Origin: Patellaria atrata CBS 101060
Taxonomy: Eukaryota
Assembly: GCA_010093705.1 (NCBI GenBank)
Contig: MU006092.1
Location: 626,623-690,622 of the forward strand
Length of the DNA stretch: 64,000 nucleotides
Reading direction: 5' to 3'
The notes under the pieces were generated by a model that worked only from the letters and a program-made list of their open reading frames with translations, was not told where the DNA came from and searched no databases. Below, piece after piece: positions 1 through 64,000 of this stretch; position 1 is the stretch's first letter; each line of letters begins with the position of its first letter. The translations under genes and the position numbers were made by a program.

Positions 1-90
1 AAGGTAGCAGAGGAGACTACCCAGGTTGAGGAGGTGACCAAAGACGGCAAGACGAAGAGGACGAAGAAGTCCAAGAAGGTCGTCGCTTGA
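1..90 (+). CDS. 3' end of an unidentified gene (Lys/Glu-rich C-terminal tail)
   Basis: Frame 1 reads KVAEETTQVEEVTKDGKTKRTKKSKKVVA-TGA(88-90), followed by 3'UTR-like sequence; truncated by the window edge. Confidence 0.6.
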   Translation, partial: KVAEETTQVEEVTKDGKTKRTKKSKKVVA

Positions 91-602
91 AGAATGTCTC
101 CAAACTGTTCTCATGCCACTGCTATGACTGATGTCTTCACGGGATTGTTGATGCATTAGCGTCCAGCGGTCATATTAGCTTCGACTTGGGGAGCTGTTGC
201 AGCCTTTCTAGGAAAATGTAATGTATGATGAGATTCCCCAGCGAATTTTCCGAGATACCCCCTACATTCGGGTTTATTTCAGCAGCGTGAAGTAGTTAGT
301 TGCGAAGGTATCTCCCTCTTTGGGGAACCCGTACTGCATATAATGAAATGAATCAAGAACAAATTCTCCTGCAAAACATAGTGACACTATCATAATTCTC
401 CCTTGTCATAATTGCCTAAGCGTGTTGTGGTTAAAACCATCCTCATTTTGATTATCCTACTTCTGTATTCAAGTACGGTATCCTCCCCATAATTTTCTAC
501 TTTGGACACTCCGATTCCCTAGTTACATCTACTCCGAGCCCTCTCAACTCCTCTCTCATGCCCCAAACGCCACACCTATGCAATAAGGGTCCATCCAAAC
601 AT

Positions 603-1532
603 CTATCTCACGATGAGGGCCGCACTTGGCACCATACCAGCCTCTTTCAGCGTCATACCAAAGTCAGTAGAATCGAAGACCTTCTTCGGAAAGTTCTGCG
701 TGAAACTCTGCACCTCGAGTCCCGACTCGCTATTCAGAGCGTGGGCAACCTCGAAAAGAGTCGTCTCAACAGGGAAGTTCTTCATGACCGTCCCACTCGG
801 AGTCTGCAGTCTAAGTCTCGTCTCGGTATACGCGGAAGCGGGTTTCGATGTCGTGGGCCCGTGAGACGTGGGACCGGTAACTTCAGGCTGCGGCGGAGGA
901 GCGATCCCAGCCCGCGCAGCTTTCTCAGCGTCTGCCTTACGCTTCCGCTCCATCTTATCGGCTTCGATCTTCTCGAGGGCACGTTTACGGGCGTCGGCTT
1001 CGGCCTTCTTCTCCATCTTTGCTTTTTGCGCGTCTTTCAGTTGCTCCCTCTTGCGTAGATCCTCCTTGATGTCCGCCGACTCCTTTGTCGCCTTCCGTCT
1101 GATTTCCTCGTTTTTCTTCTTGTCCAGCTTGTCCTGTTCGCTACCCTCGGCCCGCTTTGCCGCCAGACGTGCCCGTAGCTCTTCCAGCTTGGCCTTCTTC
1201 TCCTCCTCGGTAAGTGGTGCGATTATCTCCGTGCTCTGCGAGAACTCATCGTGGCCGGACTTGGTGGCGTGGAACTGGGCCTCGCTCGCGTTGCGGAACT
1301 TCTTGCCGCACACGTCACACTGGAGACTGTTTGCTTGGGCGTCGGGATCGACTTCGGGGATGTTGGAGGTTGAGGACTCGGCGGCTTGCTCTTCTTGCAG
1401 CTCTTCAAGGGACTTCTCTTGGTTCTTGTCCAGCCAGTCGATGGCGGAGGTGAGGTTGCCCGAGGCTTTGAGCGCCATTTGCGCCCGCTTCTCTTCGAAG
1501 CCCATGTCGAGGAGATTTTGGAGGTCGGTCAT
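603..1532 (-). CDS. UBA - C2H2 zinc finger - coiled coil - UBX domain protein (UBXN1/SAKS1-like Cdc48 adaptor)
   Basis: Intronless ORF. N-terminal UBA (LLDMGFEEKRAQMAL...AIDWL), CDVCGKKF...HATKSGH finger, charged coil, C-terminal UBX (RLRLQTPSG...NFPKKVF...LKEAGMVPSAALIV). Start at ATG 1532, or 1550. Confidence 0.9.
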   Translation of the reverse strand: MTDLQNLLDMGFEEKRAQMALKASGNLTSAIDWLDKNQEKSLEELQEEQAAESSTSNIPEVDPDAQANSLQCDVCGKKFRNASEAQFHATKSGHDEFSQSTEIIAPLTEEEKKAKLEELRARLAAKRAEGSEQDKLDKKKNEEIRRKATKESADIKEDLRKREQLKDAQKAKMEKKAEADARKRALEKIEADKMERKRKADAEKAARAGIAPPPQPEVTGPTSHGPTTSKPASAYTETRLRLQTPSGTVMKNFPVETTLFEVAHALNSESGLEVQSFTQNFPKKVFDSTDFGMTLKEAGMVPSAALIVR

Positions 1533-2166
1533 TTTTGGCGACCTTTGCATTTGTGTGAGGCTAGTACCTGTAGATCTGATGGATCGGAGGAAGTCAGTAT
1601 GTTGTGGTGGGGAAAATGTTCGAGGTAGACCTTATATTGGGAGAAATCGTTGTGGAAATTTGGAGAATTTTGTTAAAGATTTACGTAGAGTTAGAAAGCT
1701 TACACTTACAGGGTTGTCAAGAGTTCCGTTCTATTCCCGAACGATGGTTGAATAAGTTGTGTTGTTGGTAGACATTTTCGATAAAGCTGTCGACAGCAGG
1801 CAACGAGGGGGAAACGGGGGGAAGATGCAAAACGTCAGAGGGAGCTGACTTGACGGACGGAGCGAGTGCAACTAATCCAAACCAAACCAGCCTCCTCCTA
1901 GATACCTCCGCCCTCACACACGAAGCCTGCTTTGGGATTATACTGCCTTGATACTGGAATAGCTCGGTGTAACGTACACCATTTCTAAGTTTCACCTCGA
2001 TACTTCAAGGCTTCCAAACTCAAACTCCCTTCCAGTTCCTCCTTACAACCTGACATAAAAGCGCGCACGCTACCTTCCGTCAAAACAACATCTCCATTTC
2101 TAAAGCAACACTTCTACCTTGTCATCCTGTTCCGTAACAATAGCGTACCATAACTTGTTTATCATC

Positions 2167-3350
2167 ATGTCTGTCGAGTTGGACCCCGTGGAGTTAGGCT
2201 TTCGACGTACGCTCATATCATACTCCTCGCCATCGTCATGATTCAATGCGCTAACCTCCGGCTCAGGACCGCTCACTCACGAGGTATCCCAGGTTCTTCG
2301 TCTCCGAAATCCACACAATGATCCTGTTGCTTTCAAGGTTAGTACCCGAGTCTTTTTGCTGATGCAGGTGATCCCATAACTTACACTTCAAAATCAACAG
2401 GTCAAGACTACGGCGCCAAAACAGTATGTCCACAGCCTTCCCGACGCGACACCATATATATAACTCACACGCTTGATTAGATACTGTGTACGACCCAACT
2501 CTGGACGCATTGAACCCGGTAGAGATGTTGAAGTACAAGGTGAATTGTGATCATCGAGTGGGATACTTGCAGGAGCTGACAACATGATTACAGTTCTGCT
2601 CCAGGCCATGAGGGAAGACCCACCCCCAGATGCAAAATGCAGAGATAAGTTTCTCGTTCAATCAGTTGCAGTGACTGCAGATAAGGAGTTCAACAACATT
2701 GGATCAATCGTATGACACACCAAAGTCTACATGTAAAATCATAAGGAATTCTAACTTTCATCGTGCAGTGGTCCCACATCGAACAGACGAACAAATCGGC
2801 CATCCAAGAGAGGAAAATCCGTGTAGTTTTCCTACCTGCTGATGGCACTTATGCGTCACCCCATGATCTGACTACCAATGGATATGATGCCAGTTCAGCT
2901 CGATCACCAACCCCGGATGCGGTAACCCCACAGCGTGGGCAGACGGCATCATTTGTGAGCTCGATTCCCAGATCGGAATCCCGACCGTCCGAAAGCCAGA
3001 ACGTGGTGAATGCGGCTGCCTCAACCGGGGCGCCAGTCTCGGAAGGCCAGGCCAGCTCGACGATCGGCGCGATGACTGCCAGCATCACCAGCGCCATACC
3101 CACGTCAACTGAAGAATTCAAGCAACAATTGGCCGATGCGAACGCCACCATCATGCAGTTGAAGCAGCAGGTGACGGATCAAGGTCTGAGACAACGGAAG
3201 GGTGACGCAATTGTTAAAGGTGCAAAAGATGGCATTGCTTCGGGGGTGACGGCGCTGGGAGTGCAAAATCCGCCGGCCAACGGTGTACCGGTGCAGATTG
3301 TAGCAGGCTTGTGCTTGCTCAGCTTTCTGCTTGCTTACTTTTTTTTCTAA
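2167..3350 (+). CDS. SCS2: VAP/Scs2 ER membrane protein (MSP domain plus C-terminal TM), multi-exon
   Basis: Spliced reading MSVELDPVELGFRRPLTHEVSQVLRLRNPHNDPVAFK/VKTTAPKQ/YCVRPNSGRIEPG...DKFLVQS is the MSP signature; tail anchor VPVQIVAGLCLLSFLLAYFFF; several GT-AG introns between 2207 and 2768. Confidence 0.93.
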
Positions 3351-3788
3351 ACTTTCCCCCGCAAAAACTCAAAGGGAAGGTCGTTTCGGGAAACTGGTCC
3401 CACGCAGGACTTGCTAGGATCCGAGTGCGCCAACGGCGGCCCCGGATTTTTCTAATTCTGGCAATGTGTGCGTGGGGTGTCTGATCGATCTGTTCCGGTG
3501 AACTGCATGGTTGTTGTATGGGGAAGTGGGGTTTTCGATAATGGTGTGCGGTGAGACTTTACGCTGTGATGGAGAGATGGGTGGATTAGGTTAGGATATT
3601 CCTTTTGCGGCTGACGTAGACATGTACCCTCTCTTTGGCTACTAGCGTCTGTATAGGAGTTCACTTCCCGTCTGTTGTCTATGGTCTATGGGGTTGGATG
3701 GATATGGGTATCAACGTCTTGCGAAGCATCATGAGTTAAGTAAATCAAAGAAGCATGTATTACCATAACCACACAAACACACAAACAC

Positions 3789-3906
3789 ACAGACGGACAG
3801 ACAGCCAGCCAGCCAGCCAGCCAGCCAGACAGACAGCCAGACAGACAGACAGACAGACAGACAGACAGCCAGACAGACAGACAGACAGCCAGACAGACAG
3901 ACAGCC

Positions 3907-3939
<33 letters not shown>

Positions 3940-3980
3940 GCCAGACAGACAGACAGACAGCCAGCCAGGCAGACAGACAG
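3789..3980. repeat. Compound tetranucleotide microsatellite (ACAG/CCAG)n, about 190 bp
   Basis: Directly visible runs of agac/agcc between the VAP and ASN genes. Confidence 0.95.
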
Positions 3981-4640
3981 GAATGTTATATAGTATCACC
4001 AAATGCTTCGTTCATACTTTATATACAACAGGATATTGATCTCGTTTTCTTCAATTCAGCGAAACAATGAAAGATGGGACTGGATTTTGAGGGGAAAAAA
4101 GGCCGCGGAGGATTTCTACATGTTCCTTACCCTGTTCCAGTTCGTCAGTCAAGTGTCACGAGTGGTGTCGAAAACTGTATTCAAGCCACAGTGTGGGGGA
4201 ATCGGGTAGGAATCAAAGTAGGAATCGATAGGGCAGACCTGAGGTCACTACTGCAGACGCCTCCAGTAGAAACTACATCCCACTTTCTATATACGTCTGT
4301 ATGAGGCAAATGTAAAATGTGTGTCTGAATATCCCCCCTCCCCCTCCCCCACACATCAAAAGTGTATATCACCGTATATCTGGGTTGAAGTTGTAAAAAG
4401 AGGGATATGACTGGCTCGCATTGTCGTCCAGGTTATGTACGGACAATGCCCTCCCCCTATCTGGTTCTAGTGCGGGTCAAGTTTGCATGTGGACACTTCT
4501 GAGCCGATCTCGCGCTGCATATGTGACTCTATCGTGAAATAAATATTTAGAGAGACATAAAGTACTTCTCAACCTCCAATTCTTAACCTCCAATTCTTCC
4601 CCTCCCGCTCTCAAACCCTTCTTTTCTTATAATCTCCAAT

Positions 4641-6953
4641 ATGTGTGGTATTTTCGCGTGCCATCGGTACGCTATTCCTCTTTCCCAAGTCCTTGCAAAA
4701 TTATATTTCTCATCCATTTGCCCCTCGTGTGACTCCTAGATAGGAAATATGTGGTGCTGATTTTGACAATAGACACCCCGATGTGCAGAAGTTTAAGCCC
4801 ACCGCGCTGCAGATGGGCAAGGCGTATGTAAAGATCTCAATTTATACATCTGAACTGGAATTGACCAGTTTTGCGTAGGGTACGGCATCGTGGACCTGAC
4901 TGGAGTGAGCGCAAACCGTTTTGACTCACCCGTTGTGACAGATGCTAAAGAGGTACAGGCGGAAATGTGATCGCAAACAACACAAGTAAGCGGCTGTATA
5001 CTTTCAGATTGATCTGACACAGAAGTACTAACATGCGCCGCAGTCCTAGTCCACGAGCGTCTCTCCATCGTCGGCATCGGTATGCACATTCGCAATACTC
5101 AGTATGACTCCCAACTGACCCCTGAGCAGACAGCGGCGCTCAACCCTTAGTCAATGAGGAGGGCACAATATCCCTAGCCGTCAATGGCGAGATCTACAAC
5201 CACAGAGTGATAAGGAAGCAATTGAAGAACAAATATAACTTCAAAACTAACTCTGACTGCGAAGTCATAATACCACTAGTACATCCACTTCAAGTCTTCT
5301 CAGCAAAGCGCAGTTGTTGACCGCACTTGTAGTATATCGAGCACGATATCGATGCGCCGAAACACCTCGATGGTATGTTCTCCTGGGTTCTGCACGACAA
5401 GACGCAGGACAGAGTACTCGCGGCGAGAGATCCGATAGGGATCACAACCTTCTACATGGGCCGCTCATCTTCTACTCCCGGTGCCGTCTACTTCGCCTCG
5501 GAATTGAAGTGTCTTCACCCGGTCTGCGACGACATCATATCCTTCCCCCCCGGTCACATCTACGACTCCAAAACCGACAGTCTCACACAATACTACACGC
5601 CTAACTGGCTGATGCATCCCGAGGACGTCCCAACCACACCCATAGACTATAAGCTGCTCCGTGAATCTCTAGAGAGATCGGTCCGTAAGCGGTTGATGGC
5701 GGAAGTCCCATACGGTGTCTTGCTCTCCGGCGGTTTAGACTCCTCCCTCGTCGCCTCAATCGCGCAACGTGAAACCATTCGGCTCAACGAGCTCGCGAAA
5801 CAGCAAGCCTCTGCCGTCAACGGAGCCAATGGCGTGCAGGGCGATAAACTCGTCGGCATCGACATCGACGACAAATTGGCAACCGTTCAAGTCCTCCCCG
5901 AACTCAACAGTTTCTCCATCGGACTCCCCGATGCCCCAGACTCGAAAGCGGCGCAGGAGGTCGCAGACTTCCTAGGCACAAAGCACCACTCCTTCACCTT
6001 CACCATCGAAGACGGCCTAAACGCGCTGAGCGACGTCGTCTACCACCTGGAGACATACGACGTCACGACCATCCGCGCCTCGACACCCATGTTCCTCCTC
6101 TCGCGCAAGATCAAAGCGCTCGGCGTCAAAATGGTCCTCTCGGGCGAAGGCTCCGACGAGATCTTCGGCGGCTACCTCTACTTCCACGCCGCGCCCAATG
6201 CGAAAGAACTCCACGCCGAGACGGTCCGACGGGTCAAGAACCTGCATCTCGCGGACTGCCTGCGCGCCAACAAGTCCACCGCCGCGTGGGGCGTCGAGGC
6301 CCGCGTCCCCTTCCTCGACAAGCACTTCCTCGACGTCGCCATGAGCATCGACCCGGAGGAGAAAATGCACACGAAAGACCGCATCGAGAAATATATCATC
6401 CGCAAGGCCTTCGACACCGAGGGTGAGCCGGACACAGCGCCGTACCTCCCCGATAAGATCCTCTGGCGCCAGAAGGAACAGTTCTCGGATGGTGTTGGAT
6501 ACGGCTGGATCGACGCGCTCAAGGATAACGCGAAACTGCATGTTTCGGATGACATGTTGGCGAATCCGAAACGGGAGTGGGTCGATCAGGGTGACGTACC
6601 TGACACGAAGGAGGCGTATTGGTATCGGCTCATGTTCGATGAGCACTTCCCCCCGCACGCGGCGAAGACGGTCCAGAGGTGGATCCCGACTTGGGGCGGG
6701 CAGACAGATCCGAGTGGGAGGTTTGTGGTTTCCCCCCCCTCTACCCCCCCCTCCCCCGGGGCTTTTTATTCCTCCCTTTTTTTTTTTTTGGACCTTGGGC
6801 ATTTGTGTGGTTTTCGCGTCGTCGCGCTTGTCTCCATTTTTGTTGTTCCAGGTGGTCTTGCTTATCATCGTCGTGCGTGTGGGTTGCGAGTTGTGCTAAT
6901 TTCTTCATAGGGCCATCGCCGTGCATGCCAATAAGTACTTGACGACTTCTTAG
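4641..6953 (+). CDS. ASN1: Asparagine synthetase (glutamine-hydrolysing), about 7 introns
   Basis: Starts MCGIFACH (Ntn-amidotransferase Cys2). Micro-exons give [23 protein letters not shown] and SDCEVI. Synthetase motifs [17 protein letters not shown] and [12 protein letters not shown]. Last intron 6721-6910, then (R)[16 protein letters not shown]. Confidence 0.96.
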
Positions 6954-7828
6954 AGATAGGGGGTTTATGACGGTTGGATGGGGGGATGGATGGATGGATG
7001 GATGGGCGATTGAACTTGCGCTCGACACGACGTGCTTTCCTCCTTTCCTTTCTTTGCGTTTCCCTCCGCTCGTCTCTACTCTCTAGGGACCGAACTTGAC
7101 AATTCCTTTCCCTTCCATCGTGTTTTGTGCGATTTCCGGGCGGCTTTTTGAGGCTTTTTATGAGTTATGTGCCTATGGGGGGTATGAGATATGAGACAGG
7201 GGGTATCAGATGGGGGAATAAGAAGTGAATGTGAATTGAAATATAAAGTCCAAAGTTGAATTTGAGGAAGTACAGAGCACGAAGGGGCATGCATTTGAAA
7301 ACCGACAGTCCAACCAAAGTCCAACCTAGCCAAACCCCCCCCTTCCCCCCCGGGATAAAAGCCAGGCAGGAGAGACAGGTATCATCTACGCCCGTCCTCT
7401 TCCCCATGAGCGGAGTCGAAAATATCTCGTTGGAGTATATGATCACGCAATTACACGATCACACGACACGTGGATACCTGTGAGAGTCCATGAACGAGAG
7501 GTACAAGCCTCATCATGATTGTCTATACACCACGCCGGGAAGGATCTACTGTGCCATGCCATAACCTCATCTCCTCATCTCCTCGTCTCATCTCAACTCA
7601 ACCCATATGCATCCGCATAGCGTAAATAAAGTAAAGTAGAGTAAAGTAAACCCCATCTGGTCCATCGCCACGCAACCCTCCCAAAAAGCAAACCAAAGGA
7701 AACCCAAAAAAGGAAACGCCAAAACACCACGCTGAACGAGATTCACAGATACACTAGAAAGGGGGAAACCGGGCACCGAGCCAAACACGTCAGCATCGCA
7801 TATCAACTCCTACCAGCTCTCATTCACC

Positions 7829-10800
7829 CTACCTCCCCCTCCCGCCCCCACCGACGCCGATAGGCCCCTGCGCGCTCGCAATCAACCTCTCAGCCCTCTC
7901 GAAGACGTTTCCGGAAAAATAGCCCGTCTGGCTTACGCCTGGGTTTTGGTTTGCTGTTCCCGATGGACCTGGACCTGATGCACTCCCCAACCCACCCCCG
8001 GAGCCAGGAAGCGGAGTATTCGGCACGGTAGCGAGCGCGGCGTTCCCAAGAGCCGCGGAGAGGAGAGGCGTAGGGGGGACTCCGGACGCGATAGCCGTGC
8101 CCGCGGAGCTAGTGGTGGGAAGGGGATAAGCTGAGGGCGTGAGGGACGCCAGTGAAGACGCGATGGCGGTATTGATGGGTTGAGGGATAGGATGGTGATT
8201 CCCCACGCTCGACTGGGTCGGAAAGCTCGTCATGGTCGACGAGGCAGAGGGGAGGGCAGAAGACATAGCGGGAGCGGTGGAGTAGTAGCTCGATATCGGG
8301 GTCGAGGTTGTGGAGTGGGCGTACTGGCTCCCGTTTGGATGCGGGTGGAGGTTGTGCGTGTTGAGGTGTAGGGATGAGTTGTTTGCGTTTGCGATGGCGG
8401 AGAGGTTGCTTTCGACTGTTGCAGCGGGGTCGGCGGAGCGGGTGGCGAGGTGAGACCAGGGGGAGGAGTTGATGGCGAGAGAGACGTCTTTGACTGAGGG
8501 TTGAATTGGCTTCATTGTTAGTCGGACTTGTTCGGTGATGAGACCGTAGGGGTTGAGGGCTTTGACTGAGGTGACGAAATCGGCCCAGGACTATCGTTTA
8601 CCAATCAGTTAAAGTTCGTCAATATACCCCCTTTAAAAGGAGAATAGGAATCTGGAGGGTTGCTCACCTGTACATAAGCCGTACACAGCTGCCAGAAATC
8701 CTGCTGATTCCTCACAAACGGGTCCTTGAGCCTGATGGTCTGCAACCTCATACTAAGCACCCTAGCCGCATTGATAACCTCATCCGCCCTATCGATCACC
8801 CTCGACAAAGTCTGTATGAGAATCGTAGTCGTCGCCCCGCCATCCATATCCCTCTTCGCATTCTCCTTCGTCTTGCTGAAATGCGCTCTACAACTCGGCA
8901 AGACATCCATCATGATACTGCACGCAGTATTGATCTTCTTGTAAATCTGTTCGAAGAGCCTATCATCGTCTATCTCACTTAGGCCTTGCATAGTATTCGA
9001 TCTGGACATGACCGCGGAGCCCGGAAGATTGAAAGATTCCCCAGAACGCGGTGTAGCGGTCCCAACGCTGTTAGTAGTAAGTGTATTGGTGCGACTGCTA
9101 TAATTGCTGCCATGGTTATCCAAACCATGCAAGTGAGCGCCGAACCTGGAAGGGAGATTAGCGTGGATTGGGACGTTGGATCGTGGATGTCTCCGCAATA
9201 CCGCTTGGTTTTGCGGTACGTTGACTGCCTGACTACTGCCTTGGCTTATCTTCGAATTCGTCGAGAACTCAAGTCCCAATTCTGAGCAGGCATTGCGGAT
9301 TTCGATCATGCTACCATGGAGAAGAAAAAGTAGAGATCGGATATGACGTGGATTTCCGCAGTGGACAAGGTCGACAGCATTTGAGCGGACAAAACCACAG
9401 ATGGTTGAAAAATTTCGGACGCATCGTTGACTGCTGACATGTATAGAACCAGATAATTCCACGGCATCAACTTCTTCATCTTCAGACATGAATTCGTAGT
9501 TGTCCAATTGTTGCTTAAGAACATTGACCTGGGAAAATACCATAGTCACCACTGTGGAAATATTTCTATCATCCACACCTCTTAGTGCGGCTCTGAAATT
9601 CGCGATTAGGGTGGTTACAGGTGATTCTAATTGTGCTAAGGCATGGTGAACCCCTTTAGCTGCTTCGACAACGGTGTCTCCGGCGCGAGATTTCCGTTTA
9701 TGCTCTATCAAGTCGGACAGAGGACGGCTAGACGACCCATTCGCAAGGGAGGTTCCGGACATAGCAGAACCGTGACTCCATCCTCGGAAATGGCTGGAAC
9801 GTTTCGTCTGGCTCTCATCAAACGTACTGAGTGCGGTGGTTTTCCGAGTAACCATTCCCATCCGTTTTGAGCGGAGACTAGCGGACATGACACTTTCACT
9901 GTGACTCCGGTTTCGTTCGTTAGTGATAACAAGAGGGGCAAGTCCGGGTCGCTTGACGGTTGTAGTAGCGGTAATCGACTGTTGGGACGGGTTTCTGAAG
10001 TGAGAACGCGCTGGTACTGGAGGCGCTTGATTGGGGGATTCAGATTTATTAATCTCGAAAGCTTCGATTCCACTTAAACTTGGCTTGACCGGAAATCTTC
10101 CACTGATGATTCGTTTCGGTGGTGGTCTTGGGGTTTCCACATTGCTCTCACTAAATCTTGTAAGTTTCTATGACATTTTCTGACGTGCGATATACGGTGG
10201 CGGGCCTTGCCATACCTTGATTCACCCTCCGACTCAATCTTAAGCTTCTCCCGAGTCGACTGCTGCTTGAGAAATTTCTTCACCTGTATCGCTATTAAGG
10301 TATCTCTCTCATTGTCATTAGAGGGCGATGGTGTATCCTTCTTGTGTCTCCAGACCTCCGGCGGGGGAAATGTTATAACGTTCCCGTCCAACTTCAACAC
10401 CTGCAGACTATTGATGTCACCAAGCGACAAAGGAAGTCGCTCAATCTTATTCTTCTGGATAGCCAACACCTTCAGTGACGTAAGACTTGAAATCTCCTCA
10501 GGTAATATTTTCAACTTATTCTTACTTATATCCAAGATCTCGAGAGATGTGAGCGCGAGAATCTCCTTGGGGAACTCCCTGAAAAAGTTGTATCGAACGT
10601 TAAGGTAACGTAGTCGCGTGCACTCGCCGATTTTAAGGGGAAAGCTCGTGATAGAATTATGGGACAATGCGAGCCTACATCCAATTAGCACTGCAGGAGT
10701 CTTTGCCCAAATCTAAGATTACCCACCTTTCAATCTCATCCTTTATGATGTCTATGACCTCGTCCGGCAATTTCTTGATATACCTATGGCCCAAATCTAT

Positions 10801-10956
10801 CGTGATGCCCGGCTGTTGCAAGTCCTTTGTGCTGGAATCGGTATCCGCGCCTGATCGTCGGGTTTCCTCTCTCGCGGCCTCAATAGCTTCTTTGGCGAGA
10901 GCGATCAGATCGTCGTCCGTAACGGGCTTGTTGGCGACAAGTTCATCGTAGCTCAT
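7829..10956 (-). CDS. SOG2: RAM-network leucine-rich-repeat protein Sog2
   Basis: N-terminal LRRs (LALSHNSITSFP...LDISKNKLKILP...LKLDGN) and C-terminal SOG2-type helical region (PRHIRSLLFLLHGSMIEIRNA; QDFWQLCTAYVQ/SW). Introns at 10676-10726, 10151-10215 and about 8591-8667. Confidence 0.85.
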
Positions 10957-11086
10957 TGTGTTGGTGGCGGCGGAAAGCGTATTGCTTCATGTGGTGGGAT
11001 GGTAGGGGAATACGTTTAATTTCGTATATTTATCGATAGGGAGAAAGAAGCAAAGCGGGAGGTAAAAACGGTCTTTCAACGGTTGC

Positions 11087-11113
11087 GGTGGTGGTGGTGG
11101 TGGTGGTGGTGGT
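11087..11113. repeat. (GGT)9 trinucleotide microsatellite upstream of SOG2
   Basis: Directly visible. Confidence 0.9.
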
Positions 11114-12116
11114 TAGCAGATTGGCATGGCGGCTCACGACTTCTGTGTTTGGTGCGTAAGGTCAAATAGGGCAAATGGGGAAAATAGGGTGGTTCGGGTA
11201 CCTTAAAGGTCATGGAGGTACTGTAAAAGTTGGCTTATGCAGGAACACGCCTGTGACTGGGCATCTAGGCCCGTAAAGGGGGGCATACTACGGGGCTCTC
11301 GTGGCTCTTAACGGGGGAGATCACTTGGGCATTCACAGGTACTTTAGCCCCCTCTCCCTTCAGCCCTCTCATACGCCCAGAAACAGGAGTAAAAAATCGC
11401 ACAACTCGGTACCCGGTACCTAACCCTTCAGTACCTATTCCAGATTTTCTTTGTCTCCTAAATCCCCTTGTCCCGCCCAGGCAATAATTCCCCTTACCCA
11501 GCCAACCAGATTCACATCTACATAAACTACAGGAAATACAGAATACAGCAAGACGGCTTCAGGTAAACATCGTCCAGTTTCGTGAATAGAGGCACCTGCA
11601 TATATAGATTATTCAACATCAAACAATCTCTGCGGGGTCAACGAGCAAAAAAGCCATCCACCCAATGTCATCACCTCATGCAATAGAGTCTGGCTATTAA
11701 GAAACCGGTAAAAGGAAGTCACGGTCAAAGAACAACCTGAAACCGCTACTGAGCCCAAAGACACGGACAACCGGGACTCAAGCATCTACTCGCAACCCAA
11801 AACAGCTCAAGGCAGGGAAGACGTTTCGCCGTTCTGAATTAATTCCATCCTCCATAGTCCATACTTTTGAACGTTTCCCCATCCCCTCCAAAACTACACC
11901 CAAGTTTAGAAGAGGAACTAAGCTGTACATCAAACGACATTCTGAATCCGGCAAGTCGCAGGGACAAAAGCTTATTGTCCCGCACTCGCTGAAGATGCTG
12001 ACCTTTCCCTGCAAAAAGGCTATAATGGTCTGAATTAAGTGAGACGGATCAGAAAGATTGAAGGAAATCCTACTACCATGAAGCTTGAATTCACCTACCA
12101 TCACTCCTCCACATCT

Positions 12117-14106
12117 TTACAAGCCTGGTGGTGGAGGAACCTTGACATTATTAGAAGGTGTACTTTCGTAATTGACAAAAAAAAGGCTACTTACTGCGCT
12201 GTATCCTCCCGGCGGTGACGCAGCTGGGGGTGGGGGTGGAGGAGGGGGGGCTTCACTCGGTGGTGGTGGTGGTGGAACAGAGCCAGGAGCACTTGGTGTC
12301 GTCGTTCCTGGGGCTGCACCCGCTTGCTGGCCATAGTACTGCTGATACAGTTGAACATACGCCTGATATCCACCGTATGCAGCATAAGGGTCTTGTCCGT
12401 TCGCGGCATAATACTGTGCATAGTAGGCCGAGTAGTCTGCGGGAGTGCTTGGTGTACCTGGAGCGGCAGTAGGACTCATGGCTGACGAATTTGGGGGAGA
12501 TTGTTGGGTCCCATATCCGCTGTAACCACCTCCATAGTTGTTCTGATTCCGATCGCGATCTCCACCATAGTTTCCGCGATCTTGGTTATAGTTATTACCG
12601 TATCCGCGATGCTGAGGTCCACGTTCCTTGAACTGTTCATATTGAGTTTTGACATTGGCCAAGAGATCCATACAAAGCTCCTTAGCTTTCTTGACTTGCT
12701 CAGGATCTGGACCACTGTATACTAATTAGCAAGAACACCTTGATGGTTATGCGAAAAAGCAACTTACGCGACATGGAGATACATGGGCTCATCGCTTTCA
12801 CGGTTTGTACCATGCTCCATGAAACCAGAATTACGACCTTTAATCTGAACCCTACAACGAGTCTCGCTTTGAATATGCTTCACATACGCTCCTTGATGAC
12901 CAACTACCTGTGCCCTAAGGTTAAAGCCGGGAATTGGCTCGAGATCGACCGTGATACGCTCTTCTGGCCATTTGCGCTACAAATAGTTAGTAAATGTCCG
13001 TAAGATATTTACCAGCCATTCATTTTTACCCTTCCAAGCTCATCTCGCTCGACTGTATCCTGCTCGCGTCTGCGGAATCGGCGTTCGTCGACGAGATTCG
13101 GGAGTTCCTGTTGCATGAGTTCCTCGATTTTCGCTATAGCCTTTTCGAGGCCTTCTTTCGTCGTACTCGTGACATGGAGGTAAAGCGGTGGGGACTATAA
13201 TCTGTAAGTAGTGGGCAGCATCTTGAAAGAGCTAGATACCTACAGCTGCAGTTGCCATAGTTTTATCTGGGTAGTATTCGCCCCTGGTAGTGACATCTTC
13301 ACTTGTATAAGCATCTAAATCCTAAAACAAATATATCAGGTGAGCGGGTAGCGTACCGGCGCCAGTTTCTTCTTTAATCTAAATGTCACACCGGTGAGGT
13401 CAGCAAGTGCAAAACGGGGATCGGAAAATGCTAGTAAGACACTATTGTGTGAGCTTCAGACATTCCCACAAACAAGCATTATAGACAATTAAATAAAAAG
13501 GGTGAACCTCTAAGTCTTCTCGTCCATCTACTTGACTGTGTTTACCAGCCGAGAGATGGGAGCAAGACTTTTGAAGGAATAAACAGTCCTGCGGGCATCA
13601 GTGGCTTTATAACAACAAAAATATTTACCATTTTTTGCGTGGAGCCTTTAGTCAGTGTGTAGCGATTTCTCAAGTCATTAACTTCTATATCCTTGATATA
13701 ATCGCCATCTTGCGTATAAACCTGACCATTGGTGTTGGACGAGGGGGGTTTGATGGTCGCGGAGGTCTAAGTAGACATACAATGTTAGCATCACCGTACA
13801 GCACAGATTAACAATTTCCACGTTACTTACTGATCGAATAGGTGGAACATCCACATGCTGTATCCCCTTCTTCGATTGAAGTGAAGCGTTGATTCTCGCA
13901 GCGGCTGCCGCTGCTGCTGCAGCTGGATCAGAACCTTTCCTTTCAGCTGTAGTAGCGGGACTACGAGAATCGCGGATAATAGGACTACGACTACGCCTTG
14001 ATTCGGATTTGCGTGATGATGGAGATCTTGAACGTCGATCGAATCTGCTAGCTCTCACAGGCTCGACCTGGTCGAACCGTGACCGTTTGCGGGGTTCCTC
14101 TCCCAT
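12117..14106 (-). CDS. KH-domain RNA-binding protein, KHDC4/BLOM7-like splicing-associated factor, multi-exon
   Basis: RS-rich N-terminus, AAAAAARINA, YIKDIEVNDLRNRYTLTKGSTQKM/IKEETGA/DVTTRGEYYPD, second KH with VVGHQGAYVKHIQSETRCRVQIKGRNSG, then a Tyr/Pro-rich tail ending VPPPPGL. Confidence 0.85.
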
Positions 14107-14450
14107 TATAAACTGCTATGGTAATAATAAGTGCTGCGTAATGAGAGTTTCAGAATCGTTCTGATTGACGCCGAGGTCAAATGTTGCCTAGGAAAAGAAA
14201 GAAGAAGTTATCGATCGTGAAAGTTTGTCCTAGTTTGCGGCTGCACGGTGAATTCCGCGAGCTTTATCCGACGGCTCGAGGACCGGGCTTGGCAGTTTGC
14301 TTCCGACCATCGGCTCGTGGCTCTCTGGGGAAAGTCTACGCTCTGAGTCCACATTTTCCCAAAACCCTCACCGTTCTTCAGTTTCCCATCCCATCGTCCC
14401 AATTCTTTCTCTACGACCTCAGCTGAAGTTTCTCGAGCTCAACCACCATA

Positions 14451-15501
14451 ATGGCTACCAGGCGAGCTCTCACAGCTCTGCCAAAACACACGCTCTTTCG
14501 CCCTATCGCTAGAAAATCACCGACCACCTTCAGATATCCAACGCAATGTCGACTTCAATCGACTTCCTCCTCGACCTCAGCAATGACATACAAAGCTACG
14601 CATCGTCGAGGAGCTCCCCCCTTACCTGTGTCTGACTCTCCCCCCACCTGGTCCGCCCAAGAAGCCGTTAGCAGCATCCTCTACGAGACACCACCACCCT
14701 CCTCCACACCACCCCAACGCCACGTCCTAAATTGCCTCGTGCAAAACGAGCCCGGTGTGCTCTCTCGCGTCTCCGGGATTCTCGCAGCCCGTGGCTTCAA
14801 CATCGACTCCTTGGTCGTATGCAACACCGAAGTAGAAGATCTCTCCCGCATGACCATCGTGCTGCAAGGCCAGGACGGCGTCGTCGAGCAAGCCCGACGC
14901 CAACTCGAAGACCTCGTCCCCGTGTGGGCGGTGCTCGATTACACCGCGGCGCCCCTCGTCCAGCGCGAACTCCTGCTCGCTAAAGTCTCGATCCTCGGTC
15001 CCGAGTACTTCGAAGAGCTGCTCGCGCACCATCGCGACATGGTCGCAGGCCCGGAAATAGCCGAAGGAGAGTCGGAAGGGCAACCTGATGCTGATGCTCA
15101 AGCCCGGGCAAAAGCCCAAGAGTCCCTCCGTCGCGATTTCCACCCTTCGAATTTGGCAGTCAGCCAGGCCCTGAGGCATAAGCACCAGCATCTGGACGCT
15201 ATCACGAAGCTAACGCATCAATTTGGAGGGAAGGTGTTGGATATCAGTACGAATAACTGCATCGTAGAGGTCAGCGCGAAACCTACGAGAATCGAGAGTT
15301 TCATGAAATTAGTTGCGCCATTTGGCATCTTGGAGAGCGCGAGGACAGGTGAGAAGTAACCCGAGAATCCTCACCATTCGTAGGCACTGATCAGATATAG
15401 GTCTTATGGCTCTTCCCCGTTCCCCACTTTACGGTCCTAATGAAGTCGAAGAGAAGGACGCCGAGGACGTCGTGGACCAAAGTACCCTCCCCCCAGGCTA
15501 A
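14451..15501 (+). CDS. ILV6: Acetolactate synthase small (regulatory) subunit, mitochondrial
   Basis: Presequence, then ACT domain HVLNCLVQNEPGVLSRVSGILAARGFNIDSLVV. One intron at about 15349-15400, ending GLMALPRSPL...LPPG-TAA. Confidence 0.96.
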
Positions 15502-15760
15502 AAAGAAAATAGACCTACAAAATTACGGGCGGAATAATCTGATGTCGTTCTCATCTAGAACAGGTGTTCGGAGTCGTTTTCATCGCGTATTTGTACATAA
15601 GTTCTAATTGAAGATCTGACGTTTATTATGCATAGTGATCATCAACGCTTGAAACTAGACCTCTTGCCACGATTCTCGCCTATGTAACTAGTATTTTCGT
15701 TACGAGTACCGCTCAATGGCTAATTCGCAAACTGTCCTCAAACACATTCCCTCTCACCTC

Positions 15761-16965
15761 TTATGGATGCTGCTGAAATAAGACCTCGTCTCCCTCAATG
15801 ATCTTCCCTTTATTAACCACAAAAGCCTCCAACGCGGCAATGGCTGCCCAGAGCCTATTCTCCGCCTCCGGAAACACCAAGCTCCTCTCACTATAGAACA
15901 CCTCGTCACTGACCTCCTCTGGATGTCTAGGCAAACAATGCATGAACTTCCATCCCGGCTTCGCGGCCCCTTTCTTCGCCATCTCATTCGTCACCTGGAA
16001 GCCCTCGAACGCCTTCAACCGCTTTGCCGATTCGTCCTCCTGTCCCATTGAGATCCAGGTGTCTGTAACAATGACGTCAGCATCTTTGACGGCGTCGAGG
16101 GGTGACGCGGTGGTGCGGAGCGAACCGGGGGTTGGGGACGAGGAGGCGGAGGAGTGGATTAGATCGGTCATGTTGTCTGGAATTTCGTAACCTTGGGGTG
16201 TTGCAACCGCTACATTAACACCCAGTTTGGCTGCTCCAATCGCCAGGTCGAATAGCACGTTGTTTGCGTCGCCTACCCAGGCGATGTTGAGGCCTTCGAG
16301 CCCTAGACCGGCGCGGCCGGCTGGGGATGAGGGGAGAGAGAACGCTTCATGCAGGGTTAGGAGATCGGCGATTGTTTGGAGGGGGTGGAAGTCGGAGGAG
16401 AGGGCGTTTATGATGGGAACGCTGGAGTGTTGGGCTAGAGAGACGACGTCGGAGTGGGGTCCTACGCGGGCGACGATGGAGGAGACCATGCTGGAGATTA
16501 CAGTTGCGGTGTCGCGGAGGGACTCGTTGACCTGGGATACTGTTAGTGGTGGAGGGGAAGATCAGATGGTAAGGGAAAATCAGATGGTAGGGGAAGATCA
16601 GATGGTAAGGGGGATCATACTCCTAACTGAATGTCATCCTTCCCCAGGAACATAGCATGTCCACCTAGTGTCGCTACAGCTCCTTCAGTCGAAACTCGAG
16701 TGCGGGTACTACGTTTGCTGAAGCTCATAGCTACAGTCTTCCCCGCTAGGGCACCCAGCAAGTTCCTAGGTATCAGCCCGGACTTGATGGCTTGTTTGTG
16801 TGATGCTGCATTTCTGACTAGAGCAGTGAGTTCTGAAGGTGTCAGATCTGCGATTGAAAGGAAGTGACGGGGTGCAAATGGTGAAATTGCATGGGAGGAG
16901 TATGTGCGGATCTGGGGTTTGATAATGGTGACGAGAGCTCGATTTGCGGGGCGAAATAGACGCAT
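15761..16965 (-). CDS. ARG3: Ornithine carbamoyltransferase, mitochondrial (argB ortholog)
   Basis: FSKRSTRTR carbamoyl-phosphate motif, HPLQ, GDANNV, DTWISMG, HCLPR and EAENR; intron 16532-16620. Confidence 0.97.
16554..16607. repeat. Three tandem 18-bp repeats (RGGGAARATCAGATGGTA) inside the OTC intron
   Basis: Units at 16554-16571, 16572-16589 and 16590-16607. Confidence 0.9.
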
Positions 16966-17078
16966 TGTAGGAAATTTGAGGGTGAAATAGATCAATTGAA
17001 ATTTTCAAGATTGAAAATATATATTTCTTTCTCATAAAATGAAGTTGAGATATGTTACATGGCTCCTATAAAACTTTG

Positions 17079-17087
17079 TTGACTCAT
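17079..17087. promoter_or_regulatory. Gcn4/CpcA (cross-pathway control) element TTGACTCAT upstream of OTC
   Basis: Near-perfect match to ATGACTCAT about 115 bp upstream of the OTC ATG; OTC is a classic Gcn4/CpcA target. Confidence 0.65.
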
Positions 17088-17421
17088 GTGTGCCTTAAAA
17101 GAAAATCTGGGGAACGATCAGCTGCAATCGATATCTTATCATTAGCCCGTGCCTGACGATGCTTGGCAGCGGCTTAGTTCGCTCAGGCCGGGTTCCCGTC
17201 TCAATGTGTCTAGTCGTCATACGAGTACTCTGTACGTCCTTAGGTAGTCCTACAGGATTCTAACACCTGTAAACCTATCTATACCTCTCATACATCCACT
17301 TGTTCTTCTTTCAAGCTACTATATACCCCCTCTCTTTCCATTAGACCTTCTTGTTTCTTTCTTGATGATGTGGTAACCTAGAAACAGCCCTCAACGACCA
17401 TCGTCAGCCGCCGCCGTAACC

Positions 17422-20400
17422 ATGGCTGAATCTCTAACTTGGGCTTCTACTAGAACGACTTCAAGACCTTCATCGAAGAAGTCGAGTAGATCGAACAAAT
17501 CGCATAATTCTAGTCCAAGCGAACAAACACCTCTCTTATCGCAAGAAACACCACATCACAGTGACGATGAGTCGGTACGCGACAGCCCACGCTCACCCGC
17601 CACCTCCGCCCTTCTACGAAACATAACCGGCACTACGCCGTCAAGTAAAAAGAGATTAAGAAGATGGCCAAGTTTTGTAGCACTGTTATTGTTGTGTATA
17701 GCTGTAATCCTTATTATGGCGCTGGGCTTCTTTGTCCCAGAAACCGTAGAGGAGTATGCCACCCAGGCCGTGGCTTTTGAACCCACGAGCTTGTCGATAG
17801 ATTCCTTCACGGATAATGGGGTCAGGGCGAGGGTGCAGGGTGATTTTTATATGGATGCTTCGAAGGTGCATAAGAAATCTGTTCGCGATATTGGGCGTTT
17901 TGGGACTTGGTTGGCGAAGGAAGTCGAGAGCGAGAAATCGAACGTCGAAGTGTATATGCCAGAGTATGGAAATGCAGTTTTGGGCACTGCCGTGGTCCCC
18001 GCTATCAAGGTTAATATTCGAAATGGGCACAAGACACACCTCGACTTCCTAACGGACTTGGAGCCGGGTTCGAAAGACGCCATAAGAAGAGTAGCAAGAG
18101 ACTGGATGGAAGGGAGAATAAGCTCTCTCAGCGTTCGTGGAAAGGCCACCGTACCTCTTAAATCTGGAATATTCAATTTGGGAAAGCAGACGATCGAACA
18201 GACTTTAGTGTTTAAAGGTATTCCTTTTGTTGCCATTATATGCGATGGGTCCACACTAACTCTTCTCTAAGGCGATGATGTTCCTGAACTTCCAGCTTAC
18301 AGTATCGGAAAAGTCAACATACACGAAGTTAATATTCCCGGTGCTGATAATGGCGTGGCCGCGGACGTGTCTGTTAAGATATCCAACGACTACCCCCTAG
18401 ATTTCCTCGTTCCCTCTATGAGCTTCTCGATATTAGTCGACAATTGCCTTCCTTCAGATCCTTACATCAGCGTCGCGGATGCGACCACAGCGGACATCCA
18501 CGTCCAGCCCAAGACAGATATCACGCTTAATGTGACGGGCATAGTTCGCCAGTTACCGGAGTCGTTGACAGCTGTATGTCCGGACTCGACCAATTCACCC
18601 CTCGATATGTTCATAAATGACTATATTCATGGTGAGGACACCACTATCTACGTCAAAGGATCAGACTCGCCGCACGAAGGGACCCCCCCTTGGATCACAG
18701 AGCTCATATCTGGTATCACTATTCCTGTACCATTCTCAGGCCACACTTTCGGGCACCTTATCAGAAACTTTTCCTTAACTGATGTCAATTTCCATTTACC
18801 AGACCCTTTCGCTGAGCCAGATACACCAGAAGCGCAGCCAAAGATATCAGCAAAGATCGACGTGCTTGTTGCACTTCCAGAGGAGATGAATTTCCCTGTG
18901 GATGTCGATCGTGTAAAAGCTAACGCAAATGTTTTCTATAACGACAGGAAACTCGGAGAACTCAATCTCAACAAGTGGCAGAAGGCCAATTCCACTCGGA
19001 TTGAGGGACATGGAGACGAACCGCCCACCCTAGAGGTACAATCCATCATCAAGAAAGTACCACTCGAAATCACAGACCAAGACGTTTTTACCGAGGTCTT
19101 GGAAGCTCTTCTTCTTGGTAGTAGTCCCGTGTTTCTAGCCATCAAGGCAGAGGTCGACGTAGAAATGGCGACAACGTTGGGCGCGTTTCCTGTGAGAAGG
19201 ATACCAGCGGAGGGTATAGTTCCTGTAAAGCGTTAGTCTCACTCGAATAGAATTTCTTTTCCTCACGTCGGTACGTTCGCGGTGAAAGGATATCGGCTAA
19301 TTCTAGCTTTGATAACACCAGCTATTGGAAAGGGAGATGGGAGCGACAAGGGGGGATTTCCGTCCGTGAAACTTAAAGTCGGCGAGCTAGAGATCGTTGA
19401 TACGACCAAGACGTCCATCACTCTGCAGGCCAAAGTCAATTTCACAAACCCTACGAAGTATACGGCGACGATTCCCTTTTTCGACATCGAGATGCTGGCA
19501 AACGACACAGTTCTTGGCCATGGCATCGTGAAGAATGCCACCGTAGTGCCCGGTTTCAATGAAAACATGGTCGTCACCGCAGTTTGGGATCCCTTTACCT
19601 CAAGCGGTGAGAATGGAACTTTGATTGGCAGGGAACTCTTGTCTCAGTATATCTCTGGTGTGTGGCGCCTAGGACTCATAAGCGTTTACTCATAGAGCGT
19701 CGTAATCGATTGGACTAGCGCTGACAATGCAACACAGGATACAATGCTACCATCACTGTCAAGACTCACAGCAAGTCAGTACCGGCACAACCGGCGTTAG
19801 GTCGGGCGTTGGAAAAATTTGCTGTTACGATGCCGATGCCGAAGCTTGGCGGCCACAAGAAGCCGGGTGGTGGCGACGGTGACGATGGAGATAGAGATGG
19901 GGACGATGGACCTACAAAGTTCATTCAAGATACCACGGTAAGAGAAATTTTTTAGTTCATTGGTTCTGATACTACGTTCGAAAATTTTTCAGCCCGTATT
20001 CGATCAGCCATGTCTGGGATTCGTAATCATGGGTATCTTCACTTTCTCACCGGCCTCTCATCCCGTTCAACAAGGTTCCCTAATTGAGAATTATTCTTTT
20101 CATCTTCGTTTCCGCTTTCCTTAACAGTTCGACGACGTTACGGTGGAGGTAAATGTCATGTCATGCATCACCCTCCTGTATCCTCTTTGTTCACCCTGTT
20201 CCTAACCGTCTTCTTACCCCCTATCAACTGCCCCTTCTCATTCTCCATGTCAAACTCTTCTTATCCTCTCTTCCCCAGTGATATCCATACCCCTTCCCTG
20301 TGCCCGTGTTCCCCCCCTTCCCCCCCGGTTTCCTTCAACCCCCATCCCCACACTAACCCCCACAGATGCACCTCCTAACTTCAACCGCCCTCTTTCACCT

Positions 20401-20704
20401 CCTCTCACCCCTGCGCACAACAACAATCTACCTAACCTCCCTCAATGCAACCGCATACTACGAATCCCATCCCGCCGGCCACATCCTCTACAACCTCCCC
20501 TTCGCCGTTCCACCCGGGCTCTCCGAGTCCCCGCGTCTCCCTGTTGACTGGAACCTCGGTAGCGTGGGATATGACGCTGTAAGGAAGGCGCTAGGCGGAA
20601 CGCTGAAGTTGGACGCGTTTGCGGAGGCCGGCGTGAGGATTGGGATGTGGAGGGAGGAAGTGTGGGTGAGGACGAAGGGGGTTGGGGCCAGGGTGAGGTT
20701 GTAG
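17422..20704 (+). CDS. Tag1-like single-pass vacuolar membrane protein (DUF3712 / LEA-like repeats; often annotated 'pre-rRNA processing protein')
   Basis: Cytosolic N-terminus with EQTPLL acidic dileucine motif, one TM (FVALLLLCIAVILIMALGFFV), long beta-rich lumenal region, ending GVGARVRL. Introns at about 18218-18271, 19233-19320, 19658-19737 and 19938-20365. Confidence 0.75.
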
Positions 20705-23700
20705 GTGTGGATGGGGAGCTTCGTGCTGGAGTTTACTAGGTGTAGATGTGTATGTGTAAGAAGAGTTGGGGCTGGGCGTTATGGTTTTTATATAGGAATT
20801 CTGATGGTGGGCGTTTAAATGCTTCATCGATGTGATTATGTATCGTTATATCGCAGATTGCATTGAAAGAGTCGTCATCGCGTACTGTACATGCTGTTGC
20901 AAACTCGATCCTCTAAACTCTTCTCACACTGCAGAACACATGATATCATGCTATCCCTACCCCTTCTATCCAGCATCGAAGTGATAATAAGGTAACATAC
21001 AAGCGGATATAACACAGTAGGGGGACAGTGATATGACAAACAGTATAGCGCGCGTAACTCAGGCTAAAATCCTCAATCAAATTAACAGATAGTTAATGGC
21101 CTGAACAATGGGTATTGCAGACGTCGGGCCCAAGTTAGATAGTTTATACACCACCTCCCGAGGATGTGCTAGGGATCATATTAGTATCTATTAAAGTTCC
21201 GAGAGGGTTTTGTGAGAAATACTGATATACTGATATGAATTCGGGCTGTAATACTGGTATACAGAGTTGGACTGGGGTGACGTTTAAAGGTAAGTTGCAA
21301 GATTGATGGGTGTGGGATAGGGATGGGATGGCTATAGAGATAGGTATGGTGGGACGTTCGGGGATTCGGGGGATTAATTGATACAATATGTGTATGTGTA
21401 TGTGTGTATCAGTTACTGTACTACAACCATAACTACTCTGTACTATACCTCCCCCCTCAGAACCCCCAGAATCTCAGACCTCAGGCTCTCACTCCCCTCC
21501 CGCGCTGATCCCACCCTATACTTCCCCCCACTTTCTTGTCTGTACTATATAACCCCCTTTTTCCCTTCCTCACTCCCCACTGCCACCCCCAACAGCCTGG
21601 CCAACCAGTCCAGCAATAGCATAGACACAACACTAGAAACAGATGATAAGCAAGAGATAAGACAAAGTCCCAGAGCGGAGGGCTTCCCCAGGTTGGTGGG
21701 AGAAGTAAGGGATGGATTGGTGTCGGGCGGATACGGCAGCGGAGGGTAAGGGCGGAGAAGAGGGGCGGGGAGTCCGGGAAAGGGGCCTCCAAGAGCACGG
21801 GGAAGATAGAGATGCTGGTGTAGCAGAAGGGGGTGGAACACGCATGGATTGATACAAGTTTGCGGAAGACGGGATAGCCGGGTGGGTGTGTATGATGGAT
21901 GTACTGTTTCTAGAGCACCTCGAACGAGATGGACAATGCTGTATTTCCAATTTTGGTATTCGGGTAATATGATGGTGAAATCAGACTAGTATTGCGTTCT
22001 GGAGAATAACGCAATGGCGAGCTACGCGCGGAAATTAGGGACGGTCCGCCGTTGTTCTTGGTTCGTAGGGTTCTCGAGCTGAGTGTATCTTATCATGTGA
22101 ATGTACTGTGACGATATGTACGTTGATGCGTTAAGTCACTGAGACAGCACTTCGGCGCGGATCCCGCCCTTTGGGTTAGCTTTCGGGTTCGCTATCTTTC
22201 TCTAGGCGACGAGGAGAAGGTGATTGTTACGGCGCGCTTTTTCGCATTATCTCGCCCCTTTGAAGATCAAAAGGTGTATTTTGATCAAGTGAGGGGCTCA
22301 TGCGAACTCGACTCGTCATACCTGGGGTTGTTCTGTTGTTGTGGAGTCGGTCCTTAGAAAGAGCTCGAGCGGGTATCGGCGTGTCGATATGCTGTGTCAC
22401 CGTTCTTAAACTCTATTTTTCAAATGTCTATCACTCTTCACGATATCATCGGAAGCACCACTGTTTGGTGAGATGCGTGAGAAACATATCTGTCAGACGT
22501 TGTGATACCCGCGCGCTTACGTTAGTCCTGGTCGGCGGCTGAAGACGGCTTACGGATACCATATATCTCCCTTCTGCTTTTAGAATGAACGTGCGGATAA
22601 GCGAATATTCGATTCCTTAACACTCTGCGTGATTAAAAGGATGCATAACTACATATCGTTGACTCGGTTCTACCTCCTAATTCGGATATGCAGTGTCACA
22701 TAAAGTGAATAACAACACGTCGCCCATCACAAGATTGTAGTTCTTACAACAGGAAAGGAAAGAAGACAAACCAAGAACAGAGGGATGAGAGCTTAGAGAG
22801 ATCTTGAGACTCAATTCTGAGCTGTGTGGACCCAAAATTAGATAGGCATTTGAGTCCAACTGTAAAAGGGGTTCGACGTTTTCTCTTGCCCTGTCATAGT
22901 ATACCAAGATTCCAATATTTCGAACAAGATTAATCTCCAGACATGGTCTTCGACTGAATGGTACAAATTAAAAATTCTGAAGGGTACGGAATGACTAAAT
23001 ATACAAAACGACCGGACTGTACAAAATAAGAACTGTAAAAACCCACTAGACTGTACGTAAATATCTATACCGTATACACGACACGAGAGTACCGATCCTC
23101 ATTCACTTACACTATAGGGAGCTGTCGATACTACAGTACTTGACTGTAGCCAGCACACTTCTATAAAATATACAACTACAGTAATTTGGTATTGTATCCC
23201 CAACGAGGAAAGGTGTAGTGGTGATATATGAGGTATATAGAAGCAAGAGTTGTATTTCCCCTTGGGTGATATTGCGGAGTAGATAGAGAAGGGAACAACA
23301 TAGGGATTAGGAGACCGATATATCCATCTACTAATGTATAATGACTATGGCTGATCATCCTCTCCGGATAAGAAAGTATGAGCGAGTTTATGACACTATT
23401 CTTTCTAGGACAGTGCTCGAGATGTCCTCGGAATAAAAGTTTGGTGAATATCCCCCGACGTATGAAAGTGCTCGATATTGAAATAAGAAGAATTCAACGG
23501 GTGTAGAGTTCCCCGAGTGACACACAAAAACTACATCCCAGTGATCTTATTTGTGAAAGAAATTCCTTGATCCTCAAAGTTGGGGTTGGTTTGCTTGACA
23601 CACCCAGAAGACTGAGACTTGTCTTTTTACGCCAACAAATACTGAAGGATGAGAGAATCCGGAAGGTCTCATCTCAAACCGGTCCTCCATCGGGTCGGAT

Positions 23701-25486
23701 AACAGTGGAGAGACAGAGAATTCGATTGTTGAGAACTTCTTATCCTGAGGATTGACTGGTATTGACGGTAGGAAGTATAAACTTTACCTACATTACAACT
23801 GAGACGTCGTATTTACTACTGTAAGACACATTGTTTCACCTTTATCATAGACATAGATGATAAGCTCGATTTGAGGAACTGACCCACCGTTTGCAATTAC
23901 GCGGTCATGCTTTGATGAATCGGTGGGCTGAATGGTAGAGCTCTTAGTAAAGTCTACAGAATATTCCTTAGTTACATTAACTTCTTTCTAATATCTCTAT
24001 TCTGGTAAAACATCGGCCCTTTGTGCTCGCACGTGCATCGATTCCGCGAGTATCCAGTTTCCGGGTCAAATGTGGACACATCCACAGCTTCAGACGGTTT
24101 TCCAAGCTGATGATGGGATAAAATTTGTGTGCCACGTTATGAACTAGCCGTTGCGCCTTGCAGTCTTAGCCTTGCTAGTCCACGTGTGCGCGGAGATAAT
24201 GCCTTAAAAAGGTTGAGATGCAGATGACTTCGAGGAGTTGGAAGATAGAAGTTATAATAAGGTCTGGACTCTGGGGATGCAAGTACCTGACTAAAGTTGA
24301 GGACTCTGGATCGAAATTACAGGACGCCTTATGTCTTCCCTGATATCAAGTATCCACGGAAAAAGGAAACTTGAAAGAGGTTTGAAGGGACATTTTACGT
24401 GTATTATTCGGGCAATGACACAGTGATATCTTGATTGGGCAGTGAAGTGAAGGGATTTCGAATATGATAGCAAAGCTACTTTTGTATCATCGGGCGGGGT
24501 AAATCATGCAAAATTCTGCCAAAATCGTCAGGTTGACTAGAGAAAACATTATTTGAACTTAATGGTTTGCAGCTAAATTCCTAGCTCAGGGTTAAAACCT
24601 GGCAGAGTACGCAACAGACTAAGGTATAACTTTAGCCTTACGCTCTGTTCAAATCTCTTCTTGAAGTTTATCGGGACGCCATACTTCTCTGAATGCCGAA
24701 TTTCCCGCAGACACCAAGAATGTGCAGCCAATATCAGATTCTCGAGCTACGTATTTCTCCGCTAATTTGTGAAGTTTGAGACAATCGCTTGCAGCGATCA
24801 TAATATGCAATTGACTCGATTGAGTTCGGTCGAGACGTTACTTTGGCCGCAGGGCTTGAAGCAAGCACTTATGACAGTGCAGAATCACCAGAATGCAGAT
24901 CATGCAAAGTGCCGTGTGATCGTAACCATGATTCGCCGGGATCTACTATGGCGGATTAGTAGTGGGGTTCTCCTTTGCGACTCATGTTGTCTACCTCCTG
25001 AGCTCCTGTTGGGATTAAAATAGCGCACCGGGCAGTCGTCCCAGTTTTTAAAGTCAGAGGCACGGCACAAGGTTTACTTAACGATACAAAGGCCCAGGTG
25101 TAAACTAAATCCGGGTAAAACTTGCGAGTTTAAGGTGAACAGATTAGCGAAAGACGATTCGGGCGGTAATAAGATACTTTGATAAGATGCGGTCATTATA
25201 TACGCTTGTGTTGTGTTACTACCACATTATCTAGTTGAGACGCTCTGGTCTGTTGGTTCTAAAGATCCGCTAGGTGAGGGACGGATAGATCAGATGCCAT
25301 GAGATATTGGTAGATCAGTAGGATGGCATATTCCACCAATAGCCCCCAGGGCAACCCTATGGATATGAAGACTAGCTGTATGGTCCGGTTATGATTGGAT
25401 AGCCGACTGAATGTGGAATGCGATATGGGATCGGACGGACTTCGCAGCACTCGATCGATAGGAACTGGGCTGAAGCAGACTCCTTC

Positions 25487-27080
25487 TCAGAGATTTTCAC
25501 TCGTAGAATTACGCGCTTGGGCCATTATTGGTGGTCTTCTTATTCCGATGGAGCTTTCCTCGGAGTTGATGTTGCGAGTCCTCGATTTGACGATATCCAC
25601 GCGGCTCTTTGAGATGCTGATGCCTGGTACAACCCAATGGCCGCAACTACATTGCATGCCCTGCCAGGCATACTTGCCCACATTTGTCTTACATTTGGGA
25701 CATTCAATTCGGCCGTCTAGCTTGCCCTGCTCGAGCTCTGGTCTCATCCATGAGAGTGGGTCCAGAAAGTAGTGAGCACAGTTGGACTGAAGCGGCGAGG
25801 TAGATTTGCTTGCGGATTGGTCATTATAAATGGCCTTGGGCTGGTGGCGAACGATATACTGCGAGGTAGCGAGTGTGCGTCTAAGCGGATTAACATCGAA
25901 GGTCCAAAATCTGCAATGAATGGTTGTGGCAGAATTCCCGTACCTGCATTTTCTGCACCGTAATTCAAATTCGGCAGCTCGTTGTTGGTCGTCATGCTCA
26001 TCCTCAAACCGAATTTTATCTGCTTCAGGAGCTTGTCCACATGCACGACTCAACTCAATTTCACGGTGATACATCCATCTTTGATAAGTAGGAGTGTCTT
26101 CAACATTCTCTGGGGTATGGATTTCGTGATACATCTCAAGCTGTTTCATGAACCCGTCATTGGGTTCACAAATCTTTCGGGATTGCCGAATCTGAGAGAG
26201 AGCCTCAGCGGGCGTGATATTATATCGTTGCATCAAATAAGCAATCACGCAGGTCGCGGACCGCGACTTGCCCATAGCACTAGACGTGAACACATATTGG
26301 TAAGAAGCCGAAAAGAAGTATCCTCTTGTGAAACAGCAAATGCCAACGATAAAAAAAATAGGATGACTGGATAGGAGACAGCGAAGGTAAGGGATTGCTA
26401 ATCTTTGGTCAAGGGCCTCGGCGGCACATCCACTCGGGATTGAAGCAGGCACAACTGGAAGGGGGAAAAATGCTGTGGAGAGAGGCGATACCAGTCAGTG
26501 GGGTGACGCAAAATACCCATTTGACCCGGCAGGTTTTTTTTTGTTTGTTTTTGATGAGAAAGATCGTTGAGATGGCAAAATCGCCAAGACGCGGTGTTGA
26601 ATGAAAAGGGAGGAAACCTGAAAGTCGCAGCAGCTTCAGCTACGCAAGGTACTGTATTAATTGTACTTACCAGTGCACAAGAACGCCGCCCCCATCATCG
26701 AGAGCGTCCTGGATGAAGCGGTTGGTAGAAGGAAAGTGCTCTAAAAGGTTTTCATCCTCGACGTCGTCAACCTCAACTACCATGTGCTTGAAGGTACTGA
26801 ACAACGCTTGATCAAGCGGCAAACGGAGGACGGAAAGGACATGGGTTATGCTCGCCTCCTCAAGTGCTTGTCTTCGTCGTAAGGTGAAAAGCCTACGTAT
26901 ACCTTTAGCCACAACGTTCTTCAAGAACACCGTTAAGGCGAAGTCTCTGCCGTCTTCGCCGTCTTCGCAGGAAGGCTTTGACGATCAAAAGTTGGTGTGT
27001 GCGGATTGTCAGTGCGATTCACGAACCCACCCTCCAATGTAAAGTTGAAGCTCTCCTGGTACTTTATCAAGCAGAGCCAT
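25487..27080 (-). CDS. YVH1: Dual-specificity phosphatase Yvh1/DUSP12 with C-terminal zinc-binding domain
   Basis: MALLDKVPGELQLYIGG..., catalytic VHC/AMGKSRS split by intron 26280-26670, EPNDGF, LRCRKCR, CAHYFLDPLSWM...CPKC...WQGMQCSCG. Confidence 0.93.
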
Positions 27081-28756
27081 AGCAAGCTATGTTTAATTCC
27101 CTGGGCTTTTGGCAGATTTCCCAGATAAACTATGGATCCACGTCTGGTTTCTTGCCCCGTTCCCCGTCTGTGAACGCACAGCGGTGACTTTTATCGCACC
27201 AGGCAAAAATACCCCAGTGCGAAGGTCCCTGTCGGAAAAAGATACTTCAAAATGAATGATAGATGTGTTCGGAAAGATATGGTTAATGAATAGGCTGGTC
27301 TGCACCAGTAGTAAGTTTTGGAAAAGTTGATGGGCTTTTTTGTCTTTTTCGAGGTTGAAATTTCCGGTCTTTTAACGAATGACTCGCGGAAGAATGAACG
27401 GCCGCTTGGCAGCATCCAAAGAGGCTTTTTGTATCTCTAAGCCTCAACAGTAGTAGTAGTAAGTAATAAGGTAGTGAAGTAACTACTGAATTTCAGACTT
27501 CTTAGAGGATTTAGAGACTTTTGAAGTGTTGAGGTGTTTTAGCGGGGACTGTGGAGGAGTTTTAGGTTCGCCGAACACAGCCACAAGAGCTTTGGTCAAG
27601 GACGGGAGCGATATCAACTTCATCAAAGTGGAGGGGGCCAGCCCTACCGTTGCAGGTGGGCTAGAGACAGCTGGGCTATGATACTGTACAAGTATAAGGT
27701 AATCATCACTATTGTAACTACAAATACTATAAAGACATGGCGTAAAAGCCAAGCTAATATTCAATACATTGTCATGGATCGCGGTTTCCCAGTCTTTATA
27801 CCGAGGCAATATCTCGATGTATTCTATATCACCCAACAGGCATATCCCAGCCGATTTCCCCAACATGCACCCTTACCTTACGCTCTACTTGGGTCTATTA
27901 TTCTCATTTTGCACCGTACGAATTTGCAAATAATTATCAATCGTCAATGCAGCTTTTGGTATATGCGGTTTAGGTCATACGCAGGCTACACATCCATACA
28001 TCTGGGGTAAGATCTGGACACCGTAGCTCTTCCCTCCTAACTTTATGCTTGAGGAGATCGCGATGCTGGAGACTTGGTAGTCGTTCACTACTAACAGAAA
28101 CTGACTTGACTCGGACTGAATTCATAAGGAAGAAGGTGGATATTGTTGCGGGATGAGGGCGATAACCACAAAACCCATGGATACCGTACGTTCGGCAGGG
28201 CTGCATAACATCAATAAGGAGCAAGCGCCTGATAAATTTGCTATCTTAGCCCCTGTCCCGACTGGAATTCCTTGCTTACTATACACCTGGTGTGTACAGC
28301 AGCGTACTCCCTATATCTGGCATGGTTCGGGCGTTTGTAATTTTTTTATTTATTTTTTTAGGGAGGGGGCGGCGGTTATACTGTTTAAATAAGTCGTACA
28401 GGTACTGTACTGTACACAGGAGTTTGAAGGTCCTTTTTAAATTTGACCTTACAGCAATCCAGGGCTAAGATAGCAAGGAAATGAAATCTGATCACTTTAA
28501 GAATGTTACACAAGCAATGAGCCACGGCGATGATGGCGTCGATCGTCGTTCAGATCAATTGCGTCGGCAAGGCGTGATTAAGGATATAGTGCGAGATATT
28601 GAGAAACGTAATTAATACGGTGTGAGCCCGATGGTGGGATGGGGGCCAAAGGGGCCTGAATTGGAAGTGTAAAGCTGAATTGAAGGAAAAAAGAGAGAGA
28701 CGGGTCATGATGGGCATGATGATTGCTGCGTGACGGGGGGGCATCGAGATTTGGGG

Positions 28757-28780
28757 GAGAGAGAGAGAGAGAGAGAGAGA
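28757..28780. repeat. (GA)12 microsatellite
   Basis: Directly visible. Confidence 0.9.
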
Positions 28781-30937
28781 TGAAGTGAGACGGGTGCCAA
28801 AAGCCAAGGGTGGGGATAAAGTGGTATTGGTGATTGGACAATCCAAGGGGAACTATAAGGCTGAGATACCCTCACCTTGCCCCGTCGTGCCCGTCCGCCA
28901 ACGCCATTTTGCCCTACCAGAGAACTAAATCAGTTTAGTGGCCGTCACTAGATGCATGCTGTAAAACAGTGGGACTGTGGGACTGTGAGAGAAGAAAAGA
29001 AAGTCCGTAACTTTTTAGGCGCTTCCAATTTCGCTGCAAGCTTGCTTCCGTCGAGATATCGTTAGGTTCAGACGTCCACAGGTGTCCACACTACTGCTGC
29101 TTTTAGATTGTCATCATACGAAAGTAGCACTAAGCACTGCTGACCATCTCTCAGAGAAACGGGCAAACGGGAGGGTAACACGAATGCATAAATACTTTAC
29201 ACAAGTACATCGTTTCCCTCCTATCCATATCCGCCCTGTTTTATCCTCTACCACCCTGCCACGAGACGGGGAGTGATGGCCAATCTGCATGTCGTCAACG
29301 TGGATAGGGCAAGTCCTAGCAGCCGGACGACGGCTGCACTGTGTTCAATGATTGATTGAAACAGGAGCGCTTACTTCCAGGCTCTGATTCACCATGACCG
29401 CTCGGCCCGAGGATTTGGGATTGACATTCGGAACTGTAGCGCTTCGCCATATTGAATACTCGTACAGAAAGCAGCAATAATAGATTTTCAGATAGTTCGT
29501 TTCTTCATGAAATCAGACGCTGCAAGTATCATAGCAAGCTCCATTCTCCCGCACGAGTCTTTTCGGTCTGATTGGGGCGGATAATGCAACGTATGGATAG
29601 GCGGATGGAGGGCAATGGTCATCGCACCAACTGTATTTGCCCGGCTTGCGGGATTCTGCATGACTTCTGGAAAGTGTCGCGCCGAGGGGATGGTTGTCGA
29701 GTTAGGTCTGCAGGTGAGAAGGACTGAAGTAGAGTAGACGAGTGATGATAGAAGCAAAACAGCAAGTTTTCGAAAAGGCCAAGACTGCCTGCATCCATCT
29801 CCACGCCCCCGAACAGCCCTTAGCTGAGAGAAGGCTTTCAAAGGGCTTCAAGGGCTCCAGGGCTCAAGGCTCAGGCTTTGCTCAATTGCTCTAAAGGTCA
29901 CTCCCCATGCTTCGCCGGTCGTAGTCAGGCTGGACGGATCTTCAGGCTTGCCTTTCCTGCCTGCCCTTGCTCCTTATGCTTTGACCAACAATAGGCGGCT
30001 GCTTCAAGTGCTTGTCTTCTCTCCCTTGACCTCTCGACGGCAGTCCACTTTATTGTTATTTTCTGGGTGTGCTTTTCATAGTTCTCTACTCCTCTTCCCC
30101 ATCTCTTTTCCTGTATTTTCCACCTTGCCTTGGGTATTCCCGTCAGACCCTACGTACGCATCCTGCAGACAACAGAGAGCCCAGTTCCCTCGAAGCTGCA
30201 TGCTGCCAACAACTCGTCCTCCATATACTCCTTCGACGACTGGGAGTACCTTTGCTCCTCAACTCCACTCGTATGCATCACCATTGAGTGTGGACAGAAA
30301 ATAGTCGTGCAAAACTGGATCGCGCTGATCCAGACCGTCGAATGGCAGCCGTACTATTGCAACTGAGAGAACCTTGAGCTCCTCCACCCCTTTTCGTGCT
30401 CTGTCTTGTCCAGTCCAGTCCTTTTGTCCCCAACTGTACTCCTATGAGAAAAAGTTGAGCTTCCTCGGGAATACGCAACGCGTTTTGCGAGTGGCTGTGC
30501 GTCTGGTTAGTTGATTTTTTTTTTAATCTTTGTTGTTCTCCAGCTGAACCGTGACCGCTCAGCCAGAACTTGCCCCAAACGATAGGGCTGAACTGAACCC
30601 GACTCCCGTGATGCTAACCTGCTAACTACTCTCCGCGGCAGTTTTATCTCCAGCACCATTACGATATCCCACAATTATTCGTCACGACCACTACCTTAGA
30701 TTTTCTGCGATTGTTGCTTCATTGAATCTTTCAGCAGTTTCTTCTGTACAATTCTTTATTCCTTTCTCCTGCCAGCTCGGACCTTCTCCTGCTGGACCAT
30801 TTACTGGACTCCTTAACCTAAGCGCTCCTATCCATTCTTTACCTTGCCACTTCCGCTTGTGGCGTGCATTGCGACAGTGCCATTCCGCCCGCATCATCAT
30901 TCAGCTTCCTCCAGGTCGTCTCGTAAACATCGTAAAT

Positions 30938-33085
30938 ATGTCTCACGCTACTACGACACCGTCAATACGAATAAATGGTTCTGGTTCTCAGCATAGCCGG
31001 TGCTCGATACCGCGGCGTTCCTCCTCCTATGTCCCTTCATCGATTGCTCCCATGGCAATACCCAATGCTCGAGAACCTCCACCGCCACCGTTACCCCCTC
31101 CCCGTAATATCGGTGATTTAAATAATGGTAACGATCCGGGTTGGCAATGGGGTAATAGCTTCAACGGGTTCGAGGGTAAGAGCGTCAAACCGGGTTCAAG
31201 TCTATTAGGGAACTATCTATCGAAAGAGGAAGACGTTGGGGGAATTGGTGAAAGACCAGACTACGTACTTGCTCGACGGGCTCATTCAATTGCGGCAATT
31301 GGTGGGTTAAGTGTGGATATAAAACGTGGTGGGATAGATTTGGGTGATGAAGATCGTAATTCTTTACCACGGCCGGACGGGTGCGTTTGTATTACTGTCT
31401 TGGTGTACATCATAAAACATTCAGAAATACGCAGCTAACTATGATCTATATAGACTCCAAAGCGAACGCCAGCTTGGACAAAGATCGGTCGCAAACTCTT
31501 CTCAAGCATACGATAAGCAATTACTTTCAAAAATCGGAAATCCTTTGATTCCTACCCGCACGACTGGTTCATCTTTTCTCTCTCCTAGTTCTCAAGATTC
31601 TCCGGTAAATGCTCCAAATGCTCTCGGAAAACTAAACAGCTTGAAACCTTTGTCTGTACCGGAGAGACGGTATAGCGCCATAGATTCCCCCAGTCGTTGG
31701 CCAAATTCTTCCACAAACAGTACCTTGTCCCCTGCTCGGTCGGGATTTCGGAGTCCGATCCTTGAGCATACTCCCATTGAGACGTCAAGTCGACGGTTTG
31801 GAAGCTTTTCGGCAGCAAGTGGTTATGACGAGACAACCTCCACCGCTTCTCACCGCGGGAGCGTCGACCATGGTGTCTTCATGGATCAGGATTTCATCGT
31901 AGAAGAGCATGGCATGCGAGAGCTCAATCTGAACGACAGGAGTCCTTCTGTTTCTGATGAATATCAGCTCGTGACCAAAGGCGGTCTAAAACGCCAAGCA
32001 TCTTCACCGCCTATGGAGGCTTCGCGCGAGGACAGGGCATCTGCATCTGCAACAGGTGGAAATGACCTGTATCACCGTCGCTCGGCGCAGATGTTGGTGA
32101 ATCGTAACTCTCCAGCGAGCAGATTCAACAAACCCAGCTCGGTGTCCTCCGCATCTTCCTTTGGACAACGCACCAGCTCTTATGCGTCGTCGTTTGGCTT
32201 GTCTGTTGCGAGCAGTGCCACCAGCTATAGTGGTGAGAAATTATCACCAAGCGCACTGTCTCCAAGCGCGGAATCGGACTTTGGGCCCGGGTCGCCGTAT
32301 GCAGCTAATACGTCGCTGAATCCCAGTCCACGTGCTTCTGTATCGCACTCACTTCACCAGCGGGTTGTTTCTGAAAACAACGAACCATCATCCCAACCAA
32401 GAAACCGCAAAATGTCGACGGATAGTATAACTTACCCTAGGAAAAAGAGCGTTTCCGGGATTGAGGGACTACACATTTGTGAATGTTGCCCGAAAAAACC
32501 AAAAAAGTTTAACACCGAGGACGAATTACGGTACGTACTAATACCCCTCATACCAATCTCGGCAACGTGCAACGTGCAAATTGCTGACTGCAGCTTAGCA
32601 TACACGAGCTCGAGAAACAATATACCTGCTCTTATTGTCCAAATCGCTTCAAGAACAAAAACGAAGCCGAACGACACCAAAATTCTTTGCACCTTCGTCG
32701 TCATTCTTGGTCCTGTGCTGCTCTAGCTGGCGTTACCGCAGCCTTTCATACGTCAAGCACTCACGGCACGACCGATGTTTGTGGTTACTGCGGAGAGGAT
32801 TTCCCCAATCCACCTAACTGGGAAGCTCGAGCGGAGCACTTGAATCACGTACATAAGTTCGGCGAGTGCAACCAGGCCAAAAAGTTCTTCCGAGCAGATC
32901 ACTTTCGGCAGCATCTAAAACACAGTCATGCTGGCACGAGTGGTAAATGGACCAACATGCTTGAGAATGCTTGTATGAAGGATGAACCCGCACTAAAGGA
33001 ACGATTAAGCTCCGTCAGCTCACTCAGCGGTGGTACTCCTGCAAGCGTCGGTGTTGGAATTGATACCGTCCACGAAGAATCTTAA
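30938..33085 (+). CDS. C2H2 zinc-finger transcription factor (Ser-rich N-terminus, C-terminal finger array)
   Basis: CECCPKKPKKF...HELEKQYTCSYCPNRFKNKNEAERHQNSLH...CGYCG...HLNHVH...FFRADHFRQHLKHSH; introns at about 31381-31453 and 32531-32598; preceded by a non-coding region of about 3.8 kb. Confidence 0.88.
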
Positions 33086-36000
33086 CGCGTTTTGGAACTG
33101 TTTTTGAGCGAGCATCTTTCAGTCTTTCAGTCATTGAGATTCACGTCGCCCTGCATTTTCCGTGGGAAAATTTCTTTTGCATCGCATGCACGATCATGCC
33201 TTCCTCCAATTTTTCACCAGATTGCGGATTTAAGCCCAAAAGTTTTCCCTTTTTAAATGAGCTGATGCGCTCACGGGTTATTTATTAGCATTCTATGACG
33301 GTGTTTCACTAAGACTTCAATGCTACTGCATGTCTCTTCCACGCTGTTCTTTCACGACGTTACGATGGCGTCAATGGTTGATAGTTACGGCCTGCATTTC
33401 TTTCATCAATTGGTGCATTTCTTGAGGATTTATACTTCCGGTTTTGGAACAATGGTGTTCCCAAATTATCTTGAATTTTTAAGAATGTTCCACTTTACGT
33501 CTAATCAATCACACTATTCTTATACGTTGTCGCTACTTCTCTTGTCAGTTTTTATTACCTTCTGCGAGCGGTGCAGCTTTTACGTTCGCAACCTAAAGGA
33601 CTGATAAATGTACTCACTAAATCCCCTCATTGAGATTTCACGCGTAAAGGGAATTTGAAGTCGAATCTAGGAAGAATCAGCAACTTGACGACCTTTGAGC
33701 GCTATCTTGTGTCTCTCAAAACCCTAGAGTGATCACTAATGGTCCAGGGTTCTCATGTCGTTACCTAGTCAACTTGATTAGACTTCTATCATATCTTTTT
33801 CATGCATGTCTCATCAGCATTGGATGATTGATGGGTCCCTAGTAAACATGATATCCTTAGAAGATGATTATAACTCAGATCTAACTATTGAAACGCTCCA
33901 TCGTGTACGGGATGTAAGCACTCTATTCCTTCTCGAGGTTAAACCGACTCTGAGCCGACTTATCTTTTCTTATCAAGATAATAGTCTACACTTGGGTGTC
34001 TCTTTATCCTCGTCGGATTGCCGAATGGTGCACGCGACTCTTACAGTCTTCGCTATAGAATGCTAGTCGCTTGTTAACGCTCTGTGTACCAAGTTTTGAA
34101 ATAAACCTTTAGAACTACGACACAAACAACCGTACGCTCTGTATGTATGATCCGTCTTGACGACTTACATATTAGGTCTAAAATTAAAGACTTTAGCACT
34201 TGTCCAAGGAGTACAACCTCTGCCCTCCTTCCCCCATCTGATGGACGTGCTCAAAGAGAACTGTCAAAGATGTCTCAGTTCCTGAAATATCATGGCCTCA
34301 TTTGTCAAGTCAGTGCAATCTTTTCCCGCACACAAGCTTCACCCTGTATTCACTTCGCAAGTCAAGTCAAAATCTGGAATCTGCTGGTTACAGAACTGCA
34401 ATGTAACGCCTCGTACATCACAAACCTTCGTGAGATTGGTACAAACCAATTCTCGAGCATCGAATGTAACGTCAACCGCAGATAACACACCTATTTAAAA
34501 CGACTGTAAGGAACGACGGAATGACAGACGCGGAGCATCAAATAAGTCCCTTGCACGCACAAATGGATGGCACAACTCGTTCCCCTATTATTGCACGTGG
34601 CGGGTTAAATGAAAATGCCACTGCACGATCCGTTCCTTTACAAAGATCGGTAATTACGGTGTTTGCCACCACGGGAAGGCACACATCCCTGCACGGACAC
34701 AATAGACCAGATTCCTGAGAATTAGCGATAACCAGATCTGCGATGCCGCGCTACAACAACGGCCAAGGGTCTCAGATCGTTATGTCACCGGAATATCTGT
34801 TGGCTGAAGCACGTGAATTCACTATACGGAGCATACTGAAAATAGTTATGGTATGGTCATAGATGTCGTTCTCGAGAAAAAAATTCGGATCTTCGAGCCA
34901 TTGATATCGTTCTACCGCCCGCTGATCAAGGTATCCTGCCACAACCAGAACTACAGTATAACAGCGCTTACTAGATTTGCAAAGAGACTCCTGATGCTCC
35001 ATGGCTCCTTCCGAAGTTCTGAACCGCTGTTCAGATCCTCAAATCCTTTGCGCTTACTTTAAGCTCTCGGTACTCTCGGATTACCCGAGCCTCTGTCATA
35101 CACCCTCATATCATTCGTCAGAAACATACACTGACGATAAATGATAAAGCGCTTATGCGTAAGTTGTCGTTTCGTATCTTCGGGTAGACGCCCTGACGCC
35201 TTGACGCCCTTGTCGCTGGACGCCTTGTGGGGGAAGTCGGACGCCTGAAAAAGCTTTGACCTATCCATACCATGATAATGTTGTCAGATGTGATTTTCAA
35301 ATAATTTGCGCCGACGGCCGGACGAGGAATGTGGGGTCAATTGAGCGTGAGCATAGATGATAGATAGGGCGACGGGGTGGGGGCCTGAAAAGGGGGGGGG
35401 AAGTGGTAAGTGTCTTTGATCATCCTGTTGGAGACAAAAGGAGATGGGTATGAGGCTGACTGCTTAGAACTTTCGAAGCGGTCTAACCTCAGTAAATTTG
35501 CGATTGCATTAATAGTGGTCAAAACCTACAGCATCAAGATTTTGCGTTGTGGTCTGAAACATGATATCGCAACTTATACTCTACGTACAGACTACTGCTC
35601 AATTAAGGATCAAACCCCTGCAACGGTATGGCTATCAACTCGAACCAACAAGCTTATGGACAGGCATCGTGTCTATACGTCGACTCTTGCGGAATGAGGC
35701 GTGTTATCGAGAACCTAATTCGAACATCAAAGGACTTGGCGGATTGCTGTCCCATCTGGTGCATGATATTACACGAGTGCGCCGTTGTCCATGCAGGCGG
35801 ATGCAACTCGAACGGATCCATTTCGATAGTTAGCGTATGAAGCACAGTGGTGAGAATTGCAACTTAGGAAAATGCTGCTGTCGTGAGCCGAAGGAACATA
35901 TTCTAAACTCGAATATGTACATTGGTCAGCTTTTGCCGTATCACTGTCCTCCCCAGTCTTGAGCGGGTGCCACAATAGCTGACAGGATTCCGCTATCTCA

Positions 36001-37878
36001 CGGCCGCGATTCCGAAGAGTTTATATTCTACGCTGAGAGTTATACCACTATATTTGACGCTTGTTACACAAGCATTTCCGCTCCACCGCTCTTCAATGTC
36101 GTTGGAATTTAGCGAGCGTCCGCTAAATAATGTTCTCCCTGTAGGGCTGAACAGTCTTGGGAGTTCGTATTCAAAACCGATTCGATCACGTTTCTGGAGC
36201 TGAATCATATTTCCAGTGATGCAGAGCTTTTTAATGTAAAAGATGAACAGCATATTGAAAGCCGATAACGGACTACATATATGCTTTTACTTATAAGCAC
36301 CATACAGTGGTACAAATATTCTACTAGCACGAGCTTGTGTTACTATAGCCATGCAGCCCTTGTGGCTAGGATGAATGCGTCTAAAGCATTTTAGTACTCC
36401 GTCCTTCATACCTACTGAAAACCTATATCTTGTTCGTTGGTTATCATCTAATCGGCGACATCCAAGCACATGGAATCCACTCATGCGGACTGAAGAAAGC
36501 TCCATGTAGTCCGTCTTTCATAGGTTCCTTACATCGCTTTCCTGCTTGTACAGCTAAATCGAATTCTTCTCACTCATGTATGCAAAAGCTTGCAGCGATA
36601 GCACACTGCTAAAGCATGTATCTCTGCACCCACCGGTCGGGATCAGCTACTTAAGAGCGGACTGACAACCCTTTATCCGTCTGTGCATGAACGAAAATAC
36701 CATACGATAAGCGGTGATGGCCATCAAGTAAGCGTTTCTCTTCAGTCACTTTCGACCCTAATTGTAGATCTGTACCACACCGTTGTGGCCGATCCCTTTC
36801 CTTGTACGATTACACGTTGCTAGTAGTGCAGAGAACGCAAGATGTCCGCCTCTTGCTTGTGGATGATCTCTGTTGAATCGCTCTGTACGACCTTGAAGCG
36901 ATACACGAGACGCCACATATGCAAATAATCGGTCGATGGCTGACACTGGTCCAGTTGAAAGTGAAGCGCCCAGCATGGCTTTCGGTCATCGTCTGGTACG
37001 TAAAGATGACTGAGCGAATGCTACTTGCTAGTTTCATTCAATGCCATATTTCTGGGCACAAAGTATAATTGGGCTGAATATATCGGGTTTGGGGGCCGGA
37101 TGATCGTGTGGAGAAGTGGGCCTTGAGGTTTCCTTCCTACGCATCACACAAATGACACTGCCAAGAAACCGTTCAATAGGACTCTAGAGTATCGCGCCCG
37201 TTAAGCCCCCATTGGCCATCGCGTTCGAACTGTGGCCCTTGCTCCATCGAATGGCTGACCTCGTCCCGTAGGGCGGACAGAACTTGTGGAGAGCTAGGCT
37301 GATAACAGGGCTGAAAAGCCAAGATTAGCACATGATTCATGAATGAAGTATTGCTGAGGGAAAATTGCTCCTTTGAAAACCAAGCAGGTCAGACGATATA
37401 TTACTTTTTAACTAACCTTTAGGGCGCGTTGAGCACCCCGGAGGTTCGTATTAAAGTGATTGGGTTGACCTCGCATCAACGTTGCACTAATGCGTGTCAG
37501 ATACTTCATTAGTCAAGGATTATCCGTTGACGATTTCGAATACTATCAGAATGGTTCAACAATCGATACGGCAACACCTGCCGTGTTCAGGGTGTTGTAC
37601 AGTATTATTGATCACAACTGCCCACATGAGTACATGCTCGTCTCAAAATACATTCAATTGGTCTAGTATACGGCAGAGAAAGCGCAATTGAGACTAGCAG
37701 ACTTGCCATACTATGAATTTTAGTGACACTGCATAAGATAATTATTCTTCCGTATTTCATGATATGGTGTTGTGAGTTGGTGGACACGGGAAGATGAACA
37801 ACTCCATAGAGTACCATGAACCAAAGGAATCAAGCCCACATAACATGATTAAAGGTTTGTACAGTACAGTATCTCTAC

Positions 37879-38624
37879 TCATGAAGGGTCACCAGTCGGA
37901 ACCGATGGGAAGAGACTCGGGTTCTTCAACCGCTCACGATTACGCTTCGCTTGTTCCGCTTGTCTAATACGCTGGATGCGAATATCGTGGAAATTCCTAA
38001 GGTAGACTTCGTGAGCATAGGGCTATTCTTCGAAAGCACTATACACATAACGGAGAGGGGCTCACTTCTTCAAGGAGTATATGCGGGGTTCCGACACCTC
38101 GGCCTCCTTTTGTGACAACGCCTTGATCTGAACGACTCAGTTCACCGCTATTGGGAAACATTCATGATGGTATAGTACCTTGTCGTCTCTTTCCTTCTCA
38201 TCCGTATCTTCATCATTTGGGTTTGCTTTAACTTCATCTACTTTATCCTCTTTCTTATCATTGGCCTTATCTTTATTCTTGGCTTTTTTTTTCTCCTTCT
38301 TGAGCCGCTGCTTCTCTTCGTACTCTTTCTTGACAAACTCTATCTCTTTTTGTAGTTCCTCTTTCTTCTTACGGTCCTCTACCGCTTTCACCTCTTCTTC
38401 ATCGGGGACAGCGAAACCGCGGTCCTTGAGGTGCCCAGGACATATATGAAACCAATCCTTTGATCTATCAGATATTGATTCTCATCACGGGACTGGGTGA
38501 GTTGCTTGCGTGCCTTATTATCTTCGGTGATAAGGACGTGCGTGGAGGGCTTATAACAGATCCAACACGCCTTCGCGGACGTGTCTGCCACCCGGCGATG
38601 GTGCCATACGTTTGACAGAGCCAT
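37879..38624 (-). CDS. VFA1: Vps4-associated protein Vfa1 (DUF1742)
   Basis: MALSNVWHHRRVADTSAKACWICYKPSTHVLITEDNK/DWFHICPGHLKD, lysine-rich coil, PRIYSLK/NFHDIRIQR...LFPSVPTGDPS; three introns, the first GC-AG (38458-38513). Confidence 0.85.
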
Positions 38625-39227
38625 TTTTTTTTTAGTGAGATGAGATATCTCCATCTTGTGAGGCTAAGGGGTAATAAGATTCCGGGTTGCACGTGGATGT
38701 TAATTACGGAGGGAATGTTTTACCGATGCGCTTGAACACTTATAGTTAGAACCGGAACCGGCTAAACTTGCCCCCTCGACGTTTCTTTCAACCTCATCAG
38801 CTTGGGGAAACTTTTTCTTGGAATTTCCTTGTCCATATCATTGATACTGCATTCATACCTTCTACGGATTGCATTCATGAATGGCGAATATCAATTGCGT
38901 TATGCACCGATATCCGGAATCCTCGCATCCTAGCAAATTACGTGTCACGAATGGTTAAGACGAACACCCACAGCAGACTACTTTCAGATGTTAAACTGTC
39001 ATTCGATGCTCTGTCCGGTGATGATCGGTATCATGTAGTCCAATTCCAAGGATTGATTTTCCGCTTCTGGTCTTAGTCCCTCTCTTGACGGTCAACTTCG
39101 ACGTAGATGCAATGGTAATTCTTTAGAACTACAGTTTTGATAAAGTTGATAATCAGTCTAGTCTTTCTAGTTCTACGCATTTCTTTCTAAATCACTTCAT
39201 TTTCAAATACTACTTCCTTGATCAGAC

Positions 39228-40420
39228 ATGACAACTCTCCCCAAGACATTACCGGCATCTTGGTACTGTAGCCCCCAGCTGTACCAGTTGGAGCGGCGTG
39301 CTGTCTTCAATAAGGCTAGTTTGCATATATCGACTGTGTGAACTTGTTGTTCTAACATTTCACTCTTCACTTTCAGTCATGGTATCTTTTAGGTCCTGTA
39401 ACACGCTTTCAGATCGTTGGAGAAGACGTCCACTATGAGATTGCTCAGGTAGCGCTCATTGTGCGGCGAGAGTCTGATCAAGGAAACGACATTAAGGTCT
39501 ATAACGCTCAGGATGTTCGTTACCTTCGTTACCGGGTATTCCCTCATGTACGATCCAGGGCATCTGACCACATACCTTCCTAGGGGTCCGAACTTCGTAG
39601 ACACTTCACTGCTACCGGACTACTCTTCAGCACTATTTCAGATGATGCTATAGATTTCTACCAGTTTTTCCCCGACCTCGAGCCCATATTAGCTTCAGTC
39701 GATTTCACGAAGCTGCCATATAGGAGGAGCATCAAATATGAAGGAAATTTCAACTGGAAGACAATGTATCCTACGATCTTGCGGATCTTCCAAGGTGACA
39801 AGCAAAGATCTAACCTGTCTTAGGGTTGATGGTTATCAAGAGTGTCTTCATTGCCAGTACACTCATCCATCGTTCTCCGTATACTATCCACCAACGTTCT
39901 ACACGATCTTTAACCACAAGAACTTTTCTCAGCACGTAGCTGACCCGTCGAAACGGTCCGATGGTTTGTTCCTCTATTTCTTCCCCAATTGTACGCTAAA
40001 CGTTTACGGTGGGGGTATGTCCTCCTTCCGCATGTGCCCAACCGAAAATCCCGGAATCACCAGAATGGAGTTCGACTATTACCACTTAGAAACTGGTGAC
40101 AAGTTCGAGGATTACTTCAAATTCGTTCGGCAAGTTGCAATGGAGGATTTTGAGCTTTGCGAAAAGGCTCAGGACAACCTGCAAAACGGTATATACACGG
40201 AAGGGATACTCAACTCAGTCAAAGAAACCGGCGTTGCTTGTAAGTTCTCAAAGGAGTAGGTGATTGTGTACATTCTAACACGTAGCTCTGCGCAGTCTAC
40301 CAACGGCGGGTACTTGATCTTGTTGTTGCGCAGCATGCAGACGAACAGCGCACTTCTCGCGTCCAGATAACTAGCGCAGGTGCCATGCAGAATGAGCTGG
40401 TCGAGCCTGCAGGTGCATGA
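39228..40420 (+). CDS. Rieske-oxygenase (choline/carnitine monooxygenase-like) subunit A: catalytic domain intact, [2Fe-2S] subdomain absent; 315 aa
   Basis: Exons 39228-39314, 39377-39514, 39584-39765, 39824-40239 and 40296-40420 give an open frame: TLPASWY...LERRAVFNK/SWY...IKVYNAQD/GSELRRHFTATG...NFNWKTMVDGYQECLHCQYTHP...YFFPN...EDFELCEKAQ. No CxH...CxxH motif. Confidence 0.88.
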
Positions 40421-40834
40421 TCTGGTTTTCATCTCTTGTCAATCATTATCGTGTTATATGCTTCTAGTCAGGGTTAACGTAAAAAAAATGCAGTTTGGAG
40501 GAGCTTCCATTAATATATCCAGTCCCTGTAGGTGATGAAAAGTTGAGATATTCTTCTGTTATCCCATTTGTTGAAGCTATGCAAGTGAAGGGATTCGTTA
40601 TCCTAATTCGGTAGTCCCCTCTTGACTCAAGTCCTGTCTGCACCTCAACTCCTTACTGGTTCAAGACATTAACACCTGTTCGTAATAGAGTTAATTTTCT
40701 TTCTTGATAACAACATCTAGAAGTCGACGATAAGAATCAGAAATTTAATTTATGTGTATTTAAAGTTTCCTCCGTCGTCGTTGCTAGTTGAAATACAATT
40801 TCCTCTAGAAGCACTGATAGACACCTAGCGCATT

Positions 40835-42447
40835 ATGGACACCCCATTGAATCAATTGGTTATAGTAGGTCTTGTCGGTTCTGCAGTTACGAGCTTCTTA
40901 TTATACCATCATATCCAAGGGAAATTAGCTCGCACCGCGAAACATGGTGGGACATTAAACTTAGATACCTTCATACATCCCTCATATATGAATGACCTGG
41001 ATCAAGTCGACCCAGAGAATTCAATTGAAGTTTCCAAAGAGTCTGATTTTCCCGAGGGATGGTGGACATCTCCGGAGCTATTCGCACTAGAACGACGGTC
41101 CATATTCAGCAAGGTACGCAGCAACTCCAAAAATGAAGACGAGTGGACATTGCTATTCCCAAGACGAGAGCATTAGGTGTGAGTAATGAGCAGAAGGCGA
41201 AGTATACTCACACACTTCAGACATGGCTCCCCATCACCCACATCTCTCGCTTCGCTAAACCTGGATCATACATTTCCCTATCCATCGCGTCGTTTCCCAT
41301 CTTCTTAATCAAGGGGAAAGACAATATCGTCCGCGCTTTCCACAACGTATGCCGGCATCGAGCATATACCGTAGCTCGCAAGTCTGCCGGCTCATCCCTA
41401 GTGCTAGGTTGTAGGTATCATGGTTGGTCGTATGATACACAAGGTAAGCTAGTCAAGGCGCCACAGTTTGAAGGGATTGAGGGCTTTGATAAATCCAAGA
41501 ACTCGCTTTGGGAGATTAAGACTAAAACTGACGAGAGGGGTTTTGTGTGGATAAATATGGATGCTGGAAAAGACGTTGGCGAAGCAGATGTAGAACGGTT
41601 GGGAATGTTTCTAGGAGGGGAAAGGGGGTCAGCGAAGGGAGAGTGGGTCATGGGATGGGATACTGAAGGGAAGTTCGGGTGGAAAGTCGCTGGTGAGTTC
41701 TTCTTTTTGTACTGTACAGTAGCCCTGGTGAAATACTAACTGACGGTTTGGGTAGTTCAACAAGCAGCCCAAGCAGACGAAACTGATACACTACCCAAAG
41801 ACGAAAGCATCATCAATTCGATCCTCAACATCCTCTTACCTTCTACCACTCCTAGTTCTTCTAGACTCACCGTCTTCCCCGTTACTTCCATCGAACTTAT
41901 TCCGAACACCCCGCTCTGGCTTCTGCTTACCGTCTTACCATCATCTGCATCCACTAGTACGGTCAGATGTGAGGTTTTCACGCGTCGACCCGGAGAAAGG
42001 TATAAGGTCACACCAGAACTGCTCAAATCGATTCAAGAAAACGTTACATCCAGAGTCAAAGGACTCGAAGACACATATGCACCGCTCCGGGAGGAGATGG
42101 TCGCTACAGAGATCGATGGTAAGTTTATCCACATCCGTGGGTAGTACTTTGTCCCAAAAGATACTGATAGCATCAGAATCCCAAACGCCGATATTGGCGA
42201 TGCTAAGGGAGCATATCAGACTGGAGCAGCGTGCTGGGAGAGAGATACTTCCTGCTTCCCCGTTAAGGGACGAAGAGAGGGGATGTGGGATTGCGGAGAG
42301 ATGTAGGTTTGCTATTTGATCCCGTGGATTCCCTTTTCTATTTTGGTGCGTTCTAAAGCTGACGGAGATATAGTATGTAGAGAGCTTGATGACTCCGCTG
42401 GTGCTAGGAATAACAATGGTATGAAGTTAGGAGGGCTAGTCTGGTGA
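40835..42447 (+). CDS. Rieske-oxygenase subunit B: N-terminal TM, intact Rieske [2Fe-2S] motif, degenerate catalytic domain
   Basis: Exons 40835-41113, 41221-41692, 41756-42118, about 42171-42302 and 42374-42447. WWTSPELFALERRSIFSK/TW...AFHNVCRHRA...GCRYHGWSY...GKLVKAP; after GWKVA there is no E-x-x-H-x4-H and no EDxxxC Asp motif. Confidence 0.88.
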
Positions 42448-43130
42448 GAGACATGAACATCTATGAAGCGACGAATGGGAGCTCGGAATCAAGGCTGTGC
42501 TGCTGAATGGGTGGTGATAGGTGGATGAAGCGTATATTGCTTGAATTCAGGAACCCGCAGACTGCAGTTGGTGGTTTACAGCCCGAGTTCAAATATATGA
42601 ATAGGATGCAGAATATACGATTACCTTGTATCTTATTCTTATCATTCTCCACCTTAGTCTATAAGGGTTCGTTTATGGCGATTATACCAATTTGCTTTGA
42701 ATAGAAAACATAATTGATCTGATTAGGATCATTAAGAAGGGTTTGGCGTGGGGGGTTGGTTCGGGGTAAATTCTCACATTTACCGAAGTTGGGTTTCCTC
42801 GCAGTAGCGTCATGGTACATACAGACATCTCTGGTACCGACTTTTGACATTTATTCACACTCACCCTATCACCTACTCAACTATCCATACTATCTCTCTC
42901 TCCACGGAAAATTTCCAGAGAGTTCCTATAGCTACAATGATGATCTACTAAATATTCAGGTGTGTTTGCCCCTATATCTGATGCGCGAGGGTTAATACTA
43001 ATGCGCGGCATGTGATAGTTGGCATTTTACCGCATATTGTCCTTCTTACCCTACTATCCCTAACCACCACTTTTTATTTTTGGGAGTACCTGGGTCAGAT
43101 CTGAGGTGCGACGGTTGAACATCCCTAATA

Positions 43131-45523
43131 ATGGCTGCGCGACGAACAGCGAATCGGCTCGTCAGAGGGGCCCTCTACACTGCTGGTGCCACAGCAATTG
43201 GGGGAGGCATACTTTACATCTCCTACAGGCCTAGGGATATCCCGGGCTCGGAGGCGGCCGCGGTACCTCCTCCTACGTATGGAGAAGGGGGTGTATTCCG
43301 CCCTCCGAATTTTCCGGAGATCAAGAGTCGTGAGGAGCAGATTGTGGAGTTGAAGAGGAGCGGTGGGACGGTTACGCGCGCGGTGGAAGCTGCGAAGAGC
43401 AGTTTCCTCAGTAGTATTGGAACGATCTTTGGGAGCAGTCTTGTTGGGGAACAGAATCGGGTGACGGAAACTGAAAAGGAGGAACCGTATGATCTCCTAA
43501 TCATTGGGGGTGGTGCTACTGGGTCTGGGATCGCGGTGGATGCGGCAACACGGGGTCTTAGGGTTGCCGTTGTCGAACGGGACGACTTCAGTAGTGGGAC
43601 GAGTAGTAAGAGCACGAAGCTTGTCCACGGTGGAGTTCGGTATCTGGAAAAAGCCGTTTGGGAATTGGATTACTCTCAGTATGTCGTCAAGCGCGCATGA
43701 TGCTCTTAGCTGATAAGGTCGAAGGTACAAGTTGGTCAGGGAGGCGCTACGTGAAAGGAGGTACTTTCTTGACACCGCACCTCACCTCTCGCAATGGCTA
43801 CCTATCATGATACCCCTGGACAAGTGGTGGAAAGCCCCGTATTTCTGGGCCGGGACTAAGTTCTACGATTTTCTTGCTGGATCTGAGAATATCGAAAGCT
43901 CCTACTTCCTTACCAAAAGCAAAGCGCTAGATGCATTTCCCATGCTCAAAAAGGAAGATTTAGTAGGAGCTCTAGTATACTACGGTATGACTATGTATCT
44001 ACTCCTTCTCCCCGATGATTAAGAGCTGATGGATGAGTAAAGACGGCGCCCACAATGACTCCCGAATGAATGTCTCCCTCGCTATGACTGCGGCCCTCTA
44101 CGGGGCCACCGTGGTGAACTACCTCGAAGTCACCGATCTCATAAAGGACGCATCCGGCCGTGTCAACGGCGCTCGCGTCCGCGATCGCATCTCTGAACGC
44201 AACGGCAAAAATGCAGACGAGTTCACAATCCGCGCAAAAGGTGTAATCAACGCCACGGGTCCCTTCACAGACGCAATCCGCAAGATGGACGAGCCGACCG
44301 CACAGGAGATCGTCGCGCCGAGCTCGGGCGTGCATGTTATCTTGCCCGGTTACTACAGTCCCGCAAACATGGGATTGATAGACCCGAGCACCAGCGATGG
44401 ACGCGTTATTTTCTTCTTACCGTGGCAGGGAAATACGATCGCTGGCACAACGGATAGTCCGACGCATATAACGCAGAACCCCGTTGCAGGCGAGGAAGAA
44501 ATCGATTGGATCCTCTCCGAGATCAGGGGCTACCTACAGCCCGAGATCAACGTTCGGAGAGGCGACGTGTTAGCCGCTTGGAGCGGTATCCGACCTCTCG
44601 TGCGCGACCCCAAAGCCAAAAAAACCGAAGGTCTCGTCCGAAACCACTTAATCACCACCTCGACCTCGGGTCTAATAACCTGCTCCGGGGGAAAATGGAC
44701 GACATACCGGCAAATGGCCGAAGAAACCGTCGACGAGGCCCTTCAAGAATTCAACCTCCGCACCCATCCCCTCACCTCGCCCCCGCGCATCTCTGGCACA
44801 GAAGTTGAGGACGAAAAAGCTCTCTTCGACGGCACCTGCCAAACGCACCAGGTGCGCCTCGTCGGCGCGCACGGTTTCTCCAAAACCCTCTTCATCAACC
44901 TCATCCAGCACTACGGCATCGAGACCGAGGTGGCCAAACACCTCACCACGGCGTACGGCGACCGCGCCTGGACCGTCGCGGCCCTGTGCGCACCCACCGA
45001 GACGCGCTTCCCCGTCCGCGGCAAACGTCTGTCGCCGCTGTACCCGTTTGTCGACGGCGAGGTCAGGTTCGCAGTCCGCCATGAGTACGCGCAGACGGCG
45101 GTGGATGTGTTGGCGCGGCGGACGAGGCTGGCGTTTTTGAACGCGCAGGCCGCATTGGAGGCGCTGCCTGGTGTCATCGATATGATGGCTGAGGAGTTGG
45201 GCTGGGACAAGAAGAGGAGGGGCAGGGAGTGGAAGGAAGCTGTCAGGTTTTTGGGCAGTATGGGGTTGCCGAGGGGGAAGTTGGGGTTGACGAGGGAGGA
45301 GGTCGAGAGGGGGAGGGTCGGCAGGTATGTGGATGAGGAGTATAGGCTTTATGCTAGACATGGTGAGTTTTCTACGGCTTTTTTCTACGGCAAAGCATGA
45401 TTGATGGAACGGCGCGAATGCTAATTGCGAGCAGATAAACCGTCGGAACTCCTGGACTCGGATTCGAAGTTTAGGAGTGGGGAGAATCCGGTGCAGAAGA
45501 GTGATGCGCCGACGACTCAATAG
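43131..45523 (+). CDS. GUT2: Mitochondrial FAD-dependent glycerol-3-phosphate dehydrogenase
   Basis: DLLIIGGGATGSG, GTSSKSTKLVHGGVRYL, YYDG.HNDSR, INATGPF, WSGIRPL, GGKWTTYR and RRTRLAFL; introns near 43679, 43985 and 45363. Confidence 0.96.
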
Positions 45524-46180
45524 GGGTGAGTGAGGTCGGGGAATTGGGAAAGATAGTGCCCACCACGTGTTTGTTAGACCTGTTGTAAGCTTTATGTGAA
45601 GGGTAAGTGGAACTCTGGCTAGAGATGGCTGTTGGAAAGTACCCTTGATAGCATGGCGAGAGCGAGATATCATCTGGACTTTTGTTTCCACGGTTGACCG
45701 TACTGTAACTATCGCATTCATCCCGAGGTACAGTCCACGTACATCCTCATCTCTGACACCTCATTTCCTGACTCTCAAACTCGCCCAGATATATCAGTTC
45801 AATCCCACCCTTCACAACCCCCAGAGGTGAAATTTGCGGCAGATCCATATCATTCCCTCATCTAGCTGACACGACCGTTCCGTACCCCACGCCCTCAACA
45901 CCATCAACTTCAATCAACCATCAACCTCGTGGGAAAGCCGGACAGGACGTGTGGCGCGGGTCTGGCGGTCTTTCAGCTCACAAACCTCATCCGGGCAATT
46001 TTGTATGGATGAAGCTACGGAGCACGACCCAGACCCAGACCCAGTACGTTCAGGAGATTCGGATGGTTGTGCCGTACTGTTGGGCGGTGTGAGGTTGTTG
46101 TTGGGGGCTGGGCGCTGTTATTACCTTCACGGCCTTGGCCATGATTTGGTTTAGTTCAGTTACGTACCGGAGTAGAGGAG

Positions 46181-46375
46181 NNNNNNNNNNNNNNNNNNNN
46201 NNNNNNNNNNNNNNNNNNNNNNNNNNNNNNNNNNNNNNNNNNNNNNNNNNNNNNNNNNNNNNNNNNNNNNNNNNNNNNNNNNNNNNNNNNNNNNNNNNNN
46301 NNNNNNNNNNNNNNNNNNNNNNNNNNNNNNNNNNNNNNNNNNNNNNNNNNNNNNNNNNNNNNNNNNNNNNNNNNN
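46181..46375. other. Assembly gap (run of N)
   Basis: About 195 N characters. Confidence 1.
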
Positions 46376-47186
46376 GTATGGAGGTAATAAAAGCAGTGGC
46401 AAATAGCTAAGGGATGTAAGCTAGGAAACTGGGTGTCGGAGCGGAAGGGGCGAGGTTTTGATATAGTAGAGGGGAAACGGTGTGGGGAACGATCTCGACA
46501 GCGTCACACATGAAAGGGGAAATCGATGGAGCCAGGGAGACTGATTCTATTCTAGATTGGGTCTGCTCGCGCGAGACGTTGATGCTGCCATACACTGACC
46601 GGCTATGACCTACATATATCTACAAGAAAAGCCGGGATACAAACTCTCCATCAACTTCCCCTACCGTCTGTGGTATATCCGCGCCTCTCGACACTTTCTG
46701 CTGCTGTCTTGCTAGTCGTGATCTTTTCCATTGACGAAAACATAAGAGAAAAGCAAGGGGCTCGTAAGTGGACGGAATGACGTGCAGACACGCAAACACA
46801 CCATCTAATAAAGAATAAACAGAAGCGAATAGGGCTCAAGGTGCTAAGAAATCTGATATCAATAAGAAAGAAATGATAATGACATGAAACTCTTTGGAAG
46901 TCGAAAAAGAAAAGGAGAACGCCGTCTAATGCCCAATATGCAAGCTGTATCGATTAGGTTCCGAACCGCCCCCTCGCCACCCAAAAGCACGCCAGTGTGC
47001 TCCCGCACGTAAACACCGATGAGGTACATGCGTAATAGCATCCCTCTCGCTGGATGATGCGATAAAAAAAAAAAAAAAAAACCCGCAGAAAATATAATCG
47101 TGTCCGCAGAATGCAAAACCACTTTTTCTTTCCCTTTGCACCACTCTACTCATTTATATTATGTCGTAACGGTTGTGTTTTTCTGT

Positions 47187-48488
47187 CTAAAACATCCCAC
47201 CCTCTTCCTCCTCCCTCAAGCCACCATGACTTCTCTTCTTCCAGCCAAGCGAGCTTTTCACTTTTTTCCACCCTGGAATATTGACACTACCCGTGCTGCT
47301 CCTGTCTCCCGGTTGACCTCCGTAGACTTCGTTCCTGCTACTTCTTGGGCTGGGTGTTCCACCGCCAAAACCGTATTCGCTTCCTGGAGGTGTTGTTGGA
47401 GGAGTCATCGGACCGTAACTTCGATCCCCGTTTGAAACTACCGAGCCTGAAGAAGACGGTGTCATCCCATCTGATGCATCCGTCATAACAATATCTTGTG
47501 GTTGTGGTGAGGCCGATGACGACGAGTTCGAAGCGTTACTCCGCGCGTGATGCAGAGGAAAATGTGGACGGGTGGAGAAGGTTCGGGTCAAGCCAGAAAG
47601 CGAGTAGGAGAGCGAACTAGGGGCGGAAGCGCGTTGCTGACTATGTGGAGTTGAAGTAGATATTTGAGGTGCCGTTGAAGGGTGCGAATATTCCTGATTC
47701 TGTTGATGGTGGTATTGATACTGTTGCGATGAACTTTGAGAGTAAGATTGCGGCGGAGACCGGTATACCCGTTCATCGTAGGAGCGTGTGTGCGAGTGAA
47801 AGTTCTCGTCGCTGGTATCATACGCAGAGTCTGGATGTGCTGTCTGGGGACATAGACTGTTAAGAAAAGGAACCAGAACAGACTCTTCCATCAATTCGTA
47901 CACCTTCTCTACTGCTGGGGTGAGTGTATCGGGAGGTGGCGGGGAATAGAGATCTGATTGCGAGAGTATCCTATCACGGACGTCTGAAGGTAGGTTGACT
48001 TCCCGCGGGCCATTGGGTGCTATGTATGCTTCTAATAGCCGTCTCCAAAGCATTTTGACGTATTTGCACTCTTCACTAACTGGTGATATTTGTGCTTGCG
48101 GTGATCTTGCGATCATTTTGTTATAGTGTTTTCGGTACCGTGAGGCATCCATTGTGAACTCTAGGGTTTCTAAACAGTGATTTTGTGAGAGATATGCCAT
48201 AAACGCACTCAGCGTCCATGGTGGAGGAGCGGTGTTCGCTAATATTTCGGTGAGGTTCGGTCTCCGAGGACAGTATGGACCGGTAGCGAACGCTGATCTG
48301 GGTATTGCCACGGTCAAGGGCCGTGAATGTGCGTAATGTGAAGAGGAAGACATGCTGGACAGGCTGTCCACGCTCTCGTCGCTGAACGATGCAGACGAGC
48401 GAGGGGATGATTCTGCAGATGATTCGTGGGAATTGGTATTATTGGTGTTTAAAGTGAGGACGGGTGGATCGGATTTCCTCTTTTTCAT
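47187..48488 (-). CDS. rgsA: Regulator of G-protein signalling, RgsA/Rgs2 type
   Basis: RGS box PNLTEILANTAPPPWTLSAFMAYLSQNHCLETLEF...YIAPNGPREVNLPSDVR...LMEESVLVPF, followed by a Ser/Pro-rich tail with PMTPPTTPP. An upstream exon cannot be excluded. Confidence 0.88.
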   Translation of the reverse strand: MKKRKSDPPVLTLNTNNTNSHESSAESSPRSSASFSDESVDSLSSMSSSSHYAHSRPLTVAIPRSAFATGPYCPRRPNLTEILANTAPPPWTLSAFMAYLSQNHCLETLEFTMDASRYRKHYNKMIARSPQAQISPVSEECKYVKMLWRRLLEAYIAPNGPREVNLPSDVRDRILSQSDLYSPPPPDTLTPAVEKVYELMEESVLVPFLNSLCPQTAHPDSAYDTSDENFHSHTRSYDERVYRSPPQSYSQSSSQQYQYHHQQNQEYSHPSTAPQISTSTPHSQQRASAPSSLSYSLSGLTRTFSTRPHFPLHHARSNASNSSSSASPQPQDIVMTDASDGMTPSSSGSVVSNGDRSYGPMTPPTTPPGSEYGFGGGTPSPRSSRNEVYGGQPGDRSSTGSVNIPGWKKVKSSLGWKKRSHGGLREEEEGGMF

Positions 48489-49495
48489 AACGTTCCTCCA
48501 GAGATCTCTATAGCTTCGACCGGAAGACGACCTCTTCTGCTCGTGATCAACGCAAGTCCAACGTTGTGTCCGCGCACGGCGGATTCGTGGAGCCAGCTTG
48601 TCCTAGAAAGGGAGAGTGGGGATCGTACAACGTGTGGTGCGAGTTGCAACGGAGAAGCAGTTATAATGTACAGTTCTCTTATTATCGTGACATGGGGAGC
48701 GAGTTTCGTTGTGAGCCCCAAGAGATCCGGAAAGCGGGAAGCTGGTGGTACACGCAAGATACGTCCACAACGGTAACTCGCAATGCTTCACTGCAAAGTT
48801 TGCTTTTGATCGACCGCCAGAATGCAGATTGCAGATTGAAAACGATTCACTGCAGGATCGAGGTCGTGTTTGTGTGTCCTCCAACGCAAGTATATGCCCG
48901 TTTGGTGGAAACTAGCGCTGGACCTATCGTACACGCACGCAATTCCAGAACGCCTGTGAAGGTGATATGCTGTGTGAGTATGCCGGGTGTGCAACAGAAG
49001 GAGAGCTACCCGGATAGATGCAGACGCTTACGCTCAGCGCTCAGCGGTAGACAGTCAACAGGAATCAAGTATGCTAGGGCTATTAATTGATAATGCAGAA
49101 AACCGTGGCAAAGCAACAGGTACGATTAGTGAGCCGTAATTAGGACGTTGAGGCTGAAGCCTGGGTATGTTGGCTGATGTATGCGTCGTGGAAGCGACCG
49201 GTGCGAAACGCGCAGATGGGGTTAGATAGAGACACGAGGCTGAAAAGTCCAATCCCGGGCGCCGGCGGTGATGATGAAGATGATGAGGATGATGCGGCGA
49301 GGTGGGAGATTGTAGTTTTAAGTTGAAAGACAAAGGATGGGTAAGCAGGAAGTAGATAGATTTGTGAGTAGGCGGATGATGATTGATAGTATGTAAGAAA
49401 AGCAGCGAAGCAGTAGAACTACGCTTTCTAAGGGTCCTAGGTACAGTACAGTATGATGAGAGTGTACAGTACAACGGCGGGAAGGGTCCTTCTTT

Positions 49496-49497
<2 letters not shown>

Positions 49498-49569
<72 letters not shown>

Positions 49570-49584
49570 GTATGTGTATGTGTG
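49498..49584. repeat. (GT)n microsatellite with degenerate (GTAT/GTGT) tail upstream of the RGS gene
   Basis: About 31 perfect GT units, directly visible. Confidence 0.95.
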
Positions 49585-50128
49585 GGGGGTGGATAGCTCC
49601 TTAGGTGTTTGTCCAGAGTATGAATGTAGGTACAGTTCAGTGCTGTAGGTAGGGTAGTTGTGAGGAAGAATGATAATGGAAGAATGCCAACAGAATAATA
49701 ATGCAGTGTGGTGACCAGGGAAGAAACAGCGAACAGAGAGCGAGCAAAGGAAGAGTAGAGTGCCTCACAGTGCCTGGGTGATCATTGATTGAAGCGTCAA
49801 GGCGTGGAGAGTTGTGAGACACTAAAGAGACAACAACCTAAACCCAAGCCAACCCAAAGAAAGCACAAGCCGCAGTCAAGCCCTTGAACCGACCGGGCTT
49901 GGTGTCTTTGGCTCTTCTTGCTGTGTGTTCTAGCGTGCTTCGAAAATCCTTTGCTGCTTTGCCAGACTCAAGTACAGATACAGCACAAGTGTACGACAGC
50001 TTTTTTAAGGCGGTACAGTAACCCACGAGTACCACTGCTAACTGCGCTACAGTACTTAGTCCAACCATCTATAAGATCATAGCAGCCGATTATTGGATGT
50101 AAGGATATCAGACAGCGCAGATTGCACC

Positions 50129-50170
50129 CCTATCAGTTTCCTATCAGCTTCCTATCAGCTTCCTATCAGA
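50129..50170. repeat. Four tandem 11-bp repeats (CCTATCAGYTT), each containing a TGATAG GATA site
   Basis: cctatcagttt cctatcagctt cctatcagctt cctatcaga. Confidence 0.85.
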
Positions 50171-53100
50171 ACTTCCCATGCCGGTGCTAACTGGTGTTAC
50201 GATGGGGTGTGGTTGGGGGGCCCTGAGTTACGGGGATGATGACGATGTATGGGTTTAAGGGGGGAAAGAGAAGAACAGTATAGAAGCTGCTAGGAAGCCA
50301 AAAACATGCAATTCCCCGTCGAAAAGAAGAAGATTCTGCGGATCTTGTGGCAGGTTGCGAGTTACGCCCCGTTCGACTAAAGCTATCCATGATCCCCATC
50401 TGCCATCATTCTCCAATTTCTCCAATTTCTTCCTCAGAAAGTCTTGTCGAATCTTGTCTGAAAGCGTTGCCGCTTTACGCTGATCTTGACGCTAGAGCGC
50501 CCGCAGAAGGCCAGTCGACGCCTCAAAGAACATTCTTCCATACATTCTTCCACAAGGCTCGACATATCAGCCCCTTTTCGGTTTAGCCCCTTCCGCACCA
50601 CTCCTTTGGCTCCTGGTGCCCCATCTCACCCATCTCACCCATCTCACTTCATGATAGGCTTGGATTTCGGCCAGTTGGCAAGCAAGCACTTGACTGGCAA
50701 AGCAAAGATGGACCGTGCCTCAGCATCATGCCAGCAAGCCACTCGATTTTGACTCGATTTCCACTCCAATGATCCCAGGAGCCTTGCCTGCTGACCGCCG
50801 TGGCCTCCCGTAGGAGAACAGCGTTGGACCTGGCAAAAAGAACGCTGGGAATCTCGCATCGTTTGTCCTTATTGCCCCCTATCAGCTTTCGTCTTTGCTG
50901 ACTAGTTCCGTAATCGTCTGAAATGTGAAAAGCGCCCCCCCTCTCACTTTGCAGAAATCCAAGATCCCCCCCTCTTCGCCAGTAGTAACCGCGCGGGCGG
51001 TGGGTATCAGTACGGTATGGTACAGTACGAAGTTCTGCATCCGATTTACAATCATCTTTAGAACCCCTTTCGAGTGTCCGCTCTCCTGCAGATTGTTCAA
51101 TAACTTCAAACTTTCTACTGTATCCCAAGCGGAGAAGTCACCGTGTACTTTGACAACAATAATAATGCTCCTCCTCATCTAAGGTGGAGCGCCGCAAACA
51201 AGTCCCACACAATAGCATGCCGTGGGAAGGTTTCATTGTCTGGTAGAGCCTCCAGGTGGTCCTGGTGCCTGCATCAACATCTTAATATGCGCTTTGATGG
51301 GCAGCAATTAACATCCAAGGAGGCGGACCCACGGTTCGCTTTGTCCTCATAATCTACAGTCAATAATATGTCTCATACGAGCAATAATGCATATGAGCCC
51401 GTAGATGCTTGAGCCATCGAGGTACAAGGGCAGATGCACCTTTTTTTTTTTTTTTGAGCCTTTGAGGCCTTAAGGAATGATGCCATCAGCTTTGCTGGAG
51501 ACAATGACCAGGGGAAGAGGGGCATCCGTCCAACAGGGAGCTCACGCACCCTATGGAGTGGGAATTTTTGAGCAACCACTGCACACGCTCAGATGCCGAC
51601 CCCACATATGCAAAATCATGCTCCTAACCATGCTTGCCTTTGCATGTGAAGGAGCTCGATTGGGCCAGCAGTAGGTAAGAGCCAGCAATAAGAACAATAA
51701 GCACCTAAAGGAAGCAAAAGTTGAGAAGTAGTAGCAGTAGTGTGTATGTGTGCCGAAGTATGTGTTGTAGCCGTAAGTCGTTAGCTCGACTTGTTTGTCG
51801 ACTTGCTGTACAGTAGATCCAAATGACGGTGTTGCTAATAGGGCGTACTGTATAAGGTCATGCGTAATAGCGCTTCCGTGATCTTCAATAATAACACTGC
51901 TCCACAAAACTTGCGTTGATCAAGCCGTAAATCTTAAAGGCTGGCTTCGAACACCGCCCAAGACAAGCGAGTCGAAACAGCGCAGATTCGCAGAAAGCAC
52001 GACAGATTCGCCCACATAACTCCCCTTCTGTGACTCCCCCTTGCCCACATATCTGCGGACGATCTCTTGGATCCTGATGAATCCACCAGAGTTCCACACG
52101 CGCCCTTACCCCAAACCGTCGAGTAGTGGGTTTGTGGACTTTTAACGCTTGGATGGGCTTAAGTTCGAAGTTGGCCAACAACAACTTCACAAGTCCTCCA
52201 CATCTCTGTCATGAGAGTGTTCGGATGCAACAACTTACATTTCCACCTGCAGACGCGCGCTTGTGGACCTTCCTAAAGGGCAAAGAAACCCAGACTCTCG
52301 ACTCGCCTAAAATCGCAGGACGGATCTTTGGGAATGGGCCGCTGAAGGAGACATGAATGGGGTTTCTGGTTGCTAAACGTCAACAGGTGCGCCCCTCGCT
52401 GGCGGAAAGCCCAAGTCGAACTAGGTCAAGCCAATTATGCCAGTTTGCGCGATCTCACAGCAGACGGAGGAATGCTTGCGCTCGAACTATTAATGCCTGT
52501 GCAGTATACTGTACAGTACTCTGCTCTATCTGTACTTAGTGTCGCTCCCTCGTTGCTTAGGCTGCATTATTCAGTGCGTTCGGTGTGTTAACTTGCTACC
52601 ATTATTGATGACACGACTCACACGAGAGCTGGCTGCTGTAAGGCCACGAGAAGGCGGCGCACGTTCAATCTCATCCTCGCTCCTCGCTCCTCGGCATCCC
52701 TAATCCCTATGATCCCATAATCCTTCCCTCACCCTAGTCCATGCAAAAGAATTTTTCTAGAACATTGCCACTTCCAGCTGGCATCAAGCTCGGCGGCGTG
52801 CCGGGCGTCGTACTGGGCTTGGAGTCAGAGCGGTGGAGTCAAGGGAATGGTCCTAGTGGTGGATTTCATTTCATAATCCATGGCGTGGCAAGGCCACACC
52901 CGTTCTCCGATAAGTTATGGGGGCCAGCTGTGCCGATCCCGTATGACAAGCGTGACAGGCACAACGGTTAGCAAGCCAGAAGGTCTGAACGTGCCGTGCC
53001 TACTTGCTTTTCTGGCCCTTCTTCTTCGCTTCACTCCGTCTTCTTTAACCAATCTCACCACACCGACCACGCTTCTTGTCATTTTGTTATAGCCTTTACT

Positions 53101-53746
53101 GTCCGATGTTTCCGTCAGAAATAGAAACCGGCACAAGCGAGGGACCGAGCGAAGAGCCGCACCTTGTCGAAAACGCCAAACCATTAGCAACATCCATCGC
53201 GGTAATATGGTTGCAAAACCTGCAAAGCGGTCAAGGAACAGGTGACCATCGTATCATTATCCCACACCAATTCCGTAATAACGTGTAGAATCTACTCACC
53301 TCCTAACCTCTTGCGTGACCATTCGATACCACCCTCCCGGCCTAAATCCGCCCCAAAGGAAAGACAAAAAGAGTTTTCTTAAACGTGTCGGACAAATTCA
53401 ACGAAAAGAGACATTGAGAATTCATCTCATCAAATTCTGTCCCATTATTGTGGGAATTTTTCAATTTAGAACCCTTGGACTACACGTCCCGTCTATCGCC
53501 GCTATATTGTTCCCGGTCCTAGTGTTACAGCGGTGAAGTCTGCGCAGATTAGCCTACATAACGACGTTAATCAACAACATAAGGTCAAAAAGATGACCAG
53601 ACGCGCCAAGTCGAATCACTCTAGAAAGCTTAATATACAGTCGGCACCTGTCTTGGGGTCGGCCGATTGAGTGGGTTGCTTGAAGATTTTGGATTGATAT
53701 GTCTTGTATCAAAAGCTTATACTAGCAATATAGCTATTGCCATCTA

Positions 53747-55528
53747 TCAATCTTTTCTTAATTCATGCATTGCTTCGGGGCCAATTGACCTCGAATCAAT
53801 CTTTCCTAGTTCCAAACGGCAGCCGGATGAGGTCTCCAATGCTGCAATATCAAGATCCCAACCGGCTTCCTTGAGCTGGCGCGCATAGTCTGCAAATTCT
53901 ATAGACGTCTCTTTCAATGTTGTCCGGAGATCGGACAAAATCTCAAAGCATCCTAAACTTGCATCTCGTGGCTTTTTTCCGTCCATTGAGAGGTGTCTTG
54001 AAGCTCGCCAAGCCACGTGAAGGGCGTGAGTCCAGGCTTTGAGATGTGTGTCTGCGCTGCAGCCATTCTTCAACACTATGTAGGCCGAGCTATGCATCTC
54101 GTCGTACCATAAAACGTATTCTTCTCTCTCAAATATCTCCATCAACGTAGCGATCTCTTTCTGGTGTACCTGTATAGATCCAGTCCTTTCGTGGCTGTCG
54201 CCTAGGCACCGCAGAATCGTATGAAAGCTCACTCCAATCTTGCAATTGCCTATAATAGCATGATTCTTCCACCGGAGAGCCCCGTCTCGTTCGAATATGC
54301 GTTCTTTCCGTGCAACTTCTTGAGGTGCAAGTACTTCGCCGTCCTCAATCAAGTAAGATAGAACGAGATTGGCACGTTGGCGATTCAATGATCGCATACT
54401 GACAGCACGTACAGCTGCATAGTTCATAGCCAGATGAGTAGTAAGCAGTATCAGTAGCGTCAGCCATGTCGTAGTCTTCGTTGTTATCCTTGACACAACT
54501 AAACTCCCAACCTAGAATTCTGTAAGCAGATGTCAGCTTCGCAAATCAGGAATCATACCAACATGCCCAAAAGAGAGATCACTGTTTCTTGACTTGAATC
54601 TTTCTGCAATAGCAAGTCGGCGTTAGCATGCCGATAGTTCGCCTAAAGTCCGCGGCCATATGCGGGTGTCCTAGTATGTCTCCGGGCTGACTCACTGCGT
54701 TCAATTCACCAAGGTTCCCCCGAAGGGCAAAGTGCGCAGAGAGTGTCGCCTTTGATGATCCCGCTGCAACTGCACACAATGCTCTCAGGGCACTCGAAAA
54801 GCTGAGCACGACTACGCGTGCATATTTGGGGAACGCTGGGGACAAGCAGTCGAGAATCATTGCCGTATCGTTAAAGATGTCCGCAGCAAAACGATACGTC
54901 TTACATTCTGGCTCCAGAGCAGTTCCCAGCCTGTGCGCGAAGACAATAGTGGCTATACGGCCCATCGACTCTTGCACAACATTGAGAAGTAGAGCTGCGG
55001 TGGGCGTAGCGTTGGCATCGCCGACACCAACACCTAAGCAACATTAAGTAGAGAAACCCAGTGGGTTTGGAGTAAACACCTTCTAACACTGCCCGTGCTG
55101 ACAGAAGGCCTGCTATCGAGCTTGAGAACGCTTGGAGTGAATCCTGTAGAGAGGTCAATGCTTATATCCCGAGGGAATGCGGGTGACGTCGAACGTAAAT
55201 CTGATACCTTCAGACAGTTAGTAGGATTCTAAAGGATCGATGACGTGGATTAAAATACTCTATATAGTCCGAGCTCACACTCTGGGGATACCCAGCTGGT
55301 AAGAAAACATCGAGAAGTAACTGAAATGTTGATTTGGAGCTTTTTGATTGCTGTTAAGAGATTAGATTGTCGCGACTTGGTGCATGTCCACATTCTACAT
55401 ACGATCAAGTCCACTCTTGCCTTGATATCCTTCGCGAATGTTGATTCCACATAAGTTGCTGTAAGGTTACCAGCTTCGTCGAATTCACGGGCCTCCATGA
55501 CTGATGATGTGTGTTGAAAGTTAGACAT
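53747..55528 (-). CDS. RUS1/DUF647 family protein (root UVB-sensitive-like), multi-exon
   Basis: FLPAGYPQSVS, DSLQAFSSSIAGLL...AVLEG/VGVGD, GRIATIVFA...ECKTYRFAADIFND, LSAHFA..GNLGELNA/KDSSQETV, NYAAVRAVSMRSLNRQRA. Confidence 0.88.
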
Positions 55529-56630
55529 GTTGCGCTTCGCGTAGATAGAGGATGCACGCCTCCGAACGCGTTGTCACGAGCAAGTCTAGCTTGACCGAAC
55601 ATTCGTACTCATAGTGGCAAGAAAATTGATCAGGCAATCAAACAGGGCTTTGAGAGTCCTTTGTAAATTCAAGAATTAGATTGAAGGACTGTCTTTCATC
55701 TGGGAGTCAAATGAAAGCTGCTTCTAAATCTGTTAGTTCTCGTCAATCAACCTCTTTCTTAATGCAGATGTCTATAGAGCAATGCCCTATCTTACTCTCT
55801 AGGAATTCTTCTAACACAAGGGTAAGAGACTAAATGGGTCGATATATCATTTCGTGTAGCATTCGATTCTTCATCCTATCTAGAACTGATCTTTCAACAA
55901 TACCGCCGCTTCTGGACACGTACCAAGATCAACGAGATCCAAGAACACAATGTACGTAATATAATATAGTCCATTCACTGAGTGAAACTTGCCAGCTGAT
56001 CATTTACCATATGAACTTAAAACTGCGTCCACTGCTCCACCGGGACTTTCCAGTGCCCCTGAATGACGACTGCTTATTTACAATTCACATATTTAAAGAT
56101 GTTTGTCACGGATAGTACTCTTACTTCCGTTTGATATTTCATAAAGTCATCTTCTCCCAGACGGATTCCGGTCAGGCCCACCGTGACGTCATTTTGAGAC
56201 GAATATTTTGTTCTAAAGCCTTTGAAGTGAAGCTCGAGTCTCTGTCCCCGTGCTTGATGACACCCCAGCCGTTCGCAGGTAAGACATTGCCTAGGGAAGA
56301 TCCGATGTGCTACCTTACTGTAGTGATACTGTACTGACCTGCCATGGCGCTAGTGTGGGGCCGTTGCGCTAGAGCATTAGCCTCCATTATATATGTAAAC
56401 GGGATCTGGGATCGACAGTCAGCTCTCCCGAACCCATGGAATAATAACAAAGTAGCATCGGCGGATTTAGAGCAGGCATCCTCGGCCTCATTGATATAGA
56501 GGTTAGCATCGGCTATAATCATATGTAGCTTCATGGAGACATTTATTGGAATTCGGCCGAGAAATGTATCATAACAAAAATGCCATGTCGCCGAAAGTGG
56601 AATGTTATCCATAGCACTGTTGTGTAGTAC

Positions 56631-58457
56631 TTATTTGTGTGGTTGATATCGAGTTTGCAGCTCGATCAAATTCGTCATCTGCTGGAGCCATTTGGACGCA
56701 AATCGTTCTTCGGTAAATCGTTTAGCGCTTTCTCTTGCTCGAATGCGCATTTGCAGAATTTCAGTAGAGCTCATGTTAAGTATTTGTGTGAAAGCCTTCT
56801 TGTAGTCCTCAGCTGTTGTAGCATAGAAACCTATAACGATTAACCTACGTCTTACTGGGCGAGGATAACCAGTGGAATATGGGCTGTGGATATTCAAAAT
56901 AGAAACTGCTTGCTCACCTGTTGGCTTCCCGTCTATGTCAATGACGATGTCCTCCTTCGGGCCACCGCTATTGTGGACGACACTGATGAGCCCAGCTGCT
57001 TGATATTCGACGACACCTATACCGAAGTGCTCATTCCACATACCGTTGACTCCAATACTAGCTTTTTGAAGCCAGTCTTGTATTTGTGGCCAAGTAGCGT
57101 CGCAGATGAATTCTACGTCTTCCTTAATCTTCAATTCATGCGCAAGCAATCTGAGCTTATACACCCGCGTCGAGTCCTCCTTATCTCGAACAGACCCAAT
57201 CAAGATTAGTTTAGGTCTAGGCTGTTTGTGTGAATCCGAGGTCTGAGACAAGATTAGAGAAGCAAAGGCATTGACTATGAGCTGGTGATTTTTCTCCGGT
57301 CGAAATTGTGCAATGTATAGGATATCGCGAGTTCGGGTTCTTTCGCTCTGTTCGTTAACCTCAATACGGTCTTCGAGTTCCTCGACTGCAACAGGAGGGA
57401 ATACAACTGAAACAGGGAACGACTTGGTATGTTTTCTCCGTTGTGGACCCCAGAGTTGTTGTACGTGAGCTTGAGTCCAGGAAGAATTTGTCATGACGAC
57501 ATCAACATTTCCACCCACCCAGCCGTATGCTTGAGCAAATAGATGCCAATATTTCCGTTTTGCAGCCCCTTTCCACCCTCTACCAGCTCCTGCATTCATC
57601 CCGTTTCCACCCTCATCAAGAGATCCTAGCATATCCGTTGAGATAGTCGGATAATGTACGTACGCGCCGGTGGGCACATCTGGAAATAGCCATTTACTAA
57701 ATCCAAGCGTGAACGCATACCCCATAGTATCGATAAAGATTTCCGGTACTAATAGTGAGAAGGCATCGTAGGCGAGAACGATAGACCCGAGGGATTGACC
57801 CAACAGTGTAAAGTATGGCCAAGTTGAGCTGAGAACGTAGTAACGATAAGAAAGGTAGAGGAATATAATATTCGGCGGGTGTAAATGGATATTGAATCGG
57901 TCCTATATAGAAGTTAGAACGGCATAGATAAATATCGGTGGTGGAACATGTACTTGGACGCGATGTAGTATTGCAGATTTGTCCGCATCGTGATCGCCTG
58001 TATACACAACACAAATTGCTTTAGGCCATCTTCTTTGCGTTGCTCGTATGGCGGCCCATAATACCCGTTCACCACCCCCACCTGCATTACTATACGGTCT
58101 GTCTTAGTAGAGTATATGATGCGAACTGAGCGACACGTACCAAAAAGGATGAAAGAATCCTACTATGCCTTCCCACTCCTTTTCCCCTTTTCCACCATTT
58201 ATACTTGAAGCTGCTGTAACCCCCTCGATCCTCTCCCAGTCATCATCTTCATCGCGCGGCTTCTCCTTGCGCTTCGCTGAGTACTCCCTTTCCTCAGCGG
58301 CAACACGACCCAAAAGCAACTCTCTGCGGTGGAGAGACCTCCTGCGAAGCGACCAGCCAAGAAACTTCCCTTGTACATAGATAACAGCTGGAAGTAGTAA
58401 GATTACGATTGATAGGAGTACAGCGATAGTCGTTAGAACGAAACCAGTGGTGGCCAT
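56631..58457 (-). CDS. ALG11: GDP-Man:Man3GlcNAc2-PP-Dol alpha-1,2-mannosyltransferase Alg11
   Basis: N-terminal [64 protein letters not shown] and HNSGGP. Confidence 0.95.
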
Positions 58458-58738
58458 GGCCCAGAGATGGCTCAATCAGATGCGAACAGGACGGGAGGGA
58501 CAGTTAATGTCTATATCGTTATCTATTCATAGAAAACCATTGTAGTGAGCACCCGTATTCAAAGTTAAAGCACAGATAGAACCGTCACAAGTGTCAAGAC
58601 ACTTTTGTGATCAGTATGATAGCGTCATTCCTTGCCGAAGATTTAACGAAGTTGAACCGATCAAAAGGTAAGCCAACATTATCAACTGATATCTCGGCTT
58701 TCTCTACGGAATTAGATGCCTAAGAGATAGCGGCAGAA

Positions 58739-59467
58739 ATGGCAGGCGTACAGCTGGATAATGAGGACCTTTGGGATGATTCAGCACTGATACGATCTTG
58801 GGACGAAGCTTTAACAGAGTATAAGGTGAACCTTCATAACCTCAATCTCGCAAGTTCAGCTAGCTGATGATCAAAAATAGCGTTATCACAGTATTCACGC
58901 AAGGGGAGAAAACATAGAAGATGTTTTGAATGAATTCGAACTCAATCAACTCCAAAGGTATATGTCCCTGAACGCAACACCGAGTTTCAAGAAACCAACT
59001 GTCTTATAGTGAGCGCGATGCACAAGACGGTGTTTTCGAACAGGATGAAGAATACATTCAGAATGTTTCCGTAGAGGAAAACTCCTCAAACGACGCAGTA
59101 AGACAAAATACTGCCAATAGACCAAACGTCGCCCCAAGTGGCTTACGTGATGATGTTTGTAGATCCCTACAGAAATTTTCCATTGACATACTAACCGTTC
59201 TATAGTCACTAAATGGTAATCATCCTACGGACAATTCTGCTACTGGTGCAGCGCAAAAGCCACCATTTGCACAAGCTGCACTTGCTTCCTGTAAGTGAGA
59301 ATAGGACTCCTCTGAGTTTCTCTTCAGTGCGGAAGGATGCGTAGATCTAGAACTGACGGTAACGCACAGGTCAAGATGATGCACTTAAGGATGTGATGTT
59401 GGCATGGTACTACGCAGGATACTACCAAGCCAAATATGAATATCAGCAAAGAGCAAGAGAATCCTAA
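58739..59467 (+). CDS. SMN1: Survival motor neuron (SMN) homolog, about 5 short exons; absent from the ORF track
   Basis: Exon 1 MAGVQLDNEDLWDDSALIRSWDEALTEYK (Gemin2-binding WDDSALI motif), exon 2 RYHSIHARG..., last exon QDDALKDVMLAWYYAGYYQAKYEYQQRARES-TAA (YG-box). Confidence 0.88.
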
Positions 59468-60480
59468 GGATGTCCAGCTCCGGAAGTTGGGTGCATGAGA
59501 GCACAGCCGGTCCGTATTCCGCGAGATCTAAGATCTAGATACCGATGCTGCATCTTCCGTATCTATAGAGTTTAAAAGTCTAGAAGGACTCGTCATCCGG
59601 GACCATAGGGTGTAGCTAGCCCGGTACTTAGTAGTGGTACGGCTGGAGTAAATACACGTCTGCGGCCAAAGAGAGTAAGGATGCTTGCCGAATAAACATT
59701 CAATTAGAGTACTGATTAGTTGTTTCGCAATGCAGTATCACCGGATCATGTTCCTGCCACATGGTACTTTTGAGACCGACTTCAAGGCCTCTTACAAAAG
59801 AGCCTAGAATTGTCTATGTAGGAAATACCCGAACATTGAACGGATGGCGATATTCCATATTTTCACCTGCAAGTTTGACAGTTTCAACTTGAACTTTGTA
59901 TTCTTGACCCGGGGACTTTGAATCGTTGTGGTTAGCGCAACCAATAAGGGAGCTCTAAACTTTTTGGTGGCTTGCATTTCAGGACAGAAGCGAGGACTTG
60001 CGACAAATCTGTAACGAGTCCGTAACCATCCCCAGACAAAACATGTCGAAGATCATTTTAGACCTCCCCAAATGCTCCAAAAACGTCCTCGGCGGTTTAA
60101 ACGCAAGCTATCTTCAGAAAAAACCATGCGATCTTTACGGATAATTGCCAAGCCGAGGGGCGGTGTCGTTTCGACAGGACCCCTAAGTGAATGCCTGCTC
60201 CGTGTTAGCACTAAACTTTCAATTTCATGCTCGAATTTAAGTCTACACACTCCCGCAGTCTCTCATACATCTTCTTTACTAGTTGTCTCGATCAATTGCA
60301 CATAATTTTCAGTTCCTTTTCCTCTCATACCTCTTTCCTTCAACCGAGCCGGCCCTCGTACTGTGCCATTCAATCATTTAGAAGTCAATCTTTTGCGTGA
60401 CCCGCAGAGCGGCGTATATATATTTCTTCTCGACGACCAGATCCTTTTTTCTTTTTTGAAGATATATAACGTTGATCATA

Positions 60481-61345
60481 ATGAAGTCATACGCTCTTCT
60501 CACTCTCCTCGCCGCGGCGGCGTCCGCAACTAATCACCTTCCCGCTGAGCACGCGGCCGCAGCTGCTATGACCCATACCGTCACCGTCGGTGGCGTACAA
60601 CCGCCAGCAGATCCCACTGGAACACCTACACCTATGTTCGTCTATTCACCGGAAAGCATCCAAGCAGCGGTCGGCGACACAGTCCACTTCATCTTCATGC
60701 AAAAGAATCATTCCGTCACACAATCAACGTTCGCCAAGCCTTGCGTTAAACTGCCAGAGGGTATCGATTCTGGACTACTACCAAATCCCGATGGTGCTGC
60801 GGGTGTTACCTTCGATCTGCAAGTCGGAACCACGGAGCCAATCTGTAAGTAGTACTGAGGTGAAGTTCCATCAGATCATTACTAACATTGCATTCCAGGG
60901 TTTTACTGCAAGCAAAGAACTGGAAATCACTGCGGTAAAGGAATGGTTTTCGCTATCAACGCCGTCGAATCATCTGAAAAGTCTTTCGCCGCCTACAAGC
61001 AACTGGCCATCGCTCAGAACGGCACTGAACTTCAATCTGCTGCCATCGTTGCTCCAGGTGCGACTGCTGCTCCAAGCACAGTCTCATTGAACGTCGAAGC
61101 GGCACCGACGCAGACTCATGCTACTCAAGTCTTCAGTGACATATCACCAAGCGCCAGCGTTGTTCCTGGAACCGGTGTGGACGCTGCAGGTCAAGAATGC
61201 CAGTGCTCCTGCTTGTGCGGTACCAACTCTTTCCCGGATGGAACTGGTATGCACAACTTCGGGGGATTCTCAGGTAAGATGAAAATCTCGTATTGATACA
61301 CGAACGAAACTAACAAAAAGTGTAGGAATGAAGCCGAAGGCATAA
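60481..61345 (+). CDS. Secreted cupredoxin-fold (type-1 copper-like) protein with Ser/Thr/Ala linker and Cys-rich tail
   Basis: Signal peptide, then HTVTVGG...YSPESIQAAVGDTVHFIF..KNHSVTQS...PI/WFYCKQRTGNHCGKGMVFAIN; introns at about 60845-60898 and 61274-61325. Confidence 0.85.
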
Positions 61346-63256
61346 ACGCATGATACCAATTCATTAAGGAGGTAATAGTTTCTGATTTGAGGGGCGAGTT
61401 GTATGTCCGAGTTTTGGTCAATTTCATAATAGCCTAGGTGCCGTTGAAAGGCTGACAGGCCGTTTTCATTTCGTGGCGTTTGGCATGGACATAATTCATA
61501 TATCCGCCTGAACAGGGCGTGAGTAGGGCTGTACATTATAAAAGATAGAAATGATCAACGTTTGCATCTCCAAAAGATCGTCCTCGTAGAATTTTGAATT
61601 CGTGAAATGTCTATTGGAGTAATTCCTGTAAAAATGAGCCTCGTATAGCGCTGAATCGCATAAACAAACATCAGCAGTGTCCAGACTTTGCCTACGTTGC
61701 CCCTTAACACTACCGTTTCCTCATGCTCTTAAGAGAACAACATCCAGCTACGTTACAACCCATGTGCCCCGCATTGGGATATTGCTACCACAGTGCTATT
61801 TCTTCGTGGCTGACTGTTTCTTCGCATCGGCTAAGATAGATCATTATCAGTTGCTCTCCCAAAGTAAGACAAAAATCCATACCTGCAGCTTGCTTTGCAC
61901 GCATGATAGCGGCCTGATCTTCCTTTGTCCTCTGGAACTCAGTTCCGGATTGCTGCGAATCTTGTCAACTTCGACTTGCGATCATAATCTTCTAGCGTAC
62001 GGGCGTACAGTATTCTTGCTTTTCTGTCGAACGGAGGAGTTAGTATCACAGTGTACAGATACAGTACTTATACTTTTGGAGGAAGCATGAGTATGCTAAA
62101 TCCTTTCTTCACCGATAGGTAAAGCTTACAACACCGGCTTGTGCCTTCATATTCTTTTCCCGGGCCTTGTCACGCTGATTACCTCTGGCCATCTCGATTA
62201 CAGGAAGTCGAAAGTCTCTGTTGAAGGTTTTCTATGTTTTCTAGCGTCACGGTTTGACTTTAAGGCTGAGATGTGATTTAGGCTTTGAGCGCAAAAGGTG
62301 TCAAGATCTGTGAGACTTTTCGGAGAAGAATGGAATCGGTTCGGCTGAAAAATAGGACGGCCTTTATGTGGCCAATTGAGAGAGGCGCGCGTACCGTTCT
62401 ACTATTTAAAAGCCAAGCGCTGGCGACGACCTCCGATCACATTAACATCAACATTCCTTTGAGTATCACGAGGTTTTTCTGCAGACGCGTTCATACAGTA
62501 ACAGATATTAATAGCATTTGTACCTAGATACACGTGCCTTGCCGCCTGGTGTGCCGTTTGGAAAAGCTATCAGAGCTCCGCGGCTCAACCTGTCGTTCTG
62601 ATTTCTGAAACGCTGTTAACGCCCCCTGTTTACTCTCAGTTCGAAACATTCACGACCAATACATTCAAGACAGCTCAAGATCCATCAAACAATTTGCAAA
62701 ATAACGCGCCGGAAGATCCAGGTCTTGGATCTATCAACCTCCAGAACGCTCGAAATAAGACGTTCACTTGGTATAAGCCAATCAAATCAAGTTCAACGGC
62801 TTCTCCGCGTTTCAGTCGTGAATATCGCCTTACTCCAAGAGCTCTCCAGTCATAGACAGATACGGTGACGTAGAAACAATAGCATGGGGTCCATGCTTCT
62901 CAATAGAATGAGTCTTTCTGCAGCTATTGTTCTTCTTCTTTTCTCTCTATTGTCCTTCTTTCTTACCATTATTGTAATCTGCTATTGAGGCATTCCAAAA
63001 TCTTCCTCGGCCATAGAGCCTGAGGCCTCTTCGTATAACCTATCTACTTACAACGACTTCTCTCTTTCTTCCAAACTTCATAGCAATAGCTCTAGATCTT
63101 CATTTCTCTACGCTATCTGCAGGCAATCTTTTCAATTCAAACAGCTACCATCTAGCAGCTCCTCTATCAAGCAGTTTCTGTCAAACAGCTTCTTATCAAG
63201 CAACTTCTATCTACACATATTAGCTCTATCAGACCATCTGAATCCAGATTCCCAAG

Positions 63257-64000
63257 ATGCCTCTCTCTACAAAGTCTCTGGCCGGCCCAGGTTATATCAT
63301 CCTTAACATTCTACGTGCCATGAACATCATCAGCCTTCTGTCTATCATCGCCGCAAGTATTGTGATGCTCATCAAGACCTTCGTTGTCTCCAAAGTAAGT
63401 CGAACTCCAACCATACACATTTGGATCATTCTCACTAACATGATTACAGTTCTTCTTCTTCGACGGTGTTACCAATGTGATCACCGCATGTTCTAGTGCT
63501 TTTCTCATCATCTCCGAACTCTCACTCTTCCAGGGCTACTTTATCCGAAACTGGCCACTTCTTAGTCCCGATCATGGCTTCGTCACTCTCGGAGCAGCTA
63601 TGATGATGCTCGGTGTCAATATGCTCGGCAATCTCAACAAGGAATCCACCAGTCAAGAGTCTTTCGGAATGGCATTCTGGCGCCTCGTTATTGCTTCTGG
63701 CATCCTCGTCTTCATCCTTGGTTTCTTTAACATCGTTGCCGTAAGTCATCCTTCTCCAATCTCCCATCAAGCACCCTCCTAACATAACCTTTTCAGAGCT
63801 ACGTCTTCCGCAACCGCGCCCTCGGCATCACTGCCCGCAAAGTCCGCTCCCATGGCGCAATTGCCGAGCACCAACAGCAAGCTAAAACCCTCAGCGTCAA
63901 CACTTCCATTGGCTCCAACTCCGTCACCATGAAACAATCCTCCTTCTCGCCTTACACGCCCATCAAGTCGCCTCGCAAGTCGTTCCATGCTGTCCGTGGC
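63257..64000 (+). CDS. Conserved-looking fungal multi-pass membrane protein, function unknown (partial, runs off the window)
   Basis: MPLSTKSLAGPGYIILNILRAMNII...SK/FFFFDGV...ISELSLF...NWPLLS..HGFVTLG...; about four hydrophobic segments; introns near 63395-63450 and 63741-63796. Confidence 0.75.

What the first reader, a model, noticed from the sequence alone, without database searches (positions are those of the whole stretch)
39228..42447. Split, reciprocally defective Rieske oxygenase pair: candidate obligate hetero-oligomeric choline/carnitine-monooxygenase-like enzyme
Seen: two same-strand neighbours, about 410 bp apart, from the same ring-hydroxylating/choline-monooxygenase family. Both carry W-Y/W-x-S-P-x-L-x-x-LERR and a phase-0 intron at the same K/xW position. 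Gene A has the mononuclear-iron set (DGYQECLHCQYTH and EDFELC) but no Rieske ligands. Gene B has CRH...CRYH but no mononuclear-iron ligands. Both frames are open. Established: in alpha3 Rieske oxygenases the electron passes from the [2Fe-2S] cluster of one subunit to the Fe of the adjacent subunit through a bridging Asp/Glu. A naturally split version is known for chlorophyllide a oxygenase in the prasinophyte Micromonas. Inference: A and B form one heteromeric enzyme by complementary subfunctionalisation. I do not know of this being described in fungi, and the substrate is unknown.
Basis: partly seen in the sequence, partly recalled or inferred. Interest (0 to 1): 0.88.

Follow-up and report, generated by a model that had tools for sequence, protein, structure and literature searches.

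The report
Split fungal Rieske oxygenase gene pair
Two neighbouring fungal genes each keep only one of the two metal sites that a Rieske oxygenase needs, and they stay side by side across many fungi, so they most likely work together as one uncharacterised two-part enzyme.

Summary
Gene A (39228-40420, 315 aa) keeps the Fe(II) site (His-His-Asp, bridging Glu, CntA-like Cys pair and Tyr). It lacks about 50 residues that hold the [2Fe-2S] ligands. Gene B (40835-42447, 437 aa) keeps CRH...CRYH but has no Fe motif.

This is the conserved state, not decay.
- 0 of 103 unfused A relatives have Rieske ligands. 110 of 111 B relatives have them and 0 of 111 have the Fe motif.
- 17 metagenome loci encode A's gap in one uninterrupted frame, so no hidden exon restores the ligands.
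- B lies next to A in 40 of 46 informative metagenome loci (28 of 31 non-redundant): 27 tandem, 13 head-to-head.
- Each protein conserves only its working domain (A catalytic 81%, B Rieske 64%, B pseudo-catalytic 24% mean identity).
- Only B carries an N-terminal hydrophobic anchor and the C-terminal L-x-W signal of cytosolic Fe-S clients.

Both predicted folds match carnitine monooxygenase CntA. The best reading is an obligate two-gene quaternary-amine monooxygenase. It is a fungal counterpart of the split chlorophyllide a oxygenase of Micromonas.

Physical binding, substrate and reductase are untested. The complex prediction was not run and no RNA data were found. Origin by direct duplication is neither supported nor rejected (AU p 0.2). 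My literature searches found no description of it.

The parts
39228..39314 (+). Gene A exon 1 (MTT...LERRAVFNK), the conserved N-terminal helix of the alpha-subunit fold
39315..39376 (+). Gene A intron 1, 62 nt, phase 0, GC-AG (donor GCTAGT, branch TTCTAAC). Gene B has an intron at the same position
   Evidence: The same GC donor is in L001-L003. 34 of 45 loci examined have a GT donor at this site and 8 have no intron there
39377..39514 (+). Gene A exon 2: beta-strands of the remnant Rieske domain, ending where CxH would follow
   Evidence: hhalign against B. Model pLDDT is above 90 here
39515..39583 (+). Gene A intron 2, 69 nt (GTTCGT...CTGAC...CCTAG) with an in-frame TAG at 39581-39583. It lies at the place of the lost cluster-binding loops
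   Evidence: Orthologous proteins skip exactly these 23 codons
39584..39765 (+). Gene A exon 3 (GSELRRHF...EGNFNWKT-M), the start of the catalytic domain
39824..40239 (+). Gene A exon 4: mononuclear-iron site. It holds Tyr, the bridging Glu, Cys-x-His-Cys, the second His (YQECLHCQYTH) and the Asp ligand region (MEDFELC)
40296..40420 (+). Gene A exon 5, with stop at 40418-40420. The tail has no C-terminal Trp
40421..40834 (.). Intergenic spacer of 414 bp between A's stop and B's ATG
40835..41113 (+). Gene B exon 1: hydrophobic N-terminal segment (residues 5-23, mean Kyte-Doolittle 1.83), then GWWTSPELFALERRSIFSK
41221..41692 (+). Gene B exon 2: Rieske [2Fe-2S] domain with CRH...CRYH, ending in the conserved (F/G)-W-K followed by no His pair
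41756..42118 (+). Gene B exon 3: degenerate catalytic-like beta-sheet without Fe ligands
42177..42302 (+). Gene B exon 4: conserved C-terminal helix (LREHIRLEQRAGREILPA)
42374..42447 (+). Gene B exon 5, ending ...GGLVW-stop. This is the C-terminal L-x-W tail
   Evidence: The TCR signal is described in bioRxiv 10.1101/2023.05.19.541488 (passages)

Best explanation
A and B are the two subunits of one hetero-oligomeric Rieske non-heme-iron monooxygenase. It belongs to the quaternary-ammonium (CntA / Stc2 / GbcA, 'Group V') lineage.

B is the electron-input subunit.
- Its N-terminal hydrophobic helix anchors it to a membrane.
- Its C-terminal L-x-W tail recruits the cytosolic Fe-S assembly machinery to load the Rieske [2Fe-2S] cluster.
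- Its catalytic-like domain has lost the iron site and serves only as scaffold.

A is the soluble catalytic subunit.
- It has lost the cluster-binding loops.
- It keeps the 2-His-1-carboxylate Fe(II) site, the bridging Glu that in CntA links a neighbour's Rieske His to the Fe ligand, the Cys-x-x-Cys pair, and the Tyr that in CntA holds the trimethylammonium group.

In the assembled enzyme, B's cluster passes electrons across the subunit interface through A's Glu to A's iron. A then oxidises (N-dealkylates or C-N cleaves) a quaternary amine.

Shown: the reciprocal loss, its conservation, the genomic linkage, the folds, and the partition of anchor and Fe-S signal.
Inferred: the physical complex and its stoichiometry, the direction of electron flow, the membrane (ER is suggested), the reductase and the substrate.
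For: Reciprocal, conserved loss:
- Of the best 120 hits to A's exon 4, 103 are unfused (<400 aa). 0 of 103 have C-x-H...C-x-x-H and 96 of 103 have NWK..E..H....H.
- Of 111 further proteins found with B's exon 2, 110 have the Rieske motif and 0 have the Fe motif. The one exception is a gene model that wrongly splices out CRYH.
- In 43 A orthologues E142, C143, H145, C146, H150, E243 and D244 are invariant and Y140 is at least 90% conserved. These align with CntA Y203, E205, C206, H208, C209 and H213 (residue roles from PMC7948474 passages, and the PMC10952381 introduction).
- An invariant bridging Glu in a protein with no cluster of its own implies a cluster supplied in trans.
- In 39 B orthologues C74, H76, C94 and H97 are invariant.
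- The A and B profiles align at 98.7% probability over 203 columns. A has a gap exactly over the cluster loops.

Linkage:
- 76 metagenome loci were found with A's exon 4. 27 have B about 0.5-1.1 kb downstream on the same strand. 13 have B upstream on the opposite strand. 6 with adequate flanks have none. 29 are too short to tell and 1 gave no A hit in my BLAST.
- After clustering at 97% DNA identity: 17 tandem, 11 divergent, 3 without B, 22 uninformative. Linkage that survives an inversion argues for co-function.
- Named genomes: 6 pairs of consecutive locus tags, 19 same-contig pairs (hand count), and 16 fused annotations in the order A then B.

Domain-wise constraint (mean pairwise identity):
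- A catalytic domain 0.81; A N-terminal remnant 0.58.
- B Rieske domain 0.64; B pseudo-catalytic sheet 0.24.

Folds:
- The A model (pLDDT 81.7, pTM 0.82) and the B model (pLDDT 82.6, pTM 0.78) both find CntA first, then Stc2. A: E 1e-16, TM 0.71. B: E 5e-20, 320-336 columns.

Division of accessory signals:
- 73 of 103 B models under 500 aa end in Trp (LDW 42, LAW 11, LEW 5, LVW 4). 0 of 103 A models end in Trp. The window's B ends LVW.
- This is the [LIM]-[DES]-[WF] signal reported for cytosolic Fe-S clients, including fungal choline monooxygenases (passages).
- 65 of 70 B orthologues with a long N-terminus have a hydrophobic 19-mer. Only 2 of 103 A proteins do.
Against:
- A head-to-tail trimer, the usual Rieske oxygenase ring, cannot be built symmetrically from two reciprocally dead subunits. 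The stoichiometry is therefore unknown.
- 6 of 46 informative loci have an A-like gene without B nearby. L058 is a 5'-truncated copy. L067, L068, L071 and L072 (58% identity) and L073 (67%) look like a separate A-like paralogue. So a Rieske-less catalytic subunit can exist unlinked.
- Several other fungal lineages have Rieske-less relatives whose partner is unknown.
- The window's own B tail has Val, not Asp/Glu/Ser, before the final Trp.
- 30 of 103 B models do not end in Trp. Most stop at or before the last short exon, so I read them as truncated models, but I did not check this.
- No reductase or transporter gene lies next to the pair in the window.
- The best NCBIfam hit (GbcA) is far below its cut-off (40.6 and 95.2 bits against 670). 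The substrate class therefore rests on active-site residues and on the nearest structures only.
Confidence: 0.7

Rival explanations
1. B is a dedicated, membrane-bound Rieske-type electron carrier. It docks only transiently on A, as a ferredoxin component does or as the extra Rieske domain of NdmD serves NdmC. A forms its own homo-oligomer, so there is no stable mixed ring.
For: - NdmC is a Rieske-less catalytic subunit served by a Rieske cluster on another protein (PMC4408171 passages).
- A symmetric ring of A and B is geometrically awkward.
- A's N-terminal remnant is still well conserved (0.58) and could keep an A-A ring together.
- Unlinked A-like paralogues exist.
Against: - B keeps a complete alpha-subunit fold of about 320-400 aligned columns to CntA and Stc2, including a folded pseudo-catalytic domain.
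- B also keeps conserved C-terminal helices. A mere carrier would not need these.
- The invariant FNWK segment at the domain junction is shared with A.
Confidence: 0.15
2. A and B are neighbours that no longer share a function. A draws electrons from another donor, such as a canonical full-length paralogue or a ferredoxin. B is a pseudo-enzyme or redox sensor of its own.
For: - Fungi hold canonical full-length relatives with both metal sites (Gloeophyllum, Colletotrichum, Fusarium, Rhizoctonia; yeast CMO1 family). These could in principle donate a cluster.
- Some A-like genes lack a B neighbour.
Against: - Adjacency is kept in 28 of 31 non-redundant informative loci and in two different orientations.
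- The losses are complementary, and each protein's surviving site is strongly constrained.
- The anchor and the Fe-S signal are found on B only.
Confidence: 0.1
3. In this genome one or both copies are decaying duplicates (pseudogenes). The apparent complementarity is chance.
For: - A has a non-canonical GC donor, and an in-frame TAG unless a 69-nt intron is removed.
- No protein identical to A's exon 4 was among the 120 listed hits of 243 aa or more, so a full-length A model of this genome is not among them.
Against: - The same Rieske-less and Fe-less states are found in all relatives examined.
- There are no frameshifts, and the 69 nt are skipped by the orthologues.
- The GC donor is shared with three related loci.
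- A's exon 4 is 88-90% identical to orthologues from other orders.
Confidence: 0.02

Closest known systems
Carnitine monooxygenase CntA (Acinetobacter baumannii; PDB 6Y8J, 6Y9D) and stachydrine demethylase Stc2 (3VCA): Group V quaternary-ammonium Rieske oxygenases
   Same: - They are the nearest solved structures for both A and B, by sequence and by predicted fold.
- A has the counterparts of CntA Y203, E205, C206, H208, C209 and H213, and an Asp ligand region.
- B has the four Rieske ligands.
   Different: - CntA and Stc2 are single polypeptides with both metal sites, forming head-to-tail alpha3 homotrimers. Here the two sites sit on two genes.
- Identity is low (about 17-22% in the structural alignments).
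- B has a membrane anchor and a eukaryotic Fe-S targeting tail.
- The reductase (CntB in bacteria) has no evident counterpart next to the pair.
Two-gene ('heterodimeric') chlorophyllide a oxygenase of Micromonas and other Mamiellophyceae (Kunugi et al. 2013, cited; not held)
   Same: - One gene keeps the Rieske cluster and the other keeps the mononuclear iron. Both are needed for activity.
- Electron transfer between neighbouring subunits makes such a split workable.
- Sources: passages of PMC9615114 and of bioRxiv 10.1101/2025.02.10.637544.
   Different: - It is a different Rieske oxygenase lineage (plastid CAO, chlorophyll substrate) in green algae.
- The fungal pair is in the CMO/CntA-like lineage and is cytosol-facing.
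- The fungal pair is tightly linked in the genome, and only the Rieske subunit carries an anchor and the CIA signal.
NdmCDE N7-demethylase of Pseudomonas putida CBB5
   Same: NdmC is a non-heme-iron catalytic subunit without a Rieske cluster. The cluster is supplied by another polypeptide (PMC4408171 passages).
   Different: - There the Rieske domain is fused to the reductase NdmD, and a GST-like NdmE is needed.
- Here the Rieske donor is a complete alpha-subunit paralogue with a dead catalytic domain.
Yeast CMO1 (Scheffersomyces stipitis), a putative choline monooxygenase
   Same: - It belongs to the same fungal clade of CMO-like proteins.
- It has the C-terminal Trp signal.
- It is genetically required for growth on choline as nitrogen source, with trimethylamine and glycolaldehyde as proposed products (PMC5816127 passages; Linder 2014 cited only).
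   Different: - CMO1 proteins are canonical single chains of about 445 aa with both sites.
- A and B each form their own clade outside the yeast CMO1 clade, so the substrate need not be choline.

Membership tests
Rieske non-heme iron oxygenase alpha subunit (canonical, one chain) | Rieske ligands C-x-H ... C-x-x-H in the chain | tested here: not met
   A: absent in the window and in 0 of 103 unfused relatives. B: present (CRH...CRYH) and in 110 of 111 relatives. The feature is met by B only, so neither the pair nor A is a canonical single-chain member.
Rieske non-heme iron oxygenase alpha subunit (canonical, one chain) | 2-His-1-carboxylate mononuclear iron site in the same chain | tested here: not met
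   A: H-x4-H and the Asp region are present and invariant. B: no His pair after FNWK in the window. 0 of 111 relatives have the motif. The loss of the Asp ligand in B is judged from a hand alignment only. The feature is met by A only.
Rieske non-heme iron oxygenase alpha subunit (canonical, one chain) | Two-domain fold: Rieske beta-domain plus helix-grip catalytic domain | tested here: met
   Predicted models of an A and a B orthologue both match CntA, Stc2 and many alpha subunits at probability 1.00. A's Rieske domain is a shortened remnant.
Group V (quaternary ammonium) Rieske monooxygenases: CntA, Stc2, GbcA | Cys-x-x-Cys pair beside the iron site, bridging Glu, aromatic residue for the trimethylammonium group | tested here: met
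   A has Y-Q-E-C-L-H-C. E142, C143, H145 and C146 are invariant and Y140 is at least 90% conserved in 43 orthologues. They align with CntA Y203, E205, C206, H208 and C209. Residue roles come from the papers.
Group V (quaternary ammonium) Rieske monooxygenases: CntA, Stc2, GbcA | Scores as an equivalog of a characterised member (NCBIfam GbcA NF058607, cut-off 670 bits) | tested here: not met
   A orthologue 40.6 bits and B orthologue 95.2 bits. Canonical fungal relatives score 118-133 bits. The pair is related to GbcA but not an equivalog.
Group V (quaternary ammonium) Rieske monooxygenases: CntA, Stc2, GbcA | Oxidises a quaternary amine | not testable with these tools
   This needs an enzyme assay or growth tests.
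Two-gene (split) Rieske oxygenases, Micromonas CAO type | Rieske site and iron site on two separate, related gene products | tested here: met
Two-gene (split) Rieske oxygenases, Micromonas CAO type | Both products needed for activity, and they associate | not testable with these tools
   Only indirect support is available: genomic linkage in 40 of 46 informative loci.
Cytosolic Fe-S assembly (CIA) clients with a C-terminal targeting signal | C-terminal [LIM]-[DES]-[WF] | tested here: inconclusive
   The window's B ends L-V-W. The first and last positions fit but the middle one does not. Among B orthologues, LDW 42, LEW 5, MEW 2, IEW 1, LSW 1 and MSW 1 fit fully. LAW 11 and LVW 4 do not fit at the middle position. 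Motif.
Yeast CMO1 choline monooxygenase orthologues | Falls inside the CMO1 clade and has both metal sites | tested here: not met
   A and B each form a separate, fully supported clade outside the yeast CMO1 clade, and each has only one site.

The most novel reading that the evidence does not exclude
Splitting of a Rieske oxygenase into a 'cluster-only' and an 'iron-only' paralogue may be a recurrent evolutionary route in fungi, not a one-off.

Besides the A/B pair, the session found:
- Inside the budding-yeast CMO1 clade, Rieske-only forms without the Fe motif (Ascoidea P0527; unnamed P0331 and P0419) and iron-only forms without Rieske ligands (Trichomonascus P0256; unnamed P0259).
- Iron-only relatives in chytrid-grade fungi (Gonapodya, Hyaloraphidium), in Rhodosporidiobolus, and in further Fusarium, Didymella and Clonostachys paralogues.

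If each of these pairs with a cluster donor, the inter-subunit electron path of alpha3 enzymes repeatedly allows homotrimers to turn into obligate hetero-oligomers. In such enzymes only the Fe-S subunit needs the CIA signal and a membrane anchor. That subunit would tether a soluble catalytic partner next to microsomal reductases.
Probability: 0.3. Interest if true: 0.85.

Novelty: new variant of a known kind. Interest (0 to 1): 0.7.

Why it matters
- Rieske oxygenases are textbook alpha3 or alpha3beta3 enzymes in which every alpha chain carries both metal centres. Natural enzymes with the two centres on separate chains are known from very few cases (algal CAO, bacterial NdmCDE).
- This pair would add an ancient and widespread eukaryotic example. 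Relatives of both genes occur in Dothideomycetes, Eurotiomycetes and Leotiomycetes, with B-like genes also in some Sordariomycetes. Named hits include Aspergillus, Penicillium, Histoplasma, Blastomyces and Paracoccidioides.
- In current records the two genes are named separately ('Bet v1-like protein', 'ISP domain-containing protein') or wrongly fused.
- The pair offers a natural system for studying inter-subunit electron transfer with the donor and acceptor on separate chains.
- It shows a pseudo-enzyme domain kept as scaffold.
- It gives a clean within-family contrast for the rule that the C-terminal Trp signal goes with the Fe-S ligands.
- It points to an unassigned step of quaternary-amine (choline, betaine, carnitine-type) catabolism in filamentous fungi.

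Tried and rejected
- Complex prediction of an A and a B orthologue. The job was accepted. The answer was 'NOT FOLDED', by a rule of the tool about the origin of the chains. There is no result either way, and I did not pursue it by another tool.
- RNA evidence. The look-up of sequencing runs listed no RNA holder. The two runs laid were genomic contigs with no joints. Splicing and expression remain untested.
- The whole genome of the window is not held.
- I first took P0331 (Rieske present, no Fe motif) for a possible gene-model error, because its relatives are canonical yeast CMO1 proteins. A second protein that is 74% identical (P0419) shares the loss, so the loss may be real. I could not learn the organism.
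- A/B sisterhood. Two quick trees leave it unresolved. The AU test does not reject it (delta lnL 9.1, p 0.2). Both clades have long stems (0.92 and 0.74), so long-branch effects are likely.
- The looser Rieske regex hit 1 of 103 A proteins. The hit, in P0067, lies at residue 202 in the C-terminal region and is a chance match.
- Neighbouring genes give no functional clue. They are Vfa1, a glycerol-3-phosphate dehydrogenase-like DAO/DAO_C gene, an RGS protein and a C2H2 zinc finger.
- Literature searches for a prior description of the fungal pair found none. The library lacks most subscription journals. Linder 2014 and Kunugi 2013 could be seen only as citations (for the latter).
- The Pfam calls at 4 and 7 failed on frame slips of mine and were corrected.


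Full report
WHAT IS THERE. The window is fungal DNA. The B protein it encodes equals the NCBI record 'ISP domain-containing protein [Patellaria atrata CBS 101060]' (P0124), apart from one stretch that the record's gene model splices out.

On the + strand lie two intron-bearing genes.
- Gene A runs from the ATG at 39228 to the stop at 40418-40420. It has five exons (39228-39314, 39377-39514, 39584-39765, 39824-40239, 40296-40420) and encodes 315 aa.
- Gene B runs from the ATG at 40835 to the stop at 42445-42447. It has five exons (40835-41113, 41221-41692, 41756-42118, 42177-42302, 42374-42447) and encodes 437 aa.
- The spacer between them is 414 bp.

A's exon 4 reads ...NWKT-M-VDGYQECLHCQYTH...AMEDFELCEKAQ... 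and matches Pfam Ring_hydroxyl_A (E 9.6e-14). B's exon 2 reads ...FHNVCRHRAY...LGCRYHGWSYD... and matches Pfam Rieske (E 2e-15). B's exon 3 touches Ring_hydroxyl_A only at E 0.1, below the cut-off. Both genes open with W-[YW]-x-S-P-x-L-x-x-LERR-x-[VI]-F-x-K followed by a phase-0 intron.

TWO POINTS ABOUT GENE A'S MODEL.
- Intron 1 has a GC donor (GCTAGT). The three closest metagenome loci (L001-L003) have the same GCTAGT. Of 45 loci examined at this site, 34 have a GT donor and 8 have no intron there. The GC donor is thus shared with close relatives and is not a fresh lesion.
- The frame is open only if 39515-39583 (69 nt, GTTCGT...CTGAC...CCTAG, with an in-frame TAG) is removed. tblastn with an orthologous protein leaves a gap of exactly these 23 codons.
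- This intron sits precisely where a canonical enzyme has its cluster-binding loops. A hidden exon does not explain the loss, because 17 metagenome loci encode A residues 55-150 in one uninterrupted frame without any C-x-H or C-x-x-H.
- For B, the locus L020 aligns to residues 2-358 in one stop-free reading frame, and no His pair follows FNWK.

THE RECIPROCAL LOSS IS THE CONSERVED STATE.
- A search with A's exon 4 among longer proteins gave 262 hits at E <= 0.001 out of 300 candidates. The best 120 are 75-90% identical.
- 103 of the 120 are 244-372 aa long. 0 of these 103 have the Rieske motif and 96 of 103 have NWK..E..H....H.
- The other 17 are models of 587-820 aa. 16 of them carry both motifs, always with the iron motif first. 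I read these as A and B fused by gene prediction, in the same order as in the window.
- A search with B's exon 2 gave 334 hits out of 523 candidates. Of the 111 listed proteins not already seen, 110 have the Rieske motif and 0 have the iron motif. The single exception is P0124, whose model removes CRYHGW... as a false mini-intron.
- In an alignment of 43 A orthologues, E142, C143, H145, C146, H150, E243 and D244 are invariant.
- In 39 B orthologues, C74, R75, H76, C94, Y96, H97 and N183-W184-K185 are invariant.
- A profile-profile comparison aligns A with B at 98.7% probability (E 4e-16, 203 columns). A has a gap over B's ...NVCRHRAY...GCRYHGWSYD...KAP.
- Mean pairwise identity by domain is complementary. 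A's catalytic domain is 0.81 and its N-terminal remnant 0.58. B's Rieske domain is 0.64 and its pseudo-catalytic sheet 0.24.

THE TWO GENES TRAVEL TOGETHER.
- In the hit tables, six species show consecutive locus tags for A and B: Polytolypa AJ80_06583/06584; Rasamsonia VTN77DRAFT_5422/5421; Monascus MPDQ_001500/001499; Penicillium malachiteum N7493_009130/009129; Aspergillus niger IFM50267_003062/003061; Neocucurbitaria Nn.00g062760/062750.
- By my hand count, 19 species have both hits on a contig of the same length.
- For an independent DNA-level test I scanned metagenome contigs with A's exon 4 and obtained 76 loci.
- B's Rieske exon lies 508-1127 bp downstream of A's exon 4 on the same strand in 27 loci. 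It lies 1197-1641 bp upstream on the opposite strand in 13 loci.
- 6 loci with at least 2.6 kb upstream and 2 kb downstream have no B. 29 loci are too short to tell, and 1 gave no A hit in my BLAST.
- Clustered at 97% identity of exon-4 DNA, the 74 loci in which the motif was found form 53 groups: 17 tandem, 11 divergent, 3 without B, 22 uninformative.
- The exceptions are L058 (a 5'-truncated A copy whose near-identical relative L057 has B), L067, L068, L071 and L072 (58% identity), and L073 (67%). The last five look like a separate A-like paralogue.
- Adjacency that persists through a change from tandem to head-to-head orientation is hard to explain without a shared function.

WHAT FAMILY.
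- The nearest solved structures by sequence are carnitine monooxygenase CntA (A orthologue E 1e-9; B orthologue E 3e-28), the Ruegeria protein 3N0Q and stachydrine demethylase Stc2.
- AlphaFold2 models of a Lepidopterella A (pLDDT 81.7, pTM 0.82) and B (pLDDT 82.6, pTM 0.78) both find CntA first and Stc2 next.
- B is thus a complete alpha-subunit fold with a dead pocket. A is an alpha subunit with a shortened, still well-folded N-terminal beta-domain.
- In the HMMER alignment, A's D-G-Y-Q-E-C-L-H-C-Q-Y-T-H lies on CntA's D-N-Y-M-E-C-Y-H-C-G-P-A-H.
- According to the CntA papers, these CntA residues are Y203 (pi-cation contact with the trimethylammonium group), E205 (the bridging glutamate between the neighbour's Rieske centre and the iron), C206 and C209 (the cysteine pair special to some Group V enzymes), and H208 and H213 (iron ligands, with D323). 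Sources: PMC7948474 passages; PMC10952381 abstract and introduction.
- NCBIfam's best model is the glycine betaine monooxygenase GbcA, but far under its cut-off.
- I therefore place the pair in the quaternary-ammonium lineage by active-site features and nearest structures. It is not an equivalog of any characterised enzyme.

AN UNEXPECTED, CONSISTENT DETAIL.
- B orthologues end in L-x-W. 73 of 103 models under 500 aa end in Trp (LDW 42, LAW 11, LEW 5, LVW 4, others 11).
- Most of the 30 that do not end in Trp stop at or before the last short exon.
- No A model ends in Trp (0 of 103; two end in Phe).
- A preprint from the Perlstein and Pierik laboratories reports that a C-terminal [LIM]-[DES]-[WF] tripeptide recruits the cytosolic Fe-S assembly targeting complex. 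It lists fungal choline monooxygenases among the bis-His [2Fe-2S] clients that carry it (passages; also mentioned).
- So the Fe-S delivery signal stayed with the subunit that kept the cluster.
- B also has an N-terminal hydrophobic 19-mer (65 of 70 orthologues with a long N-terminus; the window's B scores 1.83 at residues 5-23). A has none (2 of 103).
- Taken together, B would be a membrane-anchored, cytosol-facing Fe-S protein and A a soluble partner. This reading is inference.

HOW IT MOST LIKELY WORKS.
- In CntA the two centres of one chain are 44 A apart. Electrons pass 12.2 A from one subunit's cluster to the next subunit's iron through E205.
- That geometry means a cluster-less chain and an iron-less chain can still form a productive interface.
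- I propose that B receives electrons from a reductase yet to be identified. Its anchor suggests a microsomal reductase.
- B's cluster then reduces A's iron through A's invariant Glu, and A oxidises a quaternary amine.
- The stoichiometry is open. A closed three-membered ring cannot be symmetric, and a 'trimer of dimers' was suggested for the Micromonas enzyme.

ORIGIN.
- A search of 1.84 billion representatives with an A orthologue gave 1193 hits.
- Canonical single-chain relatives with both sites exist in Basidiomycota (Gloeophyllum, Dacryopinax, Rhizoctonia), Sordariomycetes (Colletotrichum, Fusarium) and budding yeasts (the CMO1 family).
- In two quick maximum-likelihood trees, A and B each form a fully supported clade inside one fungal clade (SH-aLRT 97 and 99), but their mutual position is unresolved.
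- Forcing A+B into one clade costs 9.1 log-likelihood units (AU p 0.2).
- Rieske-less proteins of Priceomyces and Ascoidea are sister to A. A therefore predates the split of Pezizomycotina and Saccharomycotina.
- Complementary loss after one tandem duplication remains possible but is not demonstrated.

PRIOR KNOWLEDGE.
- The two-gene CAO of Micromonas and its relatives and NdmCDE are precedents for separating the two centres.
- Fungal 'CMO-like' proteins were noted as biochemically uncharacterised (PMC6157903 passages).
- Yeast CMO1 is genetically tied to choline use (PMC5816127 passages).
- Seven full-text searches found no description of the reciprocally defective pair in fungi. The library lacks most subscription journals, so this is not proof of absence.

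LIMITS. No binding prediction, no RNA data, no whole-genome phyletic profile and no biochemistry were available (see Tried and rejected). The counts of relatives come from the best 120 of each search, not from all hits.

Noticed in passing
window 41398-41442 (inside gene B exon 2): The public gene model of this protein (P0124, Patellaria atrata) replaces CRYHGWSYDTQGKLV by a single Phe. It has spliced out a short stretch that holds the second half of the Rieske motif. This looks like an annotation error, and it makes the record appear to lack a Pfam Rieske hit.
   Followed up: partly
proteins P0019, P0031, P0032, P0040-P0046, P0053, P0064, P0074, P0076, P0079, P0102: 16 public gene models of 587-820 aa join A and B into one protein, iron motif first. 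In P0019, A's natural C-terminus is followed by what in relatives is B's upstream region and start. I read these as prediction artefacts, but real read-through or bicistronic transcripts were not excluded.
   Followed up: partly
L019, L020, L026, L031, L041, L042, L045, L046, L048, L050, L053, L055, L057: In 13 metagenome loci (11 non-redundant) B lies head-to-head with A instead of downstream. This suggests a shared bidirectional promoter in those lineages.
   Followed up: partly
L067, L068, L071, L072, L073: These are full-length A-like genes (58-67% identical in exon 4) with no B within about 4.4-5 kb on either side. They may be a separate Rieske-less paralogue whose cluster donor is unknown.
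   Followed up: partly
proteins P0527 and P0247 (Ascoidea), P0331 and P0419 (unnamed), P0256 (Trichomonascus), P0259 (unnamed): Inside or beside the budding-yeast CMO1 clade there are Rieske-only forms without the Fe motif and iron-only forms without Rieske ligands. This may be a second, independent split.
   Followed up: partly
proteins P0277, P0294, P0313, P0318, P0301, P0322, P0340: Iron-only relatives without Rieske ligands occur in Hyaloraphidium, Gonapodya, Rhodosporidiobolus, Fusarium equiseti, Didymella and Clonostachys. Of the 14 Rieske-less proteins checked, three still end in Trp: two from this list (P0277 and P0322) and one not listed here (P0263).
   Followed up: no
L058 and L056: L058 holds a 5'-truncated A copy (starting at about residue 68) with no B. 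L056 has a stop inside the conserved W-F-C-S-P motif. These may be decayed copies or sequencing errors.
   Followed up: no
window 38140-38478 (-), 43122-45397 (+), 47190-48599 (-), 31419-33082 (+): Neighbouring genes are Vfa1 (Vps4-associated protein), a glycerol-3-phosphate dehydrogenase-like gene (DAO + DAO_C), an RGS-domain protein and a C2H2 zinc-finger protein. No reductase, transporter or amine-catabolic gene lies beside the pair.
   Followed up: yes
protein P0235 (Fusarium proliferatum, 827 aa): An A-like N-terminal part (55% identical, iron motif present, no Rieske motif) is joined to about 500 residues of unrelated, low-complexity-rich sequence. I did not analyse it further.
   Followed up: no
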